Below are positions 1 to 64,000 of a stretch of DNA of 64,000 nt, piece by piece (the first letter of the stretch is position 1; each line of letters opens with the position of its first letter). Under the pieces are notes generated by a model. That model made no database searches. It saw only the letters and a program-made list of their open reading frames with translations, and had not been told where the DNA came from. The position numbers were made by a program, and so were the translations under genes. The stretch is from Octopus vulgaris (lineage: Eukaryota): assembly GCA_951406725.2 (NCBI GenBank), contig OX597823.1:63922001-63986000 (forward strand), given 5' to 3'.

Positions 1-499
1 GGGTTAAGTGTGTACATGTAAATAGTTATGAGTATGGTGGACAAGAGAGTTTTGGGAGTTGTTTTTCTCAATTGTGTGTGTGTAAGAGGCAAAATAAGTG
101 GCAAATAGGGGGCAGGAAGCTTTCTTCATGGTAGAGCTGCATACTGGATCATGGTTGAAGAATGGAGAATTATTATAATTATGGGAGCCTTTCTGTTTGG
201 CAGCCAGTTTTCAACTTTTGTTCCAAATGATTTCATATTTGATGAATTGGTGCAATCTTGTAAGCTCATTATTGATATGAAATTCATTTTTACCATAAAC
301 CAATAGAGTTAATAGCTTTAAAAGTTTTCAAATTTTGGGTGATTTTAGCCAGTCAAAAGCCAGTTTCTATAGTAACAAGCCAAGCTGTTACCAAGCTGCT
401 TGCTCATGTGGTCATTTTTCACTTATTAAATGCTTAAAACATGAGGTATAAGGTGGTTGTAAAAGTAATAGCTAAATAGGCCTTAAATTATGCAAATAT

Positions 500-1101
500 T
501 TTCTTCTGTTTGTTTTTTGCAGAATCATATGAATTGTTGCTTAGAATACAAATTTGCAAAAATTTTCTGAAAATTCCAAAACGAAGTTATGCAGGCTTAT
601 ATGGCATGCACAAAGCAGAATTCCATCAATATTTCACTTGTTTACAGTTAGTTGAGAAATGTGTGCAGTAACACACAAAAATGACAGCTTCAAAATCCTG
701 TTTTCTAATTGGATAAAAATGATCAAACTTTGAACCTCTGTAACATTTTTTGAAAATTATCTGGAAAAAGTGAATTAGCCCCTAAAATTCAGTATGGAAA
801 ATTACAGCAATACATAAATTTTTTTAATTTCCACAGGTACAGCCAAACAGAAAACATACTAATCAATATCTATAAAGCTGAAATGCGAAAAAGTTGTTTG
901 ATTTCTTGTTTTTTTTGTCTCATTTTGGGATGGAAACGGTTTAAGGGGCAGTAGATGGGGTCAGATTGGCGCCAAAATTTACACTGGGGGGTAAAATGGG
1001 GTGGGCAATGGTGTGAGGAGGGTTGCAAGTCACTCGGGGGCTACCGTTTGGTTGCTATGGTGAGGAATATGGGAAAACGAAGCATGGGTCTAAATAGCTA
1101 G
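500..1101 (+). mobile_element. Possible non-autonomous Helitron-like element, 3' end
   Basis: Ends in a degenerate GC-rich subterminal motif (acgaagcatgggt) followed by ...agCTAG|t at ~1098-1101, the Helitron 3' signature; 5' boundary unknown. Confidence 0.35.
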
Positions 1102-2759
1102 TTATGATATAAAAACAAAAAATTAAAAATCACACATCAGTATAAGATTTGTGGTGCCCCAGCATTCAGGCTAAAACATTTTTAAGGATTTATGCTCACG
1201 GTCACTGTACCTTCAGAGTTTACTCTGTAACTAGATCACTACTATTTTTACATCTTTCCTAACTGCTCCCATTCACCCCCATATAATGCGTGAATAGCCT
1301 TGTACCCCCAGCCATGTGGTTGGGAAGCAAACTTCTCACCACACAGCTACACCTGTACCTTTGAACACAGAAAATGGATATATCTGTTCAAAACATTAAC
1401 TGCAGAAAGCTGTTTAATCCTGTTGCTTTGGGGGAAAAAAAAACTCCTCTCCCTATACAGTGAGAAGCACACATCCTCAGTGACATTTTTTACAAAAAAA
1501 TTGTTCAACATTTAAATTTGTGTCAAAATATTTTTGTTGCTTTGAAACCATGACCTGTTCACTGACAAAATTTTGTCCTGCATCTGAGAAAGTAACAATT
1601 AGTTCATGACCATGAACTATAGGAACTATGAATATCATACCTATAGGAAGGTTTTGAAAATGTACAGCAGAAGCAGAAAACATCAATTCTATTTTTTTAT
1701 GGATATTTAACATCCATTATGGGATGGCCTGTGAAATTTAATTACGCAATCAAAGGGTTAATATATCTCACTACTATGAGCCACGTGTGTTTCTGCGAAA
1801 TTTGAAATTTTTTTCAGAGAAAGCCTCTCTGTCTGCTGGCTTTTGTTGCATCTAACTTGACACTTAAAAGAAAGCAGTTCAAAGGGTCACATAAGAAATT
1901 TGAAAATGTGTTGTATCAATGTGTATTTGTGGGAATCATCATCATCATTCAATCTCTATTTTCCATGCTGGCATGTGTTGGACGGTTTGACAAGAGCTAG
2001 CTAGGCAGAAGACTGCACCATATTTCGTTATCTATTTTAGCATGGTTTTTATAGCTGGATGCCTTTCCTAACAACAAGTGCCCTGCAGAGTGGACAGTGC
2101 TTTTTATATGGCACCAGTACAGGTGAGGTCAGTTTTGCTATGTTTTTTCAGTCAGATGCCCTTCCAAATGCCAACCACTTTACAGTGTGGACTGGTTGCT
2201 TTTTACACGGCACCAGTACTGGCAGGGTCACCAAATAACTTGCAAGACAAAGATCCTTTGAGAGGGGATGTGACATTGGAGGTGATCTCATTCCAAACGA
2301 TGAAAGGTTAGCATGTGACAGAGAGACAAAAACAGATGTCTTACTGTAGAGACACATAGTTAGAGAGAGAGAGGAGTGATGAAGATTGAAGCCAGTAACG
2401 GGTGTGCTGCAGTAGAAGAGATGCATGTTAACCAGCCTGAGGGATAGAACAAAAGGAAGAGAGAGAGTGGAAGACAGCAAGAGAAAGATGGAGAATGGAA
2501 GAGAGCAAGAGAGAGATGGCAATAAAGTGCCAATCATTCAATCTTCATAATTCCATGCTAGCCAGCTGAAGAGCTACTTAGGCTGTTGGTTTTCGCATGG
2601 TTTCTATGGCTGGATGCCCTTCCTAACACCAACGACTCTATAGAGTGTACTGGGTATTTTTATGCAGTACTAGCATGGGTGCTTTTTACATAGCACCAGC
2701 TTGCAAGATAAGGGTGCTTTTTACGTGGCACCAGCTTGCAAAATTAGGAGCACTCAGTT

Positions 2760-2975
2760 GAAAAGAGATGCATTTTACTTAGCTTGACGTGTCTTCTCAA
2801 GCACAACAAACTGTCAAAAGACTCAGTCCATTGTCATCACCTCTGCAAGACCCAATGTCTGGAGAGCCTTTCTCATCAATTCATCCCATGTCTTCCTGAG
2901 TTTACCCTTTCTACACATTCCCTCCACAATTAGAGATCAGCACTTCTTGATGCAACTGTCCTCATCCATGGACAT
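2760..2975 (-). mobile_element. RTE-clade LINE fragment (ORF C-terminus/3' UTR start)
   Basis: Reverse complement resembles the RTE copies at 15.2, 26.4 and 42.2 kb (ggaagacatgggatga, GRPRKTWDE-like motif). Confidence 0.7.
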
Positions 2976-3134
2976 ACCAACACAGATCATCTATGATGGA
3001 GCCCAACACTTCAACAACAAGTATATAGTAGAAAGCAGTAACATATAATAGCCAACACAGCATCTCTTCCCCAGCAACACAACAAAAGCCTAGTCTATGA
3101 CTGGACTCGTGGACACTGCATTGGACAACAGTTT

Positions 3135-3166
<32 letters not shown>

Positions 3167-4799
3167 ATTATCATCCACTTTTCCATGCTTACATGGGACA
3201 GATAGAATTTAAGACAGATATTACTTCATGGTCAAATGCCTTTCTTGTCACAACCCTCACTAGTTTCCAAGTGAGATAATATTTTCCCATAGCCAGACAG
3301 GTTTTTCCATGGAAGATTGAAAATGAACAACATTTGTATGACTATGATGTACGTTTAAATTGTTGCAAGATGTTAAGACAAGGGTACACAAACAAATGAT
3401 GGGCTTCTTTCAGTTTCCATCAACCAAATCCATTCACAAGGCTTTATTGGCCCAGGGCTATAGTGGAAGACACTTGCTCATAGTGCCGTGTAGTGGGACA
3501 GAACCCAAGAGCACAAAGTTGGGAAACAAGCTTCTTAACCATGCTGCTACACTTCATATATACCATTATCATCATCATTTAACTTCTGCTTTTGAAGCTG
3601 GCATGGGTTGAGTAAGTCAGGACACAGCACTTCGAAGTGAGTTCATTGGAAGTACATTTAAAAAATCCACACCCTAAAAGAAGACGAATTTTGGCAAATG
3701 GTATCTGAACAAATGCAAGGACGCAGCATTTCAATTCAAAACTGTTTGGAGTGTTGAGGCCAGCTTTAAGTAAAATAGCTCAATTAACAGACAGAAATGC
3801 ACCTAGTGGGCTCCTGAAAATCCACAGGTTATTATGGAACACCATCTGAACTTACCAGGGGTTTCAGCATGTATGACTAGGTAGGTACGGTAGACAAGTA
3901 TAACCCTCCCACAGCTTTAAATGACCAGGTAAGCGAAAGTGCATTTTATTTGCATTTACAATTATAGCTCCAGTCTTCAAAGAAAAATAGCGGCAATCTT
4001 TCGTCTCTAGTAGACCTTTCCGTCGATTTCCGTAAAAAAATTTTTTTTTTTACATATGGGCTTGCGGGAACTTTTGAAGTAATGAGAGCGAAAGAGACTA
4101 AGAGAAAGCGATTGTATGACGAGGGAAGTTCTTTTGAAGTTACCGTGCATGGGAGCATTGATGGACATGTGTGTGTGTGTTTGATGGGGTGTGGGAGACA
4201 GACAGTATATTGTGCAAGTGAAGTGCTTCTGTTAGTGTGTGTGAAGAGGCAGAGTAATGTGTGAAAGAAAGAGATAACTAAGCAATACTAAGTGTTTTTT
4301 ATTGTTGAATACACGCAAATTTCATTATTTTGTTCGTATATTCTACAATACAGTCAAACAAGATACACGTGTGAAGTTGAAACTCATAACGTGTTTTACG
4401 TAACAAGTAGCTCGAAAACAAAAAAGTAGAAATATAAATTATTGATTTTTCTTTATGAACATCCACTCTATATTTATATATAAATAGAATATCAAAAAAG
4501 ATGAGAAAATATAACTTTACCAGGGATTATTAATAACTACGTAAAACGACCACAGCAGATGTACACATGGAATACTGTAAAGCTAGCAGCTGTTTATTAC
4601 TTCCTTTTATTAGTATCGAAGCAGTCAACGCCTGAGTGACATAAAGTTATAATAACTTTAAAATGAAGTGACTTCATGGATATAATGTTATTAATAATAA
4701 TATTTAAAAAGAAAAAGCTATAAAATCTTAACAATAACTGAATTAAGGGTTTTGTCTTCGATTTTAATAGAAAATACGAAACTACACACAATCGTTATT

Positions 4800-4890
4800 T
4801 GCTATGGTTGTGGTTGCCAAGCAACGGTTAATGCCAAGCAACAGTTAATGTAGTAACTGCTTTGTTATAAAGTCACAATTCACCCAATCA
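4800..4890. promoter_or_regulatory. Putative (bidirectional) promoter with RFX X-box motifs and a CCAAT box
   Basis: GTTGCCAAGCAAC at 4813-4825 fits GTNRCC-N-RGYAAC; a second copy at 4830-4842; CCAAT at 4884; locally raised CpG; candidate splice donors on both sides (+ gtgagt at 5017, - gtaaag at 4520). Confidence 0.5.
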
Positions 4891-5116
4891 ATCAGTTAAT
4901 CTCAGATCGATGAATAAACGAATTTTTAATATTTGTTATTTGTTTTAGTTGAAGTATTATCATCTCTGGATTTATTACATATATTGAGAATATTTTCGAA
5001 ATTTGAAAGATTTTACGTGAGTACTACGAAGTTTTTCTTCCTACAAATTACTTGTACTTTGTAAACTTTATGAAACTTTTTATTCTGACGATAACGATTA
5101 TTTATTATTATATTTG

Positions 5117-5165
<49 letters not shown>

Positions 5166-5299
5166 TTAAAGTTTACTTACTCTAGTTGATTCTGTGAGAG
5201 CAGACAGCAACCTGTTGTTAGAGGTCTCACAGGGTCTCTTTTGCAAAACCCATAAGCTTTGGTACTTGGATTCTTTTATTCTTTTATTTGTTTCAGTCA

Positions 5300-5468
5300 T
5301 TTTACTGCGGCCATGCTGGAGCACCACATTTTGTCGAGCAAATCGAAACCAGGACTTATTCTTTGTAAGCCTAGTACTTATTCTGTTGGTAACTTTTGCC
5401 GAACCGCTAAGTTACGGAGACGTAAACACACCAGCATCGGTTGTCAAGCGATGTTGGGGGACAAACAT

Positions 5469-5526
<58 letters not shown>

Positions 5527-5700
5527 ATACATATATACAATGGTCTTCTTTCAGTTTCCGTCTACCACATCCACTCACAAAGCCTTGGTTGGCCCGAGGC
5601 TATAGTAGAAGACACTTGCCCAAGGTGCTACCCAGTGGGACTAAACTCGGAACCATGTGGGTCACAAGCAAGCTACTTACCACACAGCCACTCCTATGCC
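5300..5700 (-). mobile_element. tRNA-derived SINE, family A (CORE-like, internal TA/TG microsatellite)
   Basis: Reverse complement of the near-consensus copy at 62294-62704. Confidence 0.9.
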
Positions 5701-5839
5701 TATGTTAACTTATCATGGAAGACACTCAAGACCCAAGCACCAGCCTCAAAATCCATGTGGTCCCCAGTAGAGCAGTTTTTCGGGCTTGCTCTACCCTCAT
5801 GTTAATCCCAATTTCTCCAACTGTTATTGTTAATATTAC

Positions 5840-6250
5840 TAAGGCAGCAAGTTGGCAGCTCTAGGAGAAACGCATAGCAGTATTTCATCTGCTGCTGGCG
5901 AGCTGGCAGAAACGTTAAGGCGAAATGCTTAGCGGTATTTCGTCTGCCATTACGTTCTGAGTTCAAATTCCGCTGAGGTCGACTTTGCCTTTCATCCTTT
6001 CGGGGTCGATAAATTAAGTACCAGTTATACAGTGGGGTCGATGTAATCGACTCAATCCCTTTGTCTGTCCTTGTTTGTCCCCTTTATGTTTAGCCCCTTG
6101 TGGGGCTATATATAAAGGAATATATATTCTGAGTTCAAATTCCACTGAGGTTGACTTGACCTTTCATCCTTTTTGGGTCAATGAAATAAGTACCAGGTAG
6201 CTGGGGTTGATGTAATCAACTAGTCCCCTCCTACAAATTTCAGACCTTGT
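5840..6250 (+). mobile_element. SINE family B (Meta-domain-like), one copy nested in an older copy
   Basis: ggcgagctggcagaa...gagttcaaattcc...ggtcgactttgcctttcatcctttcggggtcgataaattaagtaccag; the body appears twice. Confidence 0.85.
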
Positions 6251-6434
6251 AAAGGAATAAGGAGATGAAGAAAGAGAAGAAAAAGCAAGTTTAAAAGTTC
6301 ACAGTTCAACTTAATGGTCTTGTAGAAATAAGCCCACAAATCCTTAGGTGCAATACTGTGTAAATCTATGTAGGCTGAAGTCCTGATAGTGCAACCTATA
6401 TGGATTTACGTAGGATTGCGCCTAAGGACTTATG

Positions 6435-6908
6435 CATGTACAGAAAGTTGAACTTTGAACTTTTATGCTTCCTTTTGGTGATGTGACAATCTCCCCACAC
6501 GGCTGCATGCACATCTGTGATGTTTTTCTCACTTCTGCTTGTTGTGGGCCTCTCAGAACGTTTGTCAATATCGACATTTTTTTCGGCCATCTTGGAAACG
6601 TCTGAACCACTCATACACCTGTGTGCAGCACATACACTCCTCTCCATACACTTTCTGCAATTTTGTGTAGGCCTCTGAGTGGTTATTGCCATGACAACAC
6701 TCTCTATCATGATCAATGTGATGATCAAACACTACACACCTTCCTTGCAAACACTGTTGTAAACAGTGGAAGTGAGTTAGAATGTCAAAATTTGGTTTGC
6801 ATGCACTGCAAAGTTCGCGGTCAATCTGTGCCAAGCAGCTTCACTTTGCATGCTTTAGCTTCATTATTATGGCAACAGTCCGGATACTTATTGATCAGAC
6901 CTTCTGCA
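6435..6908 (-). mobile_element. Mariner-type transposon 5' remnant (TIR plus HTH domain, frameshifted)
   Basis: AYTKLQKVYGEECMCCTQVYEWFRRFQDGR plus NVDIDKRSERPTTSR in an adjacent frame (mariner N-terminus); TIR-like ggtctgatcaataagtatccggact at ~6876-6900. Confidence 0.85.
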
Positions 6909-6927
6909 TATATTGCATATATATATA

Positions 6928-7312
6928 TCTTTATATATAAAAGTGAAGTTGTGTGTCTGTCTCCTACGATTTAGATTCCTAACTACTCCCACATTTTGCG
7001 GTGCAGTTTAACCAAAACCGGGTATCTTGTAGTCATGATTCATATCGAGCCCTTCTGGGTATTAGCGTGCGTCTACGATGAGTCTATGATTTAAAAAATT
7101 TTTTTCCATTTTAATGCATTTTTTCGCTATTATATAAGGGAAGTAACTCTCTAAAAATGTCTACGATGAGTCAACGATTTTAAAAATAATTTACCATCAT
7201 TTTTTTTCCATTTTTAATACATTTTTTTGCTATCTTTTGGCTATAACTCTCTAAAAATGCTTATATAGTTATTTCCCTTACAAACCCGAGCAACGCCAGG
7301 CAATACTGCTAG
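6928..7312 (+). mobile_element. Non-autonomous Helitron-like element
   Basis: 5' TC (tctttatatataaaag), 3' hairpin cccgagcaacgccagg then CTAG, inserted between A and T; internal ~90-bp tandem duplication. Confidence 0.7.
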
Positions 7313-7653
7313 TATATATATATAATAACAATTTAATAAATAAAACATATACATACATACATATATGTACATACCTACATCTATATGTATATATACATGC
7401 ATATATGGGTACAGGACACCACAAATAAACATAGAACACAGCGAGACACGAAAACATAAAATCAAACAAGGAAACGGACTTTTTTTAACAACAAAAAAAC
7501 AGAGTACAAGACAAACAATACAAGGAATATTCCCCTTCATCAGCTGCCCCTATTTCGACTCAATGCGTATTTCGAAGGTAAGGGCAGAACATGATTCAGC
7601 CGAAGCAGTCCTTCCTGCAAAATGAATTAAGTTCTCCAAGTAAGTTTTTATCA

Positions 7654-7693
<40 letters not shown>

Positions 7694-7830
7694 TAATTTC
7701 AATACAGAGCAAATATTTGCGAAAATATTATTGACCCTGTTATTATCTAGTGTAACAAATAAAAAAGATAATAAAAGAATCAATAATGTAGGCGATTGCA
7801 GGCCAAAAAAGCATTAAATAAGCCAAAGGA

Positions 7831-7961
7831 TTAAAGTTAATCAAAGGACATACTAAGTATGTCTACCTGCTGGAAATAAGTCAAAATTCTAATTTAGATA
7901 AGAGTTTTGACTGTTATTTCCAGCAGGTAGACATACTTAGTATGTCCTTTGACTAATTTTA

Positions 7962-7962
<1 letters not shown>
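7831..7962. repeat. Long inverted repeat (~60-bp arms) in a TA-flanked element
   Basis: tcaaaggacatactaagtatgtctacctgctggaaataa ... ttatttccagcaggtagacatacttagtatgtcctttga. Confidence 0.9.
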
Positions 7963-8000
<38 letters not shown>

Positions 8001-8104
8001 TACATACATAATTAATAAATATCAGGGTAATAAAACTTTTAGAAATTGCTACTACCAGTGGCCTAGCGTAAAAAAAAATTAGTCAATAGACTATATATTA
8101 TTCA

Positions 8105-8298
8105 TATAAAATATAGCGTACATTAAAATACATTAAGAGGCTTCCATCATAGGAATCCATTATGCTAGAAAGAACAGTTAAAGTCCAAACCACTAATTTA
8201 TCCCTAATTAGTGGTTTGGACTTTAACTGTCCTCCTAGCGTAATGGATTCCTATGATGGAAGCCTCTTAATTTACTTTAATGTACACTGTATTTTATA
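8105..8298. repeat. Long hairpin (~90-bp arms, ~7-nt loop) in a TA-flanked element
   Basis: attaagaggcttccatcataggaatccatta...gttaaagtccaaaccactaatt / aattagtggtttggactttaac...taatggattcctatgatggaagcctcttaat. Confidence 0.92.
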
Positions 8299-8369
8299 TA
8301 TATATATATATATATGTGTATATATACTTATATACACACATAGTTTTCCATGATTCTTTTCTCTCTTGG

Positions 8370-8685
8370 GTAGCTGGAAGGATTTATCTGGGAGTCTACT
8401 GTTGTGTACATCTACTGTGTACATGACTCAAACCAACGTAAATCTCTCTATCAATGAGGATTTCCATCACAGGATGCAGGCCAGCATGCCATAGGATCTC
8501 TTCATTTCTGATCTTGTCAAGGAGAGTGATATATTCATAATTTGTTGCAGCTGTTTTGTCAGTTTCAACTCCATACAGCAAGGAAGAAAGCTCTTTAACC
8601 TGGTATACCTTACATTTGATACATGCAGAAACATGCCTATTTTTCCGTAAGCTCTCCCGGAGCCTGTCAATGAAGCAGTGGCTCT
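8370..8685 (-). mobile_element. Degenerate RTE/BovB-like LINE ORF fragment
   Basis: KVYQVKELSSLLYGVET...LDKIRNEEILWHAGL resembles the RTE post-RT region. Confidence 0.65.
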
Positions 8686-8704
8686 GCTCATTCTCTCTCT
8701 CTTG

Positions 8705-8754
<50 letters not shown>

Positions 8755-8786
8755 GCATATATATAGAAAATGTTACACATTACATG

Positions 8787-8827
<41 letters not shown>

Positions 8828-8928
8828 TTAATTCAAACATGAAAACACAAAGAGAAAACACAACAACACGAGGATGTGGAACAAGTATAGTGTTATTGGA
8901 TGCTCAGGAAAGGAAAGAAAGAAGGAGG

Positions 8929-8963
8929 ATTTAACATTTCGAGCGGAGCTCTTCGTCAGAAAC
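8929..8963 (-). ncRNA. Minimal type I hammerhead ribozyme motif in a ~215-bp TA-flanked repeat (8826-9041)
   Basis: Minus strand: gttt CTGACGA a gagc tcc gctc GAAA tg tt aaat; a second copy of the element at ~56800-57010. Confidence 0.65.
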
Positions 8964-9154
8964 ATAGGAAAAGGAAAAATCCAAAGAAGGGAAGATGGAG
9001 GAAAAAAAAGTTGCCAATGATACACACATGGTCACATTTTGAATATATATATATATATATATATATGTAATTTGCAAGGTTTTCTCTGCAAAATTGGGTA
9101 TTTAACAGTAGAGCGAATGAAATGTGGATGTTTTCATCCCTATTTTCCTTGAAT

Positions 9155-9232
<78 letters not shown>

Positions 9233-10137
9233 TATATGTAAAAGTAAAAAAATATACAAACTGGGACAAGAACGTGAAACATTTAGAAGACGACACAAAA
9301 AACACGGACGGGACATTCGAAGCCCTCAATCATCAGTCAAGAACTGGATTATCTTCGCAATTTCGGCTGATTAATATAGCAGATATACCCAGCACTCTGG
9401 TGTGACCAATGGAGACTATGGATATTATCCAACGAGAGGAGCAGGTAATTCAGTTGATATCAAACAGAAGAATCCTCATTGTCAAATGAGTGAAAACAAC
9501 CTTCCATCCACTATCTCTTTCTAGCTTTCCTTTTCTCTTTCCCTTTCATTCTTTTACTCATTCACTTTCCCTCCCTCCCCTCTCCCCCTTTCTTCTCTTG
9601 CTTGCCTTCTCCTATTATCTTACTTCCTCTTTCCTATTTACATTGATTTAGTTTCACTTTCATTATGTTTGTTCTTTTCCATCCTCTCCTTTTCTCTCCA
9701 TCTCTCTCTTTCCCCCTTACCCACCACATTTTTAAATCTTCTCCTTTTCTATTTCTTTATGTATAATGGAGAAAAAAAACTCCAAACAAAAAAAAAGAAA
9801 AAGGCATCTTGCGATATTTGGTTACTTTCTGTTTTCTGTCTCAGTTGAAATATCCCATGGGGGTCATATTTTTGCCTTTCTCCAGAGGTCGATATAATAA
9901 TATAGCAACCAAATAGTAAGTTCAATATTATCGGCTCAGACCAATGACTGAAATCACGGTGGAATAGCTTGCTACTTGCTAGAGAAGAAAAATACCCTAA
10001 AGCAATAACACTGAATCAAATTTTATCGCAGTAAGTCAGTGTACTTAAAACATGTTATCTCATAAAAGATAGAAGTCTACTTTCCTTTATCTCACACACA
10101 TATATATTTATATATATATATATATATACACACACAC

Positions 10138-10200
<63 letters not shown>

Positions 10201-10317
10201 CATACATGTATATCATCATCATCATCATCGTTTAACGTCTATTTTCCATGCTAGCATGGGTTGGACGGAGCACGGGTATATATACATACATATAAATACA
10301 TACATATATATATACAT

Positions 10318-10360
<43 letters not shown>

Positions 10361-10415
10361 TGTATGTATATATATATAACTGATGTATATATATATATAT
10401 CATCATCATCATCAT

Positions 10416-10810
10416 AGGCAAAGGAGTGGCTGTGTGGTAAGTAGCTTACTTACGAACCACATGGTTCTGGGTTCAGTCCCACTGTGTGGCACCTTGGCCA
10501 AGTGCCTTCTACTATAGCCACGGGCCAATCAAAGCCTTGTGAGTGGATTTGGTAGACGGAAACTGAAAGAAGCCTGTTGTATATATATATGTGTGCGTGT
10601 ATACGTTTGTGTGTCTCTGTTTGTCCCCCCCAACATAGCTTGACAGCTGATGCTGGTGTGTTTATGTCCCCGTAACTTAGCAGTTCAGCAAAAGAGACTG
10701 ATAGAATAAGTACTAGGCTTACAAAGAATAAGTGCTGGGGTCAATTTGCTCAACTAAAGGTGTGCTCCAGCATGGCCGCAGTCAAATGACTGAAACAAGT
10801 AAAAGAGTAA
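10416..10810 (+). mobile_element. SINE family A copy
   Basis: Full-length match to the 62294 copy. Confidence 0.9.
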
Positions 10811-10834
10811 AATGTATATATGTGTGTGTATATA

Positions 10835-10869
<35 letters not shown>

Positions 10870-10910
10870 ATGATGTTAAATGATGATGATATATATATAT
10901 ACATACATAT

Positions 10911-12118
10911 ATGTGTATATGGGTGTGTGTATATGTATATATACAACTAAATGGATTACAGGCAAAAGTAAGAAAGAAATATGAATGTGCGATCTTTATT
11001 CAGTGTTGTCCCCATATCCTAAATTTAGTTCTTTCACAATCATGCTCTGCTATGAAAGAATGCAAGATATTTTTTTCTACTATAAATGGACTCGGTACAT
11101 TTTTTACGAAATCACCGAAAAGGGCTAATGCATTAGATAACATTGTTAAAAAAAGATTTCCAAAAGCAACAGCAACTAGATGGAATTACTCCTCACGTCT
11201 TATTATTATTACCACAAAGGAAAATTATAATTTCATAATCAGCCTTTTTGAACACATCATTGAAAATCCTGAAGCATGGGATGATACCACCATAAATTCA
11301 GCAATTGGATTCTTACACACATTAAAAGCTCCTGATTTCTTATTTTTGTTAGAAGTATTCAGTGACATTTTTTCTTTTACTGACGTCTTATTTAACATAC
11401 TTCAGAGTAAAAGTCATGACATAGTGTATTGTAAAGAGCAAATAGATAAAACTAGAACTGTACCCGAAAACAAACTTGATAATTTTTCAATCTTTTATGA
11501 TAGGTTAGGGGAAAAACATGGAGTCGATGCAGGAATCGGAATTCAGAGATCCAAGAATATATCTATTGAGCCCCAACGACATTATAAAATGCTTTATAAC
11601 AAAATTATCAGTACAATAGTTGACCAAATAAAAGCACGATATTCATCCTTAGAAGAGTTTAAATTCATGGAACTTTTGAATTTTAACAAAGTTGATGAGT
11701 ATTGCAAACAATTTCCTGTGGACTCTTTAGATTCTTTAAGAACAACTTATGGCAGATTTTTTTATGTAATACGATTACAAAGTGAGCTCAATGTGATGTA
11801 TTCAATGAAAGATTTTAAAAAACCAAGTGTAAGTCATTTAATGAGTTACATTTATAGCAGTGATCTTGTTGAAGCTATGCCAGAACTCTTCAATCTGTGC
11901 AAGTTGATTTTGACAATTCCGTCTACCACTGCTTCTGTAGAGCGATCCTTTTCTGCATTAAGTAGAATTAAAACATACCAAAGAAATGCGACAGGAGAAA
12001 GAAGACTGTCTGGGTTAGCACTAATGTCAATTGAAAAAGATTTATTACAAGAATTGATGAAAATGTGATGGATATATTTGCCCAGAAAGATCAAAGAATT
12101 GAATTAATTTATAAATGA
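10911..12118 (+). pseudogene. hAT transposase C-terminal half
   Basis: CCPHILNLVL (CxxH), ATRW, and the hATC dimerisation domain LILTIPSTTASVERSFSALSRIKTY...RLSGLALMSIEK; the N-terminus is microsatellite-derived; terminal DIFAQKDQRIELIYK is out of frame. Confidence 0.92.
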
Positions 12119-13092
12119 GTTAAATAACATTTTAAAACATTAAAAAAATTAATATATTAAAGAGTATATGTTACAGGTTTTGCTTAGTGTTTGTTATAAC
12201 GTAAGGTTCGACCTTCTTACATCAGTATTGTTTCGCAGGAGAAATGTTTCGATTTCTTCGTCAAACCTAACCTACATAGATTTCCCTTTCTGTGCTGCTG
12301 GCTGTAGACTATTTACGGCCGTAAATAAGTGTCTTGTTTCACTTTCAATAAGTGTCTTGTTTCAATCTCAGAGATGTTGACTTCTGCCACAACAGTTTTG
12401 GGGGGCTTTTTACAATGTTGAATTTTCGCTGTCTTTCATTGTGTGTGTATTCATGTATATGCGTGTATTTTCAATGTGTGTGCGTGAGATGTAGTCTTTT
12501 AATGTACGGAGTTCAGTAAGTCTCAGAACAGTCAATAATTTTCCCGGAATTGACAAGTAGCATGATAAAGAACCTCACTTGTCTTCGAGAGCGTAACGAT
12601 CTAAAACCATGGCCATATAATGTAACTAAATGTGTTCTTTTAATTAAATCATTTCATTCGGCTCAACCAATAGGTATAGGGGCTAATGCAGAATTGCACC
12701 TCTTTGAAAAACGAATTTTTGTGAAAAATATTTTTCGGATTCCTACCTTTAACAGAGATTCTGAATATGCAAAAATATTGACAGAATCCAATTTCATCTT
12801 TATTACATTTCACTTATGATTTTTAGACTTTTCTAAGGGAGAATGAGGATGGGAAAGTACTGACGTTTCTAAGAGCAAAGAATAATACAAACAATACACT
12901 TATTTCAGGCTCATCTCTACACAGCCATATTTTAGTCCCTGTTTATTCTAGGTCATACGGGGGTGATTGCATATTCAGAATCTCTTATATGTAAATCGTA
13001 GGAATACGAAAATGTCTTACTGAAAAATTGCTGGTGGGGGTCGCAATGAAATTCATTGCATGCCCAACGCCGGAAGTCACAGAACGCCACTG
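10945..13092 (+). mobile_element. hAT DNA transposon, 5'-truncated (ZMYM1/Tip100-like)
   Basis: Transposase ORF plus a right terminus ...cagaacgccactg (TIR CAGTGGCG on the minus strand), flanked by TA repeats. Confidence 0.85.
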
Positions 13093-13095
13093 ACA

Positions 13096-13147
<52 letters not shown>

Positions 13148-14140
13148 ATATCATGCTAGAGTTAATGTAGCCATTAAAGCACACAAAGAGACTAGACTAT
13201 TGTCTCTATTTCTATTTTATATCATAATATATGTTTTTATATCATACGTTTATGGTATGGCCATAGTTTGGAAAATTGCAGAAAAGCAAGTAATAGTTCT
13301 CATGTATATCTACAAAGAACTTATGATGCCTATTAATACAGCCAATCCTGCTTTTTGCATTGTGGATAATTGCATAATTTGATAGATTGCATAAGTTTTG
13401 AAAACACTAAGCCATTTAGCATAAATTCTATGTAAAATTGGTCATGTACATTAAATGAAAAGAGAAAAGAAACAACAACTTAATTTTACTTAATCACAAA
13501 TGATTTTCTTTTTCTGAGTTTGAGTAAAAAATAAATTGATAAAATACTGCGTATTATGGAATTTTTATTTGATCTAAAAAAAACCGATGAAGTCATTCTG
13601 CAAGTTTCCATTTTCAAAACTGATATCAAGCGAGTAAAATGTAATTAACATCTTCCTACCTTCTCAATCAATTTAAAGACTATCAAAGAAAATTTTTTCA
13701 AGAAATAAATCTTCATCGTAGATACAATTTGTCAAAGAAAGATGATGGGTGGATATAAAGCTGTGAATAGACAGTCAACTTTGTGTTAATTTCATTATCG
13801 TTTACATTAGGTAGTGATAAACCCAACTGAAAATCTTTTTAACTGACAAGATCCTAGTTGAGTAATTCTGAGTAATTCAAAGTGTGTGAAATTAAGTGTG
13901 GGGGTACATGAATCTGGTTATGCTTTGGTAATTGAGAAAAAAAATCTTCCACTGTCATTACACTTTTTATTTAGAATGCATATCTTTCTGTCTTTAGCTT
14001 CATGTACGTCTATCACTTTCTATCTCTGTCTCTCTCTCTCTCTGTTCCACTATTCCAGAAAGTAATGGAATGATGTACCTATGTACACACGCACACACAC
14101 TCATGCATACAAGCATACATCCATACAGACACACAAACAC

Positions 14141-14179
<39 letters not shown>

Positions 14180-14227
14180 AAGTCAAATGCGATACAATAA
14201 AATTAATTATTATCGCTGGTGTTCTAG

Positions 14228-14265
<38 letters not shown>

Positions 14266-14296
14266 CACACACACACACACACACACATATACACAT

Positions 14297-15310
14297 ACAT
14301 AGGATTGGCAATGAGTATAGTGAAGAATTCCAGGTAGAAGTAGAACCTTGGGGTCCACCAAAATTCAGCCCTCAGTCCCCTTTTATTCATCATAGTCCTC
14401 CAGGCAATAACAGAGGAATTCAAGACGGGTTGCCCCTGGGAGCTGCTCTATGTTGATGACCTGGCCTTCATAGCAGAATCACTACCGGAACTAGAAAAGA
14501 AATTTCGTGTGTGGAAGCTAGGTTTTGAATCAAAAGGCCTTAGAGTAAATGTAGCAAAGACCAAAGTTCTAGTAAGTAAGAAGATGAACTCATCACACAC
14601 CCACTCAGGTAGGTGGCCCTGCTTGATCTGTAGAAAAGGTGTTGGTAGAAACTCCAGATGTACCCAGTGTAAGCTATGGATGCATAAGAGGTGCAGCAAC
14701 ATCAAAGGAAACCTAACCAAGCAGATAACTTTCATGTGCAGCAGATGCACAGGGGCAATAGACACCACAGATACTCAGAAAACAGATTCCATCACACTCC
14801 AGGGGGAGAAACTAGAAGTAGTTGATAGTTTCTGCTACCTAGGTGACCAAGTTAGTTGTGGAGGCGGATGCTCAGAGTGTCACTACTAGAATACGAATAA
14901 CCTGGGCAAAGTTTAGAAAGCTTCTATCCCTACTGGTGACAAAGGGTCTCTCGCCCAGAGTGAAAGGTATATTGTACGACGCATGTGTGCGAACTGCCAT
15001 GCTTCACAGTAGTGAAACATGGGCTGTGACTGCAGAGGACATGCGTAGGCTTGAAAGAAATGAAGCTAGCATGATCTGCTGGATGTGTAATGTCAGTGTG
15101 CACACACGACAGAGTGTAAGTGCCCTGAGTGAAATGCTGGACATAAGAAGCATTGGATATGGCATGCAAGAGAGACGTCTGTGCTGGTATGGTCATGTAC
15201 TACAGATGGATGAGGAGAGATGTGTGAAGAAGTGCCACTCCCAAACAGTTGAAGGAATCAGGAGTAGAGCTAGACCCAGGAAGACATGGGATGAGGTGGT
15301 CAAACATACA
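14297..15310 (+). mobile_element. RTE-clade LINE, 5'-truncated and frameshifted (RT C-terminus, Cys-rich insert)
   Basis: PWELLYVDDL (YADD-like), GLRVNVAKTKVL, CLICRKGVGRNSRCTQCKLWMHKRC, FCYLGD, LYDACVRTAMLHSSETWA, RPRKTWDEVV. Confidence 0.93.
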
Positions 15311-15744
15311 TACAAAATACATATACTTATAAAAAAACATGTATGTCTATATACATAGATCAAAAAACATATATACAGTCTCTTACACACACATATATGC
15401 ATCTAGGCAAATCGATGATGAACGACAAATTCAAACGCCAAAAACAACAGAAGTCCAAAGGATGTCCTCAGTAAATATTTTTTTGTTTTATGCTTGAAGA
15501 TAGTTATAAAGGGAAATTTAAGAGTAAAAATATGATGTTTCAGGCATAGCTCTCCATCAGATATGCAGAAGATAGTCTGGAGAAAAGGAGAAAGAAAGGG
15601 AAGTAAAAAATAGGAATGGAGAAGCCAGAAAAATGCAAGTGTGTTGCTACATGATCAAAAGAAATAACTGACCAGAAGTTGTGTGTGTGTGTGTGTGTTT
15701 GTGAGCATGCACGTGTATGTGTGTTTACAAGTGTGCATAGAGTA

Positions 15745-15792
<48 letters not shown>

Positions 15793-15834
15793 TACATACG
15801 CACACACACACACACACATAAATACATACATACA

Positions 15835-15881
<47 letters not shown>

Positions 15882-16242
15882 TATATTAGAGAAAAAAGCA
15901 AAAACCAAAGCAGAACGATCATCTCAAGTCATTTAGAATAATTTAATTAGGGTAAGGTATGAAAGTTTTAGACAGGGAAAATTTACAGTTTACAAGGAAT
16001 AAAGTAGAAGAATAAAAGAGTAAATGTAGTTAGAAGAATTCAGGTGGGAGATTAATGTTCACAACTCATCTTTTTCCAGAGGATGTGGATTTTGGTCATA
16101 CTTCCATGAAGGTACAGGTCCTTAGTTAAAATCCCAGATAAATTCTGGTGGTATTTTGGCAGTATTTTGAATGATGTATTTATATCGAAGAAATAGATAG
16201 TATGTAAATATTTATATAGAGTAAGAATGTAAGATAGATTAA

Positions 16243-16462
16243 CCCTTTAGCATTCAGATTAATCTGTCAAATGTACAGCCTGTTTAATCACATTGTTTTA
16301 AATTAATTGTACAGCATCTTGTAACTCTGAGATTTTGATGATGTCCCTGTTTATTTTTAGAATGACTTTGTAGGGTAGGTGTGAGAGGTCAGAGATGGCT
16401 GGTTTGAGCATATAACAGGAAGACAATTTTGGCCTGGTATGGCCAGTTTAAACACTAAAGGG
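16243..16462. mobile_element. piggyBac-type MITE
   Basis: TTAA|ccctttagcattcaga ... tttaaacactaaaggg|TTAA: TIRs plus TTAA target duplication. Confidence 0.85.
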
Positions 16463-16949
16463 TTAAAATGGGTTTTGTGTGTGGGTGCATATGGGAGAGA
16501 GAGAGGAGAAAGGAATAAAAATAAGATAGGGATAAAAGGGTAAAATAAGAATAAAGATAAAAATATAAGTAAAAGTAATGATAGACATAAGTCAGTATTG
16601 CATCAGGGTGAGAGGTCAAATGTTAAAAAGTTTCAGTAAAGTTTGGGTGGAGAGCCAATCTGGGTAAGGTCACAAAGGACAATAAATTAGTGGTTACTAC
16701 AGATATCTAAAAGTATATTTCAAGCTTAATAGCAATTAAATGATATGAGTTAAAGGATTAAGAATCAAAGTTAAAATTTAAATTAAATCTTTAAATTAAA
16801 AACTAAGAAAACTAAAACCTAAAAACTACAAAAACTAAAAATCATTGAATTGAAACTAACTCGCTTCCAAGATCCTTTTGTTGACAGAAAAGTAGAGGAA
16901 GAGAAAGTGGAAAAAAAAAAAAAACGTACATATATTGTAACGACCATAG

Positions 16950-18330
16950 CTGGATTTAAGCATATGTTATGCGTGTTGATTTTTTTGCATTTGGACCTAC
17001 GGAAGAATTTAAAGGTGCAATAGAACCTGTGACATGTAGAGGAAGCTTTGTGTTGTTTATTCAGTAATTACGGTGAAATATGCGCTAATATTTGGAGGGC
17101 TTCTTTTAGGCATAGACCATTTTTGGATTGCTGGCTTTGGTATGGGACCCTGAAATCTATTATGGCCCAGGATATCCTATATGGTACCTTTCTATTTATT
17201 AGATGGTGTATGTGATTAGCTAGGGAGGTAGATTTGCTAAGCTCCTCATATTTAAATGTGATTATATGTGCAGAAAATCTCTGTTTAAAGTTAATAGTAG
17301 ACCCAATATAGTAGTTAGTAGAATTATGCAATTTGTTGTGTACCATGCATTTGTATACTACATTTAACCTTCTGCAGTGGGCTTGCAATGGACTTTTGGT
17401 CATAGATCAGCAGTTGCAGCTATCTGTCCTACATGGGTTATTAGTGGAAGATGCAGTACTATTTATGGAGAAATTAAAATTACAGGTGGTATTAGGGGAT
17501 TGGCTCATATTATTAATATTATTACTATTATTGTTATTAGTAGCAGTAATGGTATTATTATTATCAATAATAATATGAGTAGTAGTAGTGGTGGTCATAT
17601 TAGTTATTAACATTAGTATTAGTGGTGGTGCTATTAGTATCAACATTCATCTCAGCTGCACTTCAATTTTTGTTGTAAGTGGGGATGTTTGTATTTTGGT
17701 TAATTCTGGTTGTAGTGTTTGGGTTGCAGGTGTGGTGTATGCCATCAATATCAGTATTAGTGTTTGTGTGGCTTTGACCTATGCTATGATTATATGTATT
17801 CAGGTAGGAGGAATTAAGTTTACACCTATTGGAAGAGATAACAATAGATTCTATATTGGGTGGAGCAGAGTAGGATAATTTTTCGGGTAGATCTAATGAA
17901 GATTGAATGATATTTATGGTGACGTGGGAAGTTAGAGTCTAATATTTGAAAGAAGGTTTTGGCTAAGCCTTTAACGTTTAACATATCATGAAAATTGTTC
18001 GAAAACAATTATTCGAAAAGCAATTATTCGAAATATTATTTGTGTACTTGATTTTTAATTTTATCATTTTTGTTTAAATAAAATTAAAAAATTTAGAATT
18101 ATTAACATTTCGTTTAATTGCCCTTTTGAATAATTTTCATTCATACAATTTTCCATTCGAATAGATGTTTTTTAAATAGCTATTTACGAATGATTGTCTT
18201 GAACAATCATTTTTGAACAATGTTCATATAATCACATTTAAAGCAAATGGGGGTGTAAACCAGGGAATTGATCTTCCCATGCTTTTGTTGGGTAATATAG
18301 GGGAAGTATAATCTATAGTGTTTGTTAGAG
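16950..18330 (-). pseudogene. Penelope-like retroelement: RT thumb, Asn/Thr-rich linker, Cys motif and GIY-YIG endonuclease
   Basis: SIPWFTPPFALNV|KGLAKTFFQILDSNFPRHHKYHSIF; CNC..PLQAHC; NVVYKC...YYIGSTINFKQRFSAH...STSLANHIH...LCLKEAL. Confidence 0.88.
17982..18233. mobile_element. MITE with long repetitive TIRs (Mutator-like) interrupting the Penelope ORF
   Basis: Inverted atgaaaattgttcgaaaacaattattcg / cgaatgattgtcttgaacaatcatttttgaacaatgttcat; 8-9-bp TSD acgtttaa/acatttaa; removal restores the reading frame. Confidence 0.75.
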
Positions 18331-18378
18331 GAGAGTTGCATACACACATATATATATATATATGTGTGTGCGTGTATG

Positions 18379-18451
<73 letters not shown>

Positions 18452-18886
18452 ACTATAAACCTAGTAATCAGTTGATTTAGCAAGCAGGACCTCATCACAG
18501 TGATGGGGTGACCTGGTATGCAATAATTCTGTCAAGTGGAAGGTCTTGAAATGCCATGCATCCTCTCCTGGTGACCTTACAAGTTTGCTAGCTTATGGTA
18601 TCCAGAGCTTTCAACTGGTAGCACTTGCATTTGCAAGTTGTTTGCAAAATATATGAGCATGTGTGGCTGTGCGGTAAGAAGGTTCCTTCCCAAACACATG
18701 GTTCTGGGTTCAGTCCCACAGCATGGCACCTTGGGCAAGTGTCTTCCATTATAGCCTTAGATTGATCAGAGCCTTGTGAGTGGATTTGGTACATAGAAAC
18801 TGAAAGAAGCCCATCATATATATATATATATGTGTATATACATATATATATAAAGCAAATAAGTAACAAGGATGTCCAGGTATTAG

Positions 18887-18972
18887 TGCATTACGGCCGT
18901 TTCAAGCAGCTTGATTTAATCATTCAATACAAGCAATACATCTATTTGAAAAACTCGCTTTCCTCAGATGCA
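18887..18972 (-). ncRNA. Type I hammerhead ribozyme with enlarged loop II
   Basis: tgcat CTGAGGA aagc [~50 nt] gctt GAAA cggccg TA atgca: intact core, paired stems I and II, palindromic stem III, GUA site. Confidence 0.8.
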
Positions 18973-19969
18973 TAAGACCATATAGGTTTTCAACATACAG
19001 GATATTCCATTATAATTGCTTAGCAAAATTTTTTTTATCAAAACTAGAGAATAAAAGAATTACATGCTTATTGCTGTTATTGAAGCAGAATGAATTTAGG
19101 GAGAAAATACCCAAAGCCTGCTATAATTTGGAGTGGCAGAAGAGAATAACAATGGGGATCAAGAAATAGTAATATAGCTATATTCTTTCTCCTTAGCACA
19201 ATCAAAAGACCCAACTGCTGCAAGTATTCTATATCCACTTAGAATTAAAACCACTGGGAATTGACAATTAAGTTCTTACAACTGGTGATAAATTAATTAA
19301 TGTCAGATACTCTTCCCTACCCCTATTTTACTGTGACTATAAATTCATCATGACTACATAAAAGGACATGCCCCAGAAGATGCCAGCAAGAAAATGGTAT
19401 ATATCCAGAAAGAGGAAGGGCAAGGGTGACTTAAACTATATTATCATAATGTATTAAAAGGGGCCTAAAATAAAAACAAAGGTGGTTACAATGAGATCCA
19501 AGTGGGCATTAAGGGTACAGGGGGAATATTGTATATCCAAATTTAGCAAAATTTATATATTATTATATTTTGTGTATTAAATGATAAAATTTAAAAAGGG
19601 ATTTAAGGACCAAGTAAGAGAAGGATAGATAAACCAATCTAAGCCCTAAAGAATGGGGTACTCTTGTATAAAATAGAAACCTCATAATGCTTCCTCCTTG
19701 CATGTTGTTAAGGTAGTCACGATAAAACTATTCAACAATGGCCCCATAATTAAATTCAAATTTCATTCGAGAAGGAGTACACATTTGCTATTGACTGAAT
19801 ACCAAAGATTAAGGGCAAAAGACAAAATAATCAATTCTATAATACCTATGATACTGGACTGACTTGGTGCCTCAACTTAAATACCTAATTCAACTAAATC
19901 TTAATTATTTCCTATACGCATACTTATATATATAAAATCAAAATAAGCAACAAGGATATTCAGAGGTAA

Positions 19970-20056
19970 TGCAGTACGATCGTTTCATGCGACTCCATTT
20001 AATTGAACAATGCAATCATTACATCAATTTAAAATGTAGAGCAATCTTCAGCTGCA
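19970..20056 (-). ncRNA. Type I hammerhead ribozyme with enlarged stem II
   Basis: tgcag CTGAAGA ttgctctac...atggagtcgcat GAAA cgatcg TA ctgca. Confidence 0.75.
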
Positions 20057-20212
20057 CAAAAACATAGAATTTAATTAAATTTGAAGGACACAGTAGTATA
20101 ATTTTATCCTGTTGGTAAAACATGTTCTTTGTCTATCTCCTTATCCTCTTGGAGATTTTGGATAAAATTATACTAATGTGTCCTTCAAATTTAATTAAAT
20201 TCTATGTCTTTG

Positions 20213-20299
20213 TGCAGTTGAAGATTGCTCTACATTTTAAATTGATGTAATGATTGCATTGTTCAATTAAGTGGAGTCGCATGAAACGATCGTACTGCA
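20213..20299 (+). ncRNA. Hammerhead copy in the right arm, core C3-to-U variant (TTGAAGA)
   Basis: tgcag TTGAAGA ttgctctac...gtggagtcgcat GAAA cgatcg TA ctgca. Confidence 0.6.
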
Positions 20300-20415
20300 T
20301 TACCTCTGGATATCCTTGTTGCTTATTTTGATTATAATCACCTTCTTTTTAAATTGTATGGATATATCATACTAAATTCTGGTGCCTCAACTTAAGTACC
20401 ATATTCATCTGAATC

Positions 20416-20478
<63 letters not shown>

Positions 20479-21829
20479 TTGTGCTTGTGTTTGTTCCTCC
20501 ATCATCGCTTGACAACTGGTGTTGGTGTGTTTCCATATTGGCAAAAGAGATTGATAGAATGAGTACTAGGCTTAAAAAATAAGTCCTGGTGTCGATTTGT
20601 TTGTCTAAAACCCTTCAAGGCAGTGCACCATCATGGCCACAGTCAAGTGACTGAAACAAGTAAAAGAATATATATGTACCACACACACACACACACTCAT
20701 ACTCACACATATAAACAACATATATATAAGTTTTTTTTTATGTGTGTGAGTGTGCATGTGTTTGTTTGTGTATGTGTGTGTGTGTGTGTATATAAGGGTT
20801 GTGTGTCACATGTTGGTATATTGAAATCTTTGGTGGGATGGTAGTATATGTATGTATGTGCGTCTTGATGTGTTAGTAAGTGTATGTGCGTTTGCCTGTT
20901 CATATATATATAAGTATATATGTACAGGTGTGTGTCTGTGTGTGCATGTGCATGCATGTGTCTCTGTGTATCATTTGCTCACTTTTATCTAAAGAAAAAA
21001 ATATTGATATATGGAGACAGAAATTTGTAATTTTCTGAAGTAATCTCATGTCTTTAGGGAAGGTCATAACATTTGTCACCTGTACATGTTTCCTCAGTGA
21101 TTTTCCAGACACACACCATTACCTTTCTTAGGTGTATTAGTAACACAAGGTTAGCAGTAATCTGTCTGGAAATTGCAATGTCTAAAACCAAAACCAATTT
21201 TTCTAAGATAAAACATATCTTAGCTCTTATCTTTTACTTGTATCAATCATGAGACTATGTTTTCTACTAAACCCTGAGCTGACCGAAAAACTTTGAAGTT
21301 GATTTGGCAGACAGAAAACTTCTTCCTCTACTTCCACCTATCTATTCTTGCTCCAAATTCTTATGAAAGCATCCACTCTATCATCCCCTCCCATGATCCA
21401 CTGTCCACAGCTTTTCTTATATACACCTTTTTGTTCTTTGAGAGTTTGTTCCAGCAGCCCATCATTACTTTCTATTATCTTCTCCATTGCAAGACACCTG
21501 TGATTGTCCTTCTAGCATACTTTAGCCTTTCAACATCTGACATACAGCCACACATCTCCACACTCTCCTCCTAAATACTTCTTAATAGTGCCAGCTTTTT
21601 CCTCACATTTCCTCCTTTTTTGTTCTGTTCTGTCTTGCAAATTACATGGCAATCTTACTGGTGCCGGTGGCTTTAAAAAAAAACACTCAGTACACTCTGT
21701 AAAATGGTTGGTATTAAGGAGAGCATCAGCTGTAGACACCATGCCAAAGATGACACTGGGGGCATTAACAGAGCCCTGCACATCAGAGATTCCCTGTCAA
21801 GCCATCCTACCCATGCCAGCATGGAAAGT

Positions 21830-22650
21830 GGATGTGTGGTAAGAAGTTTGCTTCCCAACCACATGGTTCTGGGTTCAGTCCCACAGTTTGGCACCTCGGG
21901 CAGGTGTCTTCTGCAATGACTTCAGACCAACCAAAGACATGTGAGTGGATTTGGTAGATGGAAACTGAAAGAAGCTCATCATATATATATGTCTGTATGT
22001 GTCCTTGTGTTTGTGTTTGTCCCTCAGCACCAGAATGGTCACAGTCTAAAGACTGAAACAAGTGAAAGATAAAAGATATATATATACATATATATATATT
22101 AGTAGTGAGAATAAGTGCTCACCACTGCGTTGGTGGATAAGTATTCTTTATTTAAGTTGAAAAGGCATGCTTGAACAATTGCGAAGAGCTCTTCACATGA
22201 AACCATTGGTTGCCTTGTTAACCCACAAAGGTTGCTCTCTTAGCCCACAAATGAAAAACAACTATAAATAGGAGTGTGGTAAGAAGTGTGCTTCCCAACC
22301 ACCTGGTTCTGGGTTCAGTCCTACTGCATGGCACCTTGGGCAAGTGTCTTCTACTATAGCCTTGGGCTAACCAAACCCTTGTGAGTGGATTTGGTTGATG
22401 GAAACTGAAAGAAGCCCTTGATATATATGTGTGTGTGTGTGTGTTTTTTCCCCCACCATTGCTTGAGAACCGATGTTGGTGGGTTTATGTCATCATAACT
22501 TAGTGGTTTGGCAAAAGACACTGATAGAATAAGTACTAGGCTTACAAAGAATAAGTCCTGGGGTTGATGTTCGACTAAAGGCAATGCTCCAGCATGGTTG
22601 AGGTCAGATAACTGAAACAAAAGCATAAAAGAAAGAATAAAGAATAAATA
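21830..22650 (+). mobile_element. Two SINE family A copies
   Basis: tgtggtaagaag...ggttcagtcc...ccttgggcaagtg heads at ~21835 and ~22275. Confidence 0.85.
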
Positions 22651-24249
22651 CATACACACACACACACAAATATGTATGTGTATTTATATATATATGTGTA
22701 TATATATATGATTATATATATACATACACACACACATGCATACTAATATATATCTGTATATAAAGCAGAGCTTATGTATGTGTGTGTGTGTGTGTGTGTG
22801 TGCGCATGTTCCTTATGCATTTGAAAAATTAGTTTCCGATTGTGATGTATTGGGTATCAAAAGATTCAATAATCTTTTGGCTACCAAATAAACTTTATTT
22901 TCATTTATATATTTGTATTACAAAAATTTACCATTATAATCTTTCTTTCAGTCAACTATCATAAATGACATTTTATACCACGATGATGACATCACATTTT
23001 CTATATGAGTATGTATGTGTGTGTCAATGTGTGTGTTAATGTGTGTGTCAGTGTGTGTGTTTGTGCGTTCGTTATGTACATTAAGCTGATGACTGAGAAG
23101 TATATGTGTGTAAGTGTATGTGACGGTGTATGTGTCTGTCAGTATACATACATTTTTGAGACGACTGATACACACACATCTAAAGACAGAGACAGACACA
23201 CAAAGGTATAGAGATAGGCCTGAGGTGTGTGTGAATATATGTCAGTGTGTCTGTCTTACTATATGTATGTGACTGAACTGCCCAACAGTGAAATGCGCCG
23301 ATTTTGAAAGACTAGTTTAGTTGTGACTTGGATATTGAATGAACATCAGCATTCACTTTGAAGTACCACTGTTTTCATTTTCCTTTCCATCATGGAAAGT
23401 TGTGGTTTAAACAGCATTAACGATTATCACTACTTATGTGCTGAAATATTATTCTGGCTTTTAGAACCAGCCTGAAGATTTGGCAGATTTGACAGCACTC
23501 ACAACTCTCACAAATGTATCTGGAAAAATTTTATTCTGGTTATTATAACAAATTTGGAAACTTTGCAAAGTAGAAAACCTTAGTGGCTCTCTCAATATAA
23601 TTACAGAAATGTTATCCCAGGCCCTATAACAAGTTTGAAGACAACACTTTTTTAACAGTGCTAGCATCCATATCATATTCCTGCTATACTGCTTTATCAG
23701 TGTGAGTATTCAATGCTCTGCAAACTTTTTACTGCATTAGTCAATATTTATTCTACAGCCTATAATCTTACACAGTTAAAATATATAGTAAATGATGTCA
23801 AATTAATTTTTGTCTTGCTACACACATCCTTCAGCAAATGTTTTAAATTAATTAATGTTTACAACAGCAACATGTTCCTTCGTACACACTTTGTTCAGCG
23901 TTCATTAAAAAAATGTAAAATAATAAATTATTTTTGTATGAAAATTTGAATTATGCTTTCTGAATTTTCTTGGAGCTTGACTTTCTTCACTCTGACATTC
24001 AATCCTGAATTTTATAACATTTAGTACATGTTCTAAATAAATGTTGACTTGCTGTACTTTGTTACATTGGTGATGTATTGTAATTTCTGCTAAATTGGTG
24101 ACTTCTTTAAATGTTGAAGTGAATCTAACAATTTTTTTGTATTTCTTAAATGGCTTATAAGCACCTTCCATGCTGCAATTGCTTTCATTCCAGCACATGA
24201 TCTCAGATCAGGTCACTTGCTATGCAAGTACATCTCCGTAATATATATA

Positions 24250-24786
24250 TATAAATTAGAAAAAAAACACCTTTTATCAATTCAAAATGAATAATTAAAT
24301 TACACCATCTAGAAAATTACATATAATAGAAATATTAAAAATAAAATAACAATAATATACCGCTGATTAAGTAAATTGCAAAATAATAATAAAAACGTAT
24401 ATATTTGGTACCAAATATATATGTTTTTATTATTATTTTTATTTTTATTTTTATTATTAATTTGCAATTTACTTAATCATCAGTATATTATTGTTATTCT
24501 ATTTTTAATATTTCTATTATATGTGCCGCCTCGACCGTGGCCAATCCGACCGTGGCCAATCTGACCGTGCACCAATCCGACCATGGCTATTGCCAGCCTC
24601 GCCTGGCACCTGTGCGGGTGGCACGTAATAAGCACCCACTACACTCACGGAGTGGTTGGCGTTAGGAAGGGCATCCAGCTGTAGAAACATTGCCAGAAAA
24701 GACTGGAGCCTGGTGCAGCCTTCTGGCTTCCCAGATCCCCGGTCGAACCGTCCAACCCATGCTAGCATGGAAAACGGACGTTAAAC

Positions 24787-24817
<31 letters not shown>

Positions 24818-24890
24818 TAATTTTCTAGATGGTGTAATTTAATTGTTCATTTTGAATTGATAAAAGGTGTTTTTTACTAATTTTTATATA
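24250..24890. repeat. AT-rich palindrome centred on GGTACC (24407-24412), right arm interrupted by a retroposon
   Basis: aaaacaccttttatcaattcaaaatgaa..aattaaattacaccatctagaaaattacat mirrored at 24815-24880. Confidence 0.9.
24525..24817 (+). mobile_element. RTE 3' UTR-derived retroposon with (ATG)n tail
   Basis: gagtggttggcgttaggaagggcatccagctgtag...ccaacccatgctagcatggaaaacggacgttaaacg(atg)n; same sequence follows the RTE ORF at 42.9 kb. Confidence 0.85.
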
Positions 24891-24972
24891 TATATCAAAT
24901 TTTGTGAAATTTGATTTAGTATTTCTAAACTGAATTTTTCCCTGTAAGTTAGGAACAATATACCCTCAAATA

Positions 24973-25054
<82 letters not shown>

Positions 25055-25589
25055 AGTTTTTGTTTTCTATGATCCACCCTGGTTCCTCTTGGTCTGAGTC
25101 ATCCTAGAATTCAGAGTAGTTAATCAGTGAAACAGGTATGAGAATGGACGACTATGCATACTGTGAAAAATAACAAGAATATAGAGAACAGTTCATACAT
25201 AGTCAATTAACAGGTTTCAATATAAGCATGAATAAAAATTAGATTTATGTAAATGTGTTTGAAGTAAAAAAAATATTCTTATGTTTCTGTTGGTAAAAAT
25301 TAATTGAATAATTCATGTGTTGTGAAAATAGTGTTATTGACATGCATGGTCTGGCACAAAGAGATTAATAGCATTCGGTATTTTGTTCAGCTAAAACATA
25401 GCTCACATTAAAACTAACATTGGTGGTTCTGTCTGAAAAGAGCAAGAACAGAAAGGTGTTGGGGCAATACTAAAGTGCTGAGAGAAACATGTTTATGGAA
25501 GTTGGTTGTTGAGTGAAGAGCTGAGAGGGAGAATAGCTCTGAGTTCTTGCTTATATAACAAAAAATGGTCCCAGCTATGGATTAATTAG

Positions 25590-26480
25590 CATATGCCCCT
25601 GGGAGATCCTCTATGCTGATGACTTTGCTCTAATAGCTGAGTCACTGTCAGAACTAGAGAAGTTTCAGGTGTGGAAGTAAGGTCTAGAATTGAAGGGCCT
25701 TAGAGTGAATGTAGCAAAAACCAAAGTTTTAATAATTAGGACAGCAGACAGATCACAAATGCCTTCAGGTAGATGGACCTGCTCAATCTGTAGAAAAGGT
25801 GTAGATAGAAACTCCATAAGATCTACCTGGTGTAAGGTATAGATACATAAGGGGTGCAGTAATATCAAAGGAAGGGTAACTGGGAAGATAGTTTTTGTGT
25901 GTGGCAAATGCACTGTAAGTGTGCAGAAAACAGCTTCTGTCACATTCCAGGGATAAAAACTAGAAGTTGTTGATAGCTTCCATTCCCTAGGTGATCAAGT
26001 CAGTAGTGGGGGTGGATGCTCTGAGAGTGTAGCTGCTAGAATAAGAATAGCCTGGGCAAAGTTCAAAGAGCTCCTACCTCTGCTGGTAACAAAGGGCCTC
26101 TCGCTCAGAGTGAAAGGTAGACTGTATGATGCATGTGTGCAAACTGCCATGCTACACGGCAGTGAAACATGGGCTGTGATTGCTAAAGACATGTGTAAGC
26201 TTGAAAGAAATGAAGCTAGTATGCTCCGCTGGATGTGTAATGTTGGTGTGCATACACAACAGAGTGTAAGCGCCCTGAGAGAAAAGTTGGACATATGAAG
26301 CATCAGATGTGGTGTGCAAGAGAGGCGACTGCACTGCTACAGTCATGCGTTACATATAGATGAGGACAGCTGTGTGAAGAAGTGTCACACCCTAACAGTG
26401 GAGGGAACCTGTGGAAGAGGTAGAACCAGGAAGACATGGGATAAGCTGGTGAAGCACAAACTTCAGACATTGGGCAAAGT
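25590..26480 (+). mobile_element. RTE-clade LINE fragment
   Basis: PWEILYADDF; KGRLYDACVQTAMLHGSETWA; GRGRTRKTWDKLV; homologous to the 14.3-kb copy. Confidence 0.92.
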
Positions 26481-27039
26481 CACCATGCAAGTTATCAATT
26501 ATCCTTATGGATGACTAAATGGCTCTCATCATTTTGATGGAGGAACAAATGTATAACCAAAATAATCAAAACATTACTGGTTTCTGATTGGCAAACAAAA
26601 CTGATGAAATATTACTTTCCCATGAGAACCTCATGTGAACTTTCTTGAGGTTACTACAATTACTGAGTTAAATTTAAAACATTTTAATGTAAGTAATAAC
26701 CAACCATACTTTCATCTTAAAAAAACATAATAGCCCCAACGTGACTGCAGTCTAGTGTCTGAAACCAGAAGTAGCATAACATAATAAAGGCTATCAATGA
26801 ACAGATATCTACATAAGAGGTCTTACTTAATTTTACAGATTAAATACTAAACAATTTTATCCATCTGTCTGCTTTCCATTTCAAGATATGATATTATACT
26901 TTGTCCAATATTTCGAAGAAAAGAAGAGGATGAGGAAACTTTTTTTTTTTTTTCTTTTCTTTTCAATTCTTACCATCACAAGAGATCAATTTTTCTATTG
27001 CTTTCTGAAATTAGAATATTAAAGATTCACTTTTAAGTA

Positions 27040-28200
27040 TAGTTCTTCTTACCCTTTTTTTCTTTTCTCTTTTCTTTTCTTTTTCTTTTCCTTTTTTTTT
27101 TTTTTTTTGTCTCGTTTATCTTAAACGAGAAAACAATACTATCTCTAACTTCTGATACTCTCCACTCCATTAAATAGATAATATTACTCATGTTGAACCC
27201 AACACAAAATATCCTTTATTGAATATAGATTGTTACATTGTTGTTGTTGTTGTTGATGTTGCTTCACTGTTATTGTTGTTGTTGTTGTTGTTGTTGTAGC
27301 TACTATTGTTGTTATTGTTGTTTTATGTTGATGTGTCTTCCAGTGCTAGATGCTTTTGTTTCCTTATGTGCTCTTTCTTTTCTTTCTCTTTTTTTTCTTC
27401 CCATCATTCTTTTTCTTGATTTTTTAAAAAATTCTTTCTTTCTTTCTGTCTGCTATTATTTATTTATTTTATTATTTATTTATTTATTTTATTCCTTGTT
27501 ATTTATATTTTTCCTTCTATTTTTCCATCTTCTTCTTAATTTCTTTCTCTCCTTTGTGTGTTTGTTTACTTTTTCTTCCTTTCCTCATTTCACTCTTTCT
27601 TTCATTTTTCCTGTCTTCTTTTTTTCTTCTTCAATCCTTCTTTCTTTTTCTTTTCCCTTCTTTCTTCCTCTTTTCATTCTTTCCTTCTTTCCTTGCTTCT
27701 TTTCTTTCTTTTTTTCAACTTTTTCCATTTTTTTTCATTTCTTTATTCTTTACCTTAATCTTGTCTTTCTGGTTCTTTTTATTTATTCATTTCATTCTTC
27801 CTTCCTTCTCCCTTTCATTACTGTTTCGTTCTTTCATCCTATCTTCTTTTCGTCCTTTCAATCTCATTTTCTTTCTCTCATTCTTTCTATCATTTTTCCT
27901 TCTTACATTTCTTCCTCCTCCTCCCTTCCATTTCTTTCTTTCTTTTTTATTCCTCTTTTCCTTTTTCCAACTTTTCTTTCTTATTTCATTTATTTATTTT
28001 TTTACCATAATCTAGTCTTTCTGTTTCATTTATTAATTCCTTCCTTCCTTCCTTCTTTCCTTCCTTTCTTCCTTCCTTCCTTCCATACTGTTTCATTCTG
28101 TCATTCTTTCTTTCATCCTTCCTTTCCATCTCAACTTCCTTCTCTCCTCCTTCTCCTCTTCCTCCTCCTTTAATTCTTACCATTCTTCACACCATTCTCT
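27040..28200. repeat. Polypyrimidine/low-complexity tract with (GTT)n
   Basis: T/C-rich run of about 1.1 kb; source of spurious Phe/Leu/Ser ORFs. Confidence 0.95.
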
Positions 28201-28551
28201 TCTCTTCTATCCCCTTTTGTTTCAAACTCCAAGAACATCAGCTTAATGTTATCTCTACCAAAGAATCCACTATCTTTAAGGAAACATATTTAAATAACAC
28301 AAATCAAAAACCAATCAGAAATGAAACAAAAATGTTGCAAAAAGACGTTCCTTATTTTTGGTGCCTCAGTGACATTCATGTGCAAGAATATTGTTTTGAA
28401 TAAAGCTCACTTTCTCTTTGAGGAATCATTGGAATTGAACCCCTGAAAAAGAACACGCATTCACACATATATGTGTATGTATATGTGCATGTGTGTTTGT
28501 GTGTGTGTATGTGTGTGTAAGTGTGTACACATGTATACATATATATATGTG

Positions 28552-28659
<108 letters not shown>

Positions 28660-28697
28660 TATATATAAATGTATATATAGATATTTGTGTGTATATA

Positions 28698-28915
28698 TAT
28701 CAGGTCATACCATAAGTTCTGTCTGAAATTTTGAATAAAGAAAACAAGTGATCAAATGTTATATTTAATTGCAATTTAATTATCAATGTACTTTCCCTGA
28801 TTATCTATGTCTATGACTTCCTTCCGTCTATTTACAAGCTTTTTAATCCCATCAATGTAAAACTCTTTTGGTTTCAAAGTGAAGAACTCTGAAATGTCAG
28901 TTTCGACATCCTCTT
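28698..28915 (-). mobile_element. Mariner transposon 3' remnant
   Basis: Minus-strand translation EDVETDISEFFTLKPKEFYIDGIKKLVNRRKEVID..QGKYIDN* (mariner C-terminus); TIR-like ta|tcaggtcataccataagttctgtc. Confidence 0.8.
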
Positions 28916-29149
28916 ATTACTTATTTCAGTAATTTGACTGCAGCCATGCTGGAGCACCACCTTCAGTCAAACAAATCAACCCCAGGACTTATTCTTTGTA
29001 AGCCTAGTACTTATTCTATCAGTCTCTTTTGCTGAAATTTATAGATTTATCACATAGTATTTTATGATACACAACAAACTTGTTACACATGTAAACACAC
29101 CAACATCAGCTGCCAAGGTGAGGGACAAACACCGACACACACACAAATG

Positions 29150-29180
<31 letters not shown>

Positions 29181-29404
29181 GAACTTGGAAACATGTGGTT
29201 GAGAAGCAAGCTTCTTACCACACAACCACTGGAAAAATTCACAACCTTCCACCACAATAAACCACTATTGTTCTCGAAAGATTGCTTGAAGCTCACTTTC
29301 TCCCTACACCTTGATCCTTAGATCTTACATCTATCTGTCTGTCTGTCTGTCTTTCTTTCTGCATGCCTGTCTGTTGTCTGTCTGTCTATCTATCTATCTA
29401 TCTC

Positions 29405-29470
<66 letters not shown>

Positions 29471-29471
<1 letters not shown>

Positions 29472-30076
29472 CCTTCCGTCAAACGGGAAGGAAGAGCTAT
29501 TTTCATCATACTTGTGGCTGTGGCAAAAGAATGTATCTGGTGGATGCGTCTGAAAGGATTGGAGACAAACACTTTCCGCTCTGGTCAATCTGCCATCAAC
29601 TTCTTCAAGTATCACTTGAAAAGGAAAGTGAGAGTAGAGAGGCAAGTTTTGTCTAGCGAATGTTTTAAAAAAAGATGGGTGAATGTAGCAAGGATGGCAC
29701 GTATGAATAACAAAGCCACCTTGAGCATAATCCTATGAACCCGGAAAAATTTAAAACAGAGAGTTACTTACTTGCAAATAAATGTGTTAACATGTGACAT
29801 TATTGACTGAGGTTACCGTGGTCTTTTCTGTAGGCTCTTTTTTCCACAGATAAACCTTATCTGCTTCCCCCTTTACACTTTACATCATGACATTTCTGTG
29901 ATGCACGATCCCTGTTGATTGGGGGTTTTTTTCTCTCTTTTTATGATCCCTTTTGATCGAAAACCTACTCCTCCTTTTTTACTTTTCTTTTCCTTTTTTT
30001 TTCTCCCCAAAAAGAAAAGCCCTACTTTGTAATTTGTCACCTCAGTGTTCAGCCCTGTGTGGCTAATAAAGAAACA

Positions 30077-30077
<1 letters not shown>
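29471..30077 (+). mobile_element. Tx1/L1-like LINE 3' end embedded in (TCTA)n
   Basis: IILVAVAKECIWWMRLKG...FFKYHLKRKVRVERQVLSSECFKKRW resembles a Tx1-type ORF2 C-terminus; 3' UTR with AATAAA; (TCTA)n on both sides. Confidence 0.65.
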
Positions 30078-30172
<95 letters not shown>

Positions 30173-30584
30173 CATCTATCTATCTATGTGTATGATGTGT
30201 GTGTGTGTGTGTGTTTGTGTATACATACAACAGGCTTCCTTCGGTTTCCAGCTACCAAATCCACCCAGAAGGCTTTTGTCAGCCTAAGGCTAAAGTAGAA
30301 GACACTTACGCAAGATACCACGCAATGAACTGGACCTCAAACCATATGGCTTGGAATGAAATCATTAATCAAATTACTAATTAACCAATGAGTAATTACT
30401 TAATTAAAATCTAAAGCATGTGATTCATATGTGATGAAGGTTAAGGTCATCTTTATGTTTTAGTCGTTAGTATGATTATATAAGGCAATTGCTATTTTAA
30501 TGATATTAATTATGGGAGAAAAATTAAAGTATCACTCATGATGAAACATAACTAATATTCTTTTCAATCTCAATAAACTTGGTA

Positions 30585-31050
30585 AAGCGGTGAATTGGCA
30601 GAATCGTTAGCAGAAACTTTGTTCTGAATTCAATTTCTGTTTAGGTTGACTTTGTCTGTTATCCTTCCAGGGTTGATAGAATAAGTACCAGCTGAGCACT
30701 GAGGGGTCGGTGTAATCAACTTACCCCCTCTCCCCATAATTGTACCTATTTCTTTACTGCCCACAAGGGGCTAAACACAGAGGGGACAAGCAAGGACAGA
30801 CAAACGGATTAAGTCGATTACATCGACCCCTGTGCGTAACTGTATTTAATTTATTGACCCCGAAAGGATGAAAGGCAAAGTCAACCTCAGCGGAATTTGA
30901 ACCCAGTATGTAACAGCAGATGATATACCGCTAAGCATTTCGCCCGGCGTGCTAACGTTTCTGCCAGCTCACCTCCCCATAATTGTACCAGTTGAGTACT
31001 GGAGGCACGGGTGTAATCGACTTACCCCCCTCCCTCTTGTACATAAGTTT
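30585..31050. mobile_element. SINE B (minus strand, 30747-30972) nested in an older plus-strand copy
   Basis: 17-bp TSD ctccccataattgtacc at 30730 and 30973. Confidence 0.88.
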
Positions 31051-32217
31051 GAAACCAATCTTAATAAATTTAGTTTATAATTTGATTTATGTTGGAAAAT
31101 TCATATGATCAAGATGAAAAAATATTGCTTATTTGACATTGTGTGTAACAAGTCTGTTGTGTGTCATAAAATATTATGTGATAAATCTATAAATTTCTAA
31201 TTGACGTCTGTTTTAATAAGAGTGATTAATACTCATATTAATTACAAAGCAAATATTTACTATATCAAGAAGTTCAGTTCTATTAAAGTATTTATTGTTA
31301 AAACAGTGAATAATGGTATAATTGGACAAAAAAAAAGAATACTTCTCTTACAAGTTAAATGTCATTATTTTGTTTAGATCTTCCACAGCTTGAGGATATG
31401 GTAAGGCTGAATGGGTCTCAAATTGGCTTCATAATCATGAGGTTCCTGGTTTGATTGAGCAGCATGGAATCTTGGACTAACATCTTTCGTCAAAGCCTTG
31501 GGTTGACCTGAGCTTTGATAGTGAAATCGGGATGACAGAAATAGTATAAATTGCTACTGGAGGAATTCTACCTGTACTCTAAACAACTATCCTTGTCACT
31601 TTGTCTCAGTGTGTCATGCCAATTCCACCTGTGAATCCATATCTGTGGAATATTCAGCCATTTATTGGCTTATTCACTGGGGAAGTTCAGTCGATCAAAT
31701 AACACTATTCATCACTGAAACTGATGTGAATCTATTTACATATTACTTCAATGATAATGCTGATCACATTAAGTGGAGGGGCCTAGTGGAAGAGGATGAC
31801 TTAGGAAGACATGAGATGAAGTACTGAAGGCTGATCTTAAAATGCTGAACCCCATGAAGGAGCTGACAGGGGACTGAGATATGTGGTGCATTGCTATACT
31901 CAAGGAGACCCGTCCACCACAAAAGAATCGAGAAAAAAGAACTGGTGATGGTGCCACATAAAAAGCACCTAGTACACTCTAAAGTGATTTGTGTTAGGCA
32001 GGGCATCCAGCTGTAGAAACCAAGCCGAAACAGATTATGAAACTGAGTTCAGCCTTTGGCCTGGCCAGTTCCTGTCAAGTTGTTCAACCTGCTTCAGCAG
32101 AGAAAACAGATGTTAAATGTTGATGATGATGACTGATGATGTTGATGATGATAATGTAGTCATATTGTAATGTAAATCCCTATATATATATATATATAAG
32201 CTTATTAAATAGATATA

Positions 32218-32510
32218 TGTGGTAAGTAGCTTGCTTACCAACTACATGGTTCCGGGTTCATTCCCACTGTGTGGCACCTTGGGCAAGTGTCTTCTACTAT
32301 AGCCTCGAACCAACCAAAGCCTTGTGAGTGGATTTGGCAGATGGAAACTGAAAGAAGCCTGTCGTATATATGTTTATATATATATGTGTATGTGTGTGTC
32401 TTTGTTTGTCCCCCAAAATCGCTTGACAACTGATGGTGGTGTGTTTATGTCCCCGTAACTTAACAGTTCAGCAAAAGAGACTTATAGAATAAGTACTAGG
32501 CTTCCAAAGA
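32218..32510 (+). mobile_element. SINE family A copy
   Basis: Matches the consensus head and body. Confidence 0.88.
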
Positions 32511-32881
32511 AACTGGGCCGAAATGAGTGATACTTAATTTCAATAATTTCCTCTTTAACTGCATGGTGCATAAATGTATCAGGGAGAGAGAGCCAGGTGG
32601 AATTCTGTTTTAAGTGCCCCATATAACCTCCTCATAACTTTTTTTTAATTTTCTGAATTTTCAAAAATTTTTTTGTGAATTTGTTTTCTACACACAAGAA
32701 TTTATATGACTATGGAAAAACAAAAGAAAACAAACAAAATTTGTGTGTGATTTAAGGGCTATTAAGCTGTTATTTTTAGCACATCTTATGAGCACCTGAT
32801 GTCCTTCTTGTTTCTTTGTTGCTCTCGCATATTGATGCTGTTCAATATCCATCTTCCCATAAACACATTTAATGGTCTATT

Positions 32882-33266
32882 TTTGAACAACAATCACTGA
32901 AATGATATATTATTCTTTTTTGTAACTTTCTCTCATTTTATTGTGTTCTACAATTCTGAAACATTTGTAATTCTCATTAAAGAAAAAATAAATCTTACCC
33001 CCTCTTCCCTTTTCATAATGAAGGAAAAGTCAAACACTGCAAGTGGATGTGTGAGAAAAAAATTTCAATTTGTAAATTGTATCTGTAATGCAACATTTTC
33101 AGTTGTTTATTTAAACTTTCTCTGCCAACTCATCAAATACAATTACATGCAATAGATAGGTTTTGAGATTTAAATTTGCTAATTTTCCAAGATTTTAATT
33201 CTCATGTATGGGGGAGCTCATCAAATTTAAAGTGCCCCGGCCCCCCATGGTTTAAATCTGGTCCTG
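32882..33266. mobile_element. Non-autonomous DNA element, copy 1
   Basis: About 390 bp repeated directly at 35428-35832; both end ...cccatggtttaa(a/g)tctggtcctg (CAGG terminus, hAT-like). Confidence 0.7.
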
Positions 33267-33339
33267 ATGGAGTAAATTTCATCATAGGTTGCTTGATTGG
33301 GCCTTACCTGAGGTACCAGACAACAACAATGACAACAAC

Positions 33340-34340
33340 AATCTAATAATAATTCTGCTTGTTCCTTCGTTACTTAGCCCATTTGTAACACTTTCCCATG
33401 ATTAGTTGTAAGGAAAAGTGGAAGAAAGAAAAGGAGAGAGAAAAAAGGGTAAGGCGAAGAGTAAGAGAGAAAAAGAGAATAGACAGAAAGCAACTAATTA
33501 ATTATTCATTAAGCAAGCAGCAAATTAATTAATAAATTAAGCAAGCAAATAATTAACTAGTTAATGAAGAAAAGAAGCAACTAATTAAGCAATTAATTAA
33601 TTAACTCATTGAGCAACCAAGAAACTAGTAATTAACTAACTAATCATGCAAGCAAGCAACTAATTAATAAACTAATTAATAAAGTTAGCAAGCCAGCAAC
33701 TAATTAATGAATGAATTAATTAAGACAGCAAGCAACTAGTTAATGAACTAATTAATTAAGAAAGCAATTAGTTAATTAACTAATTAATCAAGAAGCAAGC
33801 AAGCAAATAATTAATGAACTAATTAAGAAAGCAAGAAACTTAACTAATGAACTAATTAATCAAGCAACTAATTAATTAACTTGTTTACTTAACCAATTAA
33901 GCAAGCAAGCAAATAATTAACTAATTAAGCAAGCAAGCAAGCAAGCAAACAAGCAAAAAACTAAGTAATTAATTAAGCAAGCAACTAATTAAAAAGCTTG
34001 CTTAATTAGTTAATTAATTTGTTGCTTGCTTGCTTAATTAATTAGTTAATTAGTTGCTTGCTTAATTAATTTGTTAAATAATTAGTTGGTTGATTGCTTA
34101 ATAAGTTAATTGTTTTCTCTCTCCCTCTTTTTCTCTCCTTCATTTCCTCTCCCTCATTTTCTTTCCCTCATTTTCTCTCCCTCTTTTTCTTCCACGCTTC
34201 ACCTTACTTTCTTTTTCTCTTTCCTTTTTCTTTCTCCCTTTTTTTCTCTCATTTGCCTTTCCCTTCAACTAATCATGTGAAAATGTTACAGTTAGGCTAA
34301 GTAACAGAAGAAGAAGAAGAAGCAGAATTATTATTAAATT
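33340..34340. repeat. About 1-kb foldback element with an internal (TAATTAA/GCAA) minisatellite
   Basis: Outer arms taataataattctgctt..gttacttagcc..gtaaca..catgattagttg mirrored at 34265-34340; purine tract mirrored by a pyrimidine tract; satellite polarity flips at AAGCTT 33994. Confidence 0.88.
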
Positions 34341-34696
34341 GGAATTGTTAAAATTTGTGATAAAAGTTTACACAAGTGCTCTCTTCTTTTGTCTTCCCTA
34401 AATATTTAATGAAGTTTATGACAATGAATTGGCATAATCGTTAGAGCTTCAGAAAATTGCTTTTCCGTATTTGTTTTGCCTCTACATTTTGTATTCAAAT
34501 CTTATCTTTTTCATCACTATGGAGTCGATAACATAAAATGCTGGAAATGTAACGTTCTCTTCCTGCAGCTGTCACATCTTGGACAAGAATGGGGTGGCGG
34601 ATGGGCTGCTTGTGCTTGCTCAAAACTACCTGGCCCCATAAAGAAAAGGAAACACCAAAAAAGCATAAATTGATTGCAACTGGCTACACTCTTTTT

Positions 34697-34897
34697 CTCT
34701 TTTACTTGTTTCAGTCATTTGGCTGCGGCCATGCTGGAGCACTGCCTTTAGTTGAGCAAATCGACCCCGGGACTTATTCTTTGTAAGCCCAGTACTTATT
34801 CTATCAGTCTCTTTTGCCGAACCGCTAAGTGATGGGGACGTAAACACACCAGCCTCAGTTGTCAAGCAATGCTAGGGGGACAAACACAGACACACAA

Positions 34898-34956
<59 letters not shown>

Positions 34957-35062
34957 TACGACAGGCTTCTTTCAGTTTCCATCTACCAAATCCACTCACA
35001 AGGCATTGGTCGGCCTGGGGCTATAGCAGAAGACACTTGCCAAAGATGCCATGCAGTGGGAC
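34697..35062 (-). mobile_element. SINE family A copy
   Basis: Reverse complement of the consensus, head truncated. Confidence 0.9.
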
Positions 35063-35427
35063 TATTTAAATTTCAATTTACAGATGTAATACTAATTTGA
35101 TAGTTATAGCAAATATAATTGATTGAATAAAAAAAATCTGTTATTACAGGTAGTGGTTAAGCTAACAAGGAAGTCTTATCCCTGTTACCCTAGTTCTTGC
35201 CATTGCAAAGACCTACGAGAGAACCAGAACTCATGTGATGGAGAAATGGAATTCTTTCAGAATAGCATGCACATGTTGGAATTTCCCCAAGTTTGTCAGG
35301 ATTTTTCCTATTTTTCATGCATTGCAAAACAATGAAAGGAAGCTTTTTAAAAACAAATGTTTTAAAAATCCATGTCTTTTAAATATTTGTCTCCTCCCAC
35401 TCCCACCACCACACACTTACCATGCAT

Positions 35428-35832
35428 TTTGAACAATGGTAACCACTAAAACAATATATTTTTCTTTCCTGTAGTTTTCTGTCATTTTATTTGAGAATTA
35501 CAATTCTGAAACATTTGTAACTCATGTTAAAGGAAAAAAATAAATCTTACCCCTCTCTTCTCTCCTTCATTGTACTTTTCACAATGAAGGAAAAGCCAAA
35601 CACAGCAAGTGGATATATGAGAAAAATATTTGAATTTGAAAAGTGTATCTATAAAGCAACATTTTCAGTTGTTTATCTAAACTCTCTCTGCTAACTCGTC
35701 AAATACAATTACGTGCAATAGATGAGTTTTGAGATTTAAATTTGTTAATTTTTCAAGATTTTAATTCTTGTGTATGAGGGGGCCCACCAAATTTAAAGTG
35801 CCTTGGGCCCCCATGGTTTAAGTCTGGTCCTG
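35428..35832. mobile_element. Non-autonomous DNA element, copy 2
   Basis: Direct repeat of 32882-33266. Confidence 0.7.
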
Positions 35833-36243
35833 CCTAAGGCTATGGGAGAAAATACTTGCAATAGGTTCAAACCTGAAATTGTGCAACTCTAAAATGAATT
35901 CCTTAACTGCATATGTATATATATGCTTGAAACTAAGTTCATTAGACTCATGAGTTTAAAAAATCTATCTAAATATTACCATAGTAAACAGAATCATCTG
36001 TTTGACTTTTCCAGATCAAAGATTAAGAAAGCCTCTATGACATCAAACAACTTGCTAAAAATAGCAGCTAAATCTGTTCTACTTCAAACCACATTGTCTT
36101 AAATAGAAGAAGGCGATATTGGACTGTGCTTTTTAAGAGATATATAACTTTATATAGTCACTGCTGGAATACCATTGATCATAAGTTTGCTTAATTAGGG
36201 CTGAACCTGAGCTAAACAACAACAAGGTATTGATAAGAAAATA

Positions 36244-36422
36244 TTTCGTCTGCAGCTACGTTCTGAGTTCAAATTCTGCCGAGGTCAACTTTGCCTTTCA
36301 TCCTTTCGGAGTCGATTAAATAAGTACCAGTTACTCACTGGGGTCAATATAATTGACTTAATACATTTGTCTGTCCTTGTTTGTCCCCTCTGTGTTTAGC
36401 CCCTTGTGGGCAGTAAAGAAAT
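36244..36422 (+). mobile_element. 5'-truncated SINE B with 19-bp TSD
   Basis: aggtattgataagaaaata at 36225 and 36423. Confidence 0.9.
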
Positions 36423-37059
36423 AGGTATTGATAAGAAAATAGAATTGTGATGTTGATGTTTCTTCTCAGATCATCAGAAGAGCAAGTAAAATCAATAGAA
36501 CAGTTTGCTCAGGACTTGAACTTGTGCTTCACACTGTTTATGACGAAAGCTTATCTTTGATATAATACTCACTTCAGCTTACTAACAATGGTAATATATT
36601 TGAGGAAAAAAAAGCACCACCACTCCGCAAAAAAACAAACAAACCAAAAAAGCATATAAATATAAAAAACGAATTCAGAGTAAATTTTCCAAGTGTAACC
36701 CAGAAATGATAAGAAATTAGTAATGTAAGAAATATACAAAACTGTATACATAAGTACTTTTCTTTGTCACGCTTTTTTTTTATCAAAACTTCTATGTAAA
36801 AAAAAAAAAGATCTTGTTATGATCATAATTAGCTTTTTTAACCTCTCAGTTTATTGTAGCAAAGTTTTAACCTATTATATTAATGATAACATAACTTCTT
36901 CATTAAGTTTACTTTAAACAATGTTTATCTGAAAAAGTTGTTGAAGTACTAAAGAATTTTATCACTTTTTTGATTTAGGAACATTTAAAGATTTCATATA
37001 TCTAGAAAGTATGTACATCTCAAAACTGACAGTTTTAGCCACGAGGAGTTTGTTGTTTG

Positions 37060-37469
37060 CTCAACTGAATTACTTGTCCATTGAAATAGCAAGTAAGTGG
37101 CTGAGGATTCTTCTGACATGTGTACTGTTACCATAATCTTCAGGTTAAAATGGCACTATATCAGTTATGACAACAAGTATTCCAGTTGGTCTGGTCAATG
37201 GAAGAACCTCCTCGTGAAATTAAAGTACAAGTGGGCAAGCAATCCACTGCTGGGCATACTCTTAATATAATTCTCAGGGTAATTCAGCATGACACAGCAT
37301 GTGATAAGGCTGGTTCTTTGAGTTATAGGTACAACTCATTTTTGCCCACTGCGTGGGCTGGAGCATTGTGGAGTGAGGTGTCTTGCTCAAGGACACGATG
37401 CGCCACCAAGAATCATATTCCTGCCCTAACAATCGTGAGCTGAACACCCTATCCACTAAGCCATGTACC

Positions 37470-37510
<41 letters not shown>

Positions 37511-38050
37511 GTATTCTTCAGTTATGGTACCAGGTGTTCCAGTTGATCTGATCGACAAAATAGCTTGCTCATGAAATTAATGTGCAGGTGGCTAAGCACT
37601 CCACAGACATGAATACCTATTTCTTTACTACCCACAAGGGGCCAAACACAGAGAGGACAAACAAGTACAGACAAACGGATTAAGTCGATTAAATCAACCC
37701 CAGTGCGTAACTGATACTTAATTTATCGACCCCGAAAGGATGAAAGTCAAAGTCGACCTCAGTGGAAATTTGAACTCATAACATAACGGCAGACAAAATA
37801 CGGCTATGCTCTTCACCCGGCATGCTAATGTTTCTGCCAGCACCCCAAAGACATGAATACCCTTAATGTAATTCTCAGTAAGATTCAGCATAGCATAAAA
37901 ACTGACAAGACTTGTCCTTTGTATTACAGGTACAACTCATTTTTGTCCACTGAGTGGGCTGGAGCAACATGAAATAAAGTGTTTTGCTCAAAGACACAAT
38001 ATGTCACCAGCAGTTGAACTCAGGACCTTACGATCATGAGCTTCATCGGG
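37060..38050 (-). mobile_element. Cluster of SINE family C copies with a nested SINE B (37618-37845)
   Basis: actcatttttg..cactg.gtgggctggagca...gtg.cttgctcaag motifs; TSD agacatgaatacc at 37605 and 37849. Confidence 0.8.
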
Positions 38051-38199
38051 TAGAATCAACATGACACAGTAAACGAGAAGGCTGTACTTCTCAGTCACAG
38101 ATATAATCAGTCCAATAGGCATTTCACATTTTCTGTCGATCCAGTTTCACTCATAACACTTGGCTTGATCTGAGGCAATGGTAATAGACACATATGTCA

Positions 38200-38850
38200 A
38201 GGCAGCAAGCTGGCAGGAACATTGGCATGCCAGGTGAAACGCTTAGTGGTATTTTGTCTGCCGTTACGTTCTGAGTTCAAATTCTGCTGAGGTCGACTTT
38301 GCCTTTCATCCTTTTAGGGTCAATTAAATAAGAACCAGTTAAGCACTGGGGTCGATGTAATTGACTTCATCCCTTTGTCTGTCCTTGTTTGTCTTGTCCC
38401 CTCTATGTTTAGCCATTTGTGGGCAATAAAGAAATAAGAAATGTTAGCACACCGGGTGAAATGCTTAGTGGTATTTCACCCGTCACTACACTCTGAGTTC
38501 AAATTCTGCCGAGGTTGACTTTGCCTTTCAGCCTTTTGGGGTTGATAAATTAAGTACCAGTTACACACTGGGGTTGATATAATTGACTTAATCTCTTTGT
38601 CTGTCCTTGTTTGTTCCCTCTATGTTTAGCCCCTTGTGGGCAATAAAGAAATAAGAAGCGTTAGCTCACCAGGCAAAATGCTTAGTGGTATTTTGTCTGT
38701 CTTTACATACTGAGTTGAAATTCTTCTGAGGTCAACTTTGCTTTCATCCTTTTGGGGTCGATAAATTAAGTACCATTTGTGTACTGGGGTCGATCTAATC
38801 AACTGGCCCCCTCCCCAAAAATTTCGGGCTTTGTGCCTAGAGTAGAAGAG
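38200..38850 (+). mobile_element. Tandem trimer of SINE B
   Basis: Three consecutive bodies joined at gaaataagaa|atgttagc and gaaataagaa|gcgttagc. Confidence 0.9.
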
Positions 38851-41199
38851 AATAGACACTTGTGTCAGATGTAATATGCTGGGATTGAAACAAAGACCTT
38901 GTGCTTGCAAAGCAAATGTCTTAACCATTCAGCCTTGTTCTGCCTACATACATAGTTATACTACTCATTTTTTGCCAGCTGAGTGGACTGGAGAAACTTG
39001 AAACAAAGTGTCTTGCTCAAGGATACAACATGCCACTGGGAATTGAACTCATAACCTTATGATTGCCAGCTGAATACCCTAACCACTAAGCTACACAGAA
39101 ATGTGTAGTACCAATAATTCAGATGGCCAGCCATGTCACATCGTGTATCATGCTGAATTTCCTTGAGAACTGTTAAGGGTATGAGTCTCTATGAAGTACT
39201 CAGCCACTTGCACGTTAATTTCACAAGCAAGAGCTGTTCTGCTGATCACATTAACTGGAAACCTTGTCATTGTAACCAATGGAGTGTCACTTTTTACATT
39301 TTTTTTTTTTACATATTTAGGAAGATATGAAAATGTAGGCAAGAAAATGTATGAGAATATTAAGATATTTCCAATACAATTTTATACATCAACATTATAA
39401 GTAACGCTGAATTCAAATTTGTTAAAAATCAAAGAGAAAAAGAAATTGGTATGTGACACATAATTTAAAGGCAAGCTGGCTAGAAATTTCGGCATACTAA
39501 ATCAAAAGATTCTATTTTGATTTCCACCACCCATGGCTATTTCCCATTACTTACATCACTAACGTTTCATGAAAATGAGAAGCATGATTATGTCTTTTGC
39601 ATGGTCTTTGAAATGTGAGAAGTCTTTACTTGAAAAAATATTGGAATTTAATCAATGGAATTCTATAAAGGTTTTTGGGTGATATTTTCCTATAGAATTG
39701 TAATTATCTCTTTAGTTCTGTGATGGTTTGAGGTTCTTGTTAAATCTTTATAACTTTGACTGCTTAAATGGTGATGATACCCAACTAAGTTGAAAGCAAA
39801 ATAATCCTGTTGTCAGAGCTGTGAACTCTCCATACACACTCATCTCTCTCTCTTTCCTCCTCATTCTGCTCTCTCTCTCTCTCTTGTAATTTCATTATCT
39901 AAATTTAATTAACTCATTTATCGAGTGATATACCATAGAGTTATTGCTATGTGTGTTTCAAACTTTGGAAAATAAGAACTTCCTTATCTGTAAAAGCTAA
40001 GCTAGTAATTTTCTGAATAACAGAGTTCTCTCTCTTTCTGGTTTCAATACTTTTACTGTGGATGTGGAATAAATCTTCTGGTGTCTCACATAGATAGGAT
40101 GTTGGGTTATTAAAGATATCTTTCCTTATTTGAAAAATCAAGCATAGCTTTACGAATCAACAAAATAGTTGTCAATTCTACATTGTTGTGGTTGGCATTG
40201 CTGATTACAGTGGAGTATTAAACTACACCAAGGCTTCTGCTCTGTTTTAACATCTAATAGTGAATCTGTGCAATACTATTATAACACAATATGTTGTGTG
40301 TGGTTTTGTTTTCTGTGGCAAAAGTACATGCACACTTCACAGACATATAAAGCAACTAACCTTATGTGTGCTCAGCCTAGAGGGAATAGGGCCTCTATTT
40401 GTCAATATTGACCATGCTTAGAGAGAACAAGGCTTCTACTGGGTAAGGTTGATTGTGCATCTGTACATACATGCACTGAAGTGGGGAAAAATTTGTGTTT
40501 TGGAAGACTGATAGTTAGCTACATATTCAAGTCTTCCCTGTCTGTGCCACTCATGGAGGCACATAGATTAGTAGTTCAGGTGTTGGACTCCTGATCATAA
40601 GTTTGTGGTTTCAATTCCTGGACCAGGTGATGCATTGTGTTTTTAAGCAAAGCACTTCATTTCACATTACTCCAGTCCACTCAGCTGGCAAACATGAGTA
40701 ATCCTGTGATGGACTGGTGTCCTATCCAGGTGGGGAATATATACACCATGGAAACCAGGAAACTGGCCCTTATGAAAGTTGGTACAACTCAAGAAAGTAA
40801 TCATTACCTTTTACTTTTTCTTTATGCCACTGATGCTATCCAATGGAAAGGCTTTCAACTTTTGGTCAGTATAGCTAAGCATTAAAGTTGTTTCAGGCAT
40901 TGCTCTCAGAAATGCAAAAAGCCAGAACTAACACTACAAAGTGTCTAACCTGACCCTCTAACTAACAGTTCCACAAAGCCTGGATTGGTACATTTTTTAT
41001 TGATCATGAAAGGATGAAAGATAAATTTGACTTTTGTGAGATTTGAACTTAGAGCGCAGCTAGTCAGAACAAATACTGCAACAATATCTATTTACCAATT
41101 TGCCACCTTCTAGAGAGAATAGTAAGTGTGGTGCTTACATATATGTATGGTACCTACATACACTTATGGTACCTACATATTTTTTTTTTTTTTTTTTTT

Positions 41200-41418
41200 T
41201 TGTACTTGTTTCAGTCATTTGACTGCGGCCATGCTGGAGCACCGCCTTTTAGAGTGGTGAAAGAGTACAGCAGGGATCACCACCTCCTGCCGGAGCCTCG
41301 TGGAGCTTTTAGGTGTTTTTTTCGCTCAATAAACACACACAACGCCCGGTCTGGGAATCGAAACCGCGATCCTCCGACTGCAAGTCCGCTGCCCTAACCA
41401 CTAGGCCATTGCGCCTCC
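41200..41418 (-). mobile_element. tRNA-derived SINE with a distinct head and the family A tail
   Basis: A box tggcctagtggttaggg, B box ggtttcgattccc; tail ggcggtgctccagcatggccgcagtcaaatgactgaaacaagt. Confidence 0.85.
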
Positions 41419-41947
41419 AATGTCTATGATATCTACATTTATCTGTGGTGTGTACATATATCTATGATATCTACATATCATCATCATCGTTTAACGTCCA
41501 CTTTCCATGCTAGCATGGGTTGGACGGTTCAACTGGGGTCTGGCAAGCTCGAAGGCTGCACCAGGCCAGTCAGATCTAGCAGTATTTCTACAGCTGGATG
41601 CCCTTCCTAACGCCAACCACTCCGAGAGTGTAGTGGGTGATTTTATGTGCCACCGACACAGGTGCCAGACGAGGCTGTATATTCTTTTATTCATTTACAT
41701 GTTTCAGTCATTTGACTGTGATCATGCTGGAGCACTGCCTTAAAGGGTTTTAGTCGAAGAAATTGACCCCAGAAATTATTCTTTGTAAGCCTAGTTCTTA
41801 TTCAATCAGTCTCTTTTGCTGAACTGTTAAGTTATGGGTATGTAAACACACCACCATCAATTATCAAGCAATGGTGGGGAGACAAATATAGACATGAAGA
41901 CACACACATATAGATACACACAAACACACATATTTATATATATAAAC

Positions 41948-43241
41948 AAAGAGCCTCTCCATCAGGGTGAAAGGTAGATTGTACGATGCATGTGTGCGAA
42001 CTGCCATGCTACACAGCAGTGAAACATGGGCTGTGACTGCTGAAGACATGTGTAGGCTAGAAAGAAATGAAGCTAGTATGCTTCGTTGGGTGTGTAATGT
42101 CAGTATGCATACATGACAGAGTATAAGTGCCCCGAGAGAAAAGTTGGACATAAGAGGCATCAGATCTGGTGTGCAAGAGAGACGACTGCGCTGGTATGGT
42201 CATATGTTACAAATGGATGTGGACAGCTGTGTAAAAAAGTGTCACACTCTTACAATGGAGGGTATCTGTGGAAGAGGTTGGCCCAGGAAGACCTGGGATG
42301 AGGTGGTGAAGCACAACCTTCGGACATTGGGCCTCACATAGGTAATAACAAGTGACCAAGACCTTTGAAGATATGCTGTGACTGAGAAGACCTGGCAAGC
42401 CAAGTGAGACCATAACCGTGGCCTATACCAGTGTAGCATAACTGGCCCATTTAAGAGTACCCTCCTTAATCATTAGGCAATAAACTGTGCTTGAGAAAAC
42501 CTGTTGAGTCAAGTGAAATCATTGTCATGGCCAATGCCAGTACTGCCTGAAAGTTACCCATGCTGGTCATGTACTACATATGGATGAGGAGAGCTGTGTC
42601 AAAAAGTGTTACTCCCTAACAGTGGAAGGAACCTGTGGAAGAGAGAGACCCAAGAAAACATGGAATGAGGTGGCGAAGCATGACCTTTGAATATTGGGAC
42701 TCACAGAGGCAATGATGGAAGACTGAGACCTCTGGAGATATGCTGTGGTTGAGAAGACCTGGTAAGGAAAGTGAGATCACAGCTGCAGCCTACACCAGTG
42801 TCGCATAACCAGCCCATTTAAAAAGTACCTTTGAATCCATGCCTGAGGAGACCTATTGAGTCAAGTAAATCAAAATCAAATGGAAATTGTAGTTGTGGCT
42901 GTTACCAGTGCTGGTGGCATGTAAAAAGCACCCACTACACTGTCAGAGTGATTGACTTTAGGAAGGGCATTCAGCTGTAGAAACATTGCCAAGAAGTGAT
43001 GGTTGTAAATGAGCACCACTGTCATACAAGTGGTGTAGTTTATTTCTAGTCTTCCATGGAAAACATGTCTGGCCATGGGGGTAAACAACCCAGTTTGGAA
43101 GCAGGGGAAAGTTGGGGGCAGGAAAGGTGTCCAGCTGTAGAAAATCTGCTTCAACAAATTCCACCTGACCATGCAAGCATGGAAAAGCGGACATTAAATG
43201 ATGATGACAACAATGAAGATGATGATGACGATGATGATGAC

Positions 43242-43338
<97 letters not shown>

Positions 43339-43340
43339 TT
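41948..43340 (+). mobile_element. RTE LINE 3' part with internal duplication, 3' UTR and long (GAT)n tail
   Basis: RRLRWYGHMLQMD...GRGWPRKTWDEVV; segment ~42196-42520 repeated at ~42564-42870. Confidence 0.9.
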
Positions 43341-43646
43341 GGTGTTTCAAACTTAGGTGTGAGAAAAGATGTTTTGAACTAAAACAGGACAAAGTTGAGA
43401 AAAAGAAAATTAAAAAAAAAAATTCATGTTAATTTAGATGCAGAATTTGTTTCTGTTCATTAAATTTGAATTTCAATCCTAAATTCATGTGCAGTTAGAT
43501 TAAATACAATTTCATAAATGAAATTTATAAATTATCAGTATCTTTCATCTGTTTCTCATTTTGTCACATATTTGCGCTTTCAAAAAAAGATATTTCTTCC
43601 TATTTTCTAAAAGTGTCCTTTACCACTATCATCATTAACAATGCTC

Positions 43647-43679
<33 letters not shown>

Positions 43680-44268
43680 TGCATACATACACACACACAC
43701 ACACAGATATATAAATATATGTGTGTGTATATATATGTACACACACACATGCATGCACATACACACACACATGCGTGCTCACAGACACACACACTCATGC
43801 GTGTGCATATATGTACACATCTTTGTGTGTCTGAGCGAGTATTTAAATTTTTTTTTTCCCTTCTTCATATCCATTTCAGTTCTCTCTATCTTTAACCAAT
43901 CAAAATTTCTGTATTTTTCTTCTCTTTTTTTAATATTCGCATTAAATGTTGTTTTCTAAATTAACATTTAATTATTGACCTGTAAAACTTTCAGGCTATT
44001 CTCAAGACAGAAAACCACAGAGCTTAGCATTAGAAAAAAAAACAAACAAAAAACAAAAAACAAAAAAACCCTAATAATAATAATGATTATCAAATAAAAA
44101 AAATTAAAAAAATATTCCAAGAAGATTTTTTAGTGAAATTCCTTCGCAACATTCCACAGTAATAGTTGACTGAAATGCTACACGGCTCATTAGATTCTGA
44201 AAAAGCCAATAGACCAGAGAGTATTTGTATAATATGACCTTTGAGCAATGTATTAGTGAAGCAAATGA

Positions 44269-44315
<47 letters not shown>

Positions 44316-44822
44316 AGTTTGTGTGTCTCTTTTTCTTTCTCTTTCTGAGCATATCTTTTGTATCATGCCATCTGCTATTCTATTGTATGGAAATAATTGA
44401 TGTGCTTCTCATAATTTTTCTTCTTAAAAACAAAAGCTGATACAAAGTATGTTCTTATTGAGTTTTATATTAAATATTTTTTTTTATCCTGTTCTTAGTC
44501 TTTTATTATCATATACCGTATTCTTGCAAAAAAAAAAAAAATAAATAAATAAAAAGAATTTAAAAAAAAAGAGATAATGGCAAGCAAGCAAGCAAACACC
44601 AAACACATGATGAGTGTTCCAATTGTTTGATTAACAGAACCATCTAATCATTGAATTACAGTGTGAGAGGTTGAATATTATTCTGCAGTTATTCATATTC
44701 TCAATGCCATCCTTGTGTAGAATGTCATCCTTTGGACAGACTTATAAAATTATCTTGTTTGCAACATTCATAGGTATTTTGACTAAAGATAGAGTCCAGC
44801 TTGTATTATTGTGTAAGTGATT

Positions 44823-45275
44823 AAGGTGGTGATCAGGCAGAATTGTTAGCACACCAGGTGAAATGCTTAGTGGTACTTCACCTGTTGAAAGTACCACTAA
44901 TGTACCATGAAAGGCGGCGAGCTGGCAGAAACATTGGCACGCCAGGCAAAATGCTTAACAGTATTTTGTCTGCCACTGCGTTCTGAGTTCAAATTCCGCC
45001 GAGGTCGACTTTGCCTTTCATCCTTTCGGGGTCGATTAAATAAGTACCAGTTACGCCTGTCTGTCCTTGTTTGTCCTCTCTGTGTTTAGCCTCTTGTGGG
45101 TAGTAAAGAAATAGGTACTCCACCCATTGCTGCATTCTGAGTTCAAATTCCACCATGATTGACTTTGCCTTCCATCCTTTCGGGGTCGATAAATTGAGTA
45201 CCAGTGGAAGACTAGGGTTGATGTAATCAACTCACACCCTTGCTCCAATTTCAGGCCTTGCGCCATTAGTAGAAA
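44823..45275 (+). mobile_element. SINE B nested in an older SINE B
   Basis: TSD ggtacttcacctgttg (44872) / ggtactccacccattg (45114). Confidence 0.85.
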
Positions 45276-45315
45276 GGATTGTTGTTGTTGTTGTTGTTAT
45301 TATTATTATTATTAT

Positions 45316-45957
45316 TCAGTAGTTTTATTTTTATTTTTATAGCGTGCTTTCACTTCACTACCGAGCACAGCTCTGTGTGCCTTGGGTATGTGCTGTGATT
45401 TGTTGTGATGCTCTGATGGTTATTGTATGGAAAGTGTTCTGCGTAGGATGTGTGCAGTGCCCAGTAGTGCAATTTTCTGTATGTTATATGTGTTTGTAAG
45501 TCCTGGTGTTTTTGTTATGTATTTGTCTGAATATTTTTTTATCATGCCTAATGCACCTACTATGATAGGAATTGTTTCTGTTTTCAGATTCCACATTCTA
45601 GTTACCTCTATTTCCAGGTCTTTGTATTTTGAGAGTTTCTCCATTTCTTTTAGAGACACGTTGTCATCTGCCGGTACTGATACATCAATTAGAAAGCATT
45701 TTTTTCTTCATGGTCTCTGACAACTATATCTGGTCTGTTGGCCTTAATTTCTCTATCTGTGTGTATCGGCATATCCCAGAGTATGGTTGCTTTCTCGTTT
45801 TCTGTGACCTTTTCTGGTGTGTGCCTATACCATCTTTTTTCTGTTGTTATTCCATAATGTTGGCATAGCTTCCAATGTATGTAAGTTCCAACTCTGTCAT
45901 GTCTGTGAATATATTCCTTCTTAGCCAGGACTGGGCAGCTAGAGATAATATGATTTA

Positions 45958-45960
<3 letters not shown>
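45316..45960 (-). mobile_element. R4/Dong-like non-LTR retrotransposon 3' end (restriction-like endonuclease) in (TAA)n
   Basis: HIISSCPVLAKKEYIHRHD...ILWDMPIHTDREIKANRPDIVV...LIDVSVP...EKLSKYKDL...PIIVGALG...IQKIALLGTAHILRR; (TTA)n on both flanks. Confidence 0.9.
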
Positions 45961-46027
<67 letters not shown>

Positions 46028-46277
46028 TATTATTACTATTATTATTAAGGTGATGTGCTGGTTGAATTGTTTGAATGCCAGACAAAATGTTTAATGACAT
46101 TTCGTCCTTTACATTTTGAGGTCAACTTTGCAGTTCATCCTTTTGAGGGCAATAAAATAAGTACCAGTTGAGCACAGGGTTTGATGAAATTGACTGGTCC
46201 ACTCCCTAATAAAATTTCAGGCCTTGTGCCTATTACAGAATGATTATTATTATTATGATTGTTATTATTATTTTTAT

Positions 46278-46590
46278 TGAGTGAGAGAGCAGTGCATGCC
46301 ATCAAAGTGACACTGGGGTAAAATATACGAAACCCAGTATACCCATCATGACTACCCGTCTGATAAGGTTACACCAGGCACATGCGTCACAACCATATGT
46401 ACACAACAAAGTGATCTCATATCAAGATAAACAGCACATGACCTTGCAAGTGGGGCCCAGTTAGAATTTTCTTCTGGTCAAGTAACCCATCCCACTCAAA
46501 AAGTCCCTGAATAAGGGTTGTTTAAGGATGTTGAATGAAATTCCAGTGGTGAATTATTCAAATCCCAAAGAATCCCTCTCAATACATGGC
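46278..46590 (-). mobile_element. Short retroposon-like element with a (TAA)n tail
   Basis: GC-richer block abutting (TTA)n; family not identified. Confidence 0.4.
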
Positions 46591-46693
46591 TAAGTAAGTA
46601 AGTATCATGCAGTTGAATTGAAACCTGAACCTCAGGATTGCAAAGAGAATTTAACTAATTGACTATTGGTACACAAATAAATGTATATTCATA

Positions 46694-46752
<59 letters not shown>

Positions 46753-47480
46753 AGTAATTATCTCTTGAGTGGGTTTGAGATATACTTGCTCCTTAATTCA
46801 GGTAGGAGATGAAGTTTTGTCAAGAGAGTGTTATAGGTGATTTAATTGTTGTCAGCTGTCCACAGTTGATTACTGGTACTTATTTGGAATACAAGAGATT
46901 CCAGTTAAATTTCACTTTGGTGAGATGTTTGTTCGGAAGCTACAAGAATGAAACTAAAAACAAGTTACATCATACAACATTTGTGCATTGAATTAATACA
47001 AAAACAAAAGTTCTCACCTCTCTGTGTGTCTGTGTCTCACTTTCTCTAAACATGTTTTACGTCATGACATGTGATAATCTATTGTTTTTAAATGATTTAT
47101 GTGTTTTCTTAACAAAAAAAAAAATTGAATAAAGCATTCATATAAAGAATGTTTATAGATTTATGAGTTCTGTCTACAATAAGCACGTTATAATGTAAAA
47201 TTTTGTCTTTAATTATTACACCTCTTACTCTGGCAAGAGAAAATAGCAAGCAAACACCAAGCACAATTACCCATACAAATAGTTCTTGTGTTGATTTTAA
47301 CATTGAAAATTTCAGTTGTTTTATTAATGGATTCACCTAGTCACTAGGTTATAGTGTAAGTGGCTGAATACTCCACAGTCAAACTCAGCCTTAATGTAAT
47401 TCTCTGGTAGAACCACTGTAGGACAAGACTAGCCCTTTTAAGTACAAATGAAGTCCATCCAACAGTCTCATCAGATTTCT

Positions 47481-47705
47481 TATTTCTATATTACCTACAA
47501 GGGGCTAAACATAGAGGGGACAAACAAGGATAGACAAAGGGATTAAGTCGAGACCCCAGTGCATAAGTGGTACTTAATTTATCGACCCCGAAAGGATGAA
47601 AGGCAAAGTCGACCTTGGTGGAATTTGAACTCAGAATGTAATAGCAGACGAAATACCATCAAGCATTTTGCTGGCCATGCTAACATTTCTGCCAGCTCGC
47701 TGCCT
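47481..47705 (-). mobile_element. SINE B with 15-bp TSD
   Basis: tctcatcagatttct / tctcaccagatttct. Confidence 0.85.
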
Positions 47706-47866
47706 GTTTTCTCACCAGATTTCTGTATCGCCAGATTTCTGTCTGCCTAACTTCATCCACAGCTACTTTTGCTGTGAGATCAAACAGAAAACCTCAAAAT
47801 TACAAAGCAAACATCTAACCTCTTAATCTTCATTTTACATCTGTTTCCAATGCAGTATGAGACATA

Positions 47867-48202
47867 GGCGCATGGCTCAGTGGTTAGAGCATCGAGCTTA
47901 CGATCGTGAGGTTGTGAGCTCGAATCCCGGACTGGGCTGCATGTTGTGTTCTTGAGCAAGGCACTTTATTTCACGTTGCTCCAGTTCACTCAGCTGTTGA
48001 AATGAGCTGCGATGTCACTGGTGCCAAGCTGTATCAACCTTTGTCTTTCCCTTGGATAACACTGGTGGCGTGGAGAGGGGAGGCTGGTATGCATGGGCGA
48101 CTGCTGGTCTTCCATAAATAACCTCGCCCGGACTTGTGTCTAGGAGGGTAACTTTCTAGGTGCAATCCCATGGTCTGTGTCGTGACCGAAGGGGGTCTCC
48201 GA
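47867..48202 (+). mobile_element. tRNA-derived SINE family C, full length
   Basis: A box tggctcagtggttagagc, B box gagctcgaatccc, gtgttcttgagcaaggcactt body; TSD atgagacata. Confidence 0.9.
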
Positions 48203-48377
48203 ATGAGACATATGGGCTATTGTGGTCAGTTTTTATTCAGGCATTTCCTCTTGACTGAATCAGTTCTTATTCAAACATTTCATTTTTTACATTGTTTTCT
48301 GTAGCTGGATACCTTTCCTCACTCCAGCCAGCTTACAGAGGAGACTGGGTGAATTTTAATGTGTCAGTACAACTTAA

Positions 48378-48627
48378 AGGTAAAGTAAAGTTACCTTCTT
48401 GAGTCATGCTGACTCATAAGGGCTGGTTTCCATAGCATAATGATTCCCCACCTGGATGGGACACCAGCCCATCACAGGATTACTCATTTTTGCCAGCTGG
48501 GTGGACCGGAGCAATGTAAAATGAAGTGTTTTGCTCAAGAATACAACGCGTCACCTGGTCCAGGAATTGAAACCACAATCTTATGACTATGAGTCCAACA
48601 CCCTAACCACTAAGCCACGTGCTTCCA
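48378..48627 (-). mobile_element. SINE family C variant
   Basis: Family C head and body on the minus strand; TSD acaacttaaagg/acagcttaaagg. Confidence 0.85.
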
Positions 48628-48981
48628 CACAGCTTAAAGGGACCTTCCCTTGATGAAATACTACACACTAAAAGAATTTAACAACACATATACATTGAAT
48701 ATGTGGCATTGATGATGTTTAAATTATTGAGGTACTTATAACACAAAATCTGAGTTTTGTTTTACTTGTGTGGAGCTTTTTCACAGCAGTAGTTAGATTT
48801 TACACTTTCTGTATGTACTTCAAGGCCAACAAACCAAATTAATTTCACAGAGGAATTGAGTATTCGACACTGATGAGCTAAAATAACAGAGAAATATCAA
48901 TATCTATCATTCATGTTCACCTTTGAGATGATTTTCTTTTCGCCTGGATTTGGAGTATACTGGATTTCTAAGATACTACAT

Positions 48982-49656
48982 CAGTGGTTCTTGACTAATT
49001 TTTTAATTATGAACCCCCATTTTATTTTGGTGTCCCTTTCCCACCAGCTGTTCCATGTATAAAAACTAGTTTTATAGACACTTCTTCCAAAATTCTTATT
49101 TTGTTTTTTTCTCTCATGCACTTGTATCATCACTATCATTATCGTTTTTAACGCTTGCTTTTCATGTGGGCATCGGTTGGACAGGTTGACATGGAGCTGG
49201 CCAGACTCCAACTGTCTCTTGTGGCATGGGGGTCTATGACTGGATGCCCTTCCTAATGCCAACCACTTAAAAGAGTGTGCTGGGTGCATCCTATGTGCTG
49301 CCAGCATGGGTGCGTTTATGCAGCACTGGCACAGGTATGCTAATGCAGTACTTGTATGGGTGGTTTTTAAGTGGCACTGGTTCCTGAAAGGACAAGCTTG
49401 TATGTGTAGAAGACAAAGAGTTTACTTTGCTTGATGTGTCTTATCAAGTACAGCAAATTACCACATCTCCCAGTGCCTTGTATAAGTTGAACTATGTAAA
49501 ATGTTAGAGAAGGAAACCTAGCAGCTCCTTTGCAATACATCCATTTAAATCAAAACTTTCCATGGGCCCTTAAAATACTACTGTGGATCCCTAATTTGCT
49601 ATTTTGCTAGCATGGTCCCTACAAAATCTTATATGGATCCTGGCTAAGAACTTCTG
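48982..49656. mobile_element. hAT/Charlie-type MITE with a nested RTE-tail retroposon
   Basis: Termini cagtggttcttgac ... gctaagaacttctg. Confidence 0.55.
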
Positions 49657-50339
49657 CTCTGCATCTTTAAAGGGACCTTCGCTGGATGAAATAGCAGAGT
49701 CTAAAAGCATTTAGCAACACATGTACATGAAGAGTGTAACGTTGATAATGTTAACATAAAATTTAAAATTTATCATGTCTTTAGCAAGACTAAAGTATCC
49801 TCCCGACTCTGCATCGGCTCTCATTATTTGCTGACCACTTTAAAGAGTCTACTAAGTGTTTACTATCAGGTCCACCTCAGCAGCACTAATTAGAATGCCT
49901 TGTATCCCCACAAGACATCCACAAGAGTTCTTGCTAATCTAGGTTGTCTCTGCACATTCAAAGCAGCATAATCAAGAGGATGACTAGGAAAGAACTAGGG
50001 TGGCAGTGGGTGGGTGAAAGAAGCTTGAGTATGATGGGTGAGACAGAGTGATTGAGTGAGAATAAAGTAGAGGTGGGAGCAATGGAAGAGAGGCCTGATG
50101 ATGATGATGAGGAGGAGGAGGACGACGACCATGACAATGATGACGATGATAACGAAGAAGGAGGAGAGGGAGGAGGAGGAAGATGAGGAGAAGAAGAAGG
50201 AGGAGGTGAAGGAGGAGAAGAAGGAGAAGAAGAAGAAGAAGAAGAAGAAGAAGAAAAAGAAGAAGAAGAAGAAGAAGAAAAGCCATAAATACCATACCAG
50301 TTCCAGTTGTTACTTATATCCTCAATGTGTTGAACTGGA

Positions 50340-51450
50340 ATAGTGAAATAAAGAAAATTAACAGAAGAATTTGTAAGCTGCTGACTTGTAATAAAATGTA
50401 CTGCCCAAAGGTAGATGTGGATCCTCTTTACCTTCCCAGAGATCAAGGAGGTTGAGGCTTGTTCCAGTTTGAACTTTCTTACAAAACCACCCTAATTGGA
50501 CTGACCAAATATTGTGAAACACCTTACAATGGAATGCTAAAATTAATTGAAAATCTTGAGAGGTGTAAGAAGTCTTGTTCTATCTTGAAAGAGATCAAAA
50601 AATTTGTTATTGATTTCATGAATGATACCCAGGTTGAACTGTCTGAAGGAAGTGTGGTAACTGTTGTTGCAAAGAAAGTAAAATTAATGGCAAAGAAAAA
50701 GTGCATGAATTTTGTCTGGTAAGTGAGAGTAGAAACCTCTGCATAGCAAATATGTGCAGCAAACAGGCTGATGTTGATCAGAAGTACATCCACCAGTGGT
50801 TACAGAGCTCAGGGCTAAAGATAGAGTGTGAAGGCTTCACCATTGCTGTGTAAGATCAAAGCTTATTGATTTGAAACTACCAAACCAATGTGATGAAAAA
50901 AGGAGTAGATCTAAAGTGCTGATTCTGCAATGATGAGATTAAAATAGTGGACTATTTAATCTCTGGATGCGAAGTTTTAACACCTATACAGTATAAATCA
51001 ACGCATGACAGAGCTGGCCAATATCTACACTGGTTAATATTGCTGGCATTATAAAATCAAATCTGATGTCAAGTTTTATAAGCATCCACTAAGGCTATAT
51101 CTGAGGAAGAAAATGTAATGATTCTTTGGGACAAACAGACAGAACCATCAATAAACCAGATATTGTTATAAAAGATAAAAAATTATAAAGTCTGTTTATC
51201 GATTGATACGATTGTCCATAATATTGCAGCAAAAGAATTTGATAAGCTCAGAAAATATAAAGATTTGCTCATCAAAAGTGAAAAAGAATATGGCATCCCA
51301 TGGCAGTTACAATACCAGGAGCACTAGGAATGATCAAAAAGAAACTGAAAATTATTTGGGAATGATTCCTGGCTTACCATCCCTGCAAGAAGTGCAAAAA
51401 ATTCTTTTAACTGGTACGTCACACATATCGAGAAAAACATCGTTTTTGTG
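50340..51450 (+). mobile_element. Degenerate R4/Dong-like element (RT C-terminus and RLE)
   Basis: LYLPRDQGG*GLFQFEL, WLQSSGLKIECEGFTIAV*DQSL, CRFC-like motif, RHD, KPDIVIKD, IPGLPSLQEVQKILLTGTSHISRK. Confidence 0.8.
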
Positions 51451-52121
51451 AGAACAATATTGTTTCTCCATGTAGATCATTTTCTCCATGTTTAACATGT
51501 AGATAATTTTTTTCTTTTTTACATATCTTTATTTGATTTTGTAAATGAACAATCTGGTGTTTTTATTTTAGTAGCTTATCAATATATATATACAGTGAAT
51601 TTCTTTGCCTTAGGTGTTGAGAAGATGCTTGGCAAGAAATGGAAACAAAATTGTAGAAAGAAGAAAAACACATGATAATAAAGCAATATAAGAAAAAGAA
51701 AATGCTTTTCTCTATGCACATGGAGGTGACAAAATACAAAACAGAAACAAACTGCTACACTGACCTCAGATGACAGCATAACAGAAATGGTCAAAGAAAC
51801 AAAAACAACATGGCAACAAACCAAGAAACATACTGAAGAAGAAATGGAGAGAAAAATCACTCCATGGCCAATACCCTGCAAAGCTTGAGAGAGAAGAAGT
51901 GAGCCCCAGTAAAAACCAGCAATGGCTCAAAAGCTCTGGACAAAAAGCTGAAATAGAAGGACTGATTCTTGTTGTACAAGATCAGTGTCTGATTTTGAAC
52001 AACTATAAAAGCAAAATAATGAAAACAGACACTAACACAAAATACAGAATGTGCAACCAGCACAATGAGAAAGTTGATCACATTACCTCTGGCTGTCCAG
52101 TCCTTGCCAAATCTGAATATA

Positions 52122-53383
52122 CAGGGTACATAAGATATTTGAGGACTGATTTATGTTTATATATATATAAAAAAAAAAACCCAGATATAACAGATAATAA
52201 CTTTATTTATCACAAAATGCTATGAGGATAAAAATAAATCTTCATTTCTGTAATGTTATTCAATAAAGCCACCTTCAGCTTCAACAGCTGCTTTTATATG
52301 AGATCTAAATCATCTACATGCTTGAATCAAGTGGTCCTGGTTCATTTTGGACATTACTCTGACTATGGCAGCTTTCAAAGTAACTTTGGTGTTATGGGCA
52401 TATTCAGTAACCTCTCTCTCAACAATGCTCCACATGTAAATAGTCCAATGGATTGAGATCTTGGGAATTAGGAGGCCAAATGTTAGGAGTTATGTGATCA
52501 TGAAAATTTTCAGCCATCCATTCCTGTGTTACTAGAGCCATATGTGATAGTATGGAGTCTTACTGAAACACATGGCCTTCCATTGCATACACTGTCTATC
52601 CAGGGCTAACAATTGTTTCCAGGACCTCAATGTAGGTGGCAGAGTTAGCTCTAAGGCCTTATGGAAAGAAGTAAGGAGGCATCACATGTCGTTCATTGCT
52701 GACAACCCTAAAACCATGGAAATTTTGCAGGAAATTTTGTATGCATAACACTTGGAACTTCAGAAGGGTCTGCACATAACCATTTGTCATTTCTTCTGTT
52801 AACATTTTCCTCTTGGTTGAAGTTTTTCTTGTTGAGAAAAACTAAATCAAATCTTCTTCTGCTGGATTTTTAAGAACCTTTTAGATCTGATGTAGTGATT
52901 TTCTTTTGCCTTTTCTGACAAATTGACTTTTCCTCATAATATAAGACTTATATCTGAGGTCTTCGTGGACAACTTTTCTGACTGTTCCTTCTGGACATAT
53001 GGAAATCTTTTGCAATGACCTCATAGACTTTTTGGGATTGTAATCAATGGTCTGTTGAACTTGCTGGATAAATTCAAGTGGTCTGATTATTGCAGAGTGT
53101 TTAGAATGCTTTTTATGCTTTGATGCTGGTGATATGTTTCCATCTTCAGTCTCTAACTCCTTACAAACTTTGTAGACAAAAGATCTGGCAACTTTAAAAA
53201 TTAGAGAGATTTCTAAATTGCTATGCTCAGCCTTTATAACTACAATAACAGCATGCCTCTTCATTTCTTGAATAAGCTGAGGGTCTTCCATTATTATTTT
53301 CTGAAACAAAGATTATGCAGAGTGAACAAAAAATGCAGCAATGACCCAAAAAAGGTATATCCTCAAATACCTTATGCACCCTG
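52122..53383 (-). mobile_element. Full-length decayed Tc1/mariner-superfamily transposon (DD37D/maT-like)
   Basis: TIRs cagggtacataagatatttgagga / tcctcaaataccttatgcaccctg, TA TSD; HTH ORF 52881-53309; WPPNSQDLNPLDY motif at ~52440-52478. Confidence 0.9.
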
Positions 53384-53483
53384 TATATACAGACATGATC
53401 AAGTAAGTAATGTCCACTGGACAATATGCCAACACTACAACCCTAAAACTGACAATAAATGGTATAGACGTGTACCAAATATG

Positions 53484-53716
53484 AGGGCGGTGAGCTGGCA
53501 GAATTGTTAGCACACCGGGCGAAATGCTTAGCAGTATTTCATCTGCCGTTACGTTCTGAGTTCATTTTCCGCCGAGGTTGACTTTACCTTTCATCCTTTC
53601 GGGGTCGATAAATTAAGTACCAGTTATGCACTGGGGTTGATGTAATCGACTTAATCCTTTTGTCTGTCCTTGTTTGTCCCCTCTGTGTTTAGCCCCTTGT
53701 GGGTAGTAAAGAAATA
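53484..53716 (+). mobile_element. Full-length SINE B with 19-bp TSD
   Basis: ggtatagacgtgtaccaaa / ggtatagacatgtgccaaa. Confidence 0.92.
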
Positions 53717-54569
53717 GGTATAGACATGTGCCAAACAAGGTACAAGACAATGATCAGACCACAATCATCTGGGATATGTCTGTTCAAACCAACAAAGAAA
53801 TAAAAACTAATTACTCAGACGTAATAATCAAGAATTGGGAAAGAAACACCTGCTTACTGATAGACATTGCAGTCTCTTCTGACCAAAATATTATCCAAAG
53901 AGAAGTAGAGAAATTGTCAAAGTACAAAGATTTCAAAATTGAAGTATTCAAGATGCATGGCATAAAGGTGAAAACAATACCAGTAATAACTGGAGCATTG
54001 GGTATGATAAAAAATATAAGAACAAAATCGTAGAAGCTACACCTAGATCCTCAACACTACACACTATCCCAAAAATAGCCCTGCTAGGAAAAGCCCACAT
54101 CCTACGCAAGACACTATCAATTCAATAATACAACCTAAACAAAACACAAGACACATTCTATACAGCAAGTATCCAATGAAAAAAAACTACCACCAGCAAG
54201 CTAGATAGCCATAGCATTACATGCACAATACAACAAAAGATTGTGCCACACCTCAACAAAAAAAGAAAAACTGACACACTGGGAAGAGTTTGCTCACTCA
54301 CAACAACAAAAATTGAACACACAATGCAACATGAAGGTTTAGGAGGGGAGGTGATGCAGTAAAAATTTGCCTGAAACTACCAGATATTGAACAATAATAA
54401 TAACAATAATAATAATAATAATAATAATAATGCCCTAATGCAGTACCAGGCAGTGGCTCTCATGGCTTCTGATCTTAACTGATTGGAAGTGTTATCATGT
54501 ACATTGTTTTGTCTTGGTATAAAATATGGGGCTACAGCAAATTTTTATACAATCTCAACAGTTTTCAGG

Positions 54570-55250
54570 TGTGTAGATAAGTTGATTACATCGACTCCAG
54601 TACTTGACGGGTACTTATTTTATCACCTTTGAAGGGATAAAAGGCCAAGTCAAACTAATAATCCTTTTTATTACAGGCACAAGCCCTGGGATTTCTTGGG
54701 AGGAGGATAGTCGATCACATCGACCCCAGTACTTGACCGGCACTTAATTTATCAACCCCAAAAGGATGAAAAGCAAAATTGACCTCTCAGAATTTGAACT
54801 CAGCATGTAGCAATGGGCAAAATACTGCTAAGCATTTCATCCAGCATGCTAACAATTCTGCCTTAGTAATAATAATAATGAGTGTTTCTAATATAGCTAC
54901 AGAATCAGCGATTTTGAGAGGAAGATGATAGTTGATAATGAATCCCAGTTCTTGACTGGTACTTTATTTTGTTGACCTCAGAAGGATAAAAGGCAAAGTT
55001 GTTTCCAGTGTGGTTTGAACTCATGTTGTATATAGTCAGAAGAAAAGACCATAGTCATTTTGTCTGGCAACCTAATAATTCTAATAGCTCTTTTACCTAA
55101 TTGCTCTTTACTTTTGTACAAGGCCTGAAAATTTTGGAAAGGGTGTTGAATAAATCAACCACTGAATTTGACAAATAATTTATTTTAATGACCGTAAAAA
55201 GATGGAAGGAAAAAAATTGGTGTTAGCAGGATTTGAACTCATAACAAATG
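54570..55250 (-). mobile_element. Array of degenerate SINE B-related copies
   Basis: Four repeats of cagtacttgac.ggtactta.ttt..cgaccc..aaaggat.aaaggcaaagt. Confidence 0.75.
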
Positions 55251-56454
55251 ACACGAGGCATTTTGGTTAATCCATTGTCTATCAATTACTAAGCTAGACC
55301 AACACACTTAGCAATTTGTTCAGCAGTGCATATTCTTTTATATCTTTGGTTACTACTGAGTGTTTCTGTGCAGAAAACAACATGATTACTATGATTTCCA
55401 TCTAAAACTCTGATATGTTTTGTTCAAATGGTTTAAAAAAAAAAAAACGCTAATTTTAGTGAATTCCACTTTTTCATTTAAAGTCTTTAAATGATTTCTA
55501 TTTGCCAAAATAAATGGTGATATTACAATCTATCATTTCATGTGTTAAATCATGAAATTTTTTTTGCAGTCTTTCAGTTAATCTTGTCTTTCAGTTAATC
55601 TTGTAGAAACACCATTCTTAACAGTATCAAATTATATTTTTTTAAATAGAAAATTCATTTTTCTTTTACTTAAAAAAAAAAATTTTAATGGCTGCTATTT
55701 GTCAGAACAGATGGTGACATAATCATCTGTGTATTCATGTGATACATCTTAAGCTTCATTTTGTCTTTCAGTTGATCTCTTGTAAAAACAAGAACACTTT
55801 AGTGGATGAGTGAAGTATCATTGAGTTAGAAAAAGACAAACAATGATTTTCAGAGGTTGATGGAAAGAGAACTAACTAGTGGTGGATGCTGTGAAGAGAA
55901 ACGGGATGATATAATTGGGTCCTGTGCTAGAGTAAAGAAAAAATGGATGTGAGTAGGTGAGAGGATTGATGGAAATGGATGTAGAAGAAAGTAGTGGAAA
56001 AAAATGACCCCAAAATATATGGCTGAAGATGATGAAAGAAATAAGGGAAAAGGGAGCTGTGAGGGGCATTGCAGATGAAACAGTAAAATAGGGGAAGCAG
56101 TGATGGAGCCTGGAAGGCTTTAGTAGAGAATTGGCTTTAAAGCACTTGTTCTTATTGTAGGTAATCCTGTAAAATCACTATTCTTACCTGTGTCAACTTT
56201 TCTGGAATTTCAAAATAACAAGTGTTATTTTTGTTTGATTAATATTTAACTGTTTCAGTAATGAGACTGTGACCCCACTGAAGTTTTTTGTTTTTTTGTT
56301 TTGTTTTAATCAGTCATATTGACCCCATTTCTTGTTTTTAAATCTGGTATTAATTGATCTCTGACTGTTGAATCATTGAGTTATGAAATATAAACACTGA
56401 CACTTTTCTTTTGAAAGCAGCAACGATGTGAAAATAGACATGAATAGTGACATG

Positions 56455-56519
<65 letters not shown>

Positions 56520-56902
56520 TGGCATTAGGAAGGACATCCAGCCGTAAAAACTTTGCTGAATCAGACTAAAGTCTGGTGCAGCTTGCCAGCTCTGCTTAAA
56601 CGATCCAACGGATACCAGTATGGACAACACACGTTAAATGATGATATATTCAGACACACACACACACACACACACAAATATATATATGTGTGTGTATTCA
56701 TGCATGTATATACATATACATATATATATATACATACATATATATATATACATACATACATACATGCATACATACATGCATACATACATACATACATATA
56801 TAAAGTTAATCCAAACAAGAAAGCACAAAAAAACACAACAACGCGAGGACGTGGAACAAATATAGTATTATTGGACGCTCAGGAAAGAAGGAAAGAAGGA
56901 GG

Positions 56903-56937
56903 GTTTAACGTTTCGAGCGGAGCTCTTCGTTGGAAAC
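56903..56937 (-). ncRNA. Minimal hammerhead, core-mutated copy
   Basis: gttt CCAACGA a gagc tcc gctc GAAA cg tt aaac; homologous to 8929-8963. Confidence 0.5.
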
Positions 56938-57743
56938 ATAGGAGAAGGAAAGATTCAGAGAAGGGAAGACAGGGGAAAAAAAATCCCCAACGGTACACAC
57001 GAGGTCATATTGTAGGTAATCCTACATGAATAGAGACATGAACAAACACACACACACACATGTTCGCATTAGGAAGGACATCCAGCCGAAAAAATACAAT
57101 AAGGTCACATATATATATGTGTGTGTGTGTGTGTGTATTAAAGAATTATTGCTAAATTTTGCTACAATAGCTGCTGTCATTTGCAACAAGTACTGATATT
57201 ACACTATAATGCCTTCTAACACACAAGTGGATCAAAGCATGAAGGACAATGGGTATCCTCTTTATGAATTCATAAATAAAACCTCCCAATTGTTTCACTG
57301 TATTATGAAACAGTAACCTTTCAATTGGTTACCCAGTACAACAGCAATGAAGCCACTTGCGCCATAGTGACTAAACTATTTGCATAATAGTGACTAAGCT
57401 ACTTGAAACAAAGCAAGTAAGCCAGTTGATTTAATTGAAACTGTTACAGCGAAAAGGTTAATTAAGCTGAATAATTAGAGTTCAATTAAATGAAACAGTT
57501 GAGGACTAAATTACGACTGAATGCAGACAACGTTTATGGATTTAACACTACTGTAAATTAATTGGTTACTCACTAATAATTCTCTTTTATATGTCCTTTG
57601 TGTCTGAAATCCACATTTAGTTTAAATAAATAAATTAGACAAGCAAATGAAGCAGTTGCTACACAGTTGTTGATTCTGCTAGAAATAGCTGACATGTTTC
57701 TCGGAAATTATTAAAGTTAAGACAGAAAGTTTAAATGTTGTAT

Positions 57744-58105
57744 AGGCGCAGACATGGCTGTGTGGTAAGAAGTTCACTTCCCAACTACATGGCTCTGAGT
57801 TCAGTCCTACTGTGTGGCACCATTGTCAAACGTCTTTTACTATAATCTCAGGAGTGACCAAAGCCTTGTGAGTGGATTTGGTAGATGGAAACTGAAAGAA
57901 GCCCATGATATATATATGTATGTGTGTGTCTTTGTGTCTGTGTTTTTTCCCCACCAGTGCTTGACAACCGATGTTGGTGTGTTTACGTACCTGTAACTTA
58001 GCAGTTCAGCAAAGAGACTGATAGAATAAGTACCAGGCTTGAAGAAATATATATATAAGTACTGGGATAATTTTATTCAGCTAAATATTCAAGGTGGTGA
58101 AAAAA
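57744..58105 (+). mobile_element. SINE family A copy
   Basis: ggcgcagacatggctgtgtggtaagaag... Confidence 0.85.
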
Positions 58106-58694
58106 GTAAAGGAGATATTATATAATCTATAAAAAAACAAAGACAAAAATCTTTCTATCCATAGCTCTGATGGTTCAGGACTTTCTTGAAGCTTTTGTAA
58201 CTGTTTTACAAGATTATCGAAAAATTTTGTGGCATTTTGGGAGGGTTACTGTTCTAATAAAAGCACTTGCACTGATTATAGTTGTTTTTTTTATATGTAT
58301 TTTACTTGAACTGTAGGATTCATAAGGTTGGTTTGGTTATCCAATTTCCATGGCATATAAGTGATTGAAATCACCACATGCCCCTGAATGGGACACCAGT
58401 CCATTGCAGGACTCAAAGCTAACAACCTTTTATGGGAGGGGACCAGTTGGTTACATCAACCATGTACTTGACTGGTATTTTATTTTGTTGACCATGAAGG
58501 GCTGAAAGACAAAATTGACCTCAGCAGGATCTGAACTCAGGATGTAAAGAGCTACAAGAAATGCTGATAAGCATTTTGTCTGACATACACTTTCACACTT
58601 TTACACAATATAAATTTTTATTTTTTACACTTTTACTTAACATAAATTTTTATTTTTCAAAATGATACTAAACTAACAGGTAAAAATTATTAAT

Positions 58695-59122
58695 TTATAA
58701 TCAGGATAGGAGATAGTACACAGCATTGCTAGAAATAAGAGCCAAAACTGGTCAAAACCATAGTTATCACTTATATACACTGGTGAATTCAAGGTAAACA
58801 AGTAAATATAAAAGCCAACTAGCCATAGCAATTAAAAATCACCAATAAATTTACAATTATACTCGTATCACATAATTTTAAACCTTGTGATAAACACTTA
58901 GTTCGTATCAGAAATATTACTGCGTAGACGACTAGGCAAATTACATGATATGAGTGTGACTGTAGATACATTTGTGATTTTTAATTGCTATGGTTAATTG
59001 GGTTTTATATTTACTCATTTTCCTTGAATTCACCAGTGTGTATTAGTGATAACTGTGTTTGTGACCAGTTTTGACTCTAATTTCTAGCAATGCTGTGTAC
59101 TATTTCCTACCCTGATTGTAAT
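58695..59122. repeat. Diverged inverted repeat (~180-bp arms) ending in (TA)n
   Basis: aatcaggataggagatagtacacagcattgctagaaat... mirrored by ...atttctagcaatgctgtgtactatttcctaccctgatt. Confidence 0.9.
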
Positions 59123-59196
59123 ATATATATATATATATATTACATATCACTATATGTTTGTGTATACATAAATATATATATATATATCATCATCAT

Positions 59197-59237
<41 letters not shown>

Positions 59238-59971
59238 CACACACACACACACACATATATATAAACATATATATATATATACATACACTGATATATATAT
59301 ATATATATACTTATATATAACTTATATATATGTATATATGTGTGTGTGTGAATATATGTATATGTGTATGTGTGTTTATGTGCATGTGTATATATATGTT
59401 TATATCTACAAATGCACACACATATTTATGTATGTGTGTGTGTACATATAGGTATATGTGTGTATATATAGGTATATGTGTGTATATACACACACACACA
59501 TATTTAACTTCATGTAAATACATTACTGCTCTAGCTTTTAGTGTATGCTTCTTTTACAGATATATGATCCACTGACGATATATATATATATATATACTCA
59601 AGTATGTATAAACTTATCATGGCTTCTATGCACTTTTCTCATGTCTTGGTATATTTTGTCATAGGTGAACAGGTCTTCTGCAACACCACATATACAAGTC
59701 AGTCATCTCTTGTTTGAGATGCAGCATCAACAGGTAAGCCTTCACCACTTCATCCTAAGGCTTGCTTGGTTTCACTCTTCTGCATATTCTACTACCTTGC
59801 ATTGCTAGATGCTACCTTCCTTCTGCACCAATCATCATCTATATGCATAGCTTGCTTGTACAAATGCATTTTCCTCTCTTGTACATTGCACTTCATTCCT
59901 CTTGTACAACATTATCCTCTCAGCTTATTTTTTACTCCAGCATTACTCATTTTTTACTCATGCACACTAAG

Positions 59972-60076
59972 ATGGATAGTCTGTGGTCCAGGGTACATGT
60001 TGACAATACTGGACCAGTAAAAGATGCATACTACTTGGACATTGCCGATAGCTTTACCAAGTGGTCAGAAGTTTGT
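59972..60076 (+). mobile_element. Gypsy-type integrase fragment
   Basis: WSRVHVDNTGPVKDAYYLDIADSFTKWSEV resembles the rve core N-terminus. Confidence 0.8.
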
Positions 60077-60257
60077 TAGGTACAGTCAGCCTTAAATATT
60101 ACATATCTATTGGAGCAGATTACTTTCATTTTTGTTCTTTAGTCTTATTCTGTATTCAAAGCTCATATCTAGCTACCATGCACCATTGCAGTTCTAACAC
60201 CTGTGATATACAACCTGCCCTTCAATCCAAGGGAAAAGACCTTCACTGCCTGCTGTG

Positions 60258-60786
60258 ATAACGAGTATTTGCCACCCTACATATATGTATCTTATGAATA
60301 TGTTCTTAGCATTCTCGAAGTTTCAGCTCGGCATTGTATCTATTGCTGACTGTAAATGCACCTGTGTGTGATATTTGAAAAATTATAACATATAATGATG
60401 GGACACGTGTTATCTTGTCTCTGAATTATAAGTTAGTTGTTTAGGCCGGTTACTGACGAGAATTTGCCTGGTGGATAATATGGTCTTGCTAAATTATCTA
60501 TTAAAAGATGGCAAGTAATATTATTTGTTAAAGAAATTTGAAACCATGGTATAACCATTAAATAACAGGGTAAAGGCTTTTATTTTTCATCTAATTCGAA
60601 ATTTGCTATTAAATTGTGGTTTTTGGCCGTGTTGGTTGCTATTTCTAGCATGTAAAAATTACCTGTTAAAGGGTAATTTTCTATTTTGAAATATGAATAT
60701 GTTGTCTGTTGACTATTTATACATGCTGGGCCACTGGTGGTAATATTTATAACGAGTATTTGCCACCCTATATATATGTATCTTAT
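60258..60786 (+). mobile_element. About 490-bp unit bounded by 38-bp direct repeats, containing a hammerhead
   Basis: ataacgagtatttgccacccta(c/t)atatatgtatcttat at 60258 and 60749. Confidence 0.75.
60448..60556 (+). ncRNA. Type I hammerhead ribozyme with enlarged loop II
   Basis: ggtta CTGACGA gaattt [~68 nt] aaattt GAAA ccatgg TA taacc. Confidence 0.78.
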
Positions 60787-61049
60787 ACATGTATGTATAT
60801 ATATATATATGCTGGTATCACATAGTAAGCTCTAGTGCTGATACCAGGTGAAGAGCACCTAGTACACTCTGTAGAGTGGTTGGTATTAGGAAGGGCATCC
60901 AGCTCTAAAAATCAAAATGTACAAAAGAGGCTGGTGTGGTTCCTGGCCTTACCGACTCTGCCAACTCCAGTCAAACCATCCAATCCATGTCAGCATGGAA
61001 AATGGATGTAAAATGGCGATGTGGATGATGATAATGCTTATATAGTGAT

Positions 61050-61400
61050 ATCATCATCATCATCATCATCGTTTAACGTCCGTTTTCCATGCTAGCATGG
61101 GTTGGACGGTTCGACTGGGGTCTGGGAAGCCAGGAGGCTGCACCAGGCTCCAGTCTGATCTGGCAGTGTTTCTACAGCTGGATGCCCTTCCTAACGCCAA
61201 CCACTCCATGAGTGTAATGGGTGCTTTTCACGTACCAGGGGAGGCTGGCAACAGCCACGATCAGTTGGTACTTTTTACGTGCCACCGGCACGGGGGCCAG
61301 TCAAGGCAGCGCTGTCATCGGCCACATTCAGATGGTACTTTTTATGTGCCACCGGCACAGATATCACAACTATAATTTCCATTTGACTTTTTGATGTTGA
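61050..61400 (-). mobile_element. RTE 3' UTR-derived retroposon
   Basis: Reverse complement of the 24525-24817 type, with (CAT)n. Confidence 0.85.
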
Positions 61401-62293
61401 TGTACTTGGTGTGTATATGTAATATGCATGTGTGTTTTTATATGGGTGTTTACATTCTATGCTTTTCCCCCATAAAGTCACCATTGAGCCACTGACAGCG
61501 GTATTGTTGATGTTTCTCTGTCTAGATATTGTCCATGAAATCTGTGCTTTTGAAGATGATTAGAATAAAAACTCCCTTTCTTGGAAAATAGGTAACAATG
61601 GTTCAGGTCACAATGGACGTCCAGCTGTGAAAAGTGCTTCAATAATATATATAGCCATCTAACTCATACTAGCATGAGAAAAAGAATATAAAATGAACAA
61701 ATAGTGAGATAACATTTTTTATTATCAACACACAAAGTTATTTACTGGCATAATGGAGAACTGGGCTTTGTCAATTATATTAAATAAAATATAATTACAT
61801 TTCTGAGATAGATGTTAAAAAAAAAGTATTATCTGTTGACAGAAGTGAACTCCAGTTTAATGTCAACAATTTAATTATTCAATTTATCACTTGTATGGAA
61901 AAAAACGATTCGTTCTGTTGCTATTTTGACTTGTTTGCTTCTGTGTGTTTGTTCAGGTGATAAAGAGATGTTACCTGAATAACTGCATGAAAGCAAGAAA
62001 TGGAGTGTGATTTGAAGAGGGGCGTTTAGCTGCTGTTTCTCGTATATACAGCTTGGCACCAGTGACGTCACTCCTCATTTCTACAGCTGAGTGAACTGGA
62101 GCAACGTGAAATAAAGTGTCTTGCTCAAGGACATAACACACAGCCTGGTCTGGGAATCGAACTCACTACCTCATAATTGTGAACCTGAAGTTCTAACCAC
62201 TGAGCCATGCATCTGTCTACGTCCCCCTGTAACTTAGCAGGTCAACAAATGAGAGCAGGCTTAAAAGTTTAAAATAAGTACTAAAATAAGATA

Positions 62294-62704
62294 GGCGCAG
62301 GAGTGGCTGTGTGGTAAGTAGCTTACTAACCAACCACATGGTTCCGGGTTCAGTCCCACTGCGTGGCATCTTGGGCAAGTGTCTTCTGCTATAGCCCCGG
62401 GCCGACCAATGCCTTGTGAGTGGATTTGGTAGACGGAAACTGAAAGAAGCCTGTCGTATATATATGTATATATATATATATGTGTGTGTTTGTGTGTCTG
62501 TGTTTGTCCCCCCACCATCGCTTGACAACCGATGCTGGTGTGTTTACGTCCCCGTCACTTAGCGGTTCGGCAAAAGAGACCGATAGAATAAGTACTGGGC
62601 TTACAAAGAATAAGTCCCGGGGTCGATTTGCTCGACTAAAGGCGGTGCTCCAGCATGGCCGCAGTCAAATGACTGAAACAAGTAAAAGAGTAAAAGAGTA
62701 AAAG
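62294..62704 (+). mobile_element. SINE family A, near-consensus (CpG-intact, young) copy
   Basis: tRNA-like A/B boxes (tggctgtgtggtaag, ggttcagtccc), cttgggcaagtg CORE-like segment, TA/TG tract, (taaaagag)n tail. Confidence 0.93.
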
Positions 62705-62989
62705 AGAGAGAGAGAGTAATAGGTTGATTTGTTTTGACTAAAATTTTTCAAGGCAGTGCCCCAGCGTGGTCGCAGTCTGAAGACTTGAAACAATTAAAAG
62801 ATAAAAAAAATAACTGCTAGTCTTCACCAACTGTTAACATTATTTTGAACTGTAAGTAATACTGTTTACCTAGTCAGCTCATTATGTAGCAATCCAACAA
62901 GAGTGTCTCTATGCAGTTGCTCAATTTGCTGGAAATAGCAGCCAAATCTTACTTAAACCATACCCTGTTGTCTTATAAGATACTTGCTC

Positions 62990-63153
62990 ATTTCTGTCTC
63001 ACCCTTTCTCTATGTCTGAATGTTTCTCTCTCTCTCTCTCTCTCTCTTTCATTCTATACCTGTTTATCTTTCTCTCTCCCTCTCTTGATATGTGTGTTTA
63101 TCTCTTCCTCTTTGTGTATTTATCCATTTCCCTCCTCCCTTTATGTTTTTGTG

Positions 63154-63190
<37 letters not shown>

Positions 63191-63855
63191 TTTTTATATC
63201 TATCTGTTTACCTCTCTCTCTCTCTCTCTCATTATGTATTTCTCTCTCTCTTTCTGTTTATCTATGTGCATGATTCTCTTTTTTCTCTTTCTCACTCCCT
63301 CTCTGTTTCACTCACTCCTCTTCGGATGTGGTGTGTGTGTGTGTGCATGTGTGTGTGTGGGTGTGAATGGCTTAGTGGTGTGTGTGTATGTTTGTACAAG
63401 TGTGTGTATGAATGTGTGTGCATGTGTGTGGTGTGCATGTGTGTCTGTGCATGCGTGCATGTGTGTGTATGCACAAGCATATGCATGTGTGTATGTTTGA
63501 ACATGTCTGTGTGTGTGTATGAATGTGTATGTATGTGTCTGTGTGAGTGCGTGTGTGTGGGTGTGGGTGAATGGGTAAGTGGTGCATGTGTGTTTGTACA
63601 TGTGTCTGTGTGTGTATGAATGTGTATGTATGCGTGCGTGTGCACGGGTGTGTGAGTGTATGCGTGTGTGAATGGGTAAGCGGTGTATGTGTGTATGTTT
63701 GTGTATGTGTGTCTATGTGTGTGTATGAATGTGTGTGCGTGCATGTGTGTGTGTGTGAATGGGTAAGTGGTGCATGTGTCTGTGTTTGTATGAATGCACT
63801 CGTGCGCATGTGTGTTTGTGTGTGTGTGTGTATGCATGCATGCATGTGTGTGTTT
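62990..63855. repeat. (CT)n tract followed by a TG-rich higher-order minisatellite
   Basis: gtgaatgg(g/c)t.ag(t/c)ggtg recurs four times within (TG)-like sequence. Confidence 0.9.
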
Positions 63856-64000
63856 TAATTAATAATTTTATAAATCATTTTTTGGGGATTCTAATTATGT
63901 CTGAGGATAATCTGTGTACATAAAATGTAAATTGATAAATGACTTTCATGTCACATATCTTTCTTTATAGTTTTCATTATGATGATGATCATCATCATCA

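What the first reader, a model, noticed from the sequence alone, without database searches (positions are those of the whole stretch)
18887..20299. Covarying hammerhead ribozymes with a large loop II and palindromic stem III
Seen: 18887-18972(-) tgcat-CTGAGGA-aagc..gctt-GAAA-CGGCCG-TA-atgca; 19970-20056(-) tgcag-CTGAAGA-ttgc..gcat-GAAA-CGATCG-TA-ctgca, with its inverted copy at 20213-20299(+); and 60448-60556(+) ggtta-CTGACGA-gaattt..aaattt-GAAA-CCATGG-TA-taacc. The three variants differ in sequence yet keep the core, stem I pairing, a 6-bp palindromic stem III and a GUA site. Known: Penelope-like elements and retrozymes carry type I hammerheads whose palindromic stem III supports dimeric cleavage, usually with a short stem II. 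Inference: this is a selected family of self-cleaving RNAs with an unusual 50-70-nt loop II domain, in non-coding TA-anchored retroelements.
Basis: partly seen in the sequence, partly recalled or inferred. Interest (0 to 1): 0.8.

Follow-up and report, generated by a model that had tools for sequence, protein, structure and literature searches.

The report
Long-armed hammerheads of Penelope-like repeats
Four copies of a hammerhead RNA motif, predicted to cut itself only when two copies pair up, sit near the ends of repeated elements that are likely Penelope-type jumping genes; the kind is known, but one arm is predicted to fold into a structure two to three times the usual length, and cutting is untested.

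Summary
Observation confirmed: four type I hammerhead motifs (4 in the window, 0 in 2000 shuffled windows). They form two families: H1/H2/H2inv are homologous; H3 is unrelated in sequence. The context fits Penelope-like element (PLE) ends: (TA)n flanks, a 177-bp inverted 5'-truncated arm, a shared short end, and an extra tail on the other arm. The cores resemble published Hydra-clade PLE hammerheads, but no PLE reading frame was tied to them. The 'large loop II' is predicted to be a folded 57-80-nt extension of helix II. For H2 the predicted best dimer fold is the double hammerhead. Domain II lies outside published search descriptors and Rfam misses it, but two plant PLE hammerheads with 29-36-nt loops are a precedent. 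Covariation rests on two lineages (3 double changes), and most laid H1 relatives carry U4C. The key dimer paper (Lunse 2017) was not available. The scan noted PLE-type hammerheads before in other genomes (4 notes). Verdict: new variant of a known kind, probably inert at this locus.

The parts
18887..18972 (-). H1 type I hammerhead motif; 57-nt domain II; palindrome CGGCCG; predicted cut between 18892 and 18891
18852..18886 (-). 3' flank of H1 to the element's short end, followed by (TA)n; homologous to the H2 flank
   Evidence: (D4)
18973..19840 (-). repeated body upstream of H1, T-rich on the hammerhead strand; no protein match found; likely 5'-truncated near 19830
   Evidence: a contig spans 18867-19362; overlapping pieces reach 19842; negative
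19826..19905 (+). tail sequence X (clear homology 19865-19905) at the other end of the H1 insertion, followed by TA-rich DNA
   Evidence: (D6)
19933..20109 (-). inverted, more 5'-truncated arm holding H2; ends at the same short end as H1, beside a short TA run
   Evidence: I1: 177 nt, 97%
19970..20056 (-). H2 type I hammerhead motif, intact core, 58-nt domain II, palindrome CGAUCG; predicted cut between 19975 and 19974
20110..20336 (+). plus-strand arm; the 50-nt spacer 20110-20159 belongs to it, since other copies run through 20116-20318
   Evidence: table 8, X17 records 20-21
20213..20299 (+). H2inv, copy of H2 with C3U; most laid relatives have C at 20218
20337..20420 (+). about 85-nt tail beyond the short end, then (TA)n(TG)n; joined to the hammerhead in another copy too
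   Evidence: (X15 record 15 spans 20232-20395)
60448..60556 (+). H3 type I hammerhead motif of a second family; 80-nt domain II; palindrome CCAUGG; predicted cut between 60551 and 60552
60258..60786 (+). 491-bp unit holding H3, bounded by 38-nt direct repeats (60258-60295, 60749-60786) that end in TA-rich DNA: a partial tandem or a long target duplication
16990..18300 (-). neighbouring decayed PLE reading frame with C-terminal GIY-YIG endonuclease, same strand as H1/H2, separated from H1 by about 550 bp including (TA)n; context only, link not shown

Best explanation
These are type I hammerhead motifs near the 3' ends of two repeated elements that are likely Penelope-like retroelements or their non-autonomous derivatives, and they are predicted to cleave after GUA only as palindrome-paired dimers. 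Shown in the sequence: the core, stem I, the palindrome, the repeated nature, the inverted arm, the shared short end, the tail and the (TA)n flanks. Inferred: in a tandem precursor RNA of the parent element, two like copies exchange strands, form an 8-bp helix III and cut, possibly helped by the element's protein. Also inferred: reverse transcription primed at TA-rich DNA from two start points gave the short end and the tailed end, and priming on both strands gave the inverted pair. Domain II is predicted to be an extended hairpin (H1/H2) or a two-hairpin branch (H3) on stem II, so the usual loop 1-loop 2 contact is not expected. The copies here are likely inert: H2 and H2inv would pair into a 177-bp duplex in a read-through RNA, H2inv has C3U, and H1 and H2 have mismatched palindromes and stem I ends.
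For: 4 motifs against 0 in 2000 shuffles. Three double-sided compensatory changes between H1 and H2, one each in stem I, stem II and the palindrome; 94% of cells paired against 20-44% when slid. For H2 the unconstrained two-molecule minimum-energy fold is the double hammerhead, -42.2 kcal/mol against -34.6 for two monomers, and the monomer optimum is not a hammerhead. Inverted 5'-truncated arm, tail at one end and (TA)n targets are the PLE features described in PMC8557442 and PMC11167929. H2's CUGAAGA-U-UGC...GCA-U-GAAA mirrors Penelope-5_HM (ctgaagat tgcc...ggca tgaa), and H3's ACCAUGGU mirrors Hydra-1_oBim (acca a tggt) in File S2. Both H1 and H2 regions are heavily repeated in DNA runs of two species labels. 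A PLE remnant lies about 550 bp away on the same strand.
Against: No RT or endonuclease was tied to any motif: 0 Pfam hits of note in 12 frames and no hit at E<5 with a Hydra-type profile that finds the neighbour at 1e-51. No match to published octopus Naiad or Hydra consensi by short-motif search. The tail is about 85 nt against the published 30-40. For H1, H2inv and H3 the double hammerhead lies 13, 8 and 6 kcal/mol above the best dimer fold. Domain II of H1 folds no better than shuffles (57% fold as well). About three quarters of the laid depth at 18966 carries U4C. The direct repeats around H3 also fit a target duplication. Covariation has only two independent lineages.
Confidence: 0.78

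Rival explanations
1. They belong to non-LTR retrozymes: short non-coding units that are cut out by tandem hammerheads, circularise and are re-inserted by PLE enzymes. H3's 491-bp unit would be a monomer plus 38 nt.
For: 491-bp unit with a 38-nt direct repeat, within the 51-972-bp range of the 2026 preprint; no reading frame found; that preprint derives retrozymes from PLE pLTRs, so this overlaps with the best explanation.
Against: No unit holds two hammerheads in direct tandem in the window; H1/H2 show the inverted-arm and tail pattern instead; the H1 body is at least 850 bp without an internal repeat.
Confidence: 0.12
2. The motif is a catalytically dead relic kept as a structural or protein-binding signal near the RT start site; the long domain II and the stems, not cleavage, are what is conserved.
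For: U4C in most laid H1 relatives; in Anolis Poseidon, hammerhead mutants insert normally in vitro and cleavage needs protein; misfolded optima for 3 of 4 copies.
Against: Two unrelated families keep the whole core, the palindrome and GUA; most H2-family copies keep C3.
Confidence: 0.07
3. Chance matches in AT-rich repeat DNA.
For: A core-plus-palindrome pattern alone matches widely: 121 matches in 120 metagenome loci.
Against: Only 1 of those 121 has stem I >=5 and none has both stems; 0 hits in 2000 shuffled windows.
Confidence: 0.01

Closest known systems
Hydra-clade PLE hammerheads (Craig et al. 2021, PMC8557442, File S2; e.g. Penelope-5_HM, Hydra-1_oBim)
   Same: type I; mostly 4-7-bp stem I; extra base flanking stem II on both sides (U...U or G...U); short near-palindromic helix III; near the 3' end; (TA)n targets
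   Different: their loop 2 is 3-10 nt (domain II about 12-26 nt) against 57-80 nt here; helix III there mostly has a 1-3-nt loop, here a perfect loop-less 8-nt palindrome; no reading frame linked here
Metazoan PLE min-HHR and small-palindrome variants (Cervera and de la Pena 2014, PMC4209133)
   Same: palindromic helix III for dimeric cleavage (8-10-nt palindromes in Aedes, D. willistoni, Saccoglossus); C3U rows occur in their alignment; opposite-strand pairs 100-700 bp apart; mostly dispersed single copies
   Different: their descriptor limits stem II to 3-7 bp and loop 2 to 3-10 nt, so these motifs would be missed; no G10.1-C11.1 pair here
PLE-X1_sMoe and PLE-X1_sTam hammerheads of spike mosses (PMC8557442, File S2)
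   Same: PLE hammerheads with an enlarged domain II (9 bp + 36 nt, about 55 nt; 29-nt loop), flagged as deviating
   Different: plant, endonuclease-less, rDNA-targeting elements; no 6-nt palindrome; no sequence likeness seen by eye
Non-LTR retrozymes (PMC7229834; bioRxiv 10.64898/2026.07.22.740005)
   Same: type I hammerheads in AT-rich non-coding repeats; U.U at the base of helix II in axolotl HHR_Amex2
   Different: defined by tandem units each with a hammerhead and by circular RNAs; neither seen here

Membership tests
Type I hammerhead ribozyme | core CUGANGA, GAAA, UH joined by helices I-III, helix I open | tested here: met
   H2inv has C3U
Type I hammerhead ribozyme | match to an Rfam hammerhead model | tested here: not met
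   no hammerhead family up to E 10 in 18860-20400 (3 other matches) or 60296-60770 (2 other matches); expected with a 57-80-nt insert
Type I hammerhead ribozyme | self-cleavage after H17 | not testable with these tools
   only contigs, no raw RNA reads
Type I hammerhead ribozyme | covariation of the helices | tested here: inconclusive
   3 double changes, 12 of 500 shuffles, two lineages
PLE pLTR hammerhead | palindromic helix III that favours a double hammerhead | tested here: met
   palindromes in 4 of 4; dimer optimum is the double hammerhead in 1 of 4 (H2)
Penelope-like element | inverted 5'-truncated copy next to the element, tail at one end only | tested here: met
   tail about 85 nt, longer than the published 30-40
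Penelope-like element | RT plus GIY-YIG reading frame upstream of the hammerhead | tested here: inconclusive
   none found; copies are truncated, only a Hydra-type profile was on hand, and Pfam gave E 0.012 and no hit on two intact PLE-like proteins
Penelope-like element | dispersed multi-copy repeat in microsatellite or AT-rich targets | tested here: met
   (H1/H2 only; copy status of H3 not tested)
Hydra clade of PLEs | clade-specific RT/EN motifs | tested here: not met
   no Hydra-type protein match in 18980-19930 (two tblastn rows at E about 0.1 only); RNA core likeness only
Naiad clade of PLEs | N-terminal EN, no canonical hammerhead, likeness to published cephalopod consensi | tested here: not met
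   short motifs of H1-H3 cores absent from the supplement (line breaks could hide a match); 3' ends of Naiad_Obim, _Ovul, _Esco, _Adux differ by eye
Non-LTR retrozyme | two or more tandem units each with a hammerhead | tested here: not met
   window only; no genome held
Non-LTR retrozyme | circular RNA of unit length | not testable with these tools
   no raw RNA reads

The most novel reading that the evidence does not exclude
At least two abundant PLE lineages in this animal carry hammerheads whose helix II has become a conserved 57-80-nt folded module (protein-binding, dimer-docking or switch). Such ribozymes fall outside every descriptor checked and outside Rfam, so a large class of genomic hammerheads is uncounted and some PLE families reported as lacking a hammerhead may hide one.
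Probability: 0.22. Interest if true: 0.65.

Novelty: new variant of a known kind. Interest (0 to 1): 0.4.

Why it matters
What PLE hammerheads do is still open: cleavage is slow, protein-assisted and not needed for insertion in the one reconstituted system. A high-copy family with a large added domain gives many natural variants for a covariation test and a simple deletion experiment. It also shows that counts of genomic hammerheads made with short-loop descriptors or Rfam miss whole families. It does not add a new ribozyme class or, on present evidence, a host function.

Tried and rejected
Rfam: whole window (150 of 199 rows shown, mostly microsatellite-driven miRNA matches) and two local scans: no hammerhead row. 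No own genome is held. Metagenome pattern scan: 120 loci read of about 2200 estimated, 121 matches, 1 with stem I >=5, none with both stems, no BLAST or nhmmer likeness to H1-H3. That one (L083) appears to lie in an open frame of GC-rich DNA and was rejected as chance. Covariance model R1 from 3 copies found only its own members, 8 further rows at E >=0.49, and not H3. Word-index protein search with the endonuclease remnant: 21 candidates, none significant. No RNA holder is listed as RNA on record; contigs of two guessed-RNA runs cover the motifs but cannot show strand, ends or expression. The idea that these are the Naiad 'half-core' motifs was not borne out. An extended stem I seen by eye in H1 is not kept in H2. 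Whether 18973-19840 is a decayed reading frame of another PLE clade stays open. Lunse et al. 2017 is not held.

Full report
Observation. The four motifs are at the coordinates given. A descriptor asking for the core, stem I of at least 4 Watson-Crick pairs, stem II of at least 3 pairs (a flanking mismatch allowed), a 6-nt palindrome and UH finds exactly these 4 in the window and 0 in 2000 block-wise dinucleotide shuffles. A stricter first version found 2 of the 4 against 0 in 100 shuffles. As a further control, a core-plus-palindrome pattern gave 121 matches in 120 metagenome loci; 1 had stem I of 5 or more and none had both stems. Domain II is 57, 58, 58 and 80 nt.

Structure. On the three-copy alignment 94% of cells pair against 20-44% when partners are slid, and three pairs change on both sides: stem I G-C/U-A, stem II U-A/A-U and the palindrome centre A-U/G-C. 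Twelve of 500 shuffles reach this, and only two lineages are independent, so it is suggestive, not proof. Domain II is predicted to be folded: a long imperfect hairpin in H2 (-11.4 kcal/mol; 5% of 300 base shuffles fold as well), a strong hairpin region in H3 (-17.9; 0.7%), but nothing beyond shuffles in H1 (-6.5; 57%). With stem II imposed, H3 becomes a two-hairpin branch. No monomer folds as a hammerhead at its optimum. For H2 the unconstrained dimer optimum is the double hammerhead (-42.2 against -34.6 for two monomers); for H1, H2inv and H3 it lies 13, 8 and 6 kcal/mol above the best dimer.

Other copies. No genome is held, so I laid contigs of 4 of 24 listed runs on 18700-20450 (only 40 of 341 difference rows are shown). 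Summed depth is about 70,000-1,260,000 over the H2 region and 460-27,000 over H1 and its upstream body, against 18-57 for the single long pieces listed from the two DNA runs. This is no copy number but shows heavy repetition. At 20218, 133,351 of 135,808 depth units in X1 carry C, so C3U is particular to this copy. At five H1 positions (18943, 18923, 18922, 18929, 18908) the majority letter restores or strengthens a predicted pair of domain II; these letters equal H2's, so some of those contigs may be H2-like copies. Against selection of the core, 2,719 of 3,571 units (38 contigs) in X1 and 2,599 of 3,511 (40 contigs) in X4 carry U4C at 18966; H1's canonical U4 may then be CpG decay (inference). 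H3's copy number was not tested.

Context. H2 and H2inv lie in 177-nt inverted arms, 97% alike, 50 nt apart. Other copies run through the spacer into the plus arm and on into the 85 nt after it (table 8). So the plus arm is the longer copy with a tail, and the minus arm is a more truncated inverted copy ending at a short end that H1 shares; both outer ends abut TA runs. The same tail sequence occurs on the plus strand at 19865-19905, at the far end of the H1 body, so the H1 insertion likely has the same two-ended layout. Inverted truncated copies, a tail at one end and (TA)n targets are described for PLEs in PMC8557442, and PMC11167929 traces the tail to two RT start sites, with both DNA strands cut and extended. 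H3 sits in a 491-bp unit with 38-nt direct repeats. A separate decayed PLE frame at 18300-16990(-) has 1597 relatives at E<=0.001; the longest carry RT and endonuclease and resemble the Hydra-clade consensi by eye. No frame was tied to the hammerheads, but Pfam gave only E 0.012 and nothing on two intact relatives, and no profile of other clades was on hand. The window looks like octopus DNA by its microsatellites and SINE-like repeats; this is recalled, not tested.

Mechanism. Most likely (0.78) these are PLE terminal hammerheads that cut after GUA as double hammerheads in tandem precursor RNA, perhaps with help from the element's protein as shown for Anolis Poseidon. Cleavage, dimerisation and PLE parentage are inferred. 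At this locus activity is unlikely: a read-through RNA would form a 177-bp duplex over H2/H2inv, and the same-strand pair H2-H1 (about 1.08 kb apart) mismatches in the palindrome and at the first pair of stem I.

Comparison with what is known. Palindromic helix III, dimeric cleavage, C3U rows and opposite-strand pairs are all in PMC4209133. The flanking U...U and the ACCA/UGGU helix match Hydra-clade entries of File S2 in PMC8557442. What differs is domain II: the 2014 descriptor allows a loop 2 of 3-10 nt, the 2021 core search a spacer of 7-17 nt, and Rfam returns no hammerhead here. Precedent exists in two spike-moss elements with 36- and 29-nt loops. Eight paper searches listed no paper on long-domain-II hammerheads of animal PLEs or cephalopods; the squid genome paper reports only 235 Rfam hammerhead-1 loci. 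The library lacks most subscription papers, and Repbase/Dfam were not searched.

What I read. PMC4209133: parts 1-2 of 4 of the text, a search and part 2 of 3 of supplement 2; supplement 1 could not be searched. PMC8557442: passages, four supplement searches and parts 1, 2, 25, 52, 53 of 59. PMC11167929: passages and the whole main section. bioRxiv 10.64898/2026.07.22.740005: parts 1-2 of 5, no supplements. PMC7229834, PMC6765202, PMC6466107, PMC6155905, PMC6962438: passages. Lunse et al. 2017: title only, from reference lists; not held, and it may already describe such variants. Structure figures in the supplements are not readable as text and may hide longer helix II cases. Hammerhead numbering and the role of loop 1-loop 2 contacts partly rest on general knowledge.

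Earlier notes. Four notes on other genomes call PLE-type hammerheads ordinary; three concern minimal forms, and I did not check them. Searches by sequence, by place and for cephalopod words returned nothing.

Verdict. A real, well-supported motif; a new variant of a known kind whose one distinctive trait is a 57-80-nt folded domain II in two unrelated families. Interest 0.4.

Noticed in passing
window 16990-18300 (-): Decayed PLE reading frame with C-terminal GIY-YIG endonuclease, Hydra-like by eye; starts beside (TA)n; no hammerhead found at its 3' end.
   Followed up: partly
window 8928-8963 (-): Short-loop minimal hammerhead relic (CUGACGA-A, stem II GAGC/GCUC, GAAAUGUU, likely a decayed ACGU palindrome) inside a roughly 220-bp unit between two (TA)n runs: an ordinary PLE-type end.
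   Followed up: partly
window 59759-60257 (+): Frame resembling an LTR-retrotransposon integrase core by eye (recalled motif; no Pfam hit), ending where the H3 unit begins.
   Followed up: partly
window 18663-18835 and 21828-22000: Very high-copy SINE-like repeat, 82% alike between the two places.
   Followed up: no
window 14344-14886 (+) and 25957-26295 (+): LINE-like reverse transcriptase fragments; the first has Pfam RVT_1 (E 1e-7) followed by a weak PHD-finger match.
   Followed up: partly
window 10890-12065: 392-residue stop-free frame that looks like a hAT transposase C-terminus by eye (strand label lost in the cut output).
   Followed up: no
window 19933-20336: The 177-bp inverted repeat would give a long duplex RNA if transcribed, a possible A-to-I editing substrate (inference).
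   Followed up: no
L083:291-382 (+): Core-plus-palindrome match with a 10-bp stem I but no stem II, apparently within an open frame; judged chance.
   Followed up: yes
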